Below the pieces are notes generated by a model. The model was not told the DNA's origin and did no database searches. It was given only the letters and a program-made list of their open reading frames with translations. A stretch of DNA of 64,000 bases from positions 36,075 to 100,074 of the forward strand of contig DF236950.1 in assembly GCA_000708835.1 (NCBI GenBank), written 5' to 3'. Positions within the stretch are counted from its first letter, which is position 1, and every line of letters begins with the position of its first letter. Below are positions 1-64,000 of the stretch, piece by piece. A program made the translations under genes and the position numbers. The DNA is from Klebsormidium nitens. Lineage: Eukaryota; Plantae; Klebsormidiophyceae.

Positions 1-625
1 TACCAGCATTTGTTTTTGGCAGTCTGTACATAAACTGAACGGTGTATATGCATGAACTAGTGATGTGCCACTTGCTTGTAAGCAGTTGAATTGAAGGGAA
101 GTTTGAATGTTTTCGATAACGCTCACTGATATCAAATGATACATGTATGTGTATGTGTGTTGCTTGTCAGCCTTAGGTATGTCAGTAAACCCAATGGAAC
201 ACGCAAATGGATGAACGGACTAAGAGTCTGTAGAATGTCAGAAGTTGGTTGTCCTGCCAGTTGTCCTAAAAAGGCTCGCGCGCAGGCGACAAACTTAGCT
301 GCCACCCGGCCGCCGCGACCGACCTTAAGGTGGAGGTACTGCGCTCATATGCAATATAAGTGTGGGTGAAAGTAACAGTAGTAACCAATGTACACATTAG
401 CTATCTTTTAATCACCAGGGATACTTTATAAGGTTTTTTTCGCGGCGGTTACGGGAAAATGCAGTCACCCATTACAGGCGCTAAAATATACGGAAGAATT
501 TACCGTATGGTCATAAGCATCGCATGGTGGATGCGATGCTTGAACAGCAATGCTAAACAAAAAGTCCGACACCATATGTCAACGAATCAATGATGCAACC
601 ACGGACGTAAGTACAATCTAAAGGT

Positions 626-645
626 CCTAACCCTAAAACCCTAAA
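626..645. repeat. Interstitial telomere-like repeats (CCTAACCCTAAAACCCTAAA)
   Basis: Directly visible; includes one CCCTAAAA unit (the TTTTAGGG variant). Confidence 0.6.
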
Positions 646-1095
646 TACATATTATGGACTTCAGCCGTATTCACCCGGCGATACATTTCGAATTTTCAGA
701 AAGCTGCTGACGTCACTTTCGCGGCGACCACTGTCCGCTCGCGCCGGCCACACGTACGCTCACGGGCCCACGGTCGCGCTCATACGCTCATGACATAAAG
801 CTCATACATAACATAGACTCTTGTTCAACCCCCGAGTTGGACACTTGAGTCTTGAGATGTAGATCGGCGTGGAAATGGTCAAGAGGACCTCGTATGTCAC
901 CAGCTTATGGCAAGAGATCCAGACCTTGCGCTCGAGTGTTCCCCCTACCAGGGGAAGTTGGGTTGGAATGGAAGATCGCGCCAACTCCGAGATTCCGGCC
1001 TACCGCACTTAAAGTGCCCGGTTCACTCTCGAGATTCATAGCTATTAATGAAACCGGTCCCGTCATATAGTTCACCATCCCTTCTAAACCGTACG

Positions 1096-1269
1096 AATAT
1101 TGTAATTTATGGAGCGAGCGGACAATAGGACAGGATGGAAATGAGGATCTCGTGTCCTTGTCCCCTCTCATACTTGACCAGACTGTGACCTAGAACTGTA
1201 TCAATATTGTGATTTGTAGAGCGAATCGACAGGAGGACAGGACAGAGAGGATATTGTGCTTTCCTTGCC
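1096..1269. repeat. Degenerate tandem duplication, period about 107 bp
   Basis: aatattgtaatttatggagcgagcggacaataggacagga (1096) versus aatattgtgatttgtagagcgaatcgacaggaggacagga (1203). Confidence 0.6.
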
Positions 1270-3176
1270 ATTCAGAATCTATGTGAGACAAGGATACATG
1301 GGGCGCACCTTAGATACATACATGTTGGCAAGCTCGGACGAAATCCGAAAGAGTTTTACTATGATTTGTTATGATTTCTTTTTTTTCTGGGGAAGGAATT
1401 ATAACAACAGAAACGATTAAATATAGAGTTCCCTTTGCGATCCATTCGCCAATATATGTATGTCAGGCCATACCCCAAAAAATGCAATTTTGTAAATCTA
1501 ATTTTGATTGTTTGGAGAAGAAAATATAACAAGATTGGCAGTATGGAATTTTCTCCCTCGGATCCAATTGCTAATATGTATGTATGTAAGCCTGTGTACA
1601 GATGTAAGGCCATACCGGGAAACACACAACGTTGTTATGCACTCTTCGGAGAAAAAGGATTTTCCCTCCAAGTAAGGTAGTAATACTTCTTTGGTATCCA
1701 AGTGCCTGGGTTATCAAGTGGTCACTTGGGTCCGTACCGGCTCCGAGAGAGCCTTTCGACCCCTGGTACGACCCTCCCGGACAACATCACACCTTTGGGC
1801 TCTGGGGGTTATGACGTGGCGGCCTGTGAGTGGCCCAAATTTAACACCGAACTTTATTTGGCTTGCTGCCGCTTCAACCATGGCGCTGCGCCGCAACGGT
1901 CGGTTCCGCTGCCAAGAACTCCTAGAGTGTGCTTCCTGCCACCTTCCTGCACATGGCCGTCAATCAGATCTGCCAGTGCAATCCAAACTCAGGAAGCTGC
2001 TATTCACCAAAAGGAACAGTACTACAACGGGTATTAGCACTGGCAGCGCTGCTTAGCAACTTGCAAGGGCCATGACGCCACTCAAGCTGATCAAAAGGTG
2101 GCTGCCTGGCCGCCAGCTCTACAAACTCAGGGAAGCATTGTTTCCTCTTTCTCACTACCTACTGCTGACCTGACTGGCTCAGAGATGCTGTGAACTTGCA
2201 CTTGAGAGGGCCTAAACCTCACTGTCGGCACCCAGGTTCTTGCTATCTACCAGAATACAATTGCGAGAATTCTGACTGGCAAAAGTGCGGGGCTCTCAAA
2301 CCAAATGCAAAATGAGCTTTTGCCTTCTATAAGAGAAAACGGTATGCATCCAGTCATTGCCTGATTGCAATGCCTGATCGCAGCTCTGCTTTGTGGCATC
2401 TCAGGCTGCGATAACTTGCAATGCACTGGAAATGCTGATGCCTAGCAAGCCTACCACTCAAAGTTGTGCCCACACTAACCTCAAGACAAATCAACGGAAC
2501 GCTGATGTTGGTGCACGCATTGGCTAAGCGCTACCGTTTTGGATATGGCCAGTCTTGCGTGTCTCCTCCATTTAGCATACACGTTGGTTGAGAAAAGAAG
2601 TGCCAGGCATTGCTGCAATTCTTTCCGAATGAGGGTCTTCTTCATGCTCTGACCAATTGCCAACTTTGAAAGCGCTATTATTCTTGACCACCTTGGGTTT
2701 GCTCGAGGCTCTCATGCCAGGTCACGCCCAAGCAGCAAATCAGAGTTGCTCGCTATATCGTGGTACCTTTTTCTCCTCTACCGGAGGAGTTTTTTAATGG
2801 CCTACTAACCAACATCTCTTGACCCCTACACAGGCATGCACTGACATGGGCACAACCATGCCCTCTGGAGACCACGACGAAGGCTGCGGCAACTGCAGGC
2901 AACGCATGGGCTTCTGATATTGCCAAGTTGGAAGATGCCACCAAGCTACGCCAAGCAATAGCACAATCCAGCGCCCACAAATTAATAATATGTCTAGCAG
3001 TCAAACCCAAAGTCCAGCTCTTCGTCGTGTTAGTCTCCAGAGTCAGTTGCACGCCAGTTACAATAATGCAAACACATTGGGATGAGTATGGCATGTATCA
3101 TTAGTTTCAACTTTTTGCTTGTTGCATTTGTAGCTTTAGTATAGGAGTCTAGGAGATTGGACATGACTTGCAGCCG

Positions 3177-4335
3177 TAGCAAGCTGCAGAGTCAACTCAT
3201 TGTACCGTCCCGGTCTCACCGGCAGACTTTGCCCGATGGCTCTATGTGGCTCAGGGCGTTAATAAACCGTAAGTTACCATCCTCGACTCGGCAGTCCGCC
3301 GATACATTCTACCGTACATGCTGCCCACGACCGTAAGTCGCTTCTTGCACTTCTATGAACCAGGAGTCATCGTTTCTAACGTGTTCCCCATGATTCTGCA
3401 TTACAGGCATGAGCAATAAGCCCAAGCCCAAGCCCAAGCCTTTGGCAAAACTCCATACCATGGAGCAGAGGAGTCTGTTAAGCAATTATCCAGAAGGACT
3501 GACTCTTATTCGGTATGAAGCTTTGTCCATCTAAGTTTCTTGCCAACTGCAGCGCATCCTATTCTGGAACGGCCTCCCTCGATCGTCCTTTATTGCATGG
3601 TGCTAAAACGCGGGCCAGCATTCTGCCGTTCATTGTTGCATTGTTGAGCACCAGTGACAGCTGTCAGCAAATGACTTTCTATCCGTTGTACTACTTGGTG
3701 CACTGGATTCCGAGGTATGTGATAAGGTGCCCCGCCGGTTCCTTTTTCCCCTCATTGAAAAGATCCCCTAAGCTATGAAGTACGGGGCAGGGGTTTTTAA
3801 ATGGCCGGCCGGCGTGTTGCGTGTCACTACCTAGATCAAATCTCAGCAGAGTTCCGCAAGCCTCTACTGAGGACTCGCCTATGCGAGCTTCTTCCTATCC
3901 GCTCGGCCACCACGATCTCTAGACTACTGTCCACGTACGCCCATGGGTCTCGAATAAGTAGATGCCAAAGTCTAGTACGTCAGAGGTAGTTGGTACAGAG
4001 AACATGCAGCTGGTAGAGGCGTAGTCGAAGCTGAGCTAGAGACATGAGATAGCACTGAGGCACAAGGGACTAACACTCATACATGTATGCCATGAGGAGC
4101 CTCTGGCCTATAGGCTACGGCGAGTATATGAAAGTGACCATCGTTCAATGGCGGGGCCCGCCAGCCTTCATGTCTTTAGCTTATAGTATCGTATAACTAG
4201 TAAGATTTGCTAATATAGCAAGCTTCAGAGATGGTCAACTCATTGCATGTATTCCAGTCTCACCGGAGTGTTGTTCGATGGCTCAGCTGGCATGGCTCAG
4301 GGTTTATATGAGCTCAAGTGACCATGAATCGAACT
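3177..4335. repeat. Two diverged direct copies of an approx. 110 bp segment (3177 and 4216)
   Basis: Shared blocks tagcaagct(g/t)caga, gtcaactcattg, gtctcaccgg, cgatggctc, tggctcaggg and gt(t/g)accat in the same order. Confidence 0.7.
3418..3440. repeat. (AAGCCC)n hexamer tandem, about 4 units
   Basis: Directly visible. Confidence 0.8.
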
Positions 4336-6682
4336 CCTTGATGGAGTCGCGAGGTGCATGCCGGGATGCAATTTTGTAAGTCATGCCGCAGTGCATGCCA
4401 GCCACGCTGCAATGAAGCGACCGTAAATTATAGCACAACAAAGTGCATAACCATTAATGATTTTGTTATAATGGTTATACACGTGCTTGGTTGATCCATC
4501 TGCCAGTCTCACGCATCAACAGAATCGACTGACCTCAGAGACCTTCAATACCAGTTTCGATCGAGTCTTAACATGAGTAAAACACCACTTCCTCGATGCT
4601 GAACTAAAGCATCTTATTCTGTGGCGTCTAAATGGTGGATCAGCTTTGAAGTCCTCACCGTGTAAAGGTACTCTTCTAAAGTTGCAAGTTTCGGCTCCCT
4701 CCGTTCCTGGTGCCCAACAGTTGCTGTCTCGGCTTTTCAAGGCCCAGCTTGACGATATAAGTCTTTGCATCTTGTGAGCTCAATGAGTATACCCGTCATC
4801 TGTTCCAACATCGTTCAACGGCACTCTCCTCCCCCACGTTTCCCCATAGTATCTCCCCGGCGTGGGCGGCAGCTCAGCCTTCTGCACAAGGCACGTGACA
4901 GCGACAAAATGGTAAGCTAGAAGTTTATCTTCAACCACGGTGGAAAAGCCTTCATATTGTCATCCGCCTATACTAATAGGACAAGACCATAAACCAACAT
5001 GGGGCATCTGCTGGCAGTCTCCCGACAAGGCTCCTCAAACATTCTCACAAGCCTGCAACTTGGGGCCTGCCGAGTACTTTTGACGCACCTCCGCTTCAAT
5101 CGCTGCCATCTCCTTGGGGTCGAATTGGACAATACTCCTCGTTCGAGGCTGCCGTCGGCTGTCGCGCTCTGCCGTCAGAAATGCATTCAGATTACTCTGC
5201 TCGCAGCAAGAGAAGCGCTTCTACAGATTGCCTAAAAAGAATCAATTGTGAGCTCAATCTTCTGCAATCAGGGCTTTTCAACTGAATGCTTATTGCATGA
5301 AAATGATCAAAGGTTGCCAAGGAAAGTCTTCAACGCGTGAGTCAAGGCACTGCCACAAGATTTAGCTCTTCCTCTGCGCTCAGAATGTTGAGCTCACCGT
5401 AGTATTTGATATTGTACACGTGGTCAGGTTCTGAATGAGGGATGTAAACTCTCTTCGGAGCAGTCCTGGATGAATGAAGGATCCCTCTTCAGTGTGAGTC
5501 ACCCTATGCCTTTTTGGGACAGACCATTCAGGTTGGGTCATTTCCAATCAGTCTCAATCGGCAACATCTCATTCACACTTTCGCAGCCCCAGTCTGGTGA
5601 TTACAATCTCAATCAAAGCCAGCAGAAATGAGTCACAAATGAGTCACTGACTGTTTCAAACAAGACAAAAGTGGGCTTAACAAGTCCTACCCTAGTCGTA
5701 CCCTTTCAATATGCTGTATGCTGATTGGTGAAAGAATTGGATTACAAACAACAGATGCTTCTGATGCCAATGGTGGACATACCAATAATGCTGAAGATGC
5801 TTATTCAAATGCACTTCGTCGTCTACTCTAGACTTCAAGATCAGATGGCTCCAGAAAGGTCCCTAAAAGACCATCAAAAGTTTGCTTTGCAACAAACCTC
5901 CTGCGGAAAAAGCGTTTTTACAAGCCACCACCCAGATCCCTGAAGTTCACGAGTACACAATGCTCACCCAGGTCCCCACTTCCTGTACTCGCCAGCATCT
6001 GGAACTGACTCCAAGTATTCCTGACCCGCTGCTGGTCCTGTTATCTTCCAGGGAGGTTTGATCCGCAAAGACTTGGTGAGGTTGGATAGGAAACTGGTGG
6101 CTTTCTGCGCAGCCATGGCGCGTCTTGCTGACTCGGTTTGCCAGACACCACTTTCCGAGTGCTGTTTCAGCCTTCAACTTCTGAATCTCAGGCTTCACGA
6201 ATTACAGTTCACTGCTTCTTGCCAGAAAACCTGCGTGCATGTCAGTTTTATCAAAAGCTGTTGACAGTGATGTTCATACGACCCCCTGGCAGGGGATCAT
6301 AACCCCGTATTCAGAGAGGATTCCAATCATATAACCACCGGGGTATCCATTGAGCAGATCGTTGTGACGATATAGCCTATACGGGGAGTACCGTTTGTTA
6401 ATTGCAGAAGTTAATTCATCCAAAAGTGCATCGTCTCTTGTAAACTAGGCATCGAACCTATGCTTCAAGTACTCGGTTATGGCCATATAGGGAGGTACTT
6501 CCGAGCTTTTTCAAGGGGCACATTGACAAACAGTGAACACCAAGTACGTCTGGTGACCTTGAAACTTTGGTCGAAGGAGGTTTCTCTGCTGAGCAGCAGC
6601 TGCCTTGCAACGCCAATGGTGAGATTTTGAATCCTGATGGCCTGAAGGTTGAGATCGAGCTTTGGCGCGGGTTGAAGACAGG

Positions 6683-9096
6683 ATGTGGGCCGAGGACGAT
6701 TTGGAGGAGGTCGGGGGCCGCTGGGGTGCCAATGAGAGGAGCACTTCTGTACGGGCGCGGCCGCAGGAGTCGGCAGTCAGCGAGAAAGCCCGCCAGCAAT
6801 TGGGCAGTCGGGGCGCTGGCAATGGGGAGAAGGGGACCCATCAGGCGGAGAGAAGCCCCAGGGACAACGGAGGTAGAGCAGCACGCAGGGATGGAAGCAG
6901 ATACGATTACAGGGTTGACGATGACCACAAGTATGGAGGTGGCAGGCGAGGGCAGGGCAGCCCTGGCAGTGACAGGAGGGGCTCGCGGGGGGACATGCCG
7001 CGTGACTGGATCCCTGACCGGTTCAATCGGAGTGAGCAGGGCGGGAGGCCCAGGGAGGATGGGCTAGAAGCAAGGGAGGCATGGGGTGGCGGCCGTGGAC
7101 ATGATGGCCCGGTGCGCGGGGGCGGGCGCGGGCGCGGTCGGCGGGACGACTCCGGGACGGATGATTTGCCGGTGCTGTACTCCATCCACCGGGCGAGCGT
7201 GCAGTCGGTGCGGCCCTTTGGGCTGTTTGTCAAGCTGGAGGGCTACCGCAGGAACGGGCTGGTGTGAGTGCCGCACCACCGAATCCAACGGGCTGCACAA
7301 TTGAGCAATGGGTAGTCTTATTGCAGCATGATTCTCACGAGCTCACGTTTAAGAGCGGAACCCTCGTCTAACGAGTGCATGAATCATCACAGGCACAGCT
7401 AGGAAGCAATCGTGTGCACTTCTTGTGGTCCTTGATGGTGGTGGTGGCGCGCTGCGTGTCCACATGTTGCGCTGCCCGCTCGTCCCCTGCTGGTTGCGCC
7501 CCCGCTGTGAGGAGTGGTGTGTTGGGTGCAGGCATGTGACGCAGGTGTCGGACCACGAGGTGACGCGCAAGGACGACGCGGAGGACGCCAAGGTGGACGC
7601 ACTGCGCGGGGTGGCCACCGAGGGGGACCACGTCTGGGTCAAGGTGGGCATGCCCGCCCCAAGACAAGAGCACAACTGGTCTGAGGGGCATCGGCGAGAC
7701 CAAACCCCAGGAAAACCATGGAGCTTTCAGATTGAAGCGTCCCTGCATGACATTGACTAAGCGCGCTACCCGTCACGGCTGCACCGCTGATGTTCGACTG
7801 TGCACACAGGTGATCTCGCTGAAGGAGGGCGAGGGCGGCGGCGGCCCCAAGGTGGGCTGCTCTCTCAAGCTGGTGTCGCAAGCGGACGGGCGCGACCTGG
7901 ACGCCAACAATCTCATCCTGGACAAGCACGAGAGGAAGCCCGCCTGGCAGCAGCCACAAAAGTGAGCGCCGCACCGGCCCTCCCCGCAGGCGGGGGGACC
8001 CAAGGGCTGCGCCCGTGCCTGGGGTTGACAAGTCGTTGGAGCAACAAACCCAGGCACCGAGAGTATGGGAACCGCTGAACGCTTCCCCCAAGTTCAGATA
8101 AACGAGTGCCTGTGGGCCATCCCACCTCTTCGTTGGAACCTCGCTACAATCCTCTGGAGTTCCGTCCTTGATTGTCACGTCTTTGGCGTGCGTGCGCGCA
8201 GGCTGGAGCTGGGGGCGGTGCTGGCCGTGACGTGCACGCGGTGCGGGGGCCGCGGCCATCTCAAGACCGACTGCTACGCCGCACTTGACACGCACTACGA
8301 CCTACTGCCAGGCAAGGCTGTCGATCCAAGCTAGAGGCCTTCGATCGTGATGTTTCACAGCACGGCCTGGCCCTCTGCACCTGCCTGAGTCGTCAGCTTG
8401 GTGTAGTCGAAGCCGAGACATGCCCCATCATCAAAATGGATCACAGGACTCCGTTGAGACAGGTGACAGCTTGCCGTGAGCTCAGACCGCCAGCATGAAC
8501 CAGGCATGCCCTAAAAACTTGCGCTTGCTGATGCAGAAGAGGACGAGGCCGCTCTACCCACTGCCAGGCCAGGCGTTGGGGCGGCCGCTGCGGCAAGCAG
8601 GGGGCAGGGATCGGGGGCTAACGACGTTCCGCTGGGCCGGGGCCGGGGCATAACCCAGCCAGCCTGGATGACACAAAGCAGGCCGGAGGGCGGCCCCGTC
8701 ATCGGACAGCCAGTGAGAGAAGATCGAGGAGCGGCAGCCGTTTTACCCGCTCATATTGGCACTGTCGAGGAAGCTCTGGCGGTGATTGAAAAGTTGAAAA
8801 AGGAAAAGAAAGAGCGGAAAGCGGAGCGCAAAGAGCGGCAGAAAGCAAAAGAAAAGAGGAGGCGAAAACGAAGGAAAGGGGGCAGCAGCAATGAGAGCGA
8901 GAGCGAGAGCGAAAGCGAGAGTGAACGGAGGAGGAGGAAGAGGAGAAGGAAAGAAAGAAGAGAACGCAAAAGGAAGCAACAAGAGGGGTCTGAGAGTGCT
9001 AGTGACAGCGGCAGCGGTGAGTCCTGTGGAAAGAACGAGCGAGGACAGAAGCATGAAGGCAGGGGCCGGAGTCGCAAGAAAAGCATGGATGGCTGA
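6683..9096 (+). CDS. ZCCHC17: Nucleolar protein of 40 kDa (pNO40/ZCCHC17)-like: S1 RNA-binding domain, CCHC zinc knuckle, K/R/E/S-rich tail; 5 exons
   Basis: Exons approx. 6683-7263, 7532-7643, 7810-7961, 8202-8311, 8537-9096 join in frame to give LPVLYSIHRASVQSVRPFGLFVKLEGYRRNGLVHVTQVSD...GDHVWVKVIS...KVGCSLKLVSQADGRDLDANN (S1 domain in the pNO40 pattern), ELGAVLAVTCTRCGGRGHLKTDCY (C-x2-C-x4-H-x4-C) and YDLLPEEDE, then a basic/acidic tail. The start ATG is uncertain; intron 4 needs a GC donor. Confidence 0.9.
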
Positions 9097-9300
9097 TTAA
9101 CTAAACCGACGATGCGAGTCGACTCGCATGCAGCGAGCGTCACGATCATTCGAAAAGCCGTGTTTACGTGGGCCAAGGGCCGTGAGGGGCCGTATGTTCG
9201 CATATACATAAGCAACTAGTGGGACGATCCATCCCAAGCCTGGTCTCCGAAGCCGATGTCGTATACCTTCCATTGATGCTAGATCAAGCGTCATGTTTGA

Positions 9301-9730
9301 ACGTTCCAACATGCCCTAGCTGGCACTGGCCGCCCCATGCAACTCATGTGACGTGTTGGCTCCTATCATAGACCGCACTTGCTTTGCATGTACGTTCTGA
9401 TTTGAAACTTTTAAGTCTGATTGTGGACGATCATATTCTATCGCGCCGGCTCATGTAGATATTTCTCGCATGCAACTGCATGAAGCTCATCGGACAGCTG
9501 CGGCGGCGGAAACAACCGCCTTTGTCTGTGCGATCTAGAGCTGCATGCAGTTCAATGCTCATGACGGTCATGCGTACTGCACATGCCAGAATCATGATTC
9601 AATACAAATTGCAATCCAACTCAATGATCATTCAGTTTACTTCATCTTGTATGGTAACCGTCATGCATGTACGTACCGAGCTCCGGCACTCAAGTGCAAC
9701 TGAACGAAGGCCGGCCCGTTGAACATGCGC
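9301..9730. repeat. CATG/TGCA-rich intergenic island (probable decayed repeat); similar islands at 15860-16340, 34200-34890, 49380-49900 and 63870-64000
   Basis: By-eye count of about 15 CATG in about 430 bp, where roughly 2 are expected at random. Confidence 0.5.
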
Positions 9731-10291
9731 AAGAGATCTGACGATCGAGATCAAGCAGATGGTCTCTCTGGACTCGCGAAGCATATACTAGCTGTACGTG
9801 TTTCAATCTATCTAGCTAGCACTGCAATCACGGGACTGCATCAAACGCCGCACGAATCAAGGAAACATATCGTATCTATTATATTGTGCGAGTGTGCTAG
9901 TGTTGCGTATCATTCCACTTCGCTTCTCACTCGGCCGTACGAGTCTCCTAACTCACGTACTAGCTTTCGAAGAAGTGTCTATTTGCCGATCCGTATATTC
10001 TCTGTGCGACTTTTACATCCCCCATACACCCTTTCTCAAAGGTATCACCACGCGTGCCCCTCACTATACACGTATCTACATATCATTCTTGCGCGCCTGC
10101 GCTCCCCATTAAGCCTCCTCTGCTTTTCCTCCCCGGGCCACGACTCCCCCCCTCTCATGCATCCTGGGGGGCCTGCCCGCGTGCTCTTTCTAGCCCTCCC
10201 CCGCCAGGAGCGGCTCTGTGGGCAGGCCCGCCAGGCTGGCCCGGTCGACGCCCATGCCTGAACGGATGGAGAGAGGGAGCCTGAGCACACG

Positions 10292-13200
10292 TCATGCCGC
10301 CTGCTCTCCCGCCAGCAGCGGCTCCGCCGCCCCGCTCCGCACATTCCGCCCTGAACAGAGGGGTGGGAAGAGACGTGCTCGCCATTAGCACGGCCCTAAT
10401 CTTGTGCAGTTGTCTTCACAGGCGACCGCAGAAATGGAAACCAGGAAGCACAGCAACCCATTCCTCAGCCGAACCCTCTAGCCTTAGCCAAATCAGCAAC
10501 AATTGCTGGCTGGTAGTGGCCGGGTAATCTTTCCTTTTGTGTTTCATCAATTAATAGGGCAGGCGATTGTTGACTCTGAGTCTCAGGTAGAAGGAGCAAT
10601 TGGGAGACGAGAAGGAGTGATCGATGAGATCAAGCGGAGACTCCCGGCCAAACAGAGAAAATCTGTCCGACACGCAAGATCAAGCATTGCTGCGCAAAGT
10701 AGAATACTCTATCGAGTGCCTCTACGACCCGAGGAACATGGCCTCTCATGCCAAGAAACAGAAGAAGGTTTTCAGCAAGATTTAAACAAGATCCAAGCGC
10801 CTGCTTTCCAAAGATGCAGAGCCGCAAGTAGGCACCGCACCATGTCAAACCAGAGCAAGCAGTAGTAGCGCCTGAGGAAGACCCAAAAACGCGCATTATC
10901 ATGTCAATAGATGAAGACGTGATGCTTGTAGTGAGGCGCCGCTCACCGAGGTTGGCCATGCACGCGACGAGGCCGAGCGCGGCACCGGTGACGACGAAGT
11001 CGACCCCGACCAGCACGCCCACCACCCACGTGGCGGACGCGGGCCACTGCGCGAGGATGAGCACCGCCAGCGCGAGCGAGAGCAGGCCCGATACCAGCAC
11101 GGACGGCCACGTGGACAGGTGGCGCACCTGGTACGCCAGCACCAGCTTCGACAGCCCGCTCGCAAAGAACCTGCGCGGCAGCGGGCGCACGCGCACGGGG
11201 TCAGCAGCGCAGTGCTGAGACACAGGAGGGGTCGCTAAGTGAGAAGGCGACACATGGTATGCGGATCAGACATGTGCCCAGACCCGGCAAATACGGCAGA
11301 ACATATGGGCGCTCTGTGGCCCTGCCCCGCTCGGAGGCGGTCGCTCTTGGGCAATGACCAGCTGGCCCTCGTACGAAATGCTCAAGAGACGGAACCGCGC
11401 CCCTTGAGCGGCGAGTGGCTGACCATGCTGCGATGAGGAGGGTGAGGCCGGCGAGGCCCTCGACGGGGGAGGTGACGAGCCAGACGCCGACAAAGAGGTT
11501 GAGGCCGCCCAGGAGCAGGTTCATGCTGCAGCCCGGGGCGGACACGCCGCACATCTGCAGGCCGTGGACCACCTGCACGATGCCACCTGGCAAAACAACG
11601 CACAGACACACGTGAGCAAGCCGGCGGCAATAGTGCAGGCGGAGGGAATACGAGGTGGGCAGGAATTGAGGCTTCTGACCGTGCCATGAAGGCAACAAGA
11701 CAAATAGCTCGCGAAGCAATAAACATCACAGCAGAGGGCGGGACACAAGTGAGAAACCACAGACAGCCGTCCATGGAAAAGAAAAGCAGCCGTTTACATC
11801 CCACAACAGTGTTGGCTTGCAGTGTGGGTGCGCCACTGACCGAGGACGAAGAGCACCCCGAGGAACTGCTCGATGACGAGGCTGAAGAGCAGCGGCGCCG
11901 CGACGGCCACCACGCCGATAACCACCAGGATCAGGCTCAGCACCGTGAGGCCCGTGGAGAGGCGCTCCAGCTGCTCGGGGGGGACCGGGCCGCGCAGGGG
12001 GATCACCTGGGGGGGGATTGCGACACCCTCCGTTAGCATAGGGGCAGAGTAGAACTCGAGAAGGCTCGATCTGGGGTTTTCCTTGGATTGATTAAATTTA
12101 TTTGACCAACCCGGAGTACAAATAGAAAGGGAAGATCAGCATTACGGGCTTCTGGTGCACAGCGATGCAAAAGGCTGGGACCTCAGAGTAGAAGAAGCCA
12201 TAGAAAAAGTGCACGAGAGTGATGAGACTGGTTTCAAAAGAGGAGCAAAAAGGAGGAATTCTAAACGCAGGCGCCACATGTTGATGATTGTAACCATGGA
12301 TGAGATGAAAGAGAAGAGATTGAGGAATTCAGAAGTTCGAAGCAGAGGAAGTTCGAAATTGAAAGTGGAGTGTACTAGCTTGGAGAACAGGACCAGCGAG
12401 GAGGAGGAAAGGACAGAGGGAGGGGGGGATTGCAGCTACAAAGAACAGGCCACAGTCAAAGACAGAAAGACTCTAAGCAGCCACAACTCAAGCATGACTC
12501 TAAGCAGGCACAAGAAAGAGACGAATTTTAAAAGCTGATCAGGGGTCAACGGCTTGAGCTTCAAACCCAAGAAGACAAATACTTGGACTGACAGGTTACA
12601 AGCAATCACAAGTAGCCACTGTCTATGCAACGTCAGCTTGAAGAGGCATCACCAACCTCAAAAACTCTTTTGGTCTGTTGGATTTGTTGCGCATACCGCA
12701 AAATTAACGACCCCCACCGCGGTGGCCGCCTCCCTGGGCGTCCTCACTGCGGGAGAAGGGGTGCGGCCGACCTCCGAGGAAGCTGCACCACAATGACAGG
12801 AGCACACAAATCAGACAAGCAATCTAGGCACAGAATCCAACCGGTGCCTTCCAAGGTGCATGGTCTGTCGTATCAGGATGGAGTGCACTCTGCCAGAAAG
12901 GGCAAAGCTCGTAGAAAACTCAAAAATGCCTCTGGTTCACTGGCATATGTGGGGCAACAATCGAATTTTTCATTTCCAATGGCCGCCACTTGATACTTGT
13001 CTGGTTGCAAAACGTTAGGCTGGGACCCAGCAGAACCTCTCACAAATATCTGGACAACTCGTAATTTTCAAAGGGTGGTGAGCATAGCCCCTCATGACCC
13101 ATCCTGCATTTACACAACAGAGAACATGAGGACTAAGACTTTGAACCACAGCATTTTCTGTGGTGGTAAGAAGTTTCTTTCTCCATTGAACTGTTGTGGA

Positions 13201-13648
13201 ACAAAGGGCATGCCCAGAACAAATGAGGCACACATTGAGAGCAATACGTCCCATTTTAAAAAAGTGAAGGCTCTTTAACTTCAAGCAACACGGCTCTTCT
13301 CCAAATACGTGCAACATCTGCAAAGTGCATGCATTTCTGCATCAATGCCCAAACAATGCTGCACCACCCGGACAGTTTCATAAAGACAGACGCAGTGTGG
13401 TGGTCCTCTGTACTGCCTTCTTCCCCTACTCATCAACTGATTCCCTCGTGCATGCCAATATCAGAACAGTCTTCAGCATTCCATTCATTGGGCTGTTGCC
13501 CACCTGCTGGTGCTTGTGCCCTCTTGCTTGCCTCTGCTTCATGCCTGACCGGCACCTCGTGACTGCTGGGCTGGGCGGGGGCAGCGCCTGCGCCGGGGGC
13601 CGGCGGGACGTCCGCGGTATCGCCCATGTTGGAAGGGTTTCCTCGCAT
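10292..13648 (-). CDS. HdeD/DUF308-family multi-pass membrane protein with a disordered N-terminal extension; 6 exons, last exon ambiguous (10350-10292 or 10257-10190)
   Basis: Phase-consistent GT-AG exons 13648-13504, 12782-12697, 12006-11841, 11586-11424, 11170-10947 encode about six hydrophobic helices: GLTVLSLILVVIGVVAVAAPLLFSLVIEQFLGVLFVLGGIVQVVHG...LLLGGLNLFVGVWLVTSPVEGLAGLTLLIAAWFFASGLSKLVLAYQVR...WPSVLVSGLLSLALAVLILAQWPASATWVVGVLVGVDFVVTG. This is the repeated DUF308 pattern of bacterial HdeD. Confidence 0.8.
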
Positions 13649-13832
13649 GATGGTGGACACAGGTGAAGCGAACAAGGTCTGAGCTGGCAGGGCTAAGGCT
13701 TTGATCCAATGCTCGATCCAAATGAATGCTGTCAAGCACGAAGCCCGAGGGGCCAAGCCAAGGCCCAGGGGCAGCAGGGAATTATAAAGCTGTCACAACA
13801 ACTTTCAAGCTGCGAGGTCACCCTTCCCAAGT

Positions 13833-13853
13833 TTAGGGTTCGCCAAACCCTAA
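13833..13853. promoter_or_regulatory. Inverted pair of telo-boxes (TTAGGGTT-cgcca-AACCCTAA) in the approx. 330 bp bidirectional promoter between the HdeD-like and F-box genes
   Basis: Directly visible palindrome, with a site II-like GGCCCA nearby (about 13762). The telo-box plus site II combination is an established plant promoter module. Confidence 0.6.
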
Positions 13854-13980
13854 TCCTGGAGTTGGCACTGCCCAACGTCTCGATCATCGCCAGAGCAAAT
13901 GCGAAGGCCACGTGTAGAGCAGAGTCCAGGGCGCCACTGATCGGGATGTCTGTGTGCTTCTTCCTAGCTCGGGCGCCGCC

Positions 13981-14955
13981 ATGACGGACTTCCCCAGCGA
14001 GGCGCTGCCCGCCATCCTGTCTGCACTGCGTGGCTCGGACCTGCGCACACTGCTGGCCCTGCTCAGTGTGAGTAAGCAATGGCGCGAGGCCGCCCTCGCA
14101 GATGCCGCCCTCTGGACGTCCATTGTGGTGCCGCCCTCCCTTGCTCCGCGCCTCACTGACGAGCGCCTCCGGGCCATTCTGCTGCGGGCGCAGCGCCGCG
14201 GCTTTGATGAGATTGACCTGACTGGGTGCGTCCAGCTGACGGTGGAGAGCCTGGACGCCATTCTGGAGGAGTGTGCGCGCTTCCCGCGCCGCCTCAGCTT
14301 TGTGGGCTGCCCCCAGCTGCACTGGACTCACGTGCTGGCCCTCCTGGAGAAGCTGCAAACGGCGTGCCAACCCCTGGCGTCGGTGGCCCTCCGCACAGCC
14401 AGCAAAGAGGGGCACGCAAGAGTACCAGTTTCGCAGCATTGCCCAGCTGCTGATGGCGGGTGGTCAGAGAGCTACTTAGAACTTCCTGGGGGTAAAGTAA
14501 TCCGCAACCCGCACCTTCCTAGGGCGAATCTTCTGGGCGCCACCGTGCGGGAGTCGGCGCCTGTGAGTGCACGCGCGGCGCCCAAGCTGGTGCGGCCGGA
14601 GCGGCGGCTGCGCGAGCTGGGGGTGGCGGGGATCGACTTCCGGCGCTGCAAGTGGCGCGAGCTGCGCACGCTGCAGCAGTACGCGGAGCGCCTGGACGTG
14701 GGCGAGTGCGAGGACGAGCGCTGCTTCCAGATCCGGCGTGTGGCGCCGTGCGCGTCGTGCCTCTGCGAGTGCTGCGAGCAGCACCTGTATCGCTGCAGCG
14801 TGTGCGGGGGCCGCACCTGCCGCGAGCACTGCTTTGACCGCACGGCCGCAGACACGGAGCCGCGCCTGGGGGTGTGCTACCGCTGCCACCTGCGTGGTCG
14901 GCAGCACCGCCTCGCTCAAGCGCAGGAGTCAATGGTGAGGCGCGGCTGGATTTGA
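13981..14955 (+). CDS. F-box protein, SKIP14/SKIP28-like (F-box, short LRR-like region, Cys-rich C-terminus); apparently single exon
   Basis: MTDFPSEALPAILSALRGSDLRTLLALLSVSKQWREAALADAALWTSIVV (F-box), LTDERLRAILLRAQ...IDLTGCVQLT...LSFVGCPQL, and C-terminal LDVGECEDERC...CASCLCECC...CSVCGG...C...CYRC. Confidence 0.8.
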   Translation: MTDFPSEALPAILSALRGSDLRTLLALLSVSKQWREAALADAALWTSIVVPPSLAPRLTDERLRAILLRAQRRGFDEIDLTGCVQLTVESLDAILEECARFPRRLSFVGCPQLHWTHVLALLEKLQTACQPLASVALRTASKEGHARVPVSQHCPAADGGWSESYLELPGGKVIRNPHLPRANLLGATVRESAPVSARAAPKLVRPERRLRELGVAGIDFRRCKWRELRTLQQYAERLDVGECEDERCFQIRRVAPCASCLCECCEQHLYRCSVCGGRTCREHCFDRTAADTEPRLGVCYRCHLRGRQHRLAQAQESMVRRGWI

Positions 14956-16896
14956 CAGGGTTCAACATTGTTTTGCCCGTTGCAGTGAGTCTGCTCTGGA
15001 CGTTGGACAGGCAGTCCCGAACTTTCGAGATCTGTGTCTTGTCAGGCATATGGCAAGTTCAACACAAGTTGCACTTGAGTGGAGCTTCAAGTTATCATTG
15101 ACTTGGATTGGTTTCTGTGAGGTCAGATTCCAGCAGTGAAGAGCACGGAATGCAGCAACGTCTGAGTGGGCACATGCTGATGTTGGATACACCCGAGCAG
15201 GATGATCCACCTAACAGCAGAGATCCGCTCTTTCTGCAGGTACTCCCAGAGGTCAGTCAAGAAACGCGGAATAATCAATAAGCCAGATAATGATGGAAAG
15301 CTGTTCCGTCAAAGACCGAAGGCCCCCTCCAAGGGACTTCTGTTGCTTGCATAGTTGAGGAATTGTCGTGCAGGGCTCCAAAGCAAGGCAGGTTTAGGAT
15401 ACTTTGCCAAGCGTCTCCCTCCTTCATGGACTTGCAGGTAAGATAGTGTTGAGTCGCACAGGCAAGGAGCGTTCAAAGGTGCAACACTGTCCTCGACTGA
15501 TGCACTTGACTAGGTCAGATTCTTAGGAAGTTCACTACTAAGTCATTGTATTGGAGACATGGACGCGCGGACGTTGTCAGGCCACATCGGTATTGAATCG
15601 AACTTGCATGAGCTAGGCTAAGTTTTGATCTCGATAGGAGTTCTGAAGTGACTGATAGGTTTGCAAGGAGACTCAGGTTGTTTGACTATTGACAGGCTGC
15701 GAAAATGCATGTATAGCTAGAAATGACAGACAGAACTTTTGTTATACTTAAGGGGGAACTTTTTGTTTGCCTGTTTCCGGCTCGCCGTCACTTTTTTTGG
15801 CCCCGATTCTCGTTCCAACCGTCTAAATTTGGAGATCTGACATTCAAGCACACTGACAGCTACTACATGCGATCGAAGAATACATGCATCATTCAATCCG
15901 ATTGCAAATGTTTTCGAGTTGTACTCAATTCGATCGCGCGCATTATTTCGATATCATAGACCAGCTAGGCGCAGAATAGTTGAGTCCGAATTTGATCATA
16001 TCAGGCGTGCGGCACATGTCAACGAAGGCCCATCATGGGCGCGTAAGTACTCATTGAATCAGCTCTTAAATGATCGATCAGACCATTTGATGCAACATGA
16101 TCATGGCGGCCTGGGCCAACCGCGGGATATACTCAATTGATTGCATGACCGAACAATTGAGCGGTACGATTCGGGTAATGATAATTGCTGCGTAACGCTC
16201 CACATAATTTCACATGGTTAATCAAGTTGATGCAAGAACTAAGCGGACCTCCAATCCAAAGATCATGAACTTGAATTGCACACAGAAATTGGATTGCTTC
16301 TTCTTTGCATGGGCCATGTATAAAACGCAATCGTCGTACATGTATGTATCCGAACGATGAAGGTATATACAAGTGCGGAGCATTTTAAGGCCGTCGCGCG
16401 GGCGCTGGTCGGGGCTGGCGGGCGCTTGTTCCTGCGCCGCGGCCGGGCCTGTATAGAGCCTCGGACTGGCATGGGCCCCCACTGAGCCTTTGTCGAAATC
16501 TATCAAACAGTACCCTTGGTCGAAACATAAGTTTTGTATCGTATATCTAGAGGCTTCAGTGGCCACGTGGATCCGATCAGCTCGAATTTGGCTCGGCACC
16601 AATCGATCAGAATATTCATCCCTGTGCAGCATTGCAATGCACCATGGCCAGCTTCTCGTCGGACTCAAACACCAAGTGTGTATGCCAGCATACATGCCTC
16701 CAACAGTGAGAAGGCTGCACAGCTTGATCCTAAAAACATTGGGATTGTCGTTGCTTCTCCAGAACAATCTTAGTATACACCTGCCAAGATGCATCTGATT
16801 CTCAAACTCGGCTCAGTGCTTGCGCGCATGTGTTAGTCGGTATCTCAGTCTAGGCCGTCAGATTATGAAGGCCCAATGTCAGCAAGGCGCGTGACG

Positions 16897-19800
16897 TCAG
16901 CACGAGAGCGGTCCCCGCCCCTCCGCTGCCCCTCCCGCCGTCACCCTCTTGCGCGGCGGCCGCGGTGCTGCCCAGTCGCTGTCGGCCAGCTCGCTGCCCT
17001 CCTCGTCGCGGCTCGGCGAGCTGCGCACGCTGGACCCGCGCGACGGCGCACCGCTTGCCCGCCCCGCACCCTCAGGAGATCCGCGGGGCTCGGGAACACG
17101 CACACTCGTGGAGGCGTGGGCACCATCAGCGAAATGACCACCAGTCCGTCCGTCGTCGCTTGGCCGTGAGGGATGGCGGCTCGACTGCCTGCGCCCATTT
17201 CCCAGCGCGTGCTCGGGGCTACTCTCGACCGAGCTTGGCCCCGCCGAGGACTGGCCCCCGAAGTTACCCGGCCCGGCGTCTAGTGGTCGGTCCTCCGCTT
17301 GGCGCCCGGTGGGCTTGGCCCGGGGCACCGCTTCCAGCCGTTCCCGGCGGTGCTCCCAGTGCGCGGGCAGGCTCACGGCCCGCGCACGCCCCGTGCCGGC
17401 CGCCCCGCCCCGCCGCGCAGCCCACTCCGCAGCGGCGCGCTGCAGGGCCGCCACGTCGACCCCGTCCGAGACGAGAGAGCTCTGCCGCTGCTTCTCCGTC
17501 TGTGCGCGCTGGCTGCAGAGGCGAAAGGGCGATAAGGGACTTGACGCATTTGCGAAGGAGTCTACGGAGGCCGCTTCAGAAGCTGCTGGATGAGAATTGT
17601 ATGGATGTAGCCTCGATCCTACCAGTTGGAAACAAACTCTGTTACGTCTTCTCGTTCGCAGCAACAACGGCTTTTTGATTGGATATGAAGCTTTCCACAT
17701 ATCCCTTCTGTCCTTTTCGGCGGGCAACTTCGTCAGGTTCCTTTTTGGGTCAGGTCAGAAACATCACGTGACGCTGATGCACTAGGATACCCGGCCCGCG
17801 CGCGGGTTTGGGTACACGAAGGGCTCCTTTTCCTGTTGCGACTGCCTTCGCCGTTACAAATCTTGCAAGGAACGCGTTCCAACGTTGTGACAATTTGTTG
17901 AGGTGTCGCTCGGAGTTTACTACATCGTCTGGACTATAGCAACGCTTCAAACTGATGCCCCAATACTGGATGGCATGTTTGTGGCTCACGCTTCCAGTCG
18001 CGCCATGGCCGCCAGGTACTCGTCGTCGGAGAGGCCCTCCGCGGCGGGTGGCACGCCGTGCCGATCCAGCGCGCGCGCCATCGCGTTCTCCAGCTCCTGC
18101 ACGCCGGCACATGCTCTTTGGTCAATTTCTCACGAGAACTAAACGGACACGCTCTGCTTGTCACGCCCTAATTGTCCCTCACTTGAATTTGCCCGCCTGC
18201 GTCAGCAGAAGTGGTTTAAAACGCATCTGGTTAGAAAAATTGGCTAGTGCGGGCGTGCTCCTGCCGTCGCAAGGTCTCTTTGCCGCGGCTTTACCTCGCG
18301 CACTTCTTCAAATGGCAGCGCCGCGCGCTCCTCCTTCCGCCGCCGCCGCTCGTCCTCGTGGGCGGCCATCTCGCGCGCGGCCTCCTGCGCGTCACGGCAC
18401 TCGCGGCGCCAGCGGTGAGACTCCTCACGAACGGACTCCACCTCCGCCTGGCACGCCGCCAAAGCTGCGCCCTGCGGCAGATGAAGGCCAAAATGGCTCA
18501 GCGGCGCCAACAAGATTTTCTGCACCCCGTTGCTTTCAAATTAGGCTCTGATCCGTCTTGAACGGTCACAGCGTGGTTCTGACAACTAAACACAGTTCGC
18601 GCCATGGAAAGTCACCACGCATTCTCTTCTTTTGAAGGAGCTTTTGTCATGGTGCATGCGCTGAAAGCATGGTGGAATAATAAGGGGACCTTTTCCGCAA
18701 CTGCAATTGAAAGAAGCAGATCTCGCAGACCCCTTACTGCGTCGTCCAGTTGTCCGCGCAGCGCTGTCTCAGTTTGTTTGGCGACCTCCAGGGCTGTTCG
18801 CAGCGCCTCCGCGTCGCCCTGCAGCAGCCGGTGCCGGTCGTGCATCTCGTCCAGCTGGCGGCGCAGCTCCTGCAAGCGGAGGGTTTGACGTTACCTTTCG
18901 CTTGCTTCGACGGACGTCTGCAGTGACATGGTAAGATGAAGAAAATTATCTCCGACAGACTACTTGCAAAGCAAAATTTCAAGAGTACTAGAGAGACAAG
19001 ATTCGCACAGTCATCAGACTGGAGGCGGCAGCCCACCTGCGTCTTGAGGTCGACGGCCTCGTCCAGCTTAAGCAGGCGAGCGGCAGTCTCCTGAGCAGCC
19101 ACAAGAATAGGGTCAAAGACAAGTGTTCCCCTTTTCCCTGCTAGGGACCTCGGCGTTCTCGTCTGGACGCTTTGCCTCGTCCCATCCGAAGTCGAGACAG
19201 CGGTCCGACTCCCAGTGTACCTCCCCGAGCTTCACGGGCGTCATTTGATTCAATCAACCGTCTGACGCTTCGAGACGGAGATGTTCCCACAAGATGAGCC
19301 GAAGGCGTGGCTTTCTACGACTGTCGTATGGTTATACTTTACTGAAATTCTCTACGACTTCGGCACCGGATGGGGGTTCCCCATTCTGGGCGCTCGCTGA
19401 AAGACGTTTTCGCATAGGCCCAATCTGCTGACAGTATGTCTTCCTAATCTTGCCATTCTGTTTCTTGACACACCCCTTCGGGTGCCGTGTGCGCACCTTG
19501 GCCTGCTCGTCGCTCGCGCGCAGCGCCGCCTCCGCCTTCTCCTTGTCCTTCTCCAGCTCGCGCGCGCGTGCCTTGAGCTCCTCGCGCTCGGCGGCGTGCG
19601 CGCTCTCCGCTGCCTTGCGCGCCTGCTCCTCTGCGGCGGCCCCCTGCCGCCACTGCTCTTTCATCGCGTCGCTCAGCGCGGCCAGCTCCGCGGCGTGCTT
19701 GCGCGCCTCTTCCAGGGACTGCGGGACGAGCATCCCGGTCAGCGGCGGCCATACAGGGTGAGAGACGAGGCCATCCAAGAACCAAATTTGTCGCCTGTTG

Positions 19801-22114
19801 CCTTCGCAGCTCCACCTCAGACCCGGTGTAAGAAGAGAGCGAGCTCACAACAAGTTAAAAGATACGAGCCAAGGAATCGGCAGACCCAATCCACAGAGTG
19901 GACAATAAAGAACTCATCTCCGAGAGAAAGTTCGAAAAGAGAGTATCTAGAATTCCATTCTATTCTTTGAGGAGCTTTTTCCCTTCTTTATTTGCTAGCC
20001 TCCCCTTTGAATGAAACAAGCTAACTGATGAGTCTACAACAGTGTCACAGAATGTATCAGAAGTGGAGGATCAACGAGAAGCAAGAAAGCCAGTCTGCCG
20101 GTAGAACGGACCCTCAACGGAATTACTAACCAGAACGCATGGTCACGGTATGGGACGCCTCACCGGAACGAGAAGCGAAGTCGAAGAGCGAGCCCCTCAC
20201 CAGTATTTCCAGGCTGTGCCATCCAGTACTCGCCCTGACTTTCCTCCACCACTAACGCCGAACTTCAGCACGTGGCCTTGCTGTCGCCTCACCTTTTTCC
20301 TCCACTCTGCTGCTGCTGCCAGCGCGGCCTCGTGCTCCTCCCCCGCCGCTTTCTCCGCCGCCTCGGCTACTCTGATCGCGTCGGCTACCTTGCGCCGTAG
20401 CGCCTCCAGCTGTCCCTCCAGCACCGCCTCGCGCGCCGCCCCCGCCGCCACCTCCGCCCGCGCCTGCCGGGCCTCCAGCTCGGCCGCCTGCTTGCCCGCC
20501 TCCAGCTTCTGCACGCAGGCAAGTGAAGGGACAATCTTGGTTTAGAATTTGGACAAAAGATGAGATGAGGAGGCCGAGACCTCGCCTGGTCGTCGAGTCA
20601 TCTGTCGCACCTTGAGGCCATGGCTGGTCCCCGACGACCTCGATGATTGAACAATGATTGCAATACATCTTCACGTAGAACGAGGTCGAAGGATACGAAG
20701 GCGCCGACCTTTCGACTTTAGTCAAGCACCGACGTCGACAGTGTTCGACCTTCGTGGCTGCCAAGTTCAATACAATGGGTACCAGTCACCTCGAAACGAA
20801 GCTGATTGCATGCTCGACTCAAGCGACCACGACTCGTACGCTGACTGCCAACCCTGCTTTCAGCTCTCTGCACACTCTGTAACCCTTTCCTCCGTCCCGC
20901 TCTCGCCCCGTGCTGCCTCACCTCCTGGTGCGCGCGCGCCTGCACTGCCTCCTCGCAGTGGAAGCACGGCGCGCCCGCCTCCCCCGCGTGGCTGTGGCGG
21001 GGCACGTTCTCCTTGGCGGGATGCGCCAGCGTCTGCGGCAGGCTGGCCAGCGGGGCGCGCGCGCTCGTGATGGCCTCCTCCAGCGCGGAGCGCCAGCTGG
21101 TGACGGACGACGGCAAGGGGGGCGGCGCGGACGATACCGAGCGCAGGTACGAGCGGGGGGCCGTGGTCAGGCCTGCACCAACAAAACGAGAACCGCAAAA
21201 CCGTTGGGTCGTCTTGTTTCAGGTGCCCGGCTGCCATACTGCCAGAATGATCAAGCTCGTTGTCAAACACGAAACGAGCCCGATCTGACAACCCCGAAAC
21301 GGGGATTGTCTCCAAATTTTGGTGGAGCGGAAAAAGCTTGCAAAAGCAGCGACTCAGCTCAGATGCCACAATAAGCACTGGAAGGAGCTCCTCCCAATAC
21401 CCATGTCGCAATTGGCTCTCCCGGCCCTGCTAGCTCAGCCGCTTGCATCAAAATGAGAGGTGCCCCGCAGCAGACTCACTGCCGTTGAAAGGGTCGCGGT
21501 AGGTGGCCTGCGAGCTGACGCTGCGTGCAAGTGAGCTGGTGCGTGTGAGGCTGCGCATTGTCGCGCGAGGTGCGTCGTAGAAGCCGTCTGAGATGGGGGC
21601 CGTACTGAACCAGCCACCGTCCTGGGTGTGGCCGGAGAAGCGGCGGCCCGCCTGGGAGCCAGACTTTCTGCAGCGAATGAAGACAGACATTTGAGGGGAG
21701 CCCACAAGCTCCGTTTCGTATTCGTGAAGGAGTTGTGTAAATAAGTTTGATGATGGGGGTGTGAGCTGGGATTCTCGATGGTACTGCTGGCCCAAAGCAG
21801 AACCGTGCAACTCTTACATTATTACCGTTGAAACCAGATTCGACTTCCAAGTGCCAACTTCTTTTTCGATCCTATTCCTGTCTAACATTCATACGAGCCG
21901 TTTGAAGCTAGATTGCTGAGCTCAACGTTTCTTAGGGACTGGCGATCAGCTGCGCATGCTGATACCTGCTTGAACGCTGAAATTCATCCCTCTTGGACGG
22001 TGCAGCTTCGCCAGCAACGTCATCGCTTCGTCTCTGCATTCTTTTGATCTCCGCTTCTTCAGAGAAAGTGGGCCAATTGCCGTCCTCTGAAAGGGGCGCT
22101 TCCAACTCAGCCAT
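16897..22114 (-). CDS. Uncharacterised long coiled-coil protein with low-complexity termini; about 10 exons
   Basis: GC-rich spliced segments encode heptad-like A/E/K/R/Q runs: KLEAGKQAAELEARQARAEV (near 20500), SLEEARKHAAELAALSDAMKEQW (near 19700), ELRRQLDEMHDRHRLL (near 18870), AEVESVREESHRWRRECRDAQEAAREM (near 18430), and an S/P/G/R-rich last exon ending at 16897. First exon 22114-21966 joins 21667-21480 in phase. No family recognised. Confidence 0.7.
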
Positions 22115-24149
22115 GCAGCTATCAGAAAATGCTGCTATAGCTTTCTGATGCAGCTATGAGAGGGCTAAAAGCGAGAAGCTTCCGCTTGTGCTTGGGAAGT
22201 GGTTCTGCTTTAAAGAATAATCGCCGAATCAAACTTTACTTTGCTCTCTTTCGGGCCCACTGTGCTCCTCACAGCACAACAGCATAATTGTCCGAGAGTC
22301 TTATCACTGGCCCCGATAGCAACGAGCTCGCCAATGCTGTGGATGTGCCCGGCTTCTCAGTGAGCGCCCATTGGCCCGGCAAGACTAGCCTTTGGACCTT
22401 GCAGTTAGACCGGATTGATCACATAGAATATGGAGACATCAGGCCCCAAAAGATCTTCCGTTTCTTTTTAGCTGCTTTGAGATATCAGTAGGCGAGTAAG
22501 TCTCATAAGTCTGATTCAATAGCACGACTTTGGCAGCATTGAGCGGATCGACATCAATCCTGATCAAAGTCTACTCTCGCTTCAGTTTGACGTCATGAGA
22601 TCGAGGACCTTTAGACGGCTAGATGTGAGAAAGCGGATAAGGATCTCGACTTGTCTAATCGTAGGCATTGGATCAACTACTGTAAGGCCGCATGAATGCA
22701 GCAATACTGCGTCATTAGAGGTCACCTGGCCTGATTGTGTCCTGCCAAAGAAAGCGACATGTGCGAAGTCCGTTTCATGCGCGCCAAAATACGAACGGCG
22801 AGATATCCAAGGGACCCAGTCCAACATTGAGCCTGCTAACTTGTCCATTCCAAGGGTCACAATATGTCGTACTGTTCACGTATTTGATTCCTCCAAAGAG
22901 TTTTGAGTCGATGAATGCTGCATCCTCGGAGCGCATCTGGGCCTCAAGCTATGAAGCTAGGGCCGAGGTCTAAGGCAGCGTACTGAAGCTAGATCCAACA
23001 GCGGATGTCAGAACACAAGCTGACATCATGAGCAGACTTTGTCACATTGCTCGGGTCAGGGGAATGCGAGCCGTCTGGCATTCGTCATGTGCTAGCAACA
23101 TCATGAACAGATTGCAGCGAAGATTTTCTGCACACTGGGATCCGACGTACGCGTGCCGGCACGTTCAAGTATGAGCCTGTCTTCAGGGATAATTCAGTGC
23201 CTCAGCGCCGCGCAGCGTGCAGCCCGCTGCACGCTGCATGGCGATAGCTGGGCCTAGGTAGCATACCAACCCAGCTCAAGGTTACGTGAGTACCTACCAA
23301 AGCCTCAGCCTTTTAACTATTACGGTAGACCGACTCCCTGTACAGTTGTACCACGCGACTTCTCTTTCCCGCGGCCAAACAGGAATCCCCCAACTGACGT
23401 CAGCCCCAGATACATACCAGATTAGCTTGCGTCATTGTATATCTTGGGGTACGCAACCGGCCGTTAAAGCTGGTGGCGTGGGTACTAACAAATCGTCCGA
23501 TGATACGCACCTTCCAAATGGCCCCTTGTAAACCGTCGATAAATTGTCGTCGATGTCATCGCCTTGTGCAAGTGAGTCAGACTCCGACAGAGCCCCCTGA
23601 CACAGCCCTACCAGATTTCCGCTGTTTCCAAATTGACCACGTAGGCTGGCGCACTGTCCAGGTGGCAGCTTCAACCGTCTCGCCCGCCTTTGCCAAGGTG
23701 TTGCTCTGCTTGAGCGGAGGTCCGAGGGCCACCATGGATGCCGCATGCCCATGTCGAGCTGGATGTGCAAGCCGATTAAAAGGTCCTCGCGCTGCGGGGT
23801 TCCCATGCACAGTGTCTGAACTATGAGCGCAAACCTGCTTTGCATGTGAAACTTTTGCGTAAATTTTGAGCAGTCTTCAGCAAAGACAAGCTGGAAAGAA
23901 ACTTCGAGCAATCGGAGAGCTCTGCGAACTTCGTCCTGTTGGTGCTGCAAGCTACCGTTTACTCGTTCAATGAAGAGGTAGAGACGGATCCTGTAGCTGC
24001 TTGAGGAGTTGGCTGTGTTTTACCTTCAAGAGAAGAAGAGTGCCGGATCAGAGATCTGAGCAAGGTCCTCGCTGAAGCATGCAATTGCCAGATTGCAAAG
24101 ATCAATAACAACGACTTCAAAGTGCTTAGAAAGTCGATCCTGAGCTGCC

Positions 24150-27100
24150 ATGGAGGCGTGTGCCTCAGCCCGCACAGGAGCGTTCGCTCCCACTCATTGG
24201 ACTTCCAGCTGGAGAACTAGTGGTGGTACAGTCCGCCGCAATCAAACCCGTGGTGGACGGCCAGTATCTGGACTGCCCACTTTCTGGTCTGGTACACCCT
24301 TGTACACGCGAACCAGCTTCTTGGGTCGGTGCCAGAACCAGCAAGATGAGCGGCAAAGCTGCCGGCAGCCAACGCGGGGTGTGCGCTGCCAGGCGGTGGA
24401 GCATGCCCAGATGAGCAAGGTGTTTGCCAGACAAGCAAAGCCGGCCAGCGGGGCCGTGCAGACAGCGGGGCAGGGCACAATTGAGATCAAGGGGCGTAGA
24501 GGCGCGCAGGAGCGGGTAAAAAGCGAGGCCGACGCTGTCAACGAAGAGGTAAGGAGCCCTTGTGGTAGTGAAGCTTCATCAGCACCTGGACTCTTTGTGT
24601 GGGCGACGGTGCTGTTTGATCTGGATTGTTTGCTGGCGCTGTACATAGCGTGGTTCGAGTTAAAAAGCTTAAACACCTGGCTGACTTGACCAGGCTGATC
24701 ACCATGGGCTTGTATGAGAGAGGTCTCGGGCAAACTCGCTGACTTCGAGTTCTGTCAGTCAGCCATTCGGCCATTCGTTCTTATTCATTCATTGTGGTCT
24801 GTTGCTTGCAGAGGTTAGATGCCCTTTCAGCCACTCTGCGAGGGGCTCTGGCTGCAGCTGTCCTGAACGGGGGAGATAACCTCCATATGGTGGCAGCCTC
24901 CATCGTGGCCCTCACCCTGGTGAGTTCGCACACTTCAAACAACGTTCATGTTTTGATGGGCAACTGAAGATTACAGTTCGAACTTGTCAAAGTTCTGATA
25001 TGCAACTGTAAGATTATAAACGTCGGTAGCACTGCTGGTCATTTGAAAACACGAACAGTACAGATGGGCTGGAGCGATTTCTTGCTTGATTTTCGTTTTG
25101 CGTCCTTCTCTGCAAGTGGCGTTCAGCTTTGCATACAGTATGTTGAAAGTCTGATCCTGCTTATGCAAGAGGCTCCTCGAACGATTGCTGCTTTTTGTGC
25201 AGTGTCCAATCATGTGAAGTGTTCTGGGCTAGCAGTTTGATCTAATGCCCAGGTCTTCCTTTGGAGGTTCTGTTGTTTCCTTTTAGTCTATCGAGGCACC
25301 TGTGTTGTATCGGTTTCTGCACAGTACTTAGCTTACTTATTCCACGTGCTGACTCGCCCCACTTGTGTTTTCCAGGCCTCTGTTCCCCCTCAGCAGCTGG
25401 GCACTTTCATCATGCAACTAGGAGACTCCACCGTCCTGCCTTCCCAACAACAAATTGAAAAGCTGCTCAGGTAGGAGGACATATTCCACACTTTAGGAGT
25501 TTGATTCCGGCCTTTCAGGACCTTTGTCCTGCTGGGCAGTTTCCTTCTCTTCTCATACATTTGAAACGAACTGGACTGCATGCGTTTTTCTTTGCTTCTA
25601 ACAATCCGAGGAATAATCAAGTGATCGAGGAGAGCTGCCCACATGGCCCGAACGATCTTCCGCATTCATCAGTTGAATGCCTCAGTCACGTGTTTCGTTC
25701 CTGTGCTTGCGGATTTTAGTATATGCTTTTACCTCTTTGAGCTGTCTTGACTTTGTAAGACTGATTTGATTAGTTTGGGATCCTGCGTTGGATTTGTTCT
25801 GCATGCCATGCTTCCCCTCTCGAATAAAAATCAAGCGTTTCATGTGATGCGTCCTGTGAGAATCTGGGTTTGGTTTCCTACGTTTTCGACTAGCTTTTCA
25901 ATGTGACATCTTAGTCGGGGTTTGTCACGTTCAGTCACCTATTTCTTCCCTAGCCTTTTTCTCTCTCTCTCTGATCTATGTTGGACAGGGACAAGTTTGC
26001 TGGGGCAGTCGTCCCTGTTTCATGGACCTTTTGATTGAGCCTTTTCCACATCTTGCACGAGCTGAACTTCACTTGCCTTTGTCCCTGGCAGACGCATCGA
26101 CCACGCTCTGCGCAGCTCCGCCTCCGGCCGCTCCAACCTGTTACAGCTCAAGGAGGCCGTGCGCCTGCTCCAGCAGAGCAGCGCCGCGCCATCCTCGCAA
26201 GTCTCGCACCTCCTCAAGGCGGCCGGAGACACCGCCTCCGCCCTCGGCACTTCTGCTGCATCCAGCCTTAGCCGGAGCCTTAGCGGCGCCTCTGCGATTG
26301 GCTCCTCGGCTGCAGAAGGCGTGGCACGTGGCTTCGCTGACGTGGCGCGCAAGGTGGCCGAGGTGGTCATTCAGTCGGACGACGGGCTCAAGGTGTCCTT
26401 CGCCATGGACATCGACATGACGTCACCTAAGGCGCCCACTGCAGAAAAAGTTGGTGCGTTTGGGCCGCAGGCGGGTGAAGACGTCTTCGCGATGCTGCAG
26501 TCGGCAGTAACGGCGCAGCGCACAGCTAAGGCCGCCAAGAAGGGCTTCAAGGTGCTGTCGGAAGACGACGGCCGGGTGGGCCGGAAGGAGCCCGTGGTGT
26601 ACGTGCCGCTCGAGCTGGCGGCCAACGTGACTGACAGCAAGCCCGTCCAGGTGCAGGTGGGCGACCGCCACGTTTCTGAAACGCCAAGTGGCAACATGCG
26701 ATCGACCGTCTTTCTCTGATCTGTTTCGACGTTCGTCGAAGAGTCTTTACATTTGTTTACACGTGTCTTGACATTTCGTACGATTTCATTTGCTTCGCTT
26801 TGTTTCAATAGACTCTAGAAAAACATGCTTCGAAGCAAGTGGGCGGGCAGAGTTTGCCAGAGACGCATTCCTTTTCGAGTCGCCCATCAGCGGGACGAGA
26901 GTTGACAAACTCTCTTCTTGTTTTCTGTGCGCAGGTGTACGGTCAGACGTTGGTACTGTGGCGCCCCCGCCCCGGCGAGGTGGCTGCCATGTCGGACGTG
27001 TGCCCGCACCGCGGCGCGTCGCTGGCCATGGGCTCGCTTGTGGGCACCACCGGCAAGGACGGCCGCGGCAAGTGCGTCAAGTGCCCCTACCACGGCCTCG

Positions 27101-29203
27101 AGTTCGACGCCGCGGGGACGTGCCAGAAGAAGAACATCCACCTCGACCCCATCAAGGTGAGGCGGACTTCGCTCCTTGCGGAAGTTTGACTCGTCAGGCC
27201 TTTTGTTAAGTTCGTGTACGCTTAGTTTACGGGCTTCCAACATTGGATCGGCTCTGCTAATCCGGTTTGCGCGTCGTTGTGTAGTTTTCAGTGGGTTTAG
27301 CGTACGCTTAGTATACGGGCTTCCAACATTGGATCGGCTCTGCTTATCCGGTTTGCGCGTCGTTGTGTAGCTTTCAGTGTGTCGAATCTATATGAAAATC
27401 CTGTTCGCTACTTGTGGTAGATCGAGCTTCATTCGAACGACGGCTTCCTCCGTGATCCTAGAGTTCTCCGCGTGGCTGTTTCGCTGGATAATGAACCAAG
27501 CAGTGGGGTAATTCGGCTTCGTCGGTGAGAAGGCTGCCCAGGACTTCGCTAGATTGACCTCTAATATTGCTCACGCGTCGCTTCCACGCAGATTGTGGAG
27601 GCCAACGGCGTTATCTGGATGGAGGAGAAGGCCCCGGCGACGGGCGTGATCGACGTGGAGGCCATGGAGATGCCCCCCCTGCTGCGCTCCGTCATGGAGT
27701 CGCTGGCCCCCGAGCCACGTGACCCCCCCGCGAGCGCTATCCCCGCCGTCCCCCGCACCCTGCTCCGCCCCAAGCGCAGCAACGCGCCCGCGGCCGCGCT
27801 CGACGCCCCGCCCGCCACCCCGCTCCCTCAGGCCGAAGTACCCGATGACGTTATGCGCGCGCGCGCGGAGGCGCTCTCGGACGCTCGGCCGAGGAGCGAC
27901 GTGGAGGTGCTGGATGGGCCGGCTCTGGCCGCCGGAAAGAGTGACGGTGCCGAGGAGGGCCACGTGGAGGTCGCGCTGGTGACGGAGGATGACACACCCG
28001 AGGAGCCCAACGCGGGGCTGCCCTTCAACGAACACTTCCTGGACCCCCACTACTCGTGAGTCGCCTACAGTGCTCAGTCCCAACCTGTTACGAGAACCGA
28101 GGTGCTTTTCCTCGACCTGTTGACAGGATCCTCGACCTGTTGACAGGATCCTGCGACCTGGGTTTGCTTGCATGTAACATCTTCTGGAATTGTTTGAAAG
28201 CGCGTGATAGGGTCGAACATGTAGATTATCGATTGCAAGTCACTGAGCTGACATAACATGCCTCTGAGTGTGCAGTTGCTAGTTTCACCGATTCGTAGCC
28301 GCGTAACGAGTCATCTATGCGACTACTTTCATCGATTTTTTAACGGTCTCATTGTCGGGTGCCAGGCCTCGTTTTCTTCGTCGTCGGATTCCTGGCCTGC
28401 GGAAATTTTCCTTTATTAAAGCTGTTCGTTCTTGCACGCGTGCAGGCAGCTGGGCGGGACGGTGGACATTGAGAGCGCGCCCCGCGCGGTGGTGGACAAC
28501 ACGTTCGACCTGCACCACATGATGTACGTGCACGCCTCCAGCTTCGGCGGCGGCGAGCTCATCCGCACGTGGAAGCCGGACCCGCTCACCATCTGCTTCG
28601 AGTACGGCATGAACCAGCGGAGCAACCCGTTCAGCAAGTTCTTCGGCGACGGCCGCGTGCTGGTCACCATGCAGCGGTCGCCCCCTTACAGCGCCATGGT
28701 CACCGTGGGCGACCCCAGCGGGGCTGTCGTGCTCAAGACGCTGACGCACGTCGTGCCCATCTCCTCCACCAAGTCCAAGCTCGTATGGCAGGTCAGCGCT
28801 CTTTACCGTCCGTTTTACTATTGTCCGAATTGTGAAGCTCCGAAGGGGTTCAATTCACCTTCGTTTCCTTGCACGTGCTTTTCTTCGTACGGTCGTTCCC
28901 TACCTGTGGCTTCATGTCCTAATTGTGGCTTCATGTTTATAATTGCACCCGGGCTGGCGGTTTCCTCGTGCCTGTTTCGACCCTTACTTGTTTCGACTGG
29001 TGAACCCGTTTCGTCTCGCTCTTTCGTAGCAAGGTGCTAACGATTCTCTTGTGCGTGTGCAGCTGCTGCGCAACTTCGGGCGGCCGTCGTTCATGGACTT
29101 CTTCTTCCGGCAAGCGGTAAAGCAGATTCTGGCGGAGGACAAGGCCGTGCTGGAGGGCGTCAACCTGCACGGTGTGCGTAAGGGCATGGACCTCGGCATC
29201 TAG
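24150..29203 (+). CDS. Rieske [2Fe-2S]/mononuclear non-heme iron oxygenase (CAO/PAO/TIC55/PTC52 superfamily, atypical), probable plastid transit peptide; 8 exons, about 780 aa
   Basis: Exons 24150-24548, 24812-24919, 25376-25470, 26092-26656, 26935-27156, 27592-28055, 28446-28791, 29063-29203 are phase-consistent. Rieske ligands DVCPHRGASL and KCPYHGLEFD, iron motif DNTFDLHHMMYVH (N-x2-D-x2-H-x4-H), and the C-terminal helix KQILAEDKAVLE are all present. Confidence 0.9.
27216..27379. repeat. Intronic tandem duplication, 2 x 86 bp, near-identical
   Basis: gtacgcttagt(t/a)tacgggcttccaacattggatcggctctgct(a/t)atccggtttgcgcgtcgttgtgtag at 27216 and 27302. Confidence 0.9.
28110..28160. repeat. Intronic 20 bp tandem repeat (cctcgacctgttgacaggat), about 2.5 units
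   Basis: Directly visible; each unit contains the small dyad cctgt-tg-acagg. Confidence 0.85.
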
Positions 29204-30494
29204 AGCGGGCACAAAACGGGGCGCACGCAAATTGCTGGGGGCTGTCAGCATATTGGAAAGGTGTAAGACCGACGAGAGGTTTGACGAACGTCCATTTGGT
29301 CGCAGCTCGCGTGAGGTTCGCATATACATGTACTGTGTTTGATAAACGGACGACTGACATGTAGACATATGTAGGATTAGTTGCTCGCGCGCTGCAAAGA
29401 TTCGTGTATTCAAATACTGATGTTGTAGATAGCATTTCGTGCGTGACGATTTTGTGTGAAGAAGCAGCGTTTGCTGTTACGTGTGCATAGAAACAGTTGA
29501 AGCTGACTGCGTGGCATGTGTAGAGTTTGCGATTGGATATGGTAGACGAAAGATAGTACTAACAAAGGTACGTAGATTAGTCTTACAAGGGTAGTGCATA
29601 GACATACCTGACTCGTACTTGACCTGTCAAAGGAATGTAGATAATTCACTCGTGTAAAGATTGTAGCTTCGACTTTACGAACTAATCTGCTATATTTTTA
29701 TAGCGAATTGCAATACCACGGTTTGATCTTCTAGATTGTCGGGTTCAGAACATATTGAATCGCTCATCATGTGATGCTAGCTTTCAAACCTCCATATTTA
29801 CCTGCGTTAAAGTGCAAATGGCTCTTCAAGCAATCATTGATGTCCTTATTAGGCATGGCTCGAGCGGTTGTAAGATTAAAGTTGAAGGGTTGCGGTCACT
29901 AGCCGCACTAGCCGCGAGTGCGTTGACGCCTCCGACGGGTTGCTTGCACTAACCAACGGTATGCCGGAATTTGGCATACATTTGTAATGTGTGGACCTCT
30001 ACGAAGAAACATGCGATGACTGTGTGACAGCCTCTATGGCCGCATTGGCAGAAAACTTTGTGTAGGGTTGAGCATCAAGAACAAGATCGAAGATTTGCTT
30101 ACCGAAGTACGAAGCACATGGCGCCCAGGGTGGAGCCAGGGGGGAGCCAGCAGCTGTAGCATTGAAACTGGTGGATTTAGGGGTGGGGACTTGAAAGTCA
30201 TGGAACATCATATAACGTTGCGGTTGGTGGACCTAGGTTAAGGTGTAACCCAGATGGGTCAACAGCGCTGCATATATGAATTATGTGACGGACGATTTAG
30301 GGTTTCGCCTTAAACCTGAAATTTTTAGAAGGGTTTGCATACGTGGCGGGTGTCGTGGAGTTGCCCAACCGTTGATAGCACTGGAGTCGCCAGCGTCAGC
30401 AATAGGTGATCTTATTCTCTGCACCTCTCGAAGCTGGAGCATTCTTTCAACTTCAAGGAAGAGTTGGTCGTCTATCTCGCCCATTTCTTCCACC

Positions 30495-33400
30495 ATGGCT
30501 GCCAGCTCTCTGCTTCTGCTCGTGACCTTGCTTGCTGCGGTTTCCGCTGCCTCTGCGTGGCGGCCTCTATTCCCCATCGTCCAGCCGAGCGTGGATAGTC
30601 TGCTGGGGGTGGAGGACAAGTTTGGCGCGTTCCTGGTGCAGTATGGCAAAAACTACACAGGCAGCCAATATTTGCACCGCCTCAAGGTCTTCCGGGACAA
30701 CTTGGTCAAGGCAACACTCAATCAGGTGCGCGGACTACAGCATTGAGCTGGTCAATATAGAAGGAATTGATGTTTCGGCAGAATGGGCGTCAAGGTGGAC
30801 GAGCAGTCATATGCTTGGGGCTGGTCCAAATTGCCCCTTGTGGCAGGTCTGATTACTGAGCTGCTACCTTAAGGTGGAGGGGGGAAATTGGGAACAAAAA
30901 GGGGAAATTACCAAACATAGCTATGGATGAACGAGACGTTGATTGCACTCCATCCGAGACCACCATGTGCCCGACACCCACTTTAAGCATATGCACCTCA
31001 CCTTTAACTTCAGTGCGTCCCCTCTGAGTTATAGGCTGCCTGTCTATAAGAACGTCAAAGTTGGGCATCCTTGGCTCGCAATTTTTCCACACTGCAATCG
31101 GCAGGATGATGTCCTCTTATTAACTGGTTTTGTGATCCTTTTCGGGAATCGAATTTATTTTGGTTCTGTGAAAGATTTGGTCTGCCAAATGACACAAGGT
31201 GTGAAAGTGGCGCTCTTAGTTGTGTGCCACGAGCATTAGACTTGGAGATGGTTCCGCTTGTTTACCTCAAGTGTTGGTTGTCGATCATAAGGGCAGAACG
31301 GAAACAATCTCTTTTACAACCAATCTTTCAGAAACCGGGGGCACTGCACCATCGACACCCCCGTACAGCCGTTTTGTCGTTCTGTCCTTCTTGGGGTCTT
31401 CTTCAAGTGGCAGAGGCTGCGAGAATTACTCCTTTTTCTCACCAGTATTTCTTTGTTGATTGCCCTAGTTTGACCTCTTGAGTCGCTTCGCTTCTTTCCT
31501 CGCAATATCTCATACTTTTGTGCATGCTGGGCGGTCACAGCACCCCAACATTGTCTTGATCAGCGCTGTTCCTACTATTGTATGGTCTTTCAGGAAGCTT
31601 TGTTTCGGAACGCCTTGGTCAATTTGCACGACTTTAGGGGCCACTTTTGATCCTATTCAGCAAGACCCACATCAAAACCCCTCTTTTTACGAGCAAGTGC
31701 CCTCTCTCCGACCTGCGCACTTCCTATTGCAATTGTGCACTGTGTGCAACCCTACCTTTGTCCTACTTCTCTTGCAAAGTCTCGTTCTGCAAGTCTCAAG
31801 CTCAACGGACATATTCTGAATCAATACTTGTCTGCCCCCCCTAGTTGAACGACCCCGGTGCGCAGCACGGTATCACGCAATTCTCTGACCTGACTGAGGA
31901 GGAGTTCCAGCACTACTACCTGGGCCTGGCCTCCGCGCACGAGCCGGGCGAGAGCATTCCCGTCGCCCCCCCGCTGCCCACTGGGGACCTCCCCGAGACG
32001 TTTGACTGGCGCGACAGGGGCGCGGTGACGCCCGTGAAGAACCAGGGCATGTGCGGCTCCTGCTGGGCGTTTGCCACCACGGGCGCCATCGAGGGCGCGC
32101 ACTACGTCAAGACGGGCGAGCTCGTCAGCCTCTCGGAGCAGGAGCTCGTGGACTGCGACCATGAGGTGGGGGAACACATTCATGTTGGGATTATGGAGAT
32201 TGGTTATTTGATGGATATTCTCTTGTGATTTCGGCGTTGAAAGGCTTATGTTTAGATTTCGACATTGAAATGCTTCTTTAATATCTGAGTATTGGCTGTG
32301 ACTGGGAGCCTCAGTGCTGGGATAATTCTTTTGAGGTAAGGGAAGACGGGTGTACACACAATCGGCTATTGCTCACGAGTAGAAACTAGGTGTAATATCA
32401 TCATGTAATCTAAGAAGGTCTTCTATCATCAGGTAAGCCGCTTGTGTAGCCTCTTCGGCACTTACTGGTAAGGCTAGAGCAACATCGCGCTCAGGGTGCT
32501 GTCATTGTACACGCCCATATGTCAGGATGGAGCTTGAGCCACTTCATGTAGTATAAGCGCAATTTTGGTGCTATACTTGCAGTTATCCAATAGATAAGAA
32601 TTCGATCTCACTTACTCTCAGTAGAACAAGACGTCCTTTTTTATGTCGCTCTCACCTTCACTTCCCTGCTGCCTGCTTAGGGGACTTCCTCGCTATGCTG
32701 CCCCTGGGGTAAACGTGCAGTGGTGTTTTCCCCGCAACTCTGCCCTTTTTAATAGGCCCCCCCTCTTGCATATTTACAGTGCGACCCCAATTTCCCGGAG
32801 GCGTGTGACAGCGGGTGCAGCGGAGGGCTGCCTAACAATGCGCTGGAGTGGATCGTGGATAAGGGTGGCCTCGTTTCGGAGGCGGACTACCCCTACTCGG
32901 GCCAGGACGGCACCTGCAAGCTCACCGACTCTCTCACGATTGCGGCCAAGGTTGACAACTTTTCGCGCGTCGCAGTCGACGAAGAGCAGGTGCGTACCCG
33001 CCCGCCAAGACAGGGCCTGTGACGGGTCTTGGTATTTGTCCATCGACCATTCTCCTGGAGTTCGTCAAAGTAGCTCACTAGCCAAGTGGCAATCGATTGG
33101 TCCCTTATTGGTGCCCAAGCAGACATAGGCATGATCCACCTTGTTTCCTTCCCCGTTGAGCTGTCATGTGAAAGCCTTGATACTGTCGAAAAGCTGGCTC
33201 CGACCGTCGATTCACAGTACCTGCTGTATTATGTCCTTCTTCCTGACACCCGCTCCAGTCAAAGCGCTCCTTACTGCATACAGGATCACATGTATGATCG
33301 CAAGCCTGCTTCCTGACCTGTTACCTTACTGCGCTGCAGATTGCGGCGAACCTGGTGAAGTTCGGCCCGCTGGCCATCGGCATCAACGCCAACTACCTGC

Positions 33401-33880
33401 AGACGTACATTGGCGGCGTGACGTGCCCGCTGATCTGCAACCGGCACGCGCTGAACCACGGCGTGGTGCTGGTGGGCTACGGCGTGCACGGCTTCACGCC
33501 CATCCGCCTCGGCTTCAAGCCGTACTGGATCGTCAAGAACTCTTGGGGGCCGCACTGGGGCGAGCAGGGCTACTTCAAGTGAGGCCATACACGGCACCGC
33601 CCAGGCCTTCCGCTGCAGGCCGCTGGCGAGCTGAAGTACAGTTTGCAAAAGAAATGAAGAGGTGCTTGCGAGAAAAGGCAAATGCAGATGTCTTGCCGTT
33701 CCTTTTCGCTTGCACCCGCTTGTACGAGCGGTTTGTGTTGGCGGCCGTGAGCTGCAGTGGACGTGCAAGGAGGGAAAGACGAACAGAGCTGATGCGACTT
33801 TGCTGTCGTGCAGGATTTGCCGCGGGAAGGGCGAGTGCGGACTCAACACGATGGTGTCGGCCGTTATCAAGGCAGAGTGA
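30495..33880 (+). CDS. RD19: Papain-family (C1A) cysteine protease, RD19/cathepsin F-like; 5 exons
   Basis: Exons 30495-30725, 31845-32165, 32780-32989, 33340-33578, 33814-33880. Signal peptide, I29 prodomain ([14 protein letters not shown]), [10 protein letters not shown] (catalytic Cys), [20 protein letters not shown] (His), YWIVKNSWG (Asn), ICRGKGECG; these match the RD19 subfamily pattern. Confidence 0.95.
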
Positions 33881-35716
33881 CTTTGAGCTGGCTTGATCAG
33901 CCGCGAGTGCTCATGGCGGCAGTTGTACTATTGCAATTGTATAGCGGCGTTCTAGAAGTCCTCCTTTGTCTAAGGGCACTTCTGTGTATAGAATAGGAGG
34001 GTTGAGGTTGCTTCGGTTGTCTCTCTGTATCATTCCTTTCAGTTGCAAGGAAGGTTATAAGGGCTATGCACGAGGGATTACTTCAATATATGTACGGTAT
34101 GATCAAGACCGAGTCACGCTTCATGAGGAGATTGCTGTGGTAAAATTAAGCGTTGGCCCAAGCTTGCATGACGCGTACGCTGTTTGAATATTGCAGAACT
34201 CTACATTGCTTCAACACTTAGCAATGTACGTAGCACTTGACATGCAAAAACACCTGTGTGCAATCTGGCTAAGCTGCGCGCAGTTAGCCCGGCCCCATGG
34301 TCTGCAACATGCCCAGGGGACCCCATGCACATTCCCATTCGTAATGATGTTTATGCGATCGAAGACGTTTTCGGTGATGCGTTTCAAGATGTTCTCTTTT
34401 CAAAGATGATCGGCTTGATTGTAGCATGCCGCCCCTCGCATCACTTCATGCATTATATATTGATTGAACACTGAACGACCAATGATATCGATACAGAACT
34501 GTATGGCCGCCCCTGAGATCATACATGTCCAATGGCGATCCGTGGTATGCACCATCTGGCATGCATTGAATCACATATGCAGGAATTGAGATCGGTCATG
34601 CTCGATCGGATCGACGCTTGGCCCATATTGTGCTTCAAGTGGTCGGCGGCCGCGCTGCGAATGATGCCATGTAGGATATAGCGTTGCATGATAATGCCAT
34701 TTGCGAGCGCGAGCCTGACGCATTCAATTTGCAACGCGATCACATGGCGTGACTGCGTGCATCGGATTCAAGGGAGACCAGTTCGAGGCTTGCCGGGTAG
34801 CTACTTTTTATGCTATCATGCAACCTGTACCGGTGAGTGCGGCAGCCCCATGGGCCCGGTCGGCCCCCGATTAATGTATCGGGGGCAAATTGGACTTTGG
34901 TCGCACGTGATTTGACTCTGGATTCTATACAAAGCGTATAATATAGCACTTACTGGCAAAGATTCCGGGGCGCCTTATTAGCTAGTGTCAATTCACCTTG
35001 AACTTTTGCAATTGAGGCCGGCCGGTATACGTCAGCCTTCTACTATTTCTATTGCAACCCTGAGTGCTGTCTGTTAAAACTAACTATGTAGGATAACTTG
35101 CTGGTGCATCTTTCTTACAAACCTGCAAAAATGTTGCTTAGCTTATTCAGAGTCGTGGCGAAGAACCACGTTGTAGATCTTAACCGAAAACACTATACGA
35201 ATACATATTATAAAGCCTGCCGCGCTCAACGCTCAAACTTCGTACGTTCAATTGTACTATTTTACTTCCATATGGTCGACTATGTCCCAAAATGTACGAC
35301 CTACACATATACTTGCTCACGCAATACATAGACCCATGACTACTCTAGTACCTAGCACCTGCTCCGAGCCCGCTAGAGCTAGTAGAGCAGAAATGAGCCA
35401 GAGCTTATAGACATATGTACCGCATACTACGAGAGTACTGCCCCTTGAGATTGCTGTGGGTGCTGCCTATCTTTACATTACCTATTTGGTGTAGCGTTAG
35501 CTCGTTTAGAAAACGCTAAGCCTCCGGTTCACACACAAATCTCGAACCCCCGTGTAACTTGAAAGACCCTCCAACACGCCGTTATCAGAAAGGCCCGCGG
35601 TCGCCTTGAATGGCGGACTGGGCCCATTCCGGGTCGTCCGGGCAGCTCCTACCTATGGAAGTACTTGGCAAGCGAGCAAAACTTAACGCGTTCCTCGTGC
35701 GGCCGCGCGCGCCCTC

Positions 35717-38700
35717 CTAGAGTAGCCAGAGCCAGCCCCCGAGTGCCCCCGCCGCCAGGCCCGAGGCCAAAAAGAGCACCATGACGGTGCCCGCCGTCTC
35801 CGCCTCGTGGGGGTCCACCCGCTTGGGCGCCAGCATCATCAACACGCTGCGGCAACGAGAGAAAAAAGAGAGAAATCAGGGCTTTTGGACTGACCGAATC
35901 GAGGGAGGTGGATACATGTTACGCGCACCGAGCGCGCATCGCGTGTTGCCCACTTCTGTAGGAAGCGAGCTCCCGAGGAAATATCGTCTTGCCTCCAAAG
36001 GACGCCAACGTTGCGGAGTCAACAGGGCTAAAAGCTTACAACGAGTCGAACAAGCTCGAAAAGCGGCTCACCCTGTGAAGTAGCCGTTGGTGGCCCCGAG
36101 CATGGCCGTGAGTGTAAAGACGACCCACTCGGCGCCCATGGCGGCCGGCCCGTGCAAACACAAGAGGAAGGCCGGGAAGAACAGCGCGCGCAGCAGCACG
36201 CACGACTGCGAAAACGAGGAAGGCAGTGTCTTGAGTTCCGTGGGAATCAATGAGAGCATCTGAAGCCGACCGAAAAGAAAGGAAACCCGAAGAATGATAA
36301 GGTGCGAAAATGAAGTGCGTTCTCTCGTCTCTAAGAAAAGCTCGTAGATGAAGGAGAATGGCGCCGAAGCACGGACACAGAGGCAAGACGGAGCTTCTTG
36401 ACAGCAAAAATAAAAGCAGGGTTCGGCTTTTGCAGTCCGGACCTTTCGTTTTGAATGGCTTCCAACCAGAAAGCGTGTGTTGTCGAAGTTGATAAGCGGC
36501 AGAAAATGACCAGCGCCATATCGACGCCAAGAGTCTGATCAAGCACTCACCACGATGACTTTATCGTTGCGTACAACAAAGAACAGCGGCAGCATCTTGC
36601 CGACAAGGTCGAACGTGTTGTACGTCGTGATCTGCATCAATCCAGGTGACGACGTCAGCGGCTACCACCGGTCTATTTTCGGAGGCTCGCTTCCAGTCAG
36701 GTCGCTTCTCGAGCAGAACGAAAAGAAGAGGGTGCATGTGTCCTTCGTCGGTCGGTTGCACGGAGCTGCCATCAAAAGGCTGCAAGCAGCGCAGGCAAGC
36801 AAGATATCTGCACAGTTTCTTTCAAGAGCCGTGCAGTCGCAGAGTCGTTCGGTGGCGAACGACTCTGAACACTCTGAACACAACTCTGAACACAGGAAAG
36901 ACGTAACAGAGTTCGCGTCAGTGCGCAAGTCGCCAACACTGCCTCGAGAGGAACGGTCCGTACGAGGACGGTACGTACCAGCAGGACGGGGTACCAGTCG
37001 CCCAGCAGGCCCGAGTGCACGTCCTCCGACAGAAAGCCGGGGAAGATGGACAATGTCACCTGAGAGAAGACAAACAAGAAGAGACAAGGAGAGTCAGCGC
37101 TGCTCTTGTGGATTCATGAGAATTCCAGCCAGCACGGAGGCGAGGTTGTTGCAACTTGCAAATGATTGTTGGGAGGTCAGCCTATGAGACGACGAGTAGC
37201 GAAAATGGCATGAATCAAGACCCTCCTCTTTTTAAGACCGTGGCCTAAAGTGGACCGGTTTGGACTCTTTAGATCAGCCCATAGGTGCGCCCGACCCGAG
37301 TTTCTCACTCTGACCCCAAAGCGAACAACACACGCACCACTTTTCGACACGATCGCAGGGGCTCGAGAAAGCAGCCCACCTCCCCTATATCCCCTAGAAC
37401 GCACAGGGCCCAAGCCCACGGGGATCGTGTTGATTCCATGCGGCGGGGAGTGGGCGCTCACCAGGAACACGAGCAGCATCATGACGGCAAAGAGCCAGAT
37501 CTTGCGGAAGACCTGCCAGAAGGTGACCGCCGTTTGGGGTGAGTCCAGCTCGACGAGGACCGGCGGAGAAGGGGGGGAGTGCGGGGAGCCTGGCGCCGAC
37601 AAGTAGGCGTCGAAGGATAGGTCTCGCTGGAGGGGGCTGGCCTGCAACCAGAGGATCGTAACGGAATTATGGGCTCAGAAGGCTGACACGTGTAAACGGG
37701 GCAGCTTCGTGTGGCGAAACAGATTGTGCAGAATGTTATTGTTAAGTAATGAAACCGGAGAGAAAGCTCAAGGATTCTGCTTCGCGGGAAGCGTTACATT
37801 GCACAGTCGTTGTCTGGATCTGAAACTCTCTTCCAAGAGCTGCCAGGATGGAATCTACATCAAAGTAGCGACACGGGAGAAAGCTTGCGGGCCCAACGGC
37901 CGGAGTTATCCGTAGACAAGCATAAGGCAAGACTTTGTGGGAAGATGGTCGTCTAGATGCTCACTGGTGAGTTCTTGAGAGACGGCGGCCCTGCGTTGGG
38001 CTCCCAGCGTTGACACCGCACCGGACTCTACAAGACGAGGCCAGCATGCGGTAAAATAAGTGTGGGCAGGCACGATAACAGCGTGACACGTGGCAGACAT
38101 TGGTACATTGCTGCTCGCTGCGCAAGGCATGAAGCAACACACGCACGGACTGCCTAGGGATGCGCATGAATCTTATATAGGGACAGGGCCTTGAACCTGT
38201 GTCAACCATCGACATGCACCATCCACTTGCCTCAATTGACACTCTTCTTTCAATCCGTGATCAAGGCGCACCTGGCCGTTCTCTAAGTGGAGGATGCTCT
38301 GGGCCTCGCCTTCACGCTCGCGCTTGCGCCGCTCGTAGTAGTGGATGATGGGCAGCTGGCGAAGCAGGCGGTATGACGCCAGCACGCCCGCGATGAACGC
38401 GGCGCCGATCAGGAAGTAGAGCACCGCGCTCTCGCGCACCCCAGGCCGCGTGCGGGGCAGCGCCGCCTGTGCACCAATAAAGAGAGATTGAAGATCAGCA
38501 AGGAACAGGACGACTATTGCTGGGCTGCAACAGGTTGCAAGGTCGGAACGCGAAGCCGAAGAGGGCGGGCAAAAGACGCGTTAATAGTGCTACGTTGCAC
38601 TGAACTTCGCAAAAACGGTAGAGCGGTGAATTGCACGCGGCTTTTTCTAGAGGAGAAAGAGGTGGGGACAAGAAAGAAGGGGAAGACCTAGCAACTGGAT

Positions 38701-41013
38701 TCATCCGAAAGCCACTTCGTCTGCTGTTCAAGGATAAGTCTCTGCCTGCTCAAAATTTTCAACAGGCCCGCATGCTTTTCTTCAGGGTTCAGCGGGCGTT
38801 CTCCTGACGTGAGTAACTCCCAATCTACAGATGAACGCAAATTCCAAAGTCAACTCCCAGGCTCCTTCGCTCTACTGCGCCTCAGGAGCTTGACCCCAGC
38901 GCAGCATGAAGCTCCTGAGGCGCAGCGAGCATCGTGTAGGGCGAAGGAGTTGTAGGGCCACAAAAATAACAACGAATGGCACCAAGCTGAATCAGGGCAA
39001 GTCTCGAGGCTATCTCCCACCTTTGTTATACAGCGTAGCAGGCTGACGATGAAGCCTGATGCCCCCGTCCCTGCCGTGATGGCCTGGGTGTACACCTCTG
39101 GCAACTCGCCGGCAACACCAAACAGACTCCCTACACACAGAAAAGGGAAAAACTTATGCACACATCTCAAACTTCGTGGAAGCGCAGTAAATCTGCTCAC
39201 AGCCGTCGCAGATTTAAGGAAAGGCTTTCACTAGAAATTCCTTCGTGAGCCACAGGGATCAGTACTACCGCCTAAGGCAAGCTTGGTAGGTCTGTGAGCA
39301 GGGCTGATGATTCTACATGCCTCTCCTTTCACAATAAGTAGATTGTGGCATTAGACCCCTCAGCAGTTCAAAGATTGGCTAAAATGTGTGCCGTTCCTTC
39401 TCCCGTCTCGTGATTCGATAGCAGTCAACCTGGGGCTTGGGGTGCCTCACCTTGCTCCAGCGCGTCCATGGTGCCTGCTATGACCACCAGCCCAACAGTA
39501 ACCGCCAACGTGGAGAAAGTGCCTTTGTCATCGCGGATGAATGCCACGTCAAGGAGGGGGATGACCTGGGGAAATGTGACAAAGGACAGCCCACTGTCAG
39601 GATCTGTGAAGGGGCCAGGGGGGAAAGATGCAGCTGCAAAGAATGACATGTCGTTGGCTCTCATTGAAACCATCAGGAAGACCTGAAAAAGTTTGGTGCT
39701 AGAGAACCACAGCAGAAAGTGAAGGCAAAAAGCAGCTGGGGGAAGATTCTGTCTGACTTGGCGCCGGAATGCGTGCGCTCCCCTCACCAGAAGGATAACG
39801 AAGAAGACGGTAAAGCCGGTGGTGATGCGCGCGGCGGGGGAGAAGCGGCGCCCATAGTTGATCACCAGAATGATGGCGGTGAACTGGGCCAGGATGTAGG
39901 CCAGCGAGAAGGTGCGGCTGCGGGGGGGAACAAGGGAAAGGAAGAGGAGAGGGGTAAGGAATAGGGGACATCTGATCTTCAGGCAATAGGGCATGTTTCA
40001 ACCTGGGGGCAATTGTTGGGCAACTAGAATTGGCCAACTGTGTTAGCAGTTGGAGGCAACCTCACATGCTAAATCCGACAGCCTACAATAGTCCAGATGC
40101 TGCTATTGGCTGTCCAACTACAAGCGGCTAAAGGGGCTGCTCACTGTTGCAATTGCTGTTGCCAATTGCTGTTGCCACAGATTGAGAAACATGGGCACGG
40201 CACAAACTCAGAAGGGGAGACTACACAACCATCTTGTTCGCAACTCCCATTGCCTACTAAGAGTGCTTCAGGCAGTCAGCCAACACAGGTTGCAGAACAT
40301 CTTGCCCCCAGCGGATCGGCCAGAAACATCAGAGTGTGCCCACTTACTCAATGTGTGCGCCAGGGTAGAGGTAGCCAAAATAGTCTGCGGCCGTGATGAA
40401 AGAGTTCCAGGAGAAGAGCAGGCCGGCGCCCATGATGAAAAACACGATGTACGCCACATTGTACTGCAAGGACAGCGGCGGAAGGTGTTCTAGACTTTTG
40501 AAGGCTGCCGGATACATATGGTTTGCATAGCAACTAAGATGGGCTGCAGACATGACTGTGCAGTGGCATAGAGCGGCTGATTGAGATGGACTGAATGACA
40601 GGAGCCTAATCAGCAATTGAACAAGTGGGATGTCAAGTCTGTACTCTACATCTACAACATACATTTACAATAACATCAAGCTCTCTAGCTCGGCCAAATT
40701 AGAAAGGGGCAGCCGCTTCAAGCAATGAGTGGATGATTTAGTATCTCTCTGTCCGAAATCCCCAACTGCACCAACATTGACAAGCTGCACGCAAAAGTTC
40801 AAGCTGAGACAGGCCTCGTAGCCCATATCTGGACTGTCTGGTTTGCTTGACAGAAAACATCGCTTGTGAATTAGCGCCAAGCTCCTGAAGCGAGCTCCGC
40901 CATGGCTGACAGAAAGAAATCTCAAGGAGCTAGTGGATTGCGCGAGGCTTTACCCTGTCCTTTGGGGGCTTTTCCTGGGGCAGCAGCTGTGCCCTGAGCA
41001 AGGGGTCGGTCAT
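35717..41013 (-). CDS. ENT1: Equilibrative nucleoside transporter, ENT1-like, copy A; 12 coding exons (possible extra upstream exon 41894-41822)
   Basis: Exons 41013-40954, 40463-40348, 39917-39788, 39565-39451, 39130-39021, 38466-38272, 38027-37965, 37641-37462, 37059-36979, 36631-36551, 36205-36072, 35846-35717. Motifs KPPKDRYNVAYIVFFIMGAGLLFSWNSFITAADYF, QGSLFGVAGELP, VTLSIFPGF, YNTFDLVGK, GATNGYFT, LAPKRV...ETAG...GLAAG...WLWLL*. Confidence 0.92.
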
Positions 41014-41663
41014 CGCTGCGCTTAACTGGTCCTGCCCACAAAACTGTTGAAAGGCTGGTTGCAATTAAATCACACTAAGCAGCCGTCATCTCCTTGGTCC
41101 CAGCTATCTGTTGAGCTTCGAGGTCAGTCTTGCAATGATCTAACTGGGTCTTCAGGTATATATTCCGACCAATCTGCAGACTAGAGTGGGTGGCCATGCA
41201 GCATGCTGCATGAATGCGTGATTGCCACCTTCATGCCCCTCGTCGCTGCCCCTCAGCAAGTCTGCAAATGTGAGTATAGGAGCTTTGGATCATACGTCCC
41301 CCGATCCGCCTCTTGAGAGGAGACTTCATGCGCCTTCAATCATCTGACCATGTCACGCAACCACTGCTCCTAATGTTGGCGGACCTTGAAGGTCTGCCCA
41401 ACTGCCACCTGTATTATGAGCAGGATAAGGTCCCAATCATTCACATTCACTCCCCTAGCAAGGATGGTGATCAAGCTGATCAGGACCCACCTTCCACCTG
41501 GCAAAATGGTGGCAATCTACCGTATTGAAGCAGCCTAGGTACGCCTTCTACCGATGGTAGCAGGATTCCACTGAACTCCCAGATGGAAATGCCCGCCCAA
41601 ATGGCAACCATCAACCCTGATTCACATTGCCGTGCTGCCGAAGTGCTCACCTACGCCGACTCT

Positions 41664-41995
41664 GTACCTAGCTACGGTTATCTGCAACTCCGACAGCAAC
41701 GGCGACTGCAACTAGGTACCGTACCGTAGTATCGTTGGGTATGTACCGGTACATGCAGCTCACTGCCTAGCCGGAGTCTTGGGTCAACTTGTACGTACTG
41801 GTACAGGCCGAGAGTAGGTACCGCCCAGCTCCGAGTCCGAGTCATGGCCATGTGCTTCACGTGAGCCGGGCCCCATCATTGCCAGCGCACTCATTTTGAC
41901 ACGAGGCTGCGTTTGAGCCTGTACAGCTGGCTTCCCATGTCGCCGCGAAAAAGCGTGACAGGTGTACCTTCTCATAAACCTTTGCCCGGTCGTAC
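41664..41995. promoter_or_regulatory. Dense GTAC cluster (12 copies), candidate SBP/SPL (CuRE-type) binding region between the divergent ENT genes
   Basis: GTAC at 41664, 41716, 41721, 41743, 41749, 41791, 41795, 41801, 41818, 41921, 41964, 41992. Function inferred only. Confidence 0.4.
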
Positions 41996-42688
41996 AATCA
42001 ATCTGTGTGTCAATGATCCTTGTTCGTTGTCGAGGTTTTGATCTGCTGGAATGCGGACACCACTGCAACTACAGCGTGACCGGTTAGTTGTCCAGCCGGG
42101 CGGCCGCGCGGCGGGCATTGCGCGGCCGCAGGTAGCTCCAGGTAAGGCTCGCGCCGCCGGGGCGGCCGCGCGGCCGCACTGAGCCACTGAGGCGCTGACA
42201 TGCAGCCACCCGGCCGCGCCCCGCAACTTTGCCAATATTTGGAAACTTGCGCAGCCGGCTAGCTGCTACACATCATGCTTTGTACGTCATGACTCATGAA
42301 GTTGTTGACATCAATTCTCTAGAATTGGTGTAATACAAATAGTTTGTAGAATAGAGAATTTGCTTTGCAGGGGCGGCGTTTACAACGCATTAACTCCGTG
42401 GGCCCGCTACGTGCTTCAGCTTGGTTGTTGTCTTCATCCAATGCCTTTGCTTGTTTCATAACTTAGTAACAATTATAGGTTATATGTCTGGCTTTGTTTC
42501 GATAAGATATTGTTCACCTCACCGCTTCGAAGACGGTGACCTGTTGCTAAACTGTTGCTTAAGTGCAGAAGGGTTGAAAGGTCTAGAGGACAAAAGGTTG
42601 GAGCATCTTGGCTTGCCAACCACTGAGATGCAAGCAAATCTCTTGGATTAGCGGGACTGGTCACCGCATGGAACATGAATGCTGAAGC

Positions 42689-45600
42689 ATGAGGAGAGCT
42701 GGGCAGTCGCCGAGGAGCGGGCCAGAGCAAGAGGTAGTGGACAGAGTTGCAATTCTGCATCCCAAAATGACGCTGGAGCTACTCAACCATGACAAGCCAC
42801 CGGACGACAAGGTGAGGCACCCGGAGTATGGAAGTGGAAGGCGCTGTTCGGAGAAATTACGCCTTGAAACCCTAAAATGCAATGCTGTTATAGAGCATCG
42901 CACCCATTCAGCAGCTTCAGCGTATTCATTATGAGCTAGGTGACAAGCAGTATCGAACAATCAGATGCTGAAGCCATACGTTGTGCCTGGGGAGGAGCAT
43001 CTTAAAACATAAACCCAGCAGGAGATTGAGGGGTGCCTACAACATGTGCCCTAAGGAAGCCACTCGTGCACCACCTTACTAAGCCCCAGACAACTGTTTC
43101 TCCGTTGTCATCTACTATCATTGATGTTTGAAGCAGGTTTGTCAGATAAACCCATAAGGGGCGGAAGATCCTTGTCAGCCAGCGATCAGGAGCTTTTCTA
43201 TAAATAGTCGGAAACTTGAGGGCTTCAGGAATCGAGACCGTCGTTCACACCCCTTCCCTGCAGTACAATGTGGCCTACATCATCTTCTTTGCCATGGGCG
43301 CTGGCTTCCTCTTCCCCTGGAACTCCTTCATCACTGCCGCCGACTACTTTGGCTCCCTCTATCCTGAGGCACACATCGAGTGAGTGGCGCTGCGACGCTT
43401 CGCAGCATCTTGTTGACTTCAGGTTTCTGACGTTGTCTTCTGTCATCTCAGTAACCTTGAATCACCAATGGACCGACATAAGTCTTGAACCAGACAATCT
43501 GCTGAACAGAAACAAATCAAGGCAACATGATTTCCTGTCTGAGATGGTTGATCGCTCTGTTCGCATAGACACGCTTCCGACATCATGCTTCATTTCTCTC
43601 TCTGTTTTTAGAAGAAGATACTGCGTTCTGTTCGGTCTGCTTGGCCATTTGGGCTGATCCGTCTGTGTTAAACGACCTCCGATATTGGAACTGTTGCTGA
43701 TCTTCTCCAGCTTGCTCTCGCTGACTGCAGGCGCTCCTTCAGCCTGGCGTACATGCTGCCCACCCTGGTGTCCATCGTTCTCCTCATCAAGTACGGCCGC
43801 CACTACGCGCCCGCCTCGCGCATCACTCTCGGCTTTGCGGTCTTCCTCCTCCTCCTGCTGGTCAGCATTCATGCGTCACTCTAGTCGAGCTTACTCTGAG
43901 TCCTTGTGTCTATGCTTCCCTCCTGGCAATCTCGACACGGAAATCGAGAATTCCAAGCCACTCTGGGGAGATCAGCCAACAAGTCACTGTCTGAAATCTT
44001 AGAAAGGTCTGTAGAAGTTTAGGCCTCAAGGGAGCCGGTCCAGGTTGGCATTCTTGAAGCCCCTTGTTCGCCTTTATATGTGCACGCTTTCGTCTAGGCT
44101 TTGCAAGCCTTCGTGTTGGCCATTTTTCTAACGTGGTTTCAAAGCCGCTAAGCCATGCATACATCTATGCAGATTGTACCCCTCATTGACATTGCCGTCA
44201 TTCGAAACGGCACTGGGACGCCCGCAACGCTGGCCATCACCATCGGCCTGGTGATGGTGGTCGGGACAATGGACGCGGTGGTTCAAGGTGAGATGCTGCA
44301 CAAAAAGCCCCGCAAAATCCGAATCGTTTCTTCACCTTCGTGCATCTGCTCTTGCACTCCTCCGCCCCTTGGTCGCTGCTGTTTTTCGGTCGTCGAATTA
44401 TCTACAAGAGAACCACATCTCTTCTGGGTGATTCAAGACCCGTCTTGTCGTTTGCCTTTGCTTGTTCGCTCGGTCTTTGTTCAACTGGCCTCTGTGGATA
44501 AATGGCGACCATTAAGAAAAAGCTTGCCATGACGATTGATGATCGTTCGTGACCACTCTCTGGAGGCTTATTTGCAATCCACCCGTTTGGCGCGACTGCT
44601 AACTTTAGCTGTGCCACATCGAGCAAAAGTGCGAAATGAGCTGAGACGCCCACATCGAGCAAATCTACGGAATGAACTGAGACCAGGACATGGCCTGGGT
44701 CCCGCTCGTGACTGATAGTGGGTCCGCCATGAGGTCCTGTAGGCCTTCGCTTGACCTGAACTCCCTGTACGTCACATTCGCATCTCGACATTTGTTAACA
44801 GTAGCCTTTAAGCGAGCAGTCAAACTTGGCAATCTGTAGTTGCGTAAAATCCGACGTCTGACTTTTGGGTACTAAAAATCTCGACAACACAGCGCGACTA
44901 GCTGGCAGTCAAGCGCCTGACTCATTGTTCGTTGTCGCTTCCCGCTTTTCTTTGATGCCGCACCTGTAAGTACTCCAAAGCTCACGCTGAAGTGGAAACA
45001 CGTAAACTTTCTAGGGAGTCTCTTTGGTGTGGCGGGCGAGCTGCCGGAGAAGTTCACGCAGGCGCTGTCAGGCGGGACGGGCGCGTCGGGGCTCCTCGTC
45101 AGCCTGCTGCGCTGCTTCACCAAGGTGAGGGGCAGCGCAATGTGCCACAGGGTGTGAACGTTTGCAAAGCTTGTTTCGCATGAGCTTTGGTGGACCATTT
45201 TGGCTAATGCAACTTCCGCTCCGGGTCCGATGCAACTCTGGGCGAAACGAGCTTGCTCTGCCGCCGTGTCGAATTATCGGGGTATCGTTTCGACACTTAT
45301 TTTCTTATGGAGTCTTAAGGGAAAAAACTTCTTTTGAGACTCATGCCTCGTCGACTGAAGCTGTAATCGACAAACCGTCGACTTGCTGCGAAGGTTGCCA
45401 GCACGGCTCAGCACCGCCTCCTCGCCGTCTGCTGACGCCGTGTGCTGTGCCCCTAGGCGGCCCTGCCCAACACGCGGCGCGGGATGCGTGCGAGCGCGCT
45501 GCTCTACTTTGCGATCAGCGCCGTCTTTATTGCGGGTGTGCTGGCGGCGTACCGCCTCCTCAAGAAGCTGCCCATCATACGCTATTACGAGCGGCTGAAG

Positions 45601-48600
45601 CGAGAGCGCGAGGCCGAGCCGGAGACGGTCGTCAGGGAAGAGGTGTGCATCATCTAGGGCCGTGTACGACTGAGCAACTGGGCTTCAGGGTCTCAGAAAA
45701 AAAGTCCGTGATGATCGAACTTCGTATTTGCACAGCGTTGAAATATCTGGTATACGAACGGTACGGTTGTCGAGGTCCAGCATTAAGTGCAACGAAAGCG
45801 TCGTGGTGGAAGATCTGAAAGGAAGCGGCTGCGCAGTGGGGACAAGCTCTCTGGCTTTCATGGCGGATGGGAGCGAGGCATCAACTTGACAACCACTAGA
45901 GCTGAGTGCACCCCAAATTGAGCGACAACAACGTGGAAAAGGCAAAGAGCAGCACTTGTTGAGCATGAGGTCTGCGGCGGTCATGGTGGGGCGCCCCCGA
46001 ATTGGCGACGACTGCCGAAAAGCGGTCCTGGTTTCTTTCTCGTCGTCCTTTCTCTCTCCTTGCACATCGTTTGCTCACACCCACGCCTGGCATCGCAGAG
46101 GGACAGTTTGTTCGGTAGGCTGAACTTCGACGCCTCCTTGTCTGCAGGGGAGCGTGGCCGGTCCGGCCAGTATACACGAGCAGAGCAACGGACACAACCC
46201 GCAGCGGTACCAGCGGCTAGAGCCTGCAGCGGGGGAAAGCAGTGAGGGTCGTCCTGAAGAGTCGCAGGTGCGCAGATCAACTGGTACCAACAGGCCCGTT
46301 GAAGATTACGCTCCTCCTTGTCCTGCCAACCATTTTAATCAGGTTACGATGCGCCTCATTGGGAGCGGGCACAGCTCTATCAGCGCCTCGAAGACTCCAC
46401 CCGTCAGGGAACAGTTGCTTCTAAGCCACCCACGGGAGGTCGTACTATTTTCCAACCAGCGTTCTTGCAACAAAGCCACTCGTCAACAGGCTCTTTCTTC
46501 GTACTAATATACAAGCGTCGGCCGTCGTGTCCGCCGCTCGCAGGTGCTGATTTCGACGCTGACCTCTGCAGGGCCCCGTTCTGGTACGCGAGCCGACCTT
46601 GAGCGCGTTTCTGGTATCGGAGATTCTGTCCCCGTCCCCGGTAGTTGTGGAGCTTGATCCGCCGCAGGCCCCCGTTAAGTTCGTACAGGTCTTCCGGAAG
46701 ATTTGGGTTTTCGCAGTCATGCTGCTGCTCATTTACGAGGTGAGCCGGATGCGCACTGTCTCGTACTGGCGCCCCTCCCCGTTCTAAATTGCCCTGCGTC
46801 CACTGTTGCAACAAAGTAAGGATTAGGAAGACGGTTCGTTGAGTGAAGCTTAGAGATTGCTGTCATGTCTGACGTGTCCCTCCTCCGCAAACTCAATCCG
46901 GGTGGCTAGAAGTGTGGCTTTGTCAGATTTCCACGTCACTAAGCATGATAACGTCGCAAGCCAATCGGTACATATCGCGGGTAAACGTCCGGTGCGAACG
47001 TCTCTTGAGAGCGCACTGCGCCCCGCGCATCAACTCCTAGGGTTCCTGAACGCCGCTATACTTCTGCTGCCGTGCTTTTCGCGCATTGAGTTCATCTTCT
47101 GTGATTCTCGTCAACTCTGCTGCCTGCTGAGCTCAGCAAAGATGCAATGTCTTGATTGAGCAGAGCAAGCCTACCAGAGAAAGAGGGAGCGAGGCCTCGA
47201 CAACTCCCGCTGTGTGCCCGCGCTGGACCCCCGAACACACGCCTTTCTAGTTGTCCTCTGACGGCCCTGCTCGGCACCGCTGCTTTTCCAGGTGACTTTG
47301 AGCATCTTCCCCGGCTTCCTGGCAGAGGACGTGCACTCGGCGGCCCTGGGTGATTGGTACCCCGTCCTGCTGGTACGAACCGGCAACTGACGCCCGGCTT
47401 GAGCAATCTGTCGTCTCCAGTAGTGGCTCGCGGCTTGCTATGCGACAGGAGCGGCGCGGAGGCTCCGTACCAAAATCTTCAAAACGGAGGGAGATGGTCG
47501 TAAAGGGTGCCTAGTACTTGTCAGTTTGGCCCTGTGACCCCCGCCCGTTTTGGCTGTTTAAGGGGCTGCGGAAGGCAGTAGGACCGGTATCCGCGAGTAT
47601 GACGGTTCGATTGACTCTTTGTGAATGCTTTGCAGATCACGGCGTATAACCTGGGCGACTTGGCTGGGAAGATGGCGCCCCTGGTCTTCGTTCTCCGAAA
47701 CGACACTGTCATCGTGGTAAGTGCAAATTGTTTTCAGGCATAGCCCAGGGTTTTCCGTTTTCATCCGGGGGATGAAGCCGGATCGAGCCAAATCTCGCGC
47801 TTTTCGCATTTTTGCTGATATTTTAAAGGACATTGCAGAGACGGAGAGAAACAAAGGAGAACGCGTATATTATAAGTCTAAGCAGCAGTTCGTAGATGAG
47901 CCGGGGCCTTCTGTGGGCTCATCATGCAAAGCTTCCAGAGCGAACGAAGATTATGTACGTTTGTGTCCTTCCGCAAAACGGACGCTTTGAATAAACATTC
48001 GCGCTCTCGAAGAGGTGCAGCGCAGCCGTCGATTGTCTGATTGTCTGATGGTTTTGCAAGGGTTCGGTCGGCCTAGCAAAGGTCCCTTCAGTGATCCGCA
48101 TAGATTGTTTCCAAACCACCTCCGGTCACAAGAGCATCTTGGAAACTACCGTCTGTTACCCTTCGGCATTGGACGTCGGGTGTTCTAGACACGGGGTAGC
48201 ATCCGACTGCTACTGTCGCCCGGCAAGTCATGTCAGACCTAACCAATATCCGAATGCTACGTGTCTGCGTTTCGTGTGCTTACTCCATCCTTGCTTCTGC
48301 ACAGGCAAGCGTGCTTCTGCGCGTCCTGTTCTTCCCGGCCTTCTTCGTGTGTGTCTGGGGGCCGGCGGCGATGCGCAGCGAGTGGATCGTCTTCTCCCTC
48401 ACGCTCGCGCTCGGGGTGACCAACGGCTACTTCACAAGGTGCAGCGCGCTCTTCCTTCCGGGCGTTTTGTTTTTTCCTCTCGTGTCGGGTAAACTTTTAT
48501 CGGTGTCCATGTGTAGCACCGAAGTACATCACATGATCTGCAGTCAAGCTGGAAGATGGAAAGCAGGCTCTGATCGCTCTTCCGGACAAGCCAGCAGCCT

Positions 48601-48850
48601 GTTTGCAAACACGACCACACGCACTCTGTCAATGCCTTCAAGGGCCTCGTTGCCCAGCAAAGGCTTTCCTTCGGTTTCCGAGCGAATATTAAACCTCATG
48701 ATCCGTGATATGCACCGCAGTGTGTTGATGATGCTGGCGCCCAAGCGGGTGGACCCGCACGAGGCAGAAACCGCGGGGACCATCATGGTGCTGTTCCTGG
48801 TGACAGGCCTGGCGGCGGGGGCAATCTCGGGCTGGCTCTGGCTGCTTTAA
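42689..48850 (+). CDS. ENT1: Equilibrative nucleoside transporter, ENT1-like, copy B; 12 coding exons
   Basis: Exons 42689-42811, 43264-43379, 43731-43860, 44173-44287, 45015-45124, 45457-45642, 46148-46241, 46544-46739, 47292-47372, 47636-47716, 48305-48438, 48721-48850. Motifs KPPDDKYNVAYIIFFAMGAGFLFPWNSFITAADYF, VQGSLFGVAGELP, VTLSIFPGF, GVTNGYFTSVLMMLAPK, WLWLL*. Start codon uncertain. Confidence 0.93.
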
Positions 48851-50677
48851 TAGCCCCCCCCGAACAAGTGATTCAACAAAGGGTAACCATTTGACTTCCT
48901 CATTTGTCAGTACACCGTTAGACTCAATCGCTCGGCAGTGTATAGTAGGTAGGATAGGTCAGACGGACAGGCGGAGGCGTTCCTCCGAGGACTGTAATTG
49001 ACGAGGATTGGAGCGAAGATGTGTTCGCCTTCGAAAAGATCAGCGCTTTTGCTTTAAATGAATGAAGCAGCCCACAGGTTAGCAACGGAAGCCGCCCCGT
49101 TTCCGTGAGTCGATCAATGTTCGACCAATCAAGCAACAAGGCCCCAGCTCACCATTCAGACAGCAGAAAGGTCATGCGGACATTGAGAATTTGATTGGAC
49201 TCGCCACGAATTGGAAATGTTTAAACTAGTGAGAATTGGCTACGGTACCAGTCTTGCAGCAAATCTCCTGCCACCTCGTGGTGCCATGGCGCGTGCTGTG
49301 AAGAAGTGCGACACTAGAATGTTGACATCTAACCGTTTCAAATTGAAGTGGGTCACTCGTATACAAGGCGCCTAACGCTTGCGATGAGTGAATGTTTCGG
49401 CAATGAATCGCAAATTGTCCGGTACCGCGCTCTGTGTACAGTTGCACGCCAGTCTGATGCATGCCTATGATAGAGTAACATCATGCATGCGACTGATCGA
49501 GTCATGCAACGCCGGATATATCGCGGATTGCTCATTCTCGCACATGGTTACGTTGCAGCTAGTGACCGCCGTCATCTATATAAGACCATACTAGTGTACG
49601 TGATATTGCGATTGGGACGTACTACATACCTACATATTACTGGTTGGTAATCATTTATTGGATCTGTCGTGCCTGGCATGAGCTAGATAATCATTTGTTT
49701 ATGCATGCAATAGCCTTAACAAGCTAGCTATCATGCAACCGTTCTAGCTAGCTCGATCCGACCGGCTGCTTCTTAAGTATTTCGATCAAACATTTGCAAG
49801 TTGACAATGGCAAAAGTGAAATCCGTCATGCATGTATAGCATGGCATGCACCGAGGATGCAGATTACTAACTCATGATCTCTATGATATAACATATAGCG
49901 AGTCTAGCTAGGAGGCCTCGGGCAGCCAGCGTCCAGTGACGCGCACGCGACCACCGGCCTGGCATGTTCAATACCTGGCAGAATTCTGTCAGTGTCAGCC
50001 CGGCGGGCCACAGAATAGTCGATCTGGCAGGCTACATCCAGGCCACATGTGCCGCGCCAGTACGTCGTCTCAAAACGAAGATTTTGCACACATGCCAGGA
50101 GGGCCAAGCACCAAAATTATCCTGTTCATGTGCCGGAACACCGCAACCACAACTTAATGGTGTTGCATACTGTGCTGGCTGCTGTCCAAGGTCGTTACGA
50201 TTTGCGAACGCTTATGCGACGTCGTGAGTCTCTCTACTCCCCCTCCGTTCAGTCTACTCTGCAGCTACTTCAATGTACGCTCCTGTCTTGCTATGGTTCG
50301 CCGCCGTGCCTGCTATGATTGATCGAAAATTCTCGTTGTAGCTACTTCAATTGCACTAAAACGGAATAAGGAACTACTGAACTACCTGCGCTGACAATCA
50401 ATCTCGCTCCAACCAACTTGGTCGAACCAACTTGGTCTTTAAAAGCAGGGCTTGCCGCTGGGGCGCGCTTTTAAGAACCTCAAATCACCGTTTTGACTCC
50501 AAATAATAGCAGTGCCGTTTATAGCAATCCACCAAATCCATACCTTCGTCTCAGATCGAAATATAAAGCGTTCAAACACAACCCGAGTACGCTCACGTCG
50601 GATGCTCCCAATATGGCAAACCCGCCTGGCTCTGGCTGGCCTTCAAGCGAGCGCTTATTTGCTGACGTGGTCACGCT

Positions 50678-53600
50678 CTACCACTTCAGCACCGCTGGGA
50701 AGTACTGCAGAATATAGGCGACAACGTCTTAGTTCAAACTGGTAGTGAGTCCCGCTGAGATAAGCCTAATTTTGAGAGCTTCGCACATTACCGAAAGCTT
50801 TCCTAAGCTCTAATCATTTTACAAAAGTCGTTCCGCTTCAAACTGAACGGAGCCGGAAGGCGGAAGACACGTGCGCTAGCAAGGTGGACTGACCAAAAGC
50901 GCAGATATCGACGACTCATGCAGCCTCAGAACCTCAGCGCGTTTTGCGCTTACCTTGTTGATGAGCCCCATGTAGTACGGCTTCAACTCCGCCACGTCAA
51001 CCCGGGTCTTGCTCTTACTGTACAAGTCGAACTTGCTGCAGGAGCAAACAAGATATGGACACGTGTCAGGCGTGGCACAATTGTACCCTCCAAGCAAATG
51101 AAAGAGTTCAATGCACAATACAATACTGCTATTTGTGCCAATGAAACCACGTAAGGCCCACTTGTGTCATATTTTCTCGTATTTGAGCCGACTCAGACTC
51201 GCGATGGTCACTTGGAAGCATGGAAAGCATGGAGGCTCGCAGGTTGTTGACGACATCGACTGGCACGATTGAAATGCACTGCGGTCAAGCCAGGACGTAC
51301 TGAATGCTGCATGCGCTGCCGAGGATGGGGGGGTCGATCTGAATTGAAAGAGCTCGTTCAGACATATCTGATCTGTCGAATAATTCAAGGTTCAGATGTG
51401 AGATGCAGGTTCGCGGGTCACTCACTTGAACCGTTTGAGCCACGTCAGCATTTCGCGGTCGTGGTCGTTGAGGAGGTGCTGGTACGCGTTCTCGCGATGG
51501 AGGGCTGCCAACAAGGAACGCAACTCAATGCGTCAGCATAAGGGAACAACCCAACATGGTCAACGGCAGCTGCTGTATAGGAACTTGTGAGAGCTCCAGC
51601 AACAGTATGGGCGTGCCAAAACGGCGATGCGAACATCTACCAGAAGAACATGAACTTGCGAACGGACTTGAACGGGTTGACGGGAAGTTAGAAGCAGAAT
51701 CAAAGTCATGAAGCAAAGAGAACCGATGTAAATTTCAGAACCAGAATCCAAAGCTGTCAAGCCTTATTAAGAAATTGTGTTCATCACTACGAGCTCCGTT
51801 CAAAGTTGGTGATTGAGACAAGACGTCAACACATTTGAGGTCCGCCATCAGAATGTCACTCCACCGTGGAGCAAAAACGGAGCCTGCCTCACCATAGAAG
51901 GAATGGTAGCGGATGATGAAGAAGGCCTGGGGCGGCAGCGTGCAGCCGTTCAGCTTCATCACCTGGGGAACAACGCCACCGCAGTCAGTGACATTCTCTC
52001 ACATGACCGTTGCTTGTTTGCACCTACTGTGTTCTGCACCGTTTTGATGAAGGAGATGCTAACAAAGCGCCAGATTTCTACTGCGGCTCAAACGGCCAAT
52101 GCTAACTCAGCCCGACAGCCCACGTTGTCAATTGGGAGCTCGAAAATGCTTGAAGCTGTGCTCGCTTCATCGAAATCATCCCGGAGCTCGAAGACATGCA
52201 GAGGATTTCTCAACATTGGAAGTGTTTCGGAAGTTCGGCATCGAGGTCTAGAGAGACTTCGAAGCTGCCGGGTATGACACTCAGCAATCAATTCGCTACT
52301 TCCCTGCGAAACACCAACAAAACCGGGCCAGCTTACCCGGTCGTCGAGCCAACTGAACAACATGAAGTCAGATCGAGCAGCTGCCAAGCCCTCGAAGCAA
52401 CAGAAGCAAACGTAGCACAGGTATCTGACAAGCCTCGTGAGCAGAGCTGTGCAGACTCCCTCGCCCGCGCCTCACCTGGTACATGTACTCGTCGTGCCCC
52501 CACGACATGTGCACCTTGTCCAGCCCACACCCCGGCTCGTACAGCCCCGCCTCGCTGCTCATTCGCTCGTCCTGGCTGTCCGGGTTGTCCGCAAAGAAGT
52601 GACTGTGCACGATGCACGGCGCGTGCTTGCAGCCGACGGGGAAGGTATCGCCGACCACGGCCCACTGCGGCTCGTTCCCGTAGCGCGGGTGCGACAGGAT
52701 CTTGCCCAGGTCGTGGATCAGGCCAACCAGGTGGAACCACTCGTCGTCCGGAAACTCCCTGCACACCGGATCAGGACCCGGCTCTGATTAGATAGCTATT
52801 GTTGACGGCATAGATTTGATGAGGAGAAGGGCTTCTCCTGCTCAGTCTGTGAAGATGTTTGGATCGCAGGGCTCTCAGAGATTGAGGGCTGGGAGACCTT
52901 TGCAATCGTCCGACGCATCAGCGTCTATCTTTCCCGTAGAAGGGAAGGGTGCCTGCTTGATGTCTGATCATAGGGTCAGGTTAGCTCGTTTCTGCAAGTC
53001 CAAGCTGAACGTCCAGATCGAAAAAGTCACACATGCGTACGGCCCCTGTTGTCACACGGCTCAGGCTGGACCGACCGTAGTAGGGGAGAGGTCTCTAACG
53101 TGCTGGAAGTGGGTACTGCTTATCCAAACGGAGACTTCTTTTCACAGAAGTCCCTGGGACATACCATGCAATTGTGCTTCAGTTCTAGCCGCCAATAGAA
53201 TTTGACTCAGCCAGTAAAACAACGCAATCGCAAAATGAGGTGCGCACCTCCTGATGGCCTCAGCGGTCTGCAGCAGGTGCTCAATCTGTGGCTCGTCCAG
53301 GTCCGGGTCGCTCTCATCCACCATGCCATTTAGCAGTTCACAGGCGTCCCATACAGTCATGCTGCCGTTCTGCAGCTTGGTGTACTTCTCTTCCTGCCGC
53401 AACACCTGCAGCCGGCGTACTTGCCCAGTCAGGCAAGGGGATGCCACAGTGCTGAAAATGGCTTGACTCCACTCTTACTACAATCTTTCAGAGCAGAGGG
53501 TCCAAGTGCCGCATTAGGATCGTTGGATTCGTTGATGGTGGGTATTCAAGCATGCTGCAGACAGACCAAGACAGAGATGGAGCATCCTAATAAAAGGATT

Positions 53601-54653
53601 TTCAAGCATGCTGCCCACAGACCAAGACAGAGATGGAGCATCATGTTAAAAGTAGAAGACGGGGTCATCAACTCTGCTGGTGATGTGTGCTTCAAAGCAG
53701 CATTTGAGAAGGGTAATTGTCTCTTACAAAGTCATACGTCTGGTTGACATGGTTCAATCGGTAGGTCTCCATCACCGTGTTGTAACGTACGTTGTGAGCA
53801 TTATAATCCCTGTGCAAAAGAAAGCTGATTTCAGTACCTGCTGCATGGACCTTTGTTTTGAACCTTCTCATGTGAGACTATCACCAGATGATTAGATGGT
53901 CGATCATCCACTTGAAACTCATGATCAGCAGTGGGAGAACCCCAAGGTGCTGCCTCCACAAGAACAGTATGAAAGCATCTTCAATGTTGGTTCTGCGGGG
54001 GGTTGGATCATGGAGTTTTCCAAGACCATGCACGAGCAATAGTATTGTGCAGTCATTTGTCCTGTCTAGGGCAAACGAAGGGTTTCTTGCCAGAATGTAA
54101 CTCTTTGACCAGAAACAAGCAGGAACCCTTTGTCATTTGCTAGCACAGGGCTTAAGGCCTGTCTCAGTCCCTCTGAAGTGGAGCGCAAATGGCCATGCAC
54201 GATGATCCAAGAAGAAGGTACTATACTCCAGAAAGATCTGGCTTTCCTCAAGCTAAGACAATCATTGATCCGATGTGCAACCATGCCCCCAAGTACCATT
54301 TCCACCACCTCAGTAAGCACACTGTGCGGTGAACCAGTCACTTTGACCAGCATTCCATCTCAGGATGACGTATCAAGCCACTCTGCCAAGTGGCAAACCG
54401 GGGGCAAACCTTACCTGAAGGACTGGCCGAATGCATTGGTGTCAAACTTGAGCAGTGCATTTGCCAGGACTGGCTCTGCCAATTGAGCGAGACTGCAGCG
54501 TGCAGCCTCCTCTTGCAGCCTTTCAATCTCTTTCAACTCCGCCAATGACGGCCGAGGAGACCGCCTCAACTCATCTGCGCAGGATGTGCTTCCCCCTGGC
54601 GTGGAAGGGGACGGAGGAACCTCCAGCATGGGGACTAGCACGCCGACCGACAT
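50678..54653 (-). CDS. MIOX: myo-inositol oxygenase; 8 exons
   Basis: Exons 54653-54415, 53809-53728, 53405-53248, 52758-52476, 51962-51893, 51504-51426, 51035-50954, 50704-50678. Motifs TNAFGQSFR, LNHVNQTYDF, VDESDPDLDEPQIEHLLQTAEAIR, LIHDLGK, WAVVGDTFPVGC, SWGHDEY, IRYHSFY, FDLYSK, YFPAVLKW*; all di-iron ligands present. Confidence 0.96.
53545..53651. repeat. Intronic tandem duplication, period 56 bp, in MIOX
   Basis: ttcaagcatgctgc(ag/cc)acagaccaagacagagatggagcatc at 53545 and 53601. Confidence 0.9.
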
Positions 54654-56528
54654 CTTCAACCTCTGATCAGACTCCAAGCGGTGCAGAAAGTTCTGCGAGC
54701 AAGATGGAAGCGTGGCAGGACAATGTGGTTGGTATCTGGGCGTGCAATAGACAAGTAAGGTAAATGCCAATCAATTGGAGGGACTGGCTTCAAAGCGCTG
54801 CCCTGACTGCTGCCAGGCTTGAAGGGGAAGGGAGAATGCAGGAGGCGAGAGCCGCCCGAACCAGGCCCGCGAAGGGAAGCTAGCGTCCTACGATCAACTT
54901 TCTTTTGCTGAAACCAGCTGCTTGGCGCCAACGGTCCAAACGACCGTTTGAGGGGAGCGGAGCGCGATGACACACTGCGTTGATGCTTGAGCCTAGAACC
55001 CTAGAAATTGCGCGCACTCAGTGCATGATGATAGGTTTAAACTTTACTGACTCGAGGCATCGTTCCAACCTACCGTACCTACCGTACTTCACTCGAGATC
55101 AAGTGACTCAACACATGACTGTCTTGAAGAAAGGTTACGGTACTGTACACCCCTAACACTGTGCGCACAAAAGCTGGCCGTTGGATGTTGCCTGAGAGCT
55201 GCCATGGACGGTGCTAGGAGCTCGACGTAGGATCGTGTTGCTGACAATGCTGTGCTTCTGCCCACGTGGTCAGTGAATCTGGATCCGAAGAAATGCTCGC
55301 GCGCAACCGCCTTGTCGTGTAGCTTCGCAACTTGATGGCCGTGGGATGGGCTTTCATAGAAATCTGACTTTGATCGGATGGCAAACATCCAAGCGCTCCC
55401 CCAAAAAGTTTCATCGACGATCAGAAAAGCTTATGTAAAAGTCCTGGTTACCCTGGCCCTCGATCCAGGGGGTAAAGTTTAAACCACCATCATGGTTCAA
55501 TCATCGTCGGATATGGCGGTTTGCGCCCCGGGCTCCGAGCCAGGCAGTACAGATCTCGAGCAGGTCGTCGGAATCACCGGTGCAATGTGCATGCATTGAC
55601 TGTTTGCAACACGCACGTTGTTGCAACCGGCTGATAGCTTCCTGGCCCAGAAAGTTCTTCCCGATCAATAGAAACATGTACCGACCAGGTCCAGCCAGGT
55701 TGTAACTTTTGGATCGTCCGATGAACGAGAATCGGCGAATCGAAGAAGCCGGTATGCTGTCCCACTCCGCCCTTATTTCTCCCGGTGTCCATTGCGAGCA
55801 TGCCTTGCCCGGGTCTGTGCCATGACCGAGGACTACGGACCCGGGGGCCGGGGGCGTTTTCAACTCCACCGCATTTTCCGCGCCTCAAGTGCTAAATTTG
55901 GTCAAAAGGCTCCGATCACAGGTCTACCGCGGAGACTTGAAGTTGAGTCTGGCATCACTGCACTGTGTACATAGGTACCGCCGACCGGTACTACAGCCTA
56001 CGGGGCAAGCTGGCAACTTTCTTCCTCGGAAGGACGGAAAGTCCGGCCGTTTGCAGGCTGGCCGCTCCGGACCCAGCATGCAGCCCCATATCATGGGGCC
56101 CATGTTTAGGAACAATCCGCTCAGGCCCAGGGCCACGGTCCTACACCAAGTTGCGATCTGCCCCTCCGGAAAGGCCGGTAGGACTAGCTAGTAGCTACCC
56201 AAGCAGAAGCCTGACCGTTCTTGCGTTGCTGGCTGGCAATGCCCCGCCCTTGTCGCGCACATGCCTCGGATGAAGCATGCACTGCAGTGAATCTAGAAGG
56301 GGCAAGAGGGCAGCATTGTTGGAAGTCTTGAAGCGAGAGCCGACGAACTAAGTTGCCAACGGAGCCGCCATACTTCAAAGTTAGACATCGTAGTGCAGGA
56401 CAAGCGTATCTTCCATTCTTCCGCTCATTTGCAAAGGACCACTGGTGGACAACCGGGAGCAGCTGGATTGAGTACTGTGAGCGATCCGCGTCGACGCCAA
56501 AGAATGTCCAGCGCCGCCAGGGAATGCC

Positions 56529-59500
56529 ATGTCATGCAGCGGTCCCAATGCAACGTCGCAGGCGAGTCTTAGGGAGCCCGACTCCCCCCCCCGCGAGCAA
56601 GAAGTCAGATTCTGGAATAACAAACAGGAAGTGAAGCCACCGCCACTCAGCCCAATCAGCTGCAACAGCTCTCTCCATCACGCCCACACCACCGTTCGAA
56701 GGAGCCGGACGCAGGCAGAAAAGCAGGCGGCAGAGCAACGGGCTGCGGATCTTCCGCACTTGAAGAAGCTCAGCATTTCGGTTGCAAAGCTTTCGTCAAA
56801 GACCAAGGAGGTTGTCTCAGCAGACCCGGAGACCCCCCATTCAGCGAGTTCTCACCTCAGCGGTAGCTTTGTGAGTCTCACCCTCGGCAAGATGGCCACT
56901 CTCAAGCAGTCCTTGCAGGAGGGGGCCGAGCGCGTCCCGAGCCCAGCGCGCGACGACGCCCTTGACGCCGCAGTAGCAGCTCAGGAGAACCCCGGCAAGG
57001 TCCAGAAGCAAGTGATTGAGATCGAGCGTAAGGAGGGCAAGGAGGGGGGATTCCTGGGGAAGGTGTTCTCGCGCAAGCCGTCCCCTGCCCGGTTGACCAT
57101 CCCATCGGAGCCGGCAGCCAAGCTGCTGACCAGGAAAACCTCGCCCCCTTCCCCGGCTGGGTTCAGGTCCAATGGGCTCCCCCCAAAACGGGCACTCTCA
57201 CCCCAACCGTTCCGAGGAAAGACAGTAGAAGTGCTGAGGGAGGGGCGCTCGCAGTCTGCGTTCCAGCCCAGGGGGGCGGGAATGAGCCCGAGGAAGACAA
57301 GCAACGAGAGGGAGTCCGGGCGCAAGTTTGCGACGTCGCCGCAGAGGTGAGGGCGAGAAAGTCCTAGAAGTCACTGACGTATTTGCGTTTCTGGGAACGG
57401 GGCAGAAACGACTGCAACTGTCAGTTCATGTTGTGGGTTCTTTTGTGCTTTTGACTTTGGGTCCAGAGTTGAACCTACTTTGTAAAGAGTAGGTCTAATG
57501 GAAGAGGTGTGGGCGCTAGAGTGTAAGGTCTACGTTTTTGTGAGAGACCCGTAAACAGGCTTTCATTGCTTATTGAACCTGCTCGTTGGGCCTTGTATTG
57601 GTCTTCATTGTTTCCTTTGAAGAAACTTGCAAGAGGGAAGTGGTCCATTCTGCAAGTTTGACTGATTATGGGCAGCCGTGCACTACTGGACTTCCTGCAA
57701 AATGCTGTGGCCTTCAGTTAGCACCCTTTGTTGACTAGGCCCCGACTCTTGGAATTGGAGCAACTCCAAAAAATGTCTGCGGAGTCGAGATCTGGTCCCT
57801 GAATCTGCCCCCCACAAAAGAACAGTCCAGCTCGAACGCCCAATTTCAGTGGCAGACCCTGTCCTGTGCACTTGATACTGGTACTTCACGCCCAGGTCGT
57901 CAAAATGTTAACCATGTCAACACTCTCATAGTCTGGCCCCTGGATAATACCAGGGCTCTTGTACACAGCCAATACGTCACCGTCCATTCTCAAGCCCACA
58001 TTTTCGCTGCTTTGCTTCAGGGACTCCACCAGCCGCCACACGAAGGAGTGGGTCAATGCCCTCAAGCCCCCCGGGCTGCCTGCGGCCCACGAGTCGCGCA
58101 AAGACAGCGACGCCAAGGCCCTGCGGGATCGGCGGTCGCACGCTGTGGCCATGATGCAAAGTGCCCATTCACACCGGGAGGGGGCCGTTCTGCTGCAGTC
58201 GCCCACGGTCAGCTCCTCGGAGGATGACGACATGTGGGACGTCCAAGCTGAAGCAGACAGGCTCAGGTGGGGGATCCCCCAAAAGTACTTTCAGAATCTG
58301 GATAGAGCTTGACAGATTCCATGTTTGTCAAGTCCTCAATAAAGGCTTTCAATCTTGCCCAGCATTGTTGATTGCTGTTTTGCGTTTCTTTTCTTAGCAA
58401 TGGTATCCCTATGGTTTGCATCTCAAGTGGTTTCTATGAGGCTGCAGCGCGAATGCAGAGAGCCCTACCCGTGGAGGCTTGGCATGATTAACAGGCTTTT
58501 GAGTTAACATGTTGGTACTGCTTCCTGCATGTGCAGTCTCAATAACCGCTCAAATCCATGTCAATAACAGCCAGTCATGGATATGTCTCCGCTTCCCTGA
58601 AAGGCATTTCTAATGCATGCTCCGAAGCCTCACTTTCAGCCCATGCGCTGATCCCTGTCCCTCTTGTTTCCTCTCCTGCAGCAGTGATTCTGCTGAGGGC
58701 TCTGAGAGCGATCACCTGAAGCTCGACCGCTCCGAGCTGCTGCGCCGCTCCGCCAGCGAGCAGTCCCACACCTCCCGCGCCGACATCCAGAGCGCCGAGT
58801 TTGCGCGGCTGGTGCAGCGGCAAAAGTCGTTTGAGGAGAGCGCGCAAAGGCCGCGGCCGGTGGAGAGGCGGGCAGGATCCGTGGTGGACGGACGGACGGA
58901 GACGTTGTTCTCGCGAGAGTCGCACTCGTTCTCCATGGCGCAGTGGAAAAAGGAGATGGGTCCGGGACTGGGGGCGCACACTATGGGGCACAGCGGCAGC
59001 TTTGGCACGGGCAAGGCTGCGGCAGGGCTCTCAGCAGACGCACTTCGGAACAGGTGGGCTGAATGTGCTACTTGGTCTTCCCTGGGGTCAGAATGTCTGA
59101 GAGTGTTCTCATTTCGAGCTGATGGAAAGGAGAAGCTCGACATCCCTCTAGTCCGCAAATCAGGGAATCGAATCGATGTGTTACAAGTGAGGAGTTGCGA
59201 GAGTCTCTTTGCGCTCAGACATTCTTCTTGAGTAGTGCTCATTGCCAATGTGGGCATCCTCCAGCACTGAAACGAAACCCGTAAAAGGGTCCTTGCTCCT
59301 AGCAACTGAAATTTGCTGACCGCTCGTCATTGCGAAATTCAGGCAAGGTGACAGCCCGAACAACGCTAGCTTCGGGTTTGCGTTCGACAACGCGCAGTTC
59401 AGTGACCGCGTGCTGGTCCTTGAAATCTCGGCTGACGTCAGCCACGAGCTTGACGGGAACAGCATTGGTAAGCATTCCCTTCTCGCCACTAAAGCTGTCA

Positions 59501-62500
59501 ACTTGGGAAGGCAGATTATTGCACGGAATGCTGTGACAAGATGGCTTCTCAACAATGCAATTACACCTCCAAACCGAGGCAACCCAAGTTCCTCCACAAT
59601 GAAAATGCAGGTATGTCTTGCTTTGCGCGATCAGGGTCTCCTTTTCGATTCTGCCCTCCGTGAGAGCCTGGACAGGCGGGATAAACAATGCCGTTGCAGT
59701 TGTGAACTTTTTATTGCATATTTGAACATCCATGATCAGGCAACTCATGGGCCTGTTCTTGTCTGTTTTCAGACGTCAAGCACGCGCCTGGCCAGGCCCC
59801 CCCGGTGCGCAAGCCGATCCACGTCAACAGCGCAATTGTGGCTGTCAAGTCCAAATACTTCTACAACCTCCTCGGCGAGAACCAACAGCAAGCGGCCGTC
59901 ATGAGAATACGCCCTGAAGGTGGGCATATTTGTACCATACCTTACTGAGAACTTGGCTCCCGTCAATGTTTGCACAGGAGTAAACCAATATGAAGAGCTC
60001 GTCTGTTTGGGCTCGTGTGGGCGAATAGCAGAGCCCTCTTATCTGCCTCGCCTTGACAGCTGCTTCGGACTTCGGAGCGGGACTCGTTTCCCCTAGTCTC
60101 TAAAAGCTTGTCCCTTCCACTATCCGGAACTGAGCAACCTAGTAAGCCTTTCATCCACCTGTTTTAGGCCCTTCCATCAAGAGAGCTACTCCCGAGGCCT
60201 ATTCACCAGTGCATCCCACCAGAATCCCATCTACAAGTGTCTCTGACCCTTCCTTGTCCCTTCTTTCCCGCAGACGAGGCCCCCGTGCTCGACATGTTAC
60301 GTTTCATGTACAGTGCCGAGCTGCGCGCGTCGGCCCCCGAGGAGCTGGCGCAGGTGCTGATCGTGAGCGACCGCTACGCCGTCAGCAGCTGCTTCAAGCA
60401 CACGTTCCGCCTGCTGTCCGCCATCACCGTGGACGCGCTCTCCGCCTGCCTCTTCCTCGACCTGCCGCGCCACCTCAAGGTGAGCGCCTGGGCCCAAATC
60501 CCTGACCGTTCGGGGGATCCCCTTGACTTGCTTGTGATGGGATCGGTAACAGAGGGCCTTCAGCGGAATGCTCGATCCAGTCGAGCAAAAGATCTTCAAC
60601 AGGCCCAACTGGTCGCCCCTCGAAAGCGAGATGCTCTGTCTGAGTTTACCTCTTGAGCACCCTTAGAAAGGCGCGGATGTCTGAGCAAGCCGCAGCACAT
60701 TCGGCCACTGTGTCTCGATGACGCATGCTGATGGTTGTTTTCGAACCCCGGTGCAGGACCCCGGGCAGATCCAGAACCTCGTCCTCATGGCGCGCTCGTG
60801 GCTGGTGGTGCACTTCCGGGACCTCGAAAAAACGTATCGGTAAGTGCTCGAAGCTGCCCATCGTCTCTTGAGAAGACCTGAAAGCGCAGGTCATTTTGTG
60901 TGACTTTTGTTCTTCAACCGCATCGCTGGTCGCTTTCAGATACTTCCATGCGACAGAGGAATGTCTCGCCTGTCTAACTCGCATCCGTGGGTTGCTTTCT
61001 CGCAGGACGCCCGAGTTCTTGAACCTGTCGTTGATGGGCGTCCGCACGATCCTGGAGAGCAACGTACTGCAGATCTCGTCCGAGGTCACGGCGTTCAACG
61101 CGCTGGTGAGTGCGCAGACCCCGCCTCTTTGTCGCATTCCAGGCCCTTTGCGAAGAGCTTCGTTCGAAGCCGCGTCTTCGCCGACTTTCCTGTCCTCCCT
61201 GTCCCAATTTGCAAATCTACAACTCCGTCACGTCTTACGCAGCGTCCAGTCCCAATCGGGTCTGCTTCCGGTTGCCTGTGAACCTGTTGATTTCGTCACG
61301 TCCTTTGTAGTACTTGGAACGTGTATGGTTCGCTCGCGGTCGGTTTCGATCCCGCTTACCGCTACCCCACCGAGTCTGCTCTCAGGTGAACTGGTCGCGG
61401 CACCACTTTCCGACAGCTTTCGCGTCTTAACCCGCTCTTCTGCATGTCGGTGTTAAACACGCAACTCTGTCACGTCCTAAGAAGTGTCCAGGGCGCCAAC
61501 TCGGTACGCTCCGCTGTACCGTCCAAAGCCAAAATGGTAGATTCGCAGCCTTCTGTCAGCCCGCTTACCACTAACCCGCCCCGTCCGCTGGCAGGTGAAC
61601 TGGTCGCGGCACCACTTCCCGGACAGCGAGGCGCAGCGCGCCAAGGTGGTGGCCAAGCTGGCGCACCTCATCCGCTTCCCGTTCATGACCACCGAGGCGC
61701 TGCGCCAGGCGCTCGACATGCCCGAGCTCAACTCCGACGTCGGGCGGGGGCTCATCGTCGAGGCGCTCTTCTTCAAGGCCGAGCCCTTCTTCAAGTGAGC
61801 CGCCGCGCGCTGGAATGCTGTCGCGGGTGTTTTGTTTGTTGCCTCTTGCCGGTGACTGGGGCCGTTGTGCGTTGTCGTGTTTTGTCGTTGGCGGACTGCG
61901 TGCTTTGCGGCCGTCTTCGAATCCCAATGATTCGAAGCTGTTTTCTTTCGCTTTGCCAGGCAGTCAGACAGTAGACCAGCTCCCTGACTGCCATTTGAAA
62001 GGCCGAGCCCGTTAACTTTTCCAACCTCACGACGTTCAGACTCTTGCACGAGGACTCTTCTCCACACGTCTGAAACATCCCGTGACCGCCAGGTTCTAAA
62101 AGAAACCGTCTTCGCTTCTGCAGGCAGAGCAAGTTGGCCGAGACCGAAACCGCCCACTCGCGCTACGTCCCGCGCTCCAACGACTCCCGGCTGGGCGTCA
62201 CTCTGGCGCCCATGGATGAATCGGGCCGCCAGGCGAGCATATTCTTTGAGCTACCGAGGAGCCAGTTCCAAAACCTGCAGCCGGGGGGCCACATCACGTC
62301 CAAGCCGTTCGTGCTGGGCGGACAGACGCTGTCTGCGGTGGTCGCCAAGAAGGCGGGCAAGAACAGCGCCACGGAGGGCGTCCTCTCGCTGTGCATCCAC
62401 AACGGCGTTGCGGCAAAGTCCAAGGTCAGGAGCCATTTACCATTATCTGGGCTCCTTTCTTCTGACATACTCTTTTTCAGTTGCGATGGCTTCGTATGTG

Positions 62501-63350
62501 GGCCTCCTGCTATACGGGCGTCTCCCTTTGTGGGCTCTCCGTCCTTTGTGGGTTCTTTGCGTTGAGTACTCTTTTGCCTTCTGGCGAAGGTCAGTGGGCG
62601 TTCTGAGCTACTGGCCAACCTCAGCTTCGTCGGCGCACTTTCTCCATCTAGTCCGCTCAGCCTCTTCCGATAGTAGTGCATCTACCTACCTCGGTCAGCC
62701 TCTTTTGATTAGGGTTGGTCAGCATTTCTCTGAGTAGCGCACCTGATCCGCGGGCATCTGCCGCCTCCAGGACCTCTCGTGGCCTCTTGCTAACGGCTCG
62801 ATCGACGTCCCCGTCAAGCCGTGGGACGGGGACGGGCCGAAAAAGGTAACAGACGTTCATAATGCAAGGGGCGACTGTAGTTCCCGGATGCGGTTGGATA
62901 TCGTGGTTGACTTGGAGGTCGTGATTGTCGTCTTGCTAATTTCGTGGGCGACACCGCCTTCCGATAGTGCTTCCAGAAGTAATCATGCTGACAGAACACT
63001 AATTTCGTCGGAGTGGGCACTCTATGTGACTAGGGGTTGGTTTCCTCCTCGGTTGAGAATGTGCCATGCTTCGAGAAGTGAGTCCCCGCAAAAACCCAGC
63101 TCTTTTGATTTTGCCCTCATTTCCCTTTTTCCAGACTGCTCGATTCTGACCGCGTGTTTGCCTCTCTCAGATCGTTGGCGAGTACGAGTTCTTCACGCGC
63201 TTCCACACGATGGACCCCTTCCAGTCGGTGGCCCGGGGCAAGCTGGCCTTCAAGAGCGGCAAAGAGGAGCAGGGGCAGAGCACGGTGAAGTTTCCCGAGG
63301 ACAAGAACACCATGATCTTCCTGCGGGCGGACCTGGTCATCAAGACGTAA
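56529..63350 (+). CDS. POB1/LRB-like BTB/POZ-BACK protein with a divergent C-terminal beta (MATH-like) region and an approx. 480 aa disordered N-terminal extension; 11 exons
   Basis: Exons 56529-57346, 58021-58266, 58682-59053, 59343-59467, 59773-59919, 60274-60479, 60757-60839, 61006-61105, 61595-61794, 62124-62424, 63171-63350 are phase-consistent. FGFAFDNAQFSDRVL, IHVNSAIVAVKSKYFYNL, LDMLRFMYS, FLNLSLMGVRTILESNVLQISSE, LAHLIRFPFMT...LIVEALFFKAEP, SKPFVLGGQ match the POB1/LRB pattern. Confidence 0.85.
61221..61630 (+). repeat. Tandem duplication spanning the intron end, acceptor and first approx. 30 nt of a BTB-gene exon
   Basis: ccgcttacc...caggtgaactggtcgcggcaccactt occurs at about 61352-61408 and 61561-61617; aactc(c/t)gtcacgtc(t/c)ta...gtccag occurs at 61221 and 61464. 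Confidence 0.85.
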
Positions 63351-64000
63351 GCCGTCGGGGCTTCTAGACTGGGCAGGGATGAGAAGCGCACCCGCAGTTG
63401 AAGCGGCACATATACAGCACAGGCCGAGCGCCTGAATGGGAATTACAGGAAGTTGACTGTTGAAATGACGAAGTCCGGAGGGAAAGAACGTTGCCACTTT
63501 TGTGGTCCGCGTGGGCTTCGGAAACGGGGTTCGAAAACCCTCAGATCGTCTCATCAGTCTGAAGTCAAAGGAGGAATCAGTACTAAGTTCACCAATTCTT
63601 GACGGCTTGCAGACTAGGTTAGCTACAGAAGCAAGTTAACGATGTAGAGTCTCGGATCTTGACAGCACCTCCCACTCTTTGGCCGGTGGTTTAGCGTAGG
63701 GTTTGACACTCGCCTGTATAGGATAACGGATTGGATTGTAGTATGCAACACTGTACTTTACGTCGGCGTGGCACTTGATGTGGACTTTTGCAAATCGTAT
63801 GATTGCTTGAGGAGTCTAGTCGCGATTCGATTCGGTCTCCAATCGAGCCGCGGCGCGGGGTCCGACAGCAGGTTTCCAATCGAGCATGGCCGATCCCACA
63901 ATCAAAGAACATGATTGCTGGCCGCAGCGCGCGGCCATCCCGAGCCTGGTGCGCAGCACTATATCAATGAATGCATGCTGGCCGCCAGACCGGCGCGCCA

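Follow-up and report, generated by a model that had tools for sequence, protein, structure and literature searches.

A putative subunit-alpha-only Rieske monooxygenase of atypical architecture in the streptophyte alga Klebsormidium nitens

The gene at 24150–29203 of the window (the whole 64,000-nt stretch of Klebsormidium nitens DNA analysed here; all features described lie on the + strand) encodes a Rieske oxygenase with a long N-terminal region and an extra segment between its two domains. Are these parts of one genuine gene, and to which oxygenases does the protein belong? The locus is probably a functional gene in the nucleus of a streptophyte alga of the Klebsormidium type, encoding a 779-aa subunit-alpha-only VanA/DdmC-type Rieske non-heme-iron monooxygenase. 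No paper on the gene or its family was found, and no annotated protein identical to it was found in the protein collections searched.

Gene structure and coding status

The gene consists of 8 exons (2340 nt; 779 codons plus a stop codon), and its introns have GT donors, AG acceptors and phases that agree throughout. Exon 1 (24150–24548) is an open frame from the ATG at 24150 to the donor GTAAGG. Exon 2 (24812–24919, 36 codons) and exon 3 (25376–25470, 95 nt, ending in phase 2) both align to the metagenome contigs L001 and L002, and exon 4 (26092–26656), which aligns with whole-codon gaps, covers the last part of the N-terminal region and the first part of the Rieske domain. The donor of exon 4 at 26656 was chosen over one at 26650 because it gives a gapless alignment to the proteins P0008 and P0010. 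Exon 5 (26935–27156) encodes the Rieske [2Fe-2S] cluster-binding core, exon 6 (27592–28055) the Rieske end, the inter-domain insert and the motif PFNEHF, exon 7 (28446–28791) the catalytic domain, and exon 8 (29063–29203) the C-terminal helix with its Asp ligand and the stop codon (29201–29203).

All exons align to three related metagenome contigs (L001, L002 and L003), and none of the introns does. Across the exons compared with these orthologue contigs dN/dS is 0.01–0.37 and all gaps are whole codons. The ratios of the N-terminal exons 2–4 (0.03–0.15) and of the insert (0.18–0.19) indicate that both are coding and constrained; purifying selection acts on all parts of the gene, N-terminal region and insert included. 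GC3 is 0.80–0.97 in exons 4–8 and 0.58–0.64 in exons 1–3, and the introns have a GC content of 0.45–0.51.

It is very improbable that this architecture is a gene-model artefact, with N-terminal exons taken from another gene or an insert that is an unrecognised in-frame intron. Such an error would fit the lower GC3 of exons 1–3, and the public model of the K. nitens paralogue KFL_004900060 begins later than the paralogue transcript. However, that spliced transcript (contig L018) is intronless, and a single 685-aa ORF on it runs from the presequence and hairpin through the Rieske domain and insert to the catalytic domain, i.e., the full architecture on one mRNA. Exon 4 is a single open frame joining 165 codons of the N-terminal region to the Rieske start, with a GC3 of 0.9 directly past the acceptor. 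Exons 2 and 3 are strongly constrained by purifying selection and have homologous counterparts in the N-terminal regions of the paralogue and the Chara protein. The insert has codon-sized gaps only, and GC3 stays at 0.75–1.0 along the whole of exon 6. The atypical architecture described in the initial annotation, with both regions as genuine gene parts, is thus upheld by exon-only conservation, low dN/dS and the paralogue transcript. We give equally little credence to a duplicated KFL_004900060-type gene that is decaying or has lost its catalytic function: the window gene is indeed one of two paralogues (67–70% identical in the core), has no annotated protein match in the collections searched and carries an expanded low-complexity insert, but its 779-codon frame is unbroken, every metal ligand is present, and dN/dS in core and insert is 0.01–0.19 against two orthologues at a dS of 0.4–1.5.

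Domain architecture and metal sites

The Rieske fold begins around residue 366 (KEPVVYVPLE, 26585), which leaves ≈365 aa for the N-terminal region. Its first 87 aa (24150–24410) are rich in S, T, R, and G and have a net charge of +8, in line with the transit-peptide-like N-terminus noted before. These codons evolve fast, with minimal cross-species alignment, and GC3 is low (0.30–0.65) in the first 180 nt. The opening MEA..SAR is common to the window gene and L002, which together with the presequence-like composition suggests that ATG 24150 is the true start. A similar composition is seen in four family members (S+T 15–22%, D+E 3–6%, net charge +8 to +12), and the first ∼85–95 residues may represent an organellar, probably plastid, presequence. 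The tail of exon 1 (MSKVFARQ...AVNEE, 24411–24548) is conserved with a dN/dS of 0.17–0.37, and the stretch 24379–24552 aligns to L001 and L002.

The product of exon 2 is a hydrophobic helix-turn-helix, LSATLRGALAAAVLNG-GDN-LHMVAASIVALTL, conserved at 94% amino-acid identity in L001 and L002 (dN/dS 0.03–0.08). It resembles residues 42–77 of P0008 (E 1.6e-4) and the Chara protein P0010 (E 0.006), and the paralogue carries an equivalent 36-codon exon. The element is a possible membrane hairpin. Its hydrophobicity (Kyte-Doolittle, 19 residues) is 2.0–2.2 in P0008, P0010, and P0001 and 1.17 in the window gene. Being only moderately hydrophobic, and not long enough to cross a membrane completely twice, the element of the window gene might just as well be a helical hairpin buried inside a soluble domain. 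Exon 3 (dN/dS 0.07–0.15) has a weak match to residues 88–110 of P0008. Exon 4, collinear with P0010, starts with an A/S-rich, probably helical part (26092–26584) followed by the first Rieske strands, KEPVVYVPLELAANVTDSKPVQVQ (26585–26656); its dN/dS is 0.11–0.14 and its GC3 0.90–0.95 immediately past the acceptor. The N-terminal part has no match in Pfam or NCBIfam, and AlphaFold2 modelled this region of the paralogue at low confidence.

Exon 5 is matched by Pfam Rieske (E 4e-16) and contains the ligand motifs CPH (27001–27009) and CPYH (27082–27093). Its PDB matches are DdmC, NdmB, and SxtT, and it is 89–92% identical to the orthologues (dN/dS 0.10–0.11). The Rieske fold ends in exon 6 with IVEANGVIWMEEK (27592–27630). 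Directly after it, as originally described for a P/A/E-rich segment, comes an insert of ∼130 aa (∼27631–28017) rich in A, P, E, D, and V, which is followed by PFNEHF, the conserved lead-in to the catalytic domain (28018–28038). The excess length between the domains is ∼100 aa compared with bacterial homologues and ∼75 aa compared with the paralogue and Chara. The amino-acid identity of exon 6 to L001 and L002 is 77–82%, with one and four codon-sized gaps. AlphaFold2 gave only two short helices for exon 6 of the window gene (exon residues 29–37 and 85–96; pTM 0.15), and pLDDT of the insert is below 50 in the model of the paralogue. The edges of the insert are common to the paralogue, Chara and Chlorokybus, while the middle block is specific to the orthologue group of the window gene. 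The mostly disordered insert would be a surface loop expanded in this group, and its constrained short helices may serve to bind a partner or to control the activity of the enzyme.

Exon 7 scores 32.3 bits with Pfam VanA_C, above the cut-off of 23.5 (E 1.4e-7). Within its mononuclear-iron motif DNTFDLHHMMYVH (28495–28533) we infer the His ligands to be at 28516–28518 and 28531–28533 and the bridging Asp at 28507–28509, and the Asp ligand (29138–29140) is found in AEDKAVLE (29132–29155) of exon 8. The corresponding residues of the paralogue (H465, H470, D462, and D581) align with H160, H165, D157, and D294 of DdmC, and the iron ligands and bridging Asp are invariant in 18 homologues. All four motifs are located in the window gene, in agreement with the intact ligands first reported, and as judged from sequence the [2Fe-2S] site (Cys-x-His ... 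Cys-x-x-His), the 2-His-1-Asp iron site and the bridging Asp are intact.

Exon 8 aligns to the C-termini of P0008, P0010, and P0001 with a dN/dS of 0.01–0.08. No hydrophobic segment was found in exons 7 and 8 (Kyte-Doolittle maxima over 19 residues of 0.98 and 0.45), which confirms that C-terminal hydrophobic helices are missing; nor do these exons contain a CxxC. Ring_hydroxyl_A has no match in the protein, and the PaO model, at 14.8–18.6 bits, falls short of its cut-off of 27. Compared with the VanA_C model, the catalytic domain ends about 34 positions early and is missing several loops, so that it might conceivably have an altered or non-catalytic role. In the AlphaFold2 model of the paralogue pLDDT is ∼90 for the Rieske domain and 55–89 for the catalytic domain. 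Foldseek with this model returned DdmC (3gb4) as the best match (E 7e-18, TM by target 0.66), followed by GxtA/SxtT, NdmA/B, and KshA, so the predicted fold, taken from the paralogue, is DdmC-like.

A small streptophyte family and its origin

An exhaustive phmmer search with the catalytic exon against 1.84 billion representative proteins returned almost no relatives: Chlorokybus (Chrsp64S07181), the paralogue KFL_004900060 (GAQ89139.1) and Klebsormidium-like fragments. A Chara braunii member (CBR_g45555, GBG87496.1) was added by word searches. These searches point to a small family whose only known members come from Chlorokybus, Klebsormidium (with two paralogues) and Chara, three algal relatives of land plants that branched off early. 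The three proteins are annotated as hypothetical or Rieske domain-containing and share with the window gene the hydrophobic hairpin, the helical N-terminal region, the Rieske domain, an insert between P-F-L and P-F-x-x-x-F, and a compact catalytic domain ending in GMDLG. The insert of the window gene is ∼75 residues longer than that of its paralogue, and an intron after ...TICFE, present in the orthologues and the paralogue, is missing from the window gene.

In the trees, which set the family against two CAO sequences and bacterial and giant-virus proteins, its members form a clade of their own (100/100; stem 1.32), and in free trees this clade falls into none of the CAO, bacterial and giant-virus clades sampled. 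Chlorokybus diverges first, ahead of (Klebsormidium, Chara) (99/98), and as this follows the species order it indicates vertical descent from an early streptophyte. When the family and the two CAO sequences were held together, AU tests gave p 0.73 and, with a log-likelihood difference of 0.9, p 0.47. The proposed phylogenetic distinction thus held in that the family has its own clade outside the sampled CAO, but not to the extent of rejecting CAO as its sister. The misfit to CAO, PAO, TIC55, PTC52, and CMO claimed in the initial annotation is borne out by the VanA_C match, a PaO score under the cut-off, and the missing Ring_hydroxyl_A match, CxxC and C-terminal helix; for the last four of these enzymes it is suggested by the domain scores and the near-empty exhaustive search.

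It is rather unlikely that the family is a very divergent CAO member or a CAO sister lineage, with the N-terminal extension acting as the CAO regulatory A and B domains. The joined trees would allow it, and CAO was the one named plant protein retrieved when the Chlorokybus core was used for a word search (P0045, E 3.4e-7), but the CAO match is restricted to ∼110 aa of the Rieske domain (29–30% identity), and in full-length pairwise comparison bacterial proteins (27% over 339 aa, E 3e-23) surpass the CAO-like P0047 (21%, E 6e-16). The family iron motif begins with DN, as is typical of CAO, yet DN..DL.H....H is also found in DdmC and bacterial VanA-like proteins. Long N-terminal extensions are seen in CAO and the family alike, although without detectable similarity. 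Furthermore, CAO passes the PaO model whereas the family stays below its cut-off, and the CAO pair (100/99) excludes the family in free trees.

Horizontal transfer of a bacterial or giant-virus VanA-like gene, to which the host would later have added the presequence, N-terminal region and insert, we also hold to be unlikely. The resemblance to such proteins that had been noted is real but distant. The nearest full-length relatives outside the family are prokaryotic VanA_C proteins of 335–385 aa (Acinetobacter, Polyangiales, Acidimicrobiia and many cyanobacteria), and the ESM Atlas clusters closest to it in features consist of Rieske/VanA_C proteins from Nucleocytoviricota (0.92–0.93). However, identity to bacterial and viral relatives is only 22–28%, and no donor clade is resolved because the tree backbone is a polytomy. 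The family occurs in three streptophyte-alga classes with species-like branching, spliceosomal introns and host-like GC3, and any transfer would therefore be ancient. In the present data, such a transfer would look the same as descent from the plastid ancestor.

Proposed function and comparison with known systems

As a subunit-alpha-only VanA/DdmC-type monooxygenase, the enzyme would form trimers. Electrons from reduced ferredoxin would enter at the Rieske cluster of one subunit and travel one at a time, by way of the bridging Asp, to the mononuclear iron of the adjacent subunit. There, O2 would be activated and one oxygen atom put into a substrate that is probably small or membrane-bound, in a hydroxylation or an O-/N-demethylation. 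The pigment or aromatic compound suggested in the initial annotation would be a candidate substrate. The exon 2 helix-turn-helix and the helical A/S-rich region may hold the enzyme at a membrane.

DdmC (dicamba O-demethylase oxygenase, PDB 3GB4) and VanA (vanillate O-demethylase) are subunit-alpha-only (alpha3) Rieske monooxygenases with the same two-domain core, Rieske plus VanA_C, as the window gene. DdmC is the best PDB match both by sequence and by fold, and shares the Cys-x-His...Cys-x-x-His and His-x4-His motifs, the Asp of the C-terminal helix and the bridging Asp in DN..DL.H....H. The identity to DdmC is only 23%, and the window gene has ∼365 additional N-terminal residues and ∼100 more between the domains. 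Unlike DdmC and VanA, it has a shortened catalytic domain and is eukaryotic, with introns and without an adjacent reductase gene. The giant-virus (Nucleocytoviricota) Rieske/VanA_C proteins (335–440 aa) have the same core too, but lack the N-terminal region and the insert, show 22–24% identity and form separate long-branch clades in the trees.

CAO resembles the product of the window gene in being a Rieske oxygenase of the green lineage whose catalytic core is preceded by a long N-terminal extension; its likeness to the family is confined to the Rieske domain and the N-terminal regions are not alignable. PAO, TIC55, and PTC52 are green-lineage Rieske plus mononuclear-iron enzymes that act in the plastid (PMC9306834). 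None of these three was among the matches of the catalytic exon in the exhaustive search, and the window gene differs from them in its lack of a CxxC in exons 7 and 8 and its PaO score below the cut-off. It shares with them a presequence-like N-terminus and a hydrophobic element, which is N-terminal in the window gene and C-terminal in the three enzymes. A membrane hold by the N-terminal region would thus be a mirror image of their C-terminal anchors.

Gene model and coding status

The putative Rieske oxygenase gene at 24150–29203 (+) consists of eight open segments with GT donors, AG acceptors and compatible phases, giving 2340 nt in total (779 codons plus a stop). GC3 is 0.80–0.97 in exons 4–8 and 0.58–0.64 in exons 1–3, and the GC content of the introns is 45–51%. 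As GC3 in exon 4 rises to 0.90–0.95 directly past the acceptor, coding extends upstream of the sole internal ATG and upstream exons are required. The exons were translated and searched one by one and not as a joined protein, and all statements on fold and phylogeny at full length rest on natural full-length relatives.

Environmental orthologues with 72–91% DNA identity were found on the metagenome contigs L001 and L002 (and L003, a near-duplicate of L002), and they align with all exons of the window gene and with none of its introns. Codon-wise comparison with these orthologues gave dN/dS values of 0.03–0.08 for the hydrophobic exon 2, 0.07–0.15 for exon 3, 0.11–0.14 for the A/S-rich part of exon 4 and 0.10–0.11 for the Rieske exon. 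The inter-domain insert has a dN/dS of 0.18–0.19, with 1 and 4 gaps that are all whole-codon. At the level of coding sequence, we show that the gene encodes the full set of Rieske monooxygenase sites for electron transfer and oxygen activation, and that this is under purifying selection. In L001 the orthologue of exon 4 (L001:2276–2883) is broken into two frames near 2630, probably through misassembly rather than a genuine frameshift, since the contig name indicates 2x coverage.

Codons 1–87 scarcely align between species, and the L002 reading frame opens with MEA..SAR as in the window gene. The first 87 residues contain 22% S+T and 5% D+E with a net charge of +8. Judged by this composition they are a predicted organellar presequence, like their counterparts in L002, in the transcript of the K. 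nitens paralogue KFL_004900060 and in a Chlorokybus relative.

The initial annotation had considered that the N-terminal region and the insert could be spliced out or belong to a separate gene. This is not the case for the paralogue, as seen from L018, a 2970-nt contig from the metagenome scan which matches the paralogue core without interruption. It must be a spliced transcript, since the same gene is broken by many introns in the K. nitens genome, and its 685-aa reading frame contains presequence, hairpin, helical region, Rieske domain, insert and catalytic domain all in one frame. For the window gene the same idea is contradicted by the conservation of these parts. The start of the public paralogue model (GAQ89139.1, 601 aa) appears to be placed too far downstream: the L018 frame (L018:373–2430, from a close relative) has 84 additional N-terminal residues, and the K. 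nitens scaffold has matching DNA ahead of the annotated start (L015:5734–6106).

Several differences in intron structure were also seen. An intron directly follows the TICFE codons in the orthologues and the paralogue (L001:4460–4707, L002:10350–10633, L015:11091–11701), while exon 7 of the window gene is uninterrupted at this position (28600–28605), apparently by intron loss. The paralogue has one additional intron in the exon 4 region and none at the 28055/28446 junction of the window gene. The intron preceding the real Rieske exon of the paralogue (L015:9639–9843) contains two further, incomplete copies of the beginning of this exon (L015:9348–9399 and 9495–9548). Tandem repeats are present in intron 5 (27216–27379, 86-bp unit, 1.9 copies), intron 6 (28109–28160, 20-bp unit, 2.5 copies) and intron 7 (28905–28945, 19-bp unit, 2.1 copies) of the window gene. 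Matches between the window and the scaffold piece carrying the paralogue are confined to the paralogous exons (70–80%).

A cathepsin propeptide (I29) domain at 30276–30743 (+) forms the beginning of the next gene downstream. I29 and Peptidase_C1 domains are found at the same relative place in L001 (7988–9622), so the local gene order is conserved. A 333-aa open frame with an F-box-like domain (E 3.6e-6) is located at 13954–14952 (+).

Relatives in streptophyte algae

The catalytic exon was compared by exhaustive phmmer search with 1.84 billion representative proteins, which gave six matches at E < 0.001. These were Chrsp64S07181, a 725-aa protein from Chlorokybus atmophyticus (48% identity), four short fragments from Klebsormidium-like sources (76–97% identity) and a repeat protein, which was discarded as spurious. 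The cluster of one fragment includes KFL_004900060, which is 67–70% identical to the core exons of the window gene and is thus a paralogue. Word searches from KFL_004900060 and the Chlorokybus protein added CBR_g45555 from Chara braunii, accession GBG87496.1. Beyond this family, the word searches matched bacterial VanA-like proteins of 340–385 aa (24–29% identity) and one plant CAO (P0045), the latter over the Rieske domain only. Nothing above 22–28% identity was found in viral, bacterial and archaeal genome collections, where the matches at this level include proteins from giant viruses, Polyangiales, Acidimicrobiia and many cyanobacteria.

No annotated protein identical to the product of the window gene came up in the phmmer and word searches. 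All family accessions are annotated as hypothetical or merely Rieske domain-containing, and no paper naming any of the public ones was found in the library searched. The gene belongs to a small family of streptophyte algae which we found described nowhere, although the kind of enzyme is itself known.

Some of the more distant matches deserve separate mention. The neighbourhood of the nearest homologue in Acinetobacter contains a LysR regulator and no reductase, and gives no clue to a substrate. Matches of ∼1.2 kb in picocyanobacteria first looked like homologues with a large insert, but here the match had joined two adjacent genes and there is no insert. At L035:3001–4291 and similar freshwater Synechococcus/Cyanobium loci the match continues past the stop of a VanA_C-type gene of 332–340 aa, which points to another, related gene immediately behind it. 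Rieske genes from bins labelled Bordetella parapertussis, Tabrizicola, Candidatus Sulfopaludibacter and Rhizobium (L032, L033, L037 and L045) fall among Synechococcus/Cyanobium in the tree, with end branches of 0.009–0.04 for the Bordetella-, Tabrizicola- and Rhizobium-labelled genes and 0.17 for the more distant Sulfopaludibacter-labelled one. The labels of these four bins look wrong.

Metal sites and domain architecture

The Rieske domain is encoded by exon 5 (+; Pfam Rieske, E 4e-16) and its fold starts at about codon 366. The [2Fe-2S] ligands are provided by the motifs CPH (27001–27009, +; Cys-x-His) and CPYH (27082–27093, +; Cys-x-x-His), and the ligand columns are invariant in 18 homologues. 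Exon 7 contains the iron motif DNTFDLHHMMYVH (28495–28533, +), and the Asp of the C-terminal helix is part of AEDK (from 29132, +). In the HMMER alignment the two His, the C-terminal-helix Asp and the bridging Asp of the family fall on H160, H165, D294 and D157 of DdmC, and these four columns are likewise invariant across the 18 homologues. Exon 7 matches VanA_C (PF19112) with E 1.4e-7 and 32.3 bits against a curated cut-off of 23.5, over positions 2–159 of the 193 in the model; the paralogue core and the Chlorokybus protein score 50.9 and 35.7 bits. The remaining exons, which include the N-terminal region and the insert, gave no real match to any family in Pfam or NCBIfam, and an ESM Atlas search with the N-terminal region of the paralogue was blank. 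About 130 residues separate the last Rieske strand (IVEANGVIWMEEK) from the conserved PFNEHF leading into the catalytic domain. The features listed in the initial annotation (both ligand sets, the N-terminal region, the insert and the lack of a C-terminal hydrophobic helix) were thus accurately described, as judged by motifs, Pfam and Kyte-Doolittle hydrophobicity.

The window exons are 57–70% identical to the named family members and share their architecture. The best-conserved N-terminal element in all members is a hydrophobic helix-turn-helix (exon 2 of the window gene), located ∼230 residues before the Rieske fold throughout the family. Its Kyte-Doolittle value is 2.0–2.2 in the paralogue, Chara and Chlorokybus proteins and 1.17 in the window gene. 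It is followed in all members by a poorly conserved helical stretch. The insert is flanked by P-F-L and P-F-x-x-x-F, and in the orthologue group of the window gene it is ∼75 residues longer than in the paralogue and Chara. The catalytic domain is shorter than in the bacterial relatives, with several loops and the ∼34 last VanA_C model positions missing, and the C-terminus ends in GMDLG. Alignment of exon fragments with full-length proteins in MAFFT misplaced the N-terminal and insert fragments, and exon-by-exon BLAST was used instead.

Structure prediction of the N-terminal region and the insert, as proposed initially, was carried out with AlphaFold2. For the paralogue, the Rieske domain was predicted with a pLDDT of ∼90, the catalytic domain with 55–89 and the insert with <50; the N-terminal region was all-helical at low confidence. 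Exon 6 of the window gene alone gave two short helices only (pTM 0.15). Most plausibly the insert is a surface loop that is under constraint yet largely disordered, and it may have a role in docking or regulation.

Origin, proposed function and comparison with known oxygenases

Two trees were calculated, a careful one of 39 rows with a site-mixture model and a quick one of 97 rows. The family was represented by the Chlorokybus, KFL_004900060 and Chara proteins, leaving out the window gene with its unjoined exons, and the plant references were two CAO sequences only, leaving out PAO, TIC55, PTC52 and CMO. The family forms a 100% clade in both trees (100/100 in the 39-row tree) on a stem of ∼1.3 changes per site. 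Chlorokybus branches first, then Klebsormidium with Chara (99/98), an order that matches the species-tree expectation and points to vertical descent.

The clade stands apart from the CAO pair (100/99), two bacterial VanA clades, two cyanobacterial clades and the giant-virus clade, on an unresolved backbone. A giant-virus origin was rejected, as relatives from viruses are no more similar than those from bacteria, and so was cyanobacterial ancestry, as the family groups with neither cyanobacterial clade. The phylogenetic check proposed by the initial annotation therefore places the family outside all sampled clades, but an AU test did not reject the family and the two CAO sequences as one clade (p 0.73 and 0.47), and the family may be sister to CAO. 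The window gene is real and, as far as could be tested, lies outside the described clades of plant Rieske oxygenases.

From the known mechanism of Rieske monooxygenases and from plant enzymes, a mode of action can be proposed. The protein would be taken up by an organelle, probably the plastid, and the N-terminal hairpin and helical region may attach it to a membrane. It would form a trimer in which electrons, probably donated by ferredoxin, pass head-to-tail between neighbouring subunits, from Rieske cluster to iron, and one oxygen atom would be inserted into the substrate.

At least three of the five Rieske-type oxygenases of Arabidopsis act on chlorophyll or its breakdown products. A tentative reading, possible if rather unlikely, is that the family is a sixth, undescribed plastid Rieske oxygenase lineage of the green lineage. 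On this view the streptophyte common ancestor would already have had it; Klebsormidium would have retained and duplicated it, Chlorokybus and Chara would have retained it, and it would have disappeared prior to Zygnematophyceae and land plants. Anchored by its N-terminal hairpin, it might modify a plastid membrane compound (e.g., a tetrapyrrole, carotenoid or prenylquinone) by a reaction that land plants dropped or do otherwise. This further conserved Rieske family turned up only in the grade of algae below land plants. It is a candidate enzyme for a lineage-specific oxidation in early streptophytes, and it may record the loss of a gene in the line leading to land plants.

The best solved match by both sequence and fold is DdmC, followed by GxtA/SxtT, NdmA/B and KshA, all of them alpha3 monooxygenases; the fold match was obtained with the model of the paralogue, not the window protein (E 7e-18, TM by target 0.66). 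The window gene shares with the alpha3 VanA/DdmC type the Rieske ligands, the 2-His-1-carboxylate site, the bridging Asp ahead of the first His and a VanA_C score above cut-off. Five Rieske-type oxygenases are attributed to Arabidopsis, namely CAO, PAO, TIC55, PTC52 and CMO (PMC9306834). The CAO references, including P0045, pass the PaO domain (PF08417), whereas the family stays below its cut-off of 27 bits (Chlorokybus 14.8, paralogue 18.6) and the window exons gave no match in a PaO search. The same sub-threshold PaO score separates the family from PAO, TIC55 and PTC52, none of which were among the six matches of the exhaustive search. The C-terminal membrane helices that the first reading ascribed to these proteins have no counterpart in the window gene, where the highest 19-residue Kyte-Doolittle values are 0.98 (exon 7) and 0.45 (exon 8) and no hydrophobic segment is present. 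PAO, TIC55 and PTC52 also have a C-terminal CxxC motif, which was not found in exons 7–8 of the window gene (one Cys in exon 7, none in exon 8). The catalytic domain of CMO is of the Ring_hydroxyl_A type (PF00848), which gave no match in any window exon at E up to 0.1. PAO, TIC55, PTC52 and CMO are probably excluded, given these domain scores, the lack of the helices and CxxC, and the fact that the exhaustive search did not return them. The early suggestion that the gene fits no known plant clade is, as far as tested, supported by the PaO scores, the lack of PF00848 and the separate clade from the CAO pair. The family differs in build from the plant Rieske oxygenases, with its hydrophobic element at the N-terminal and not the C-terminal end, a compact VanA-type catalytic domain and an expandable loop between the two domains.
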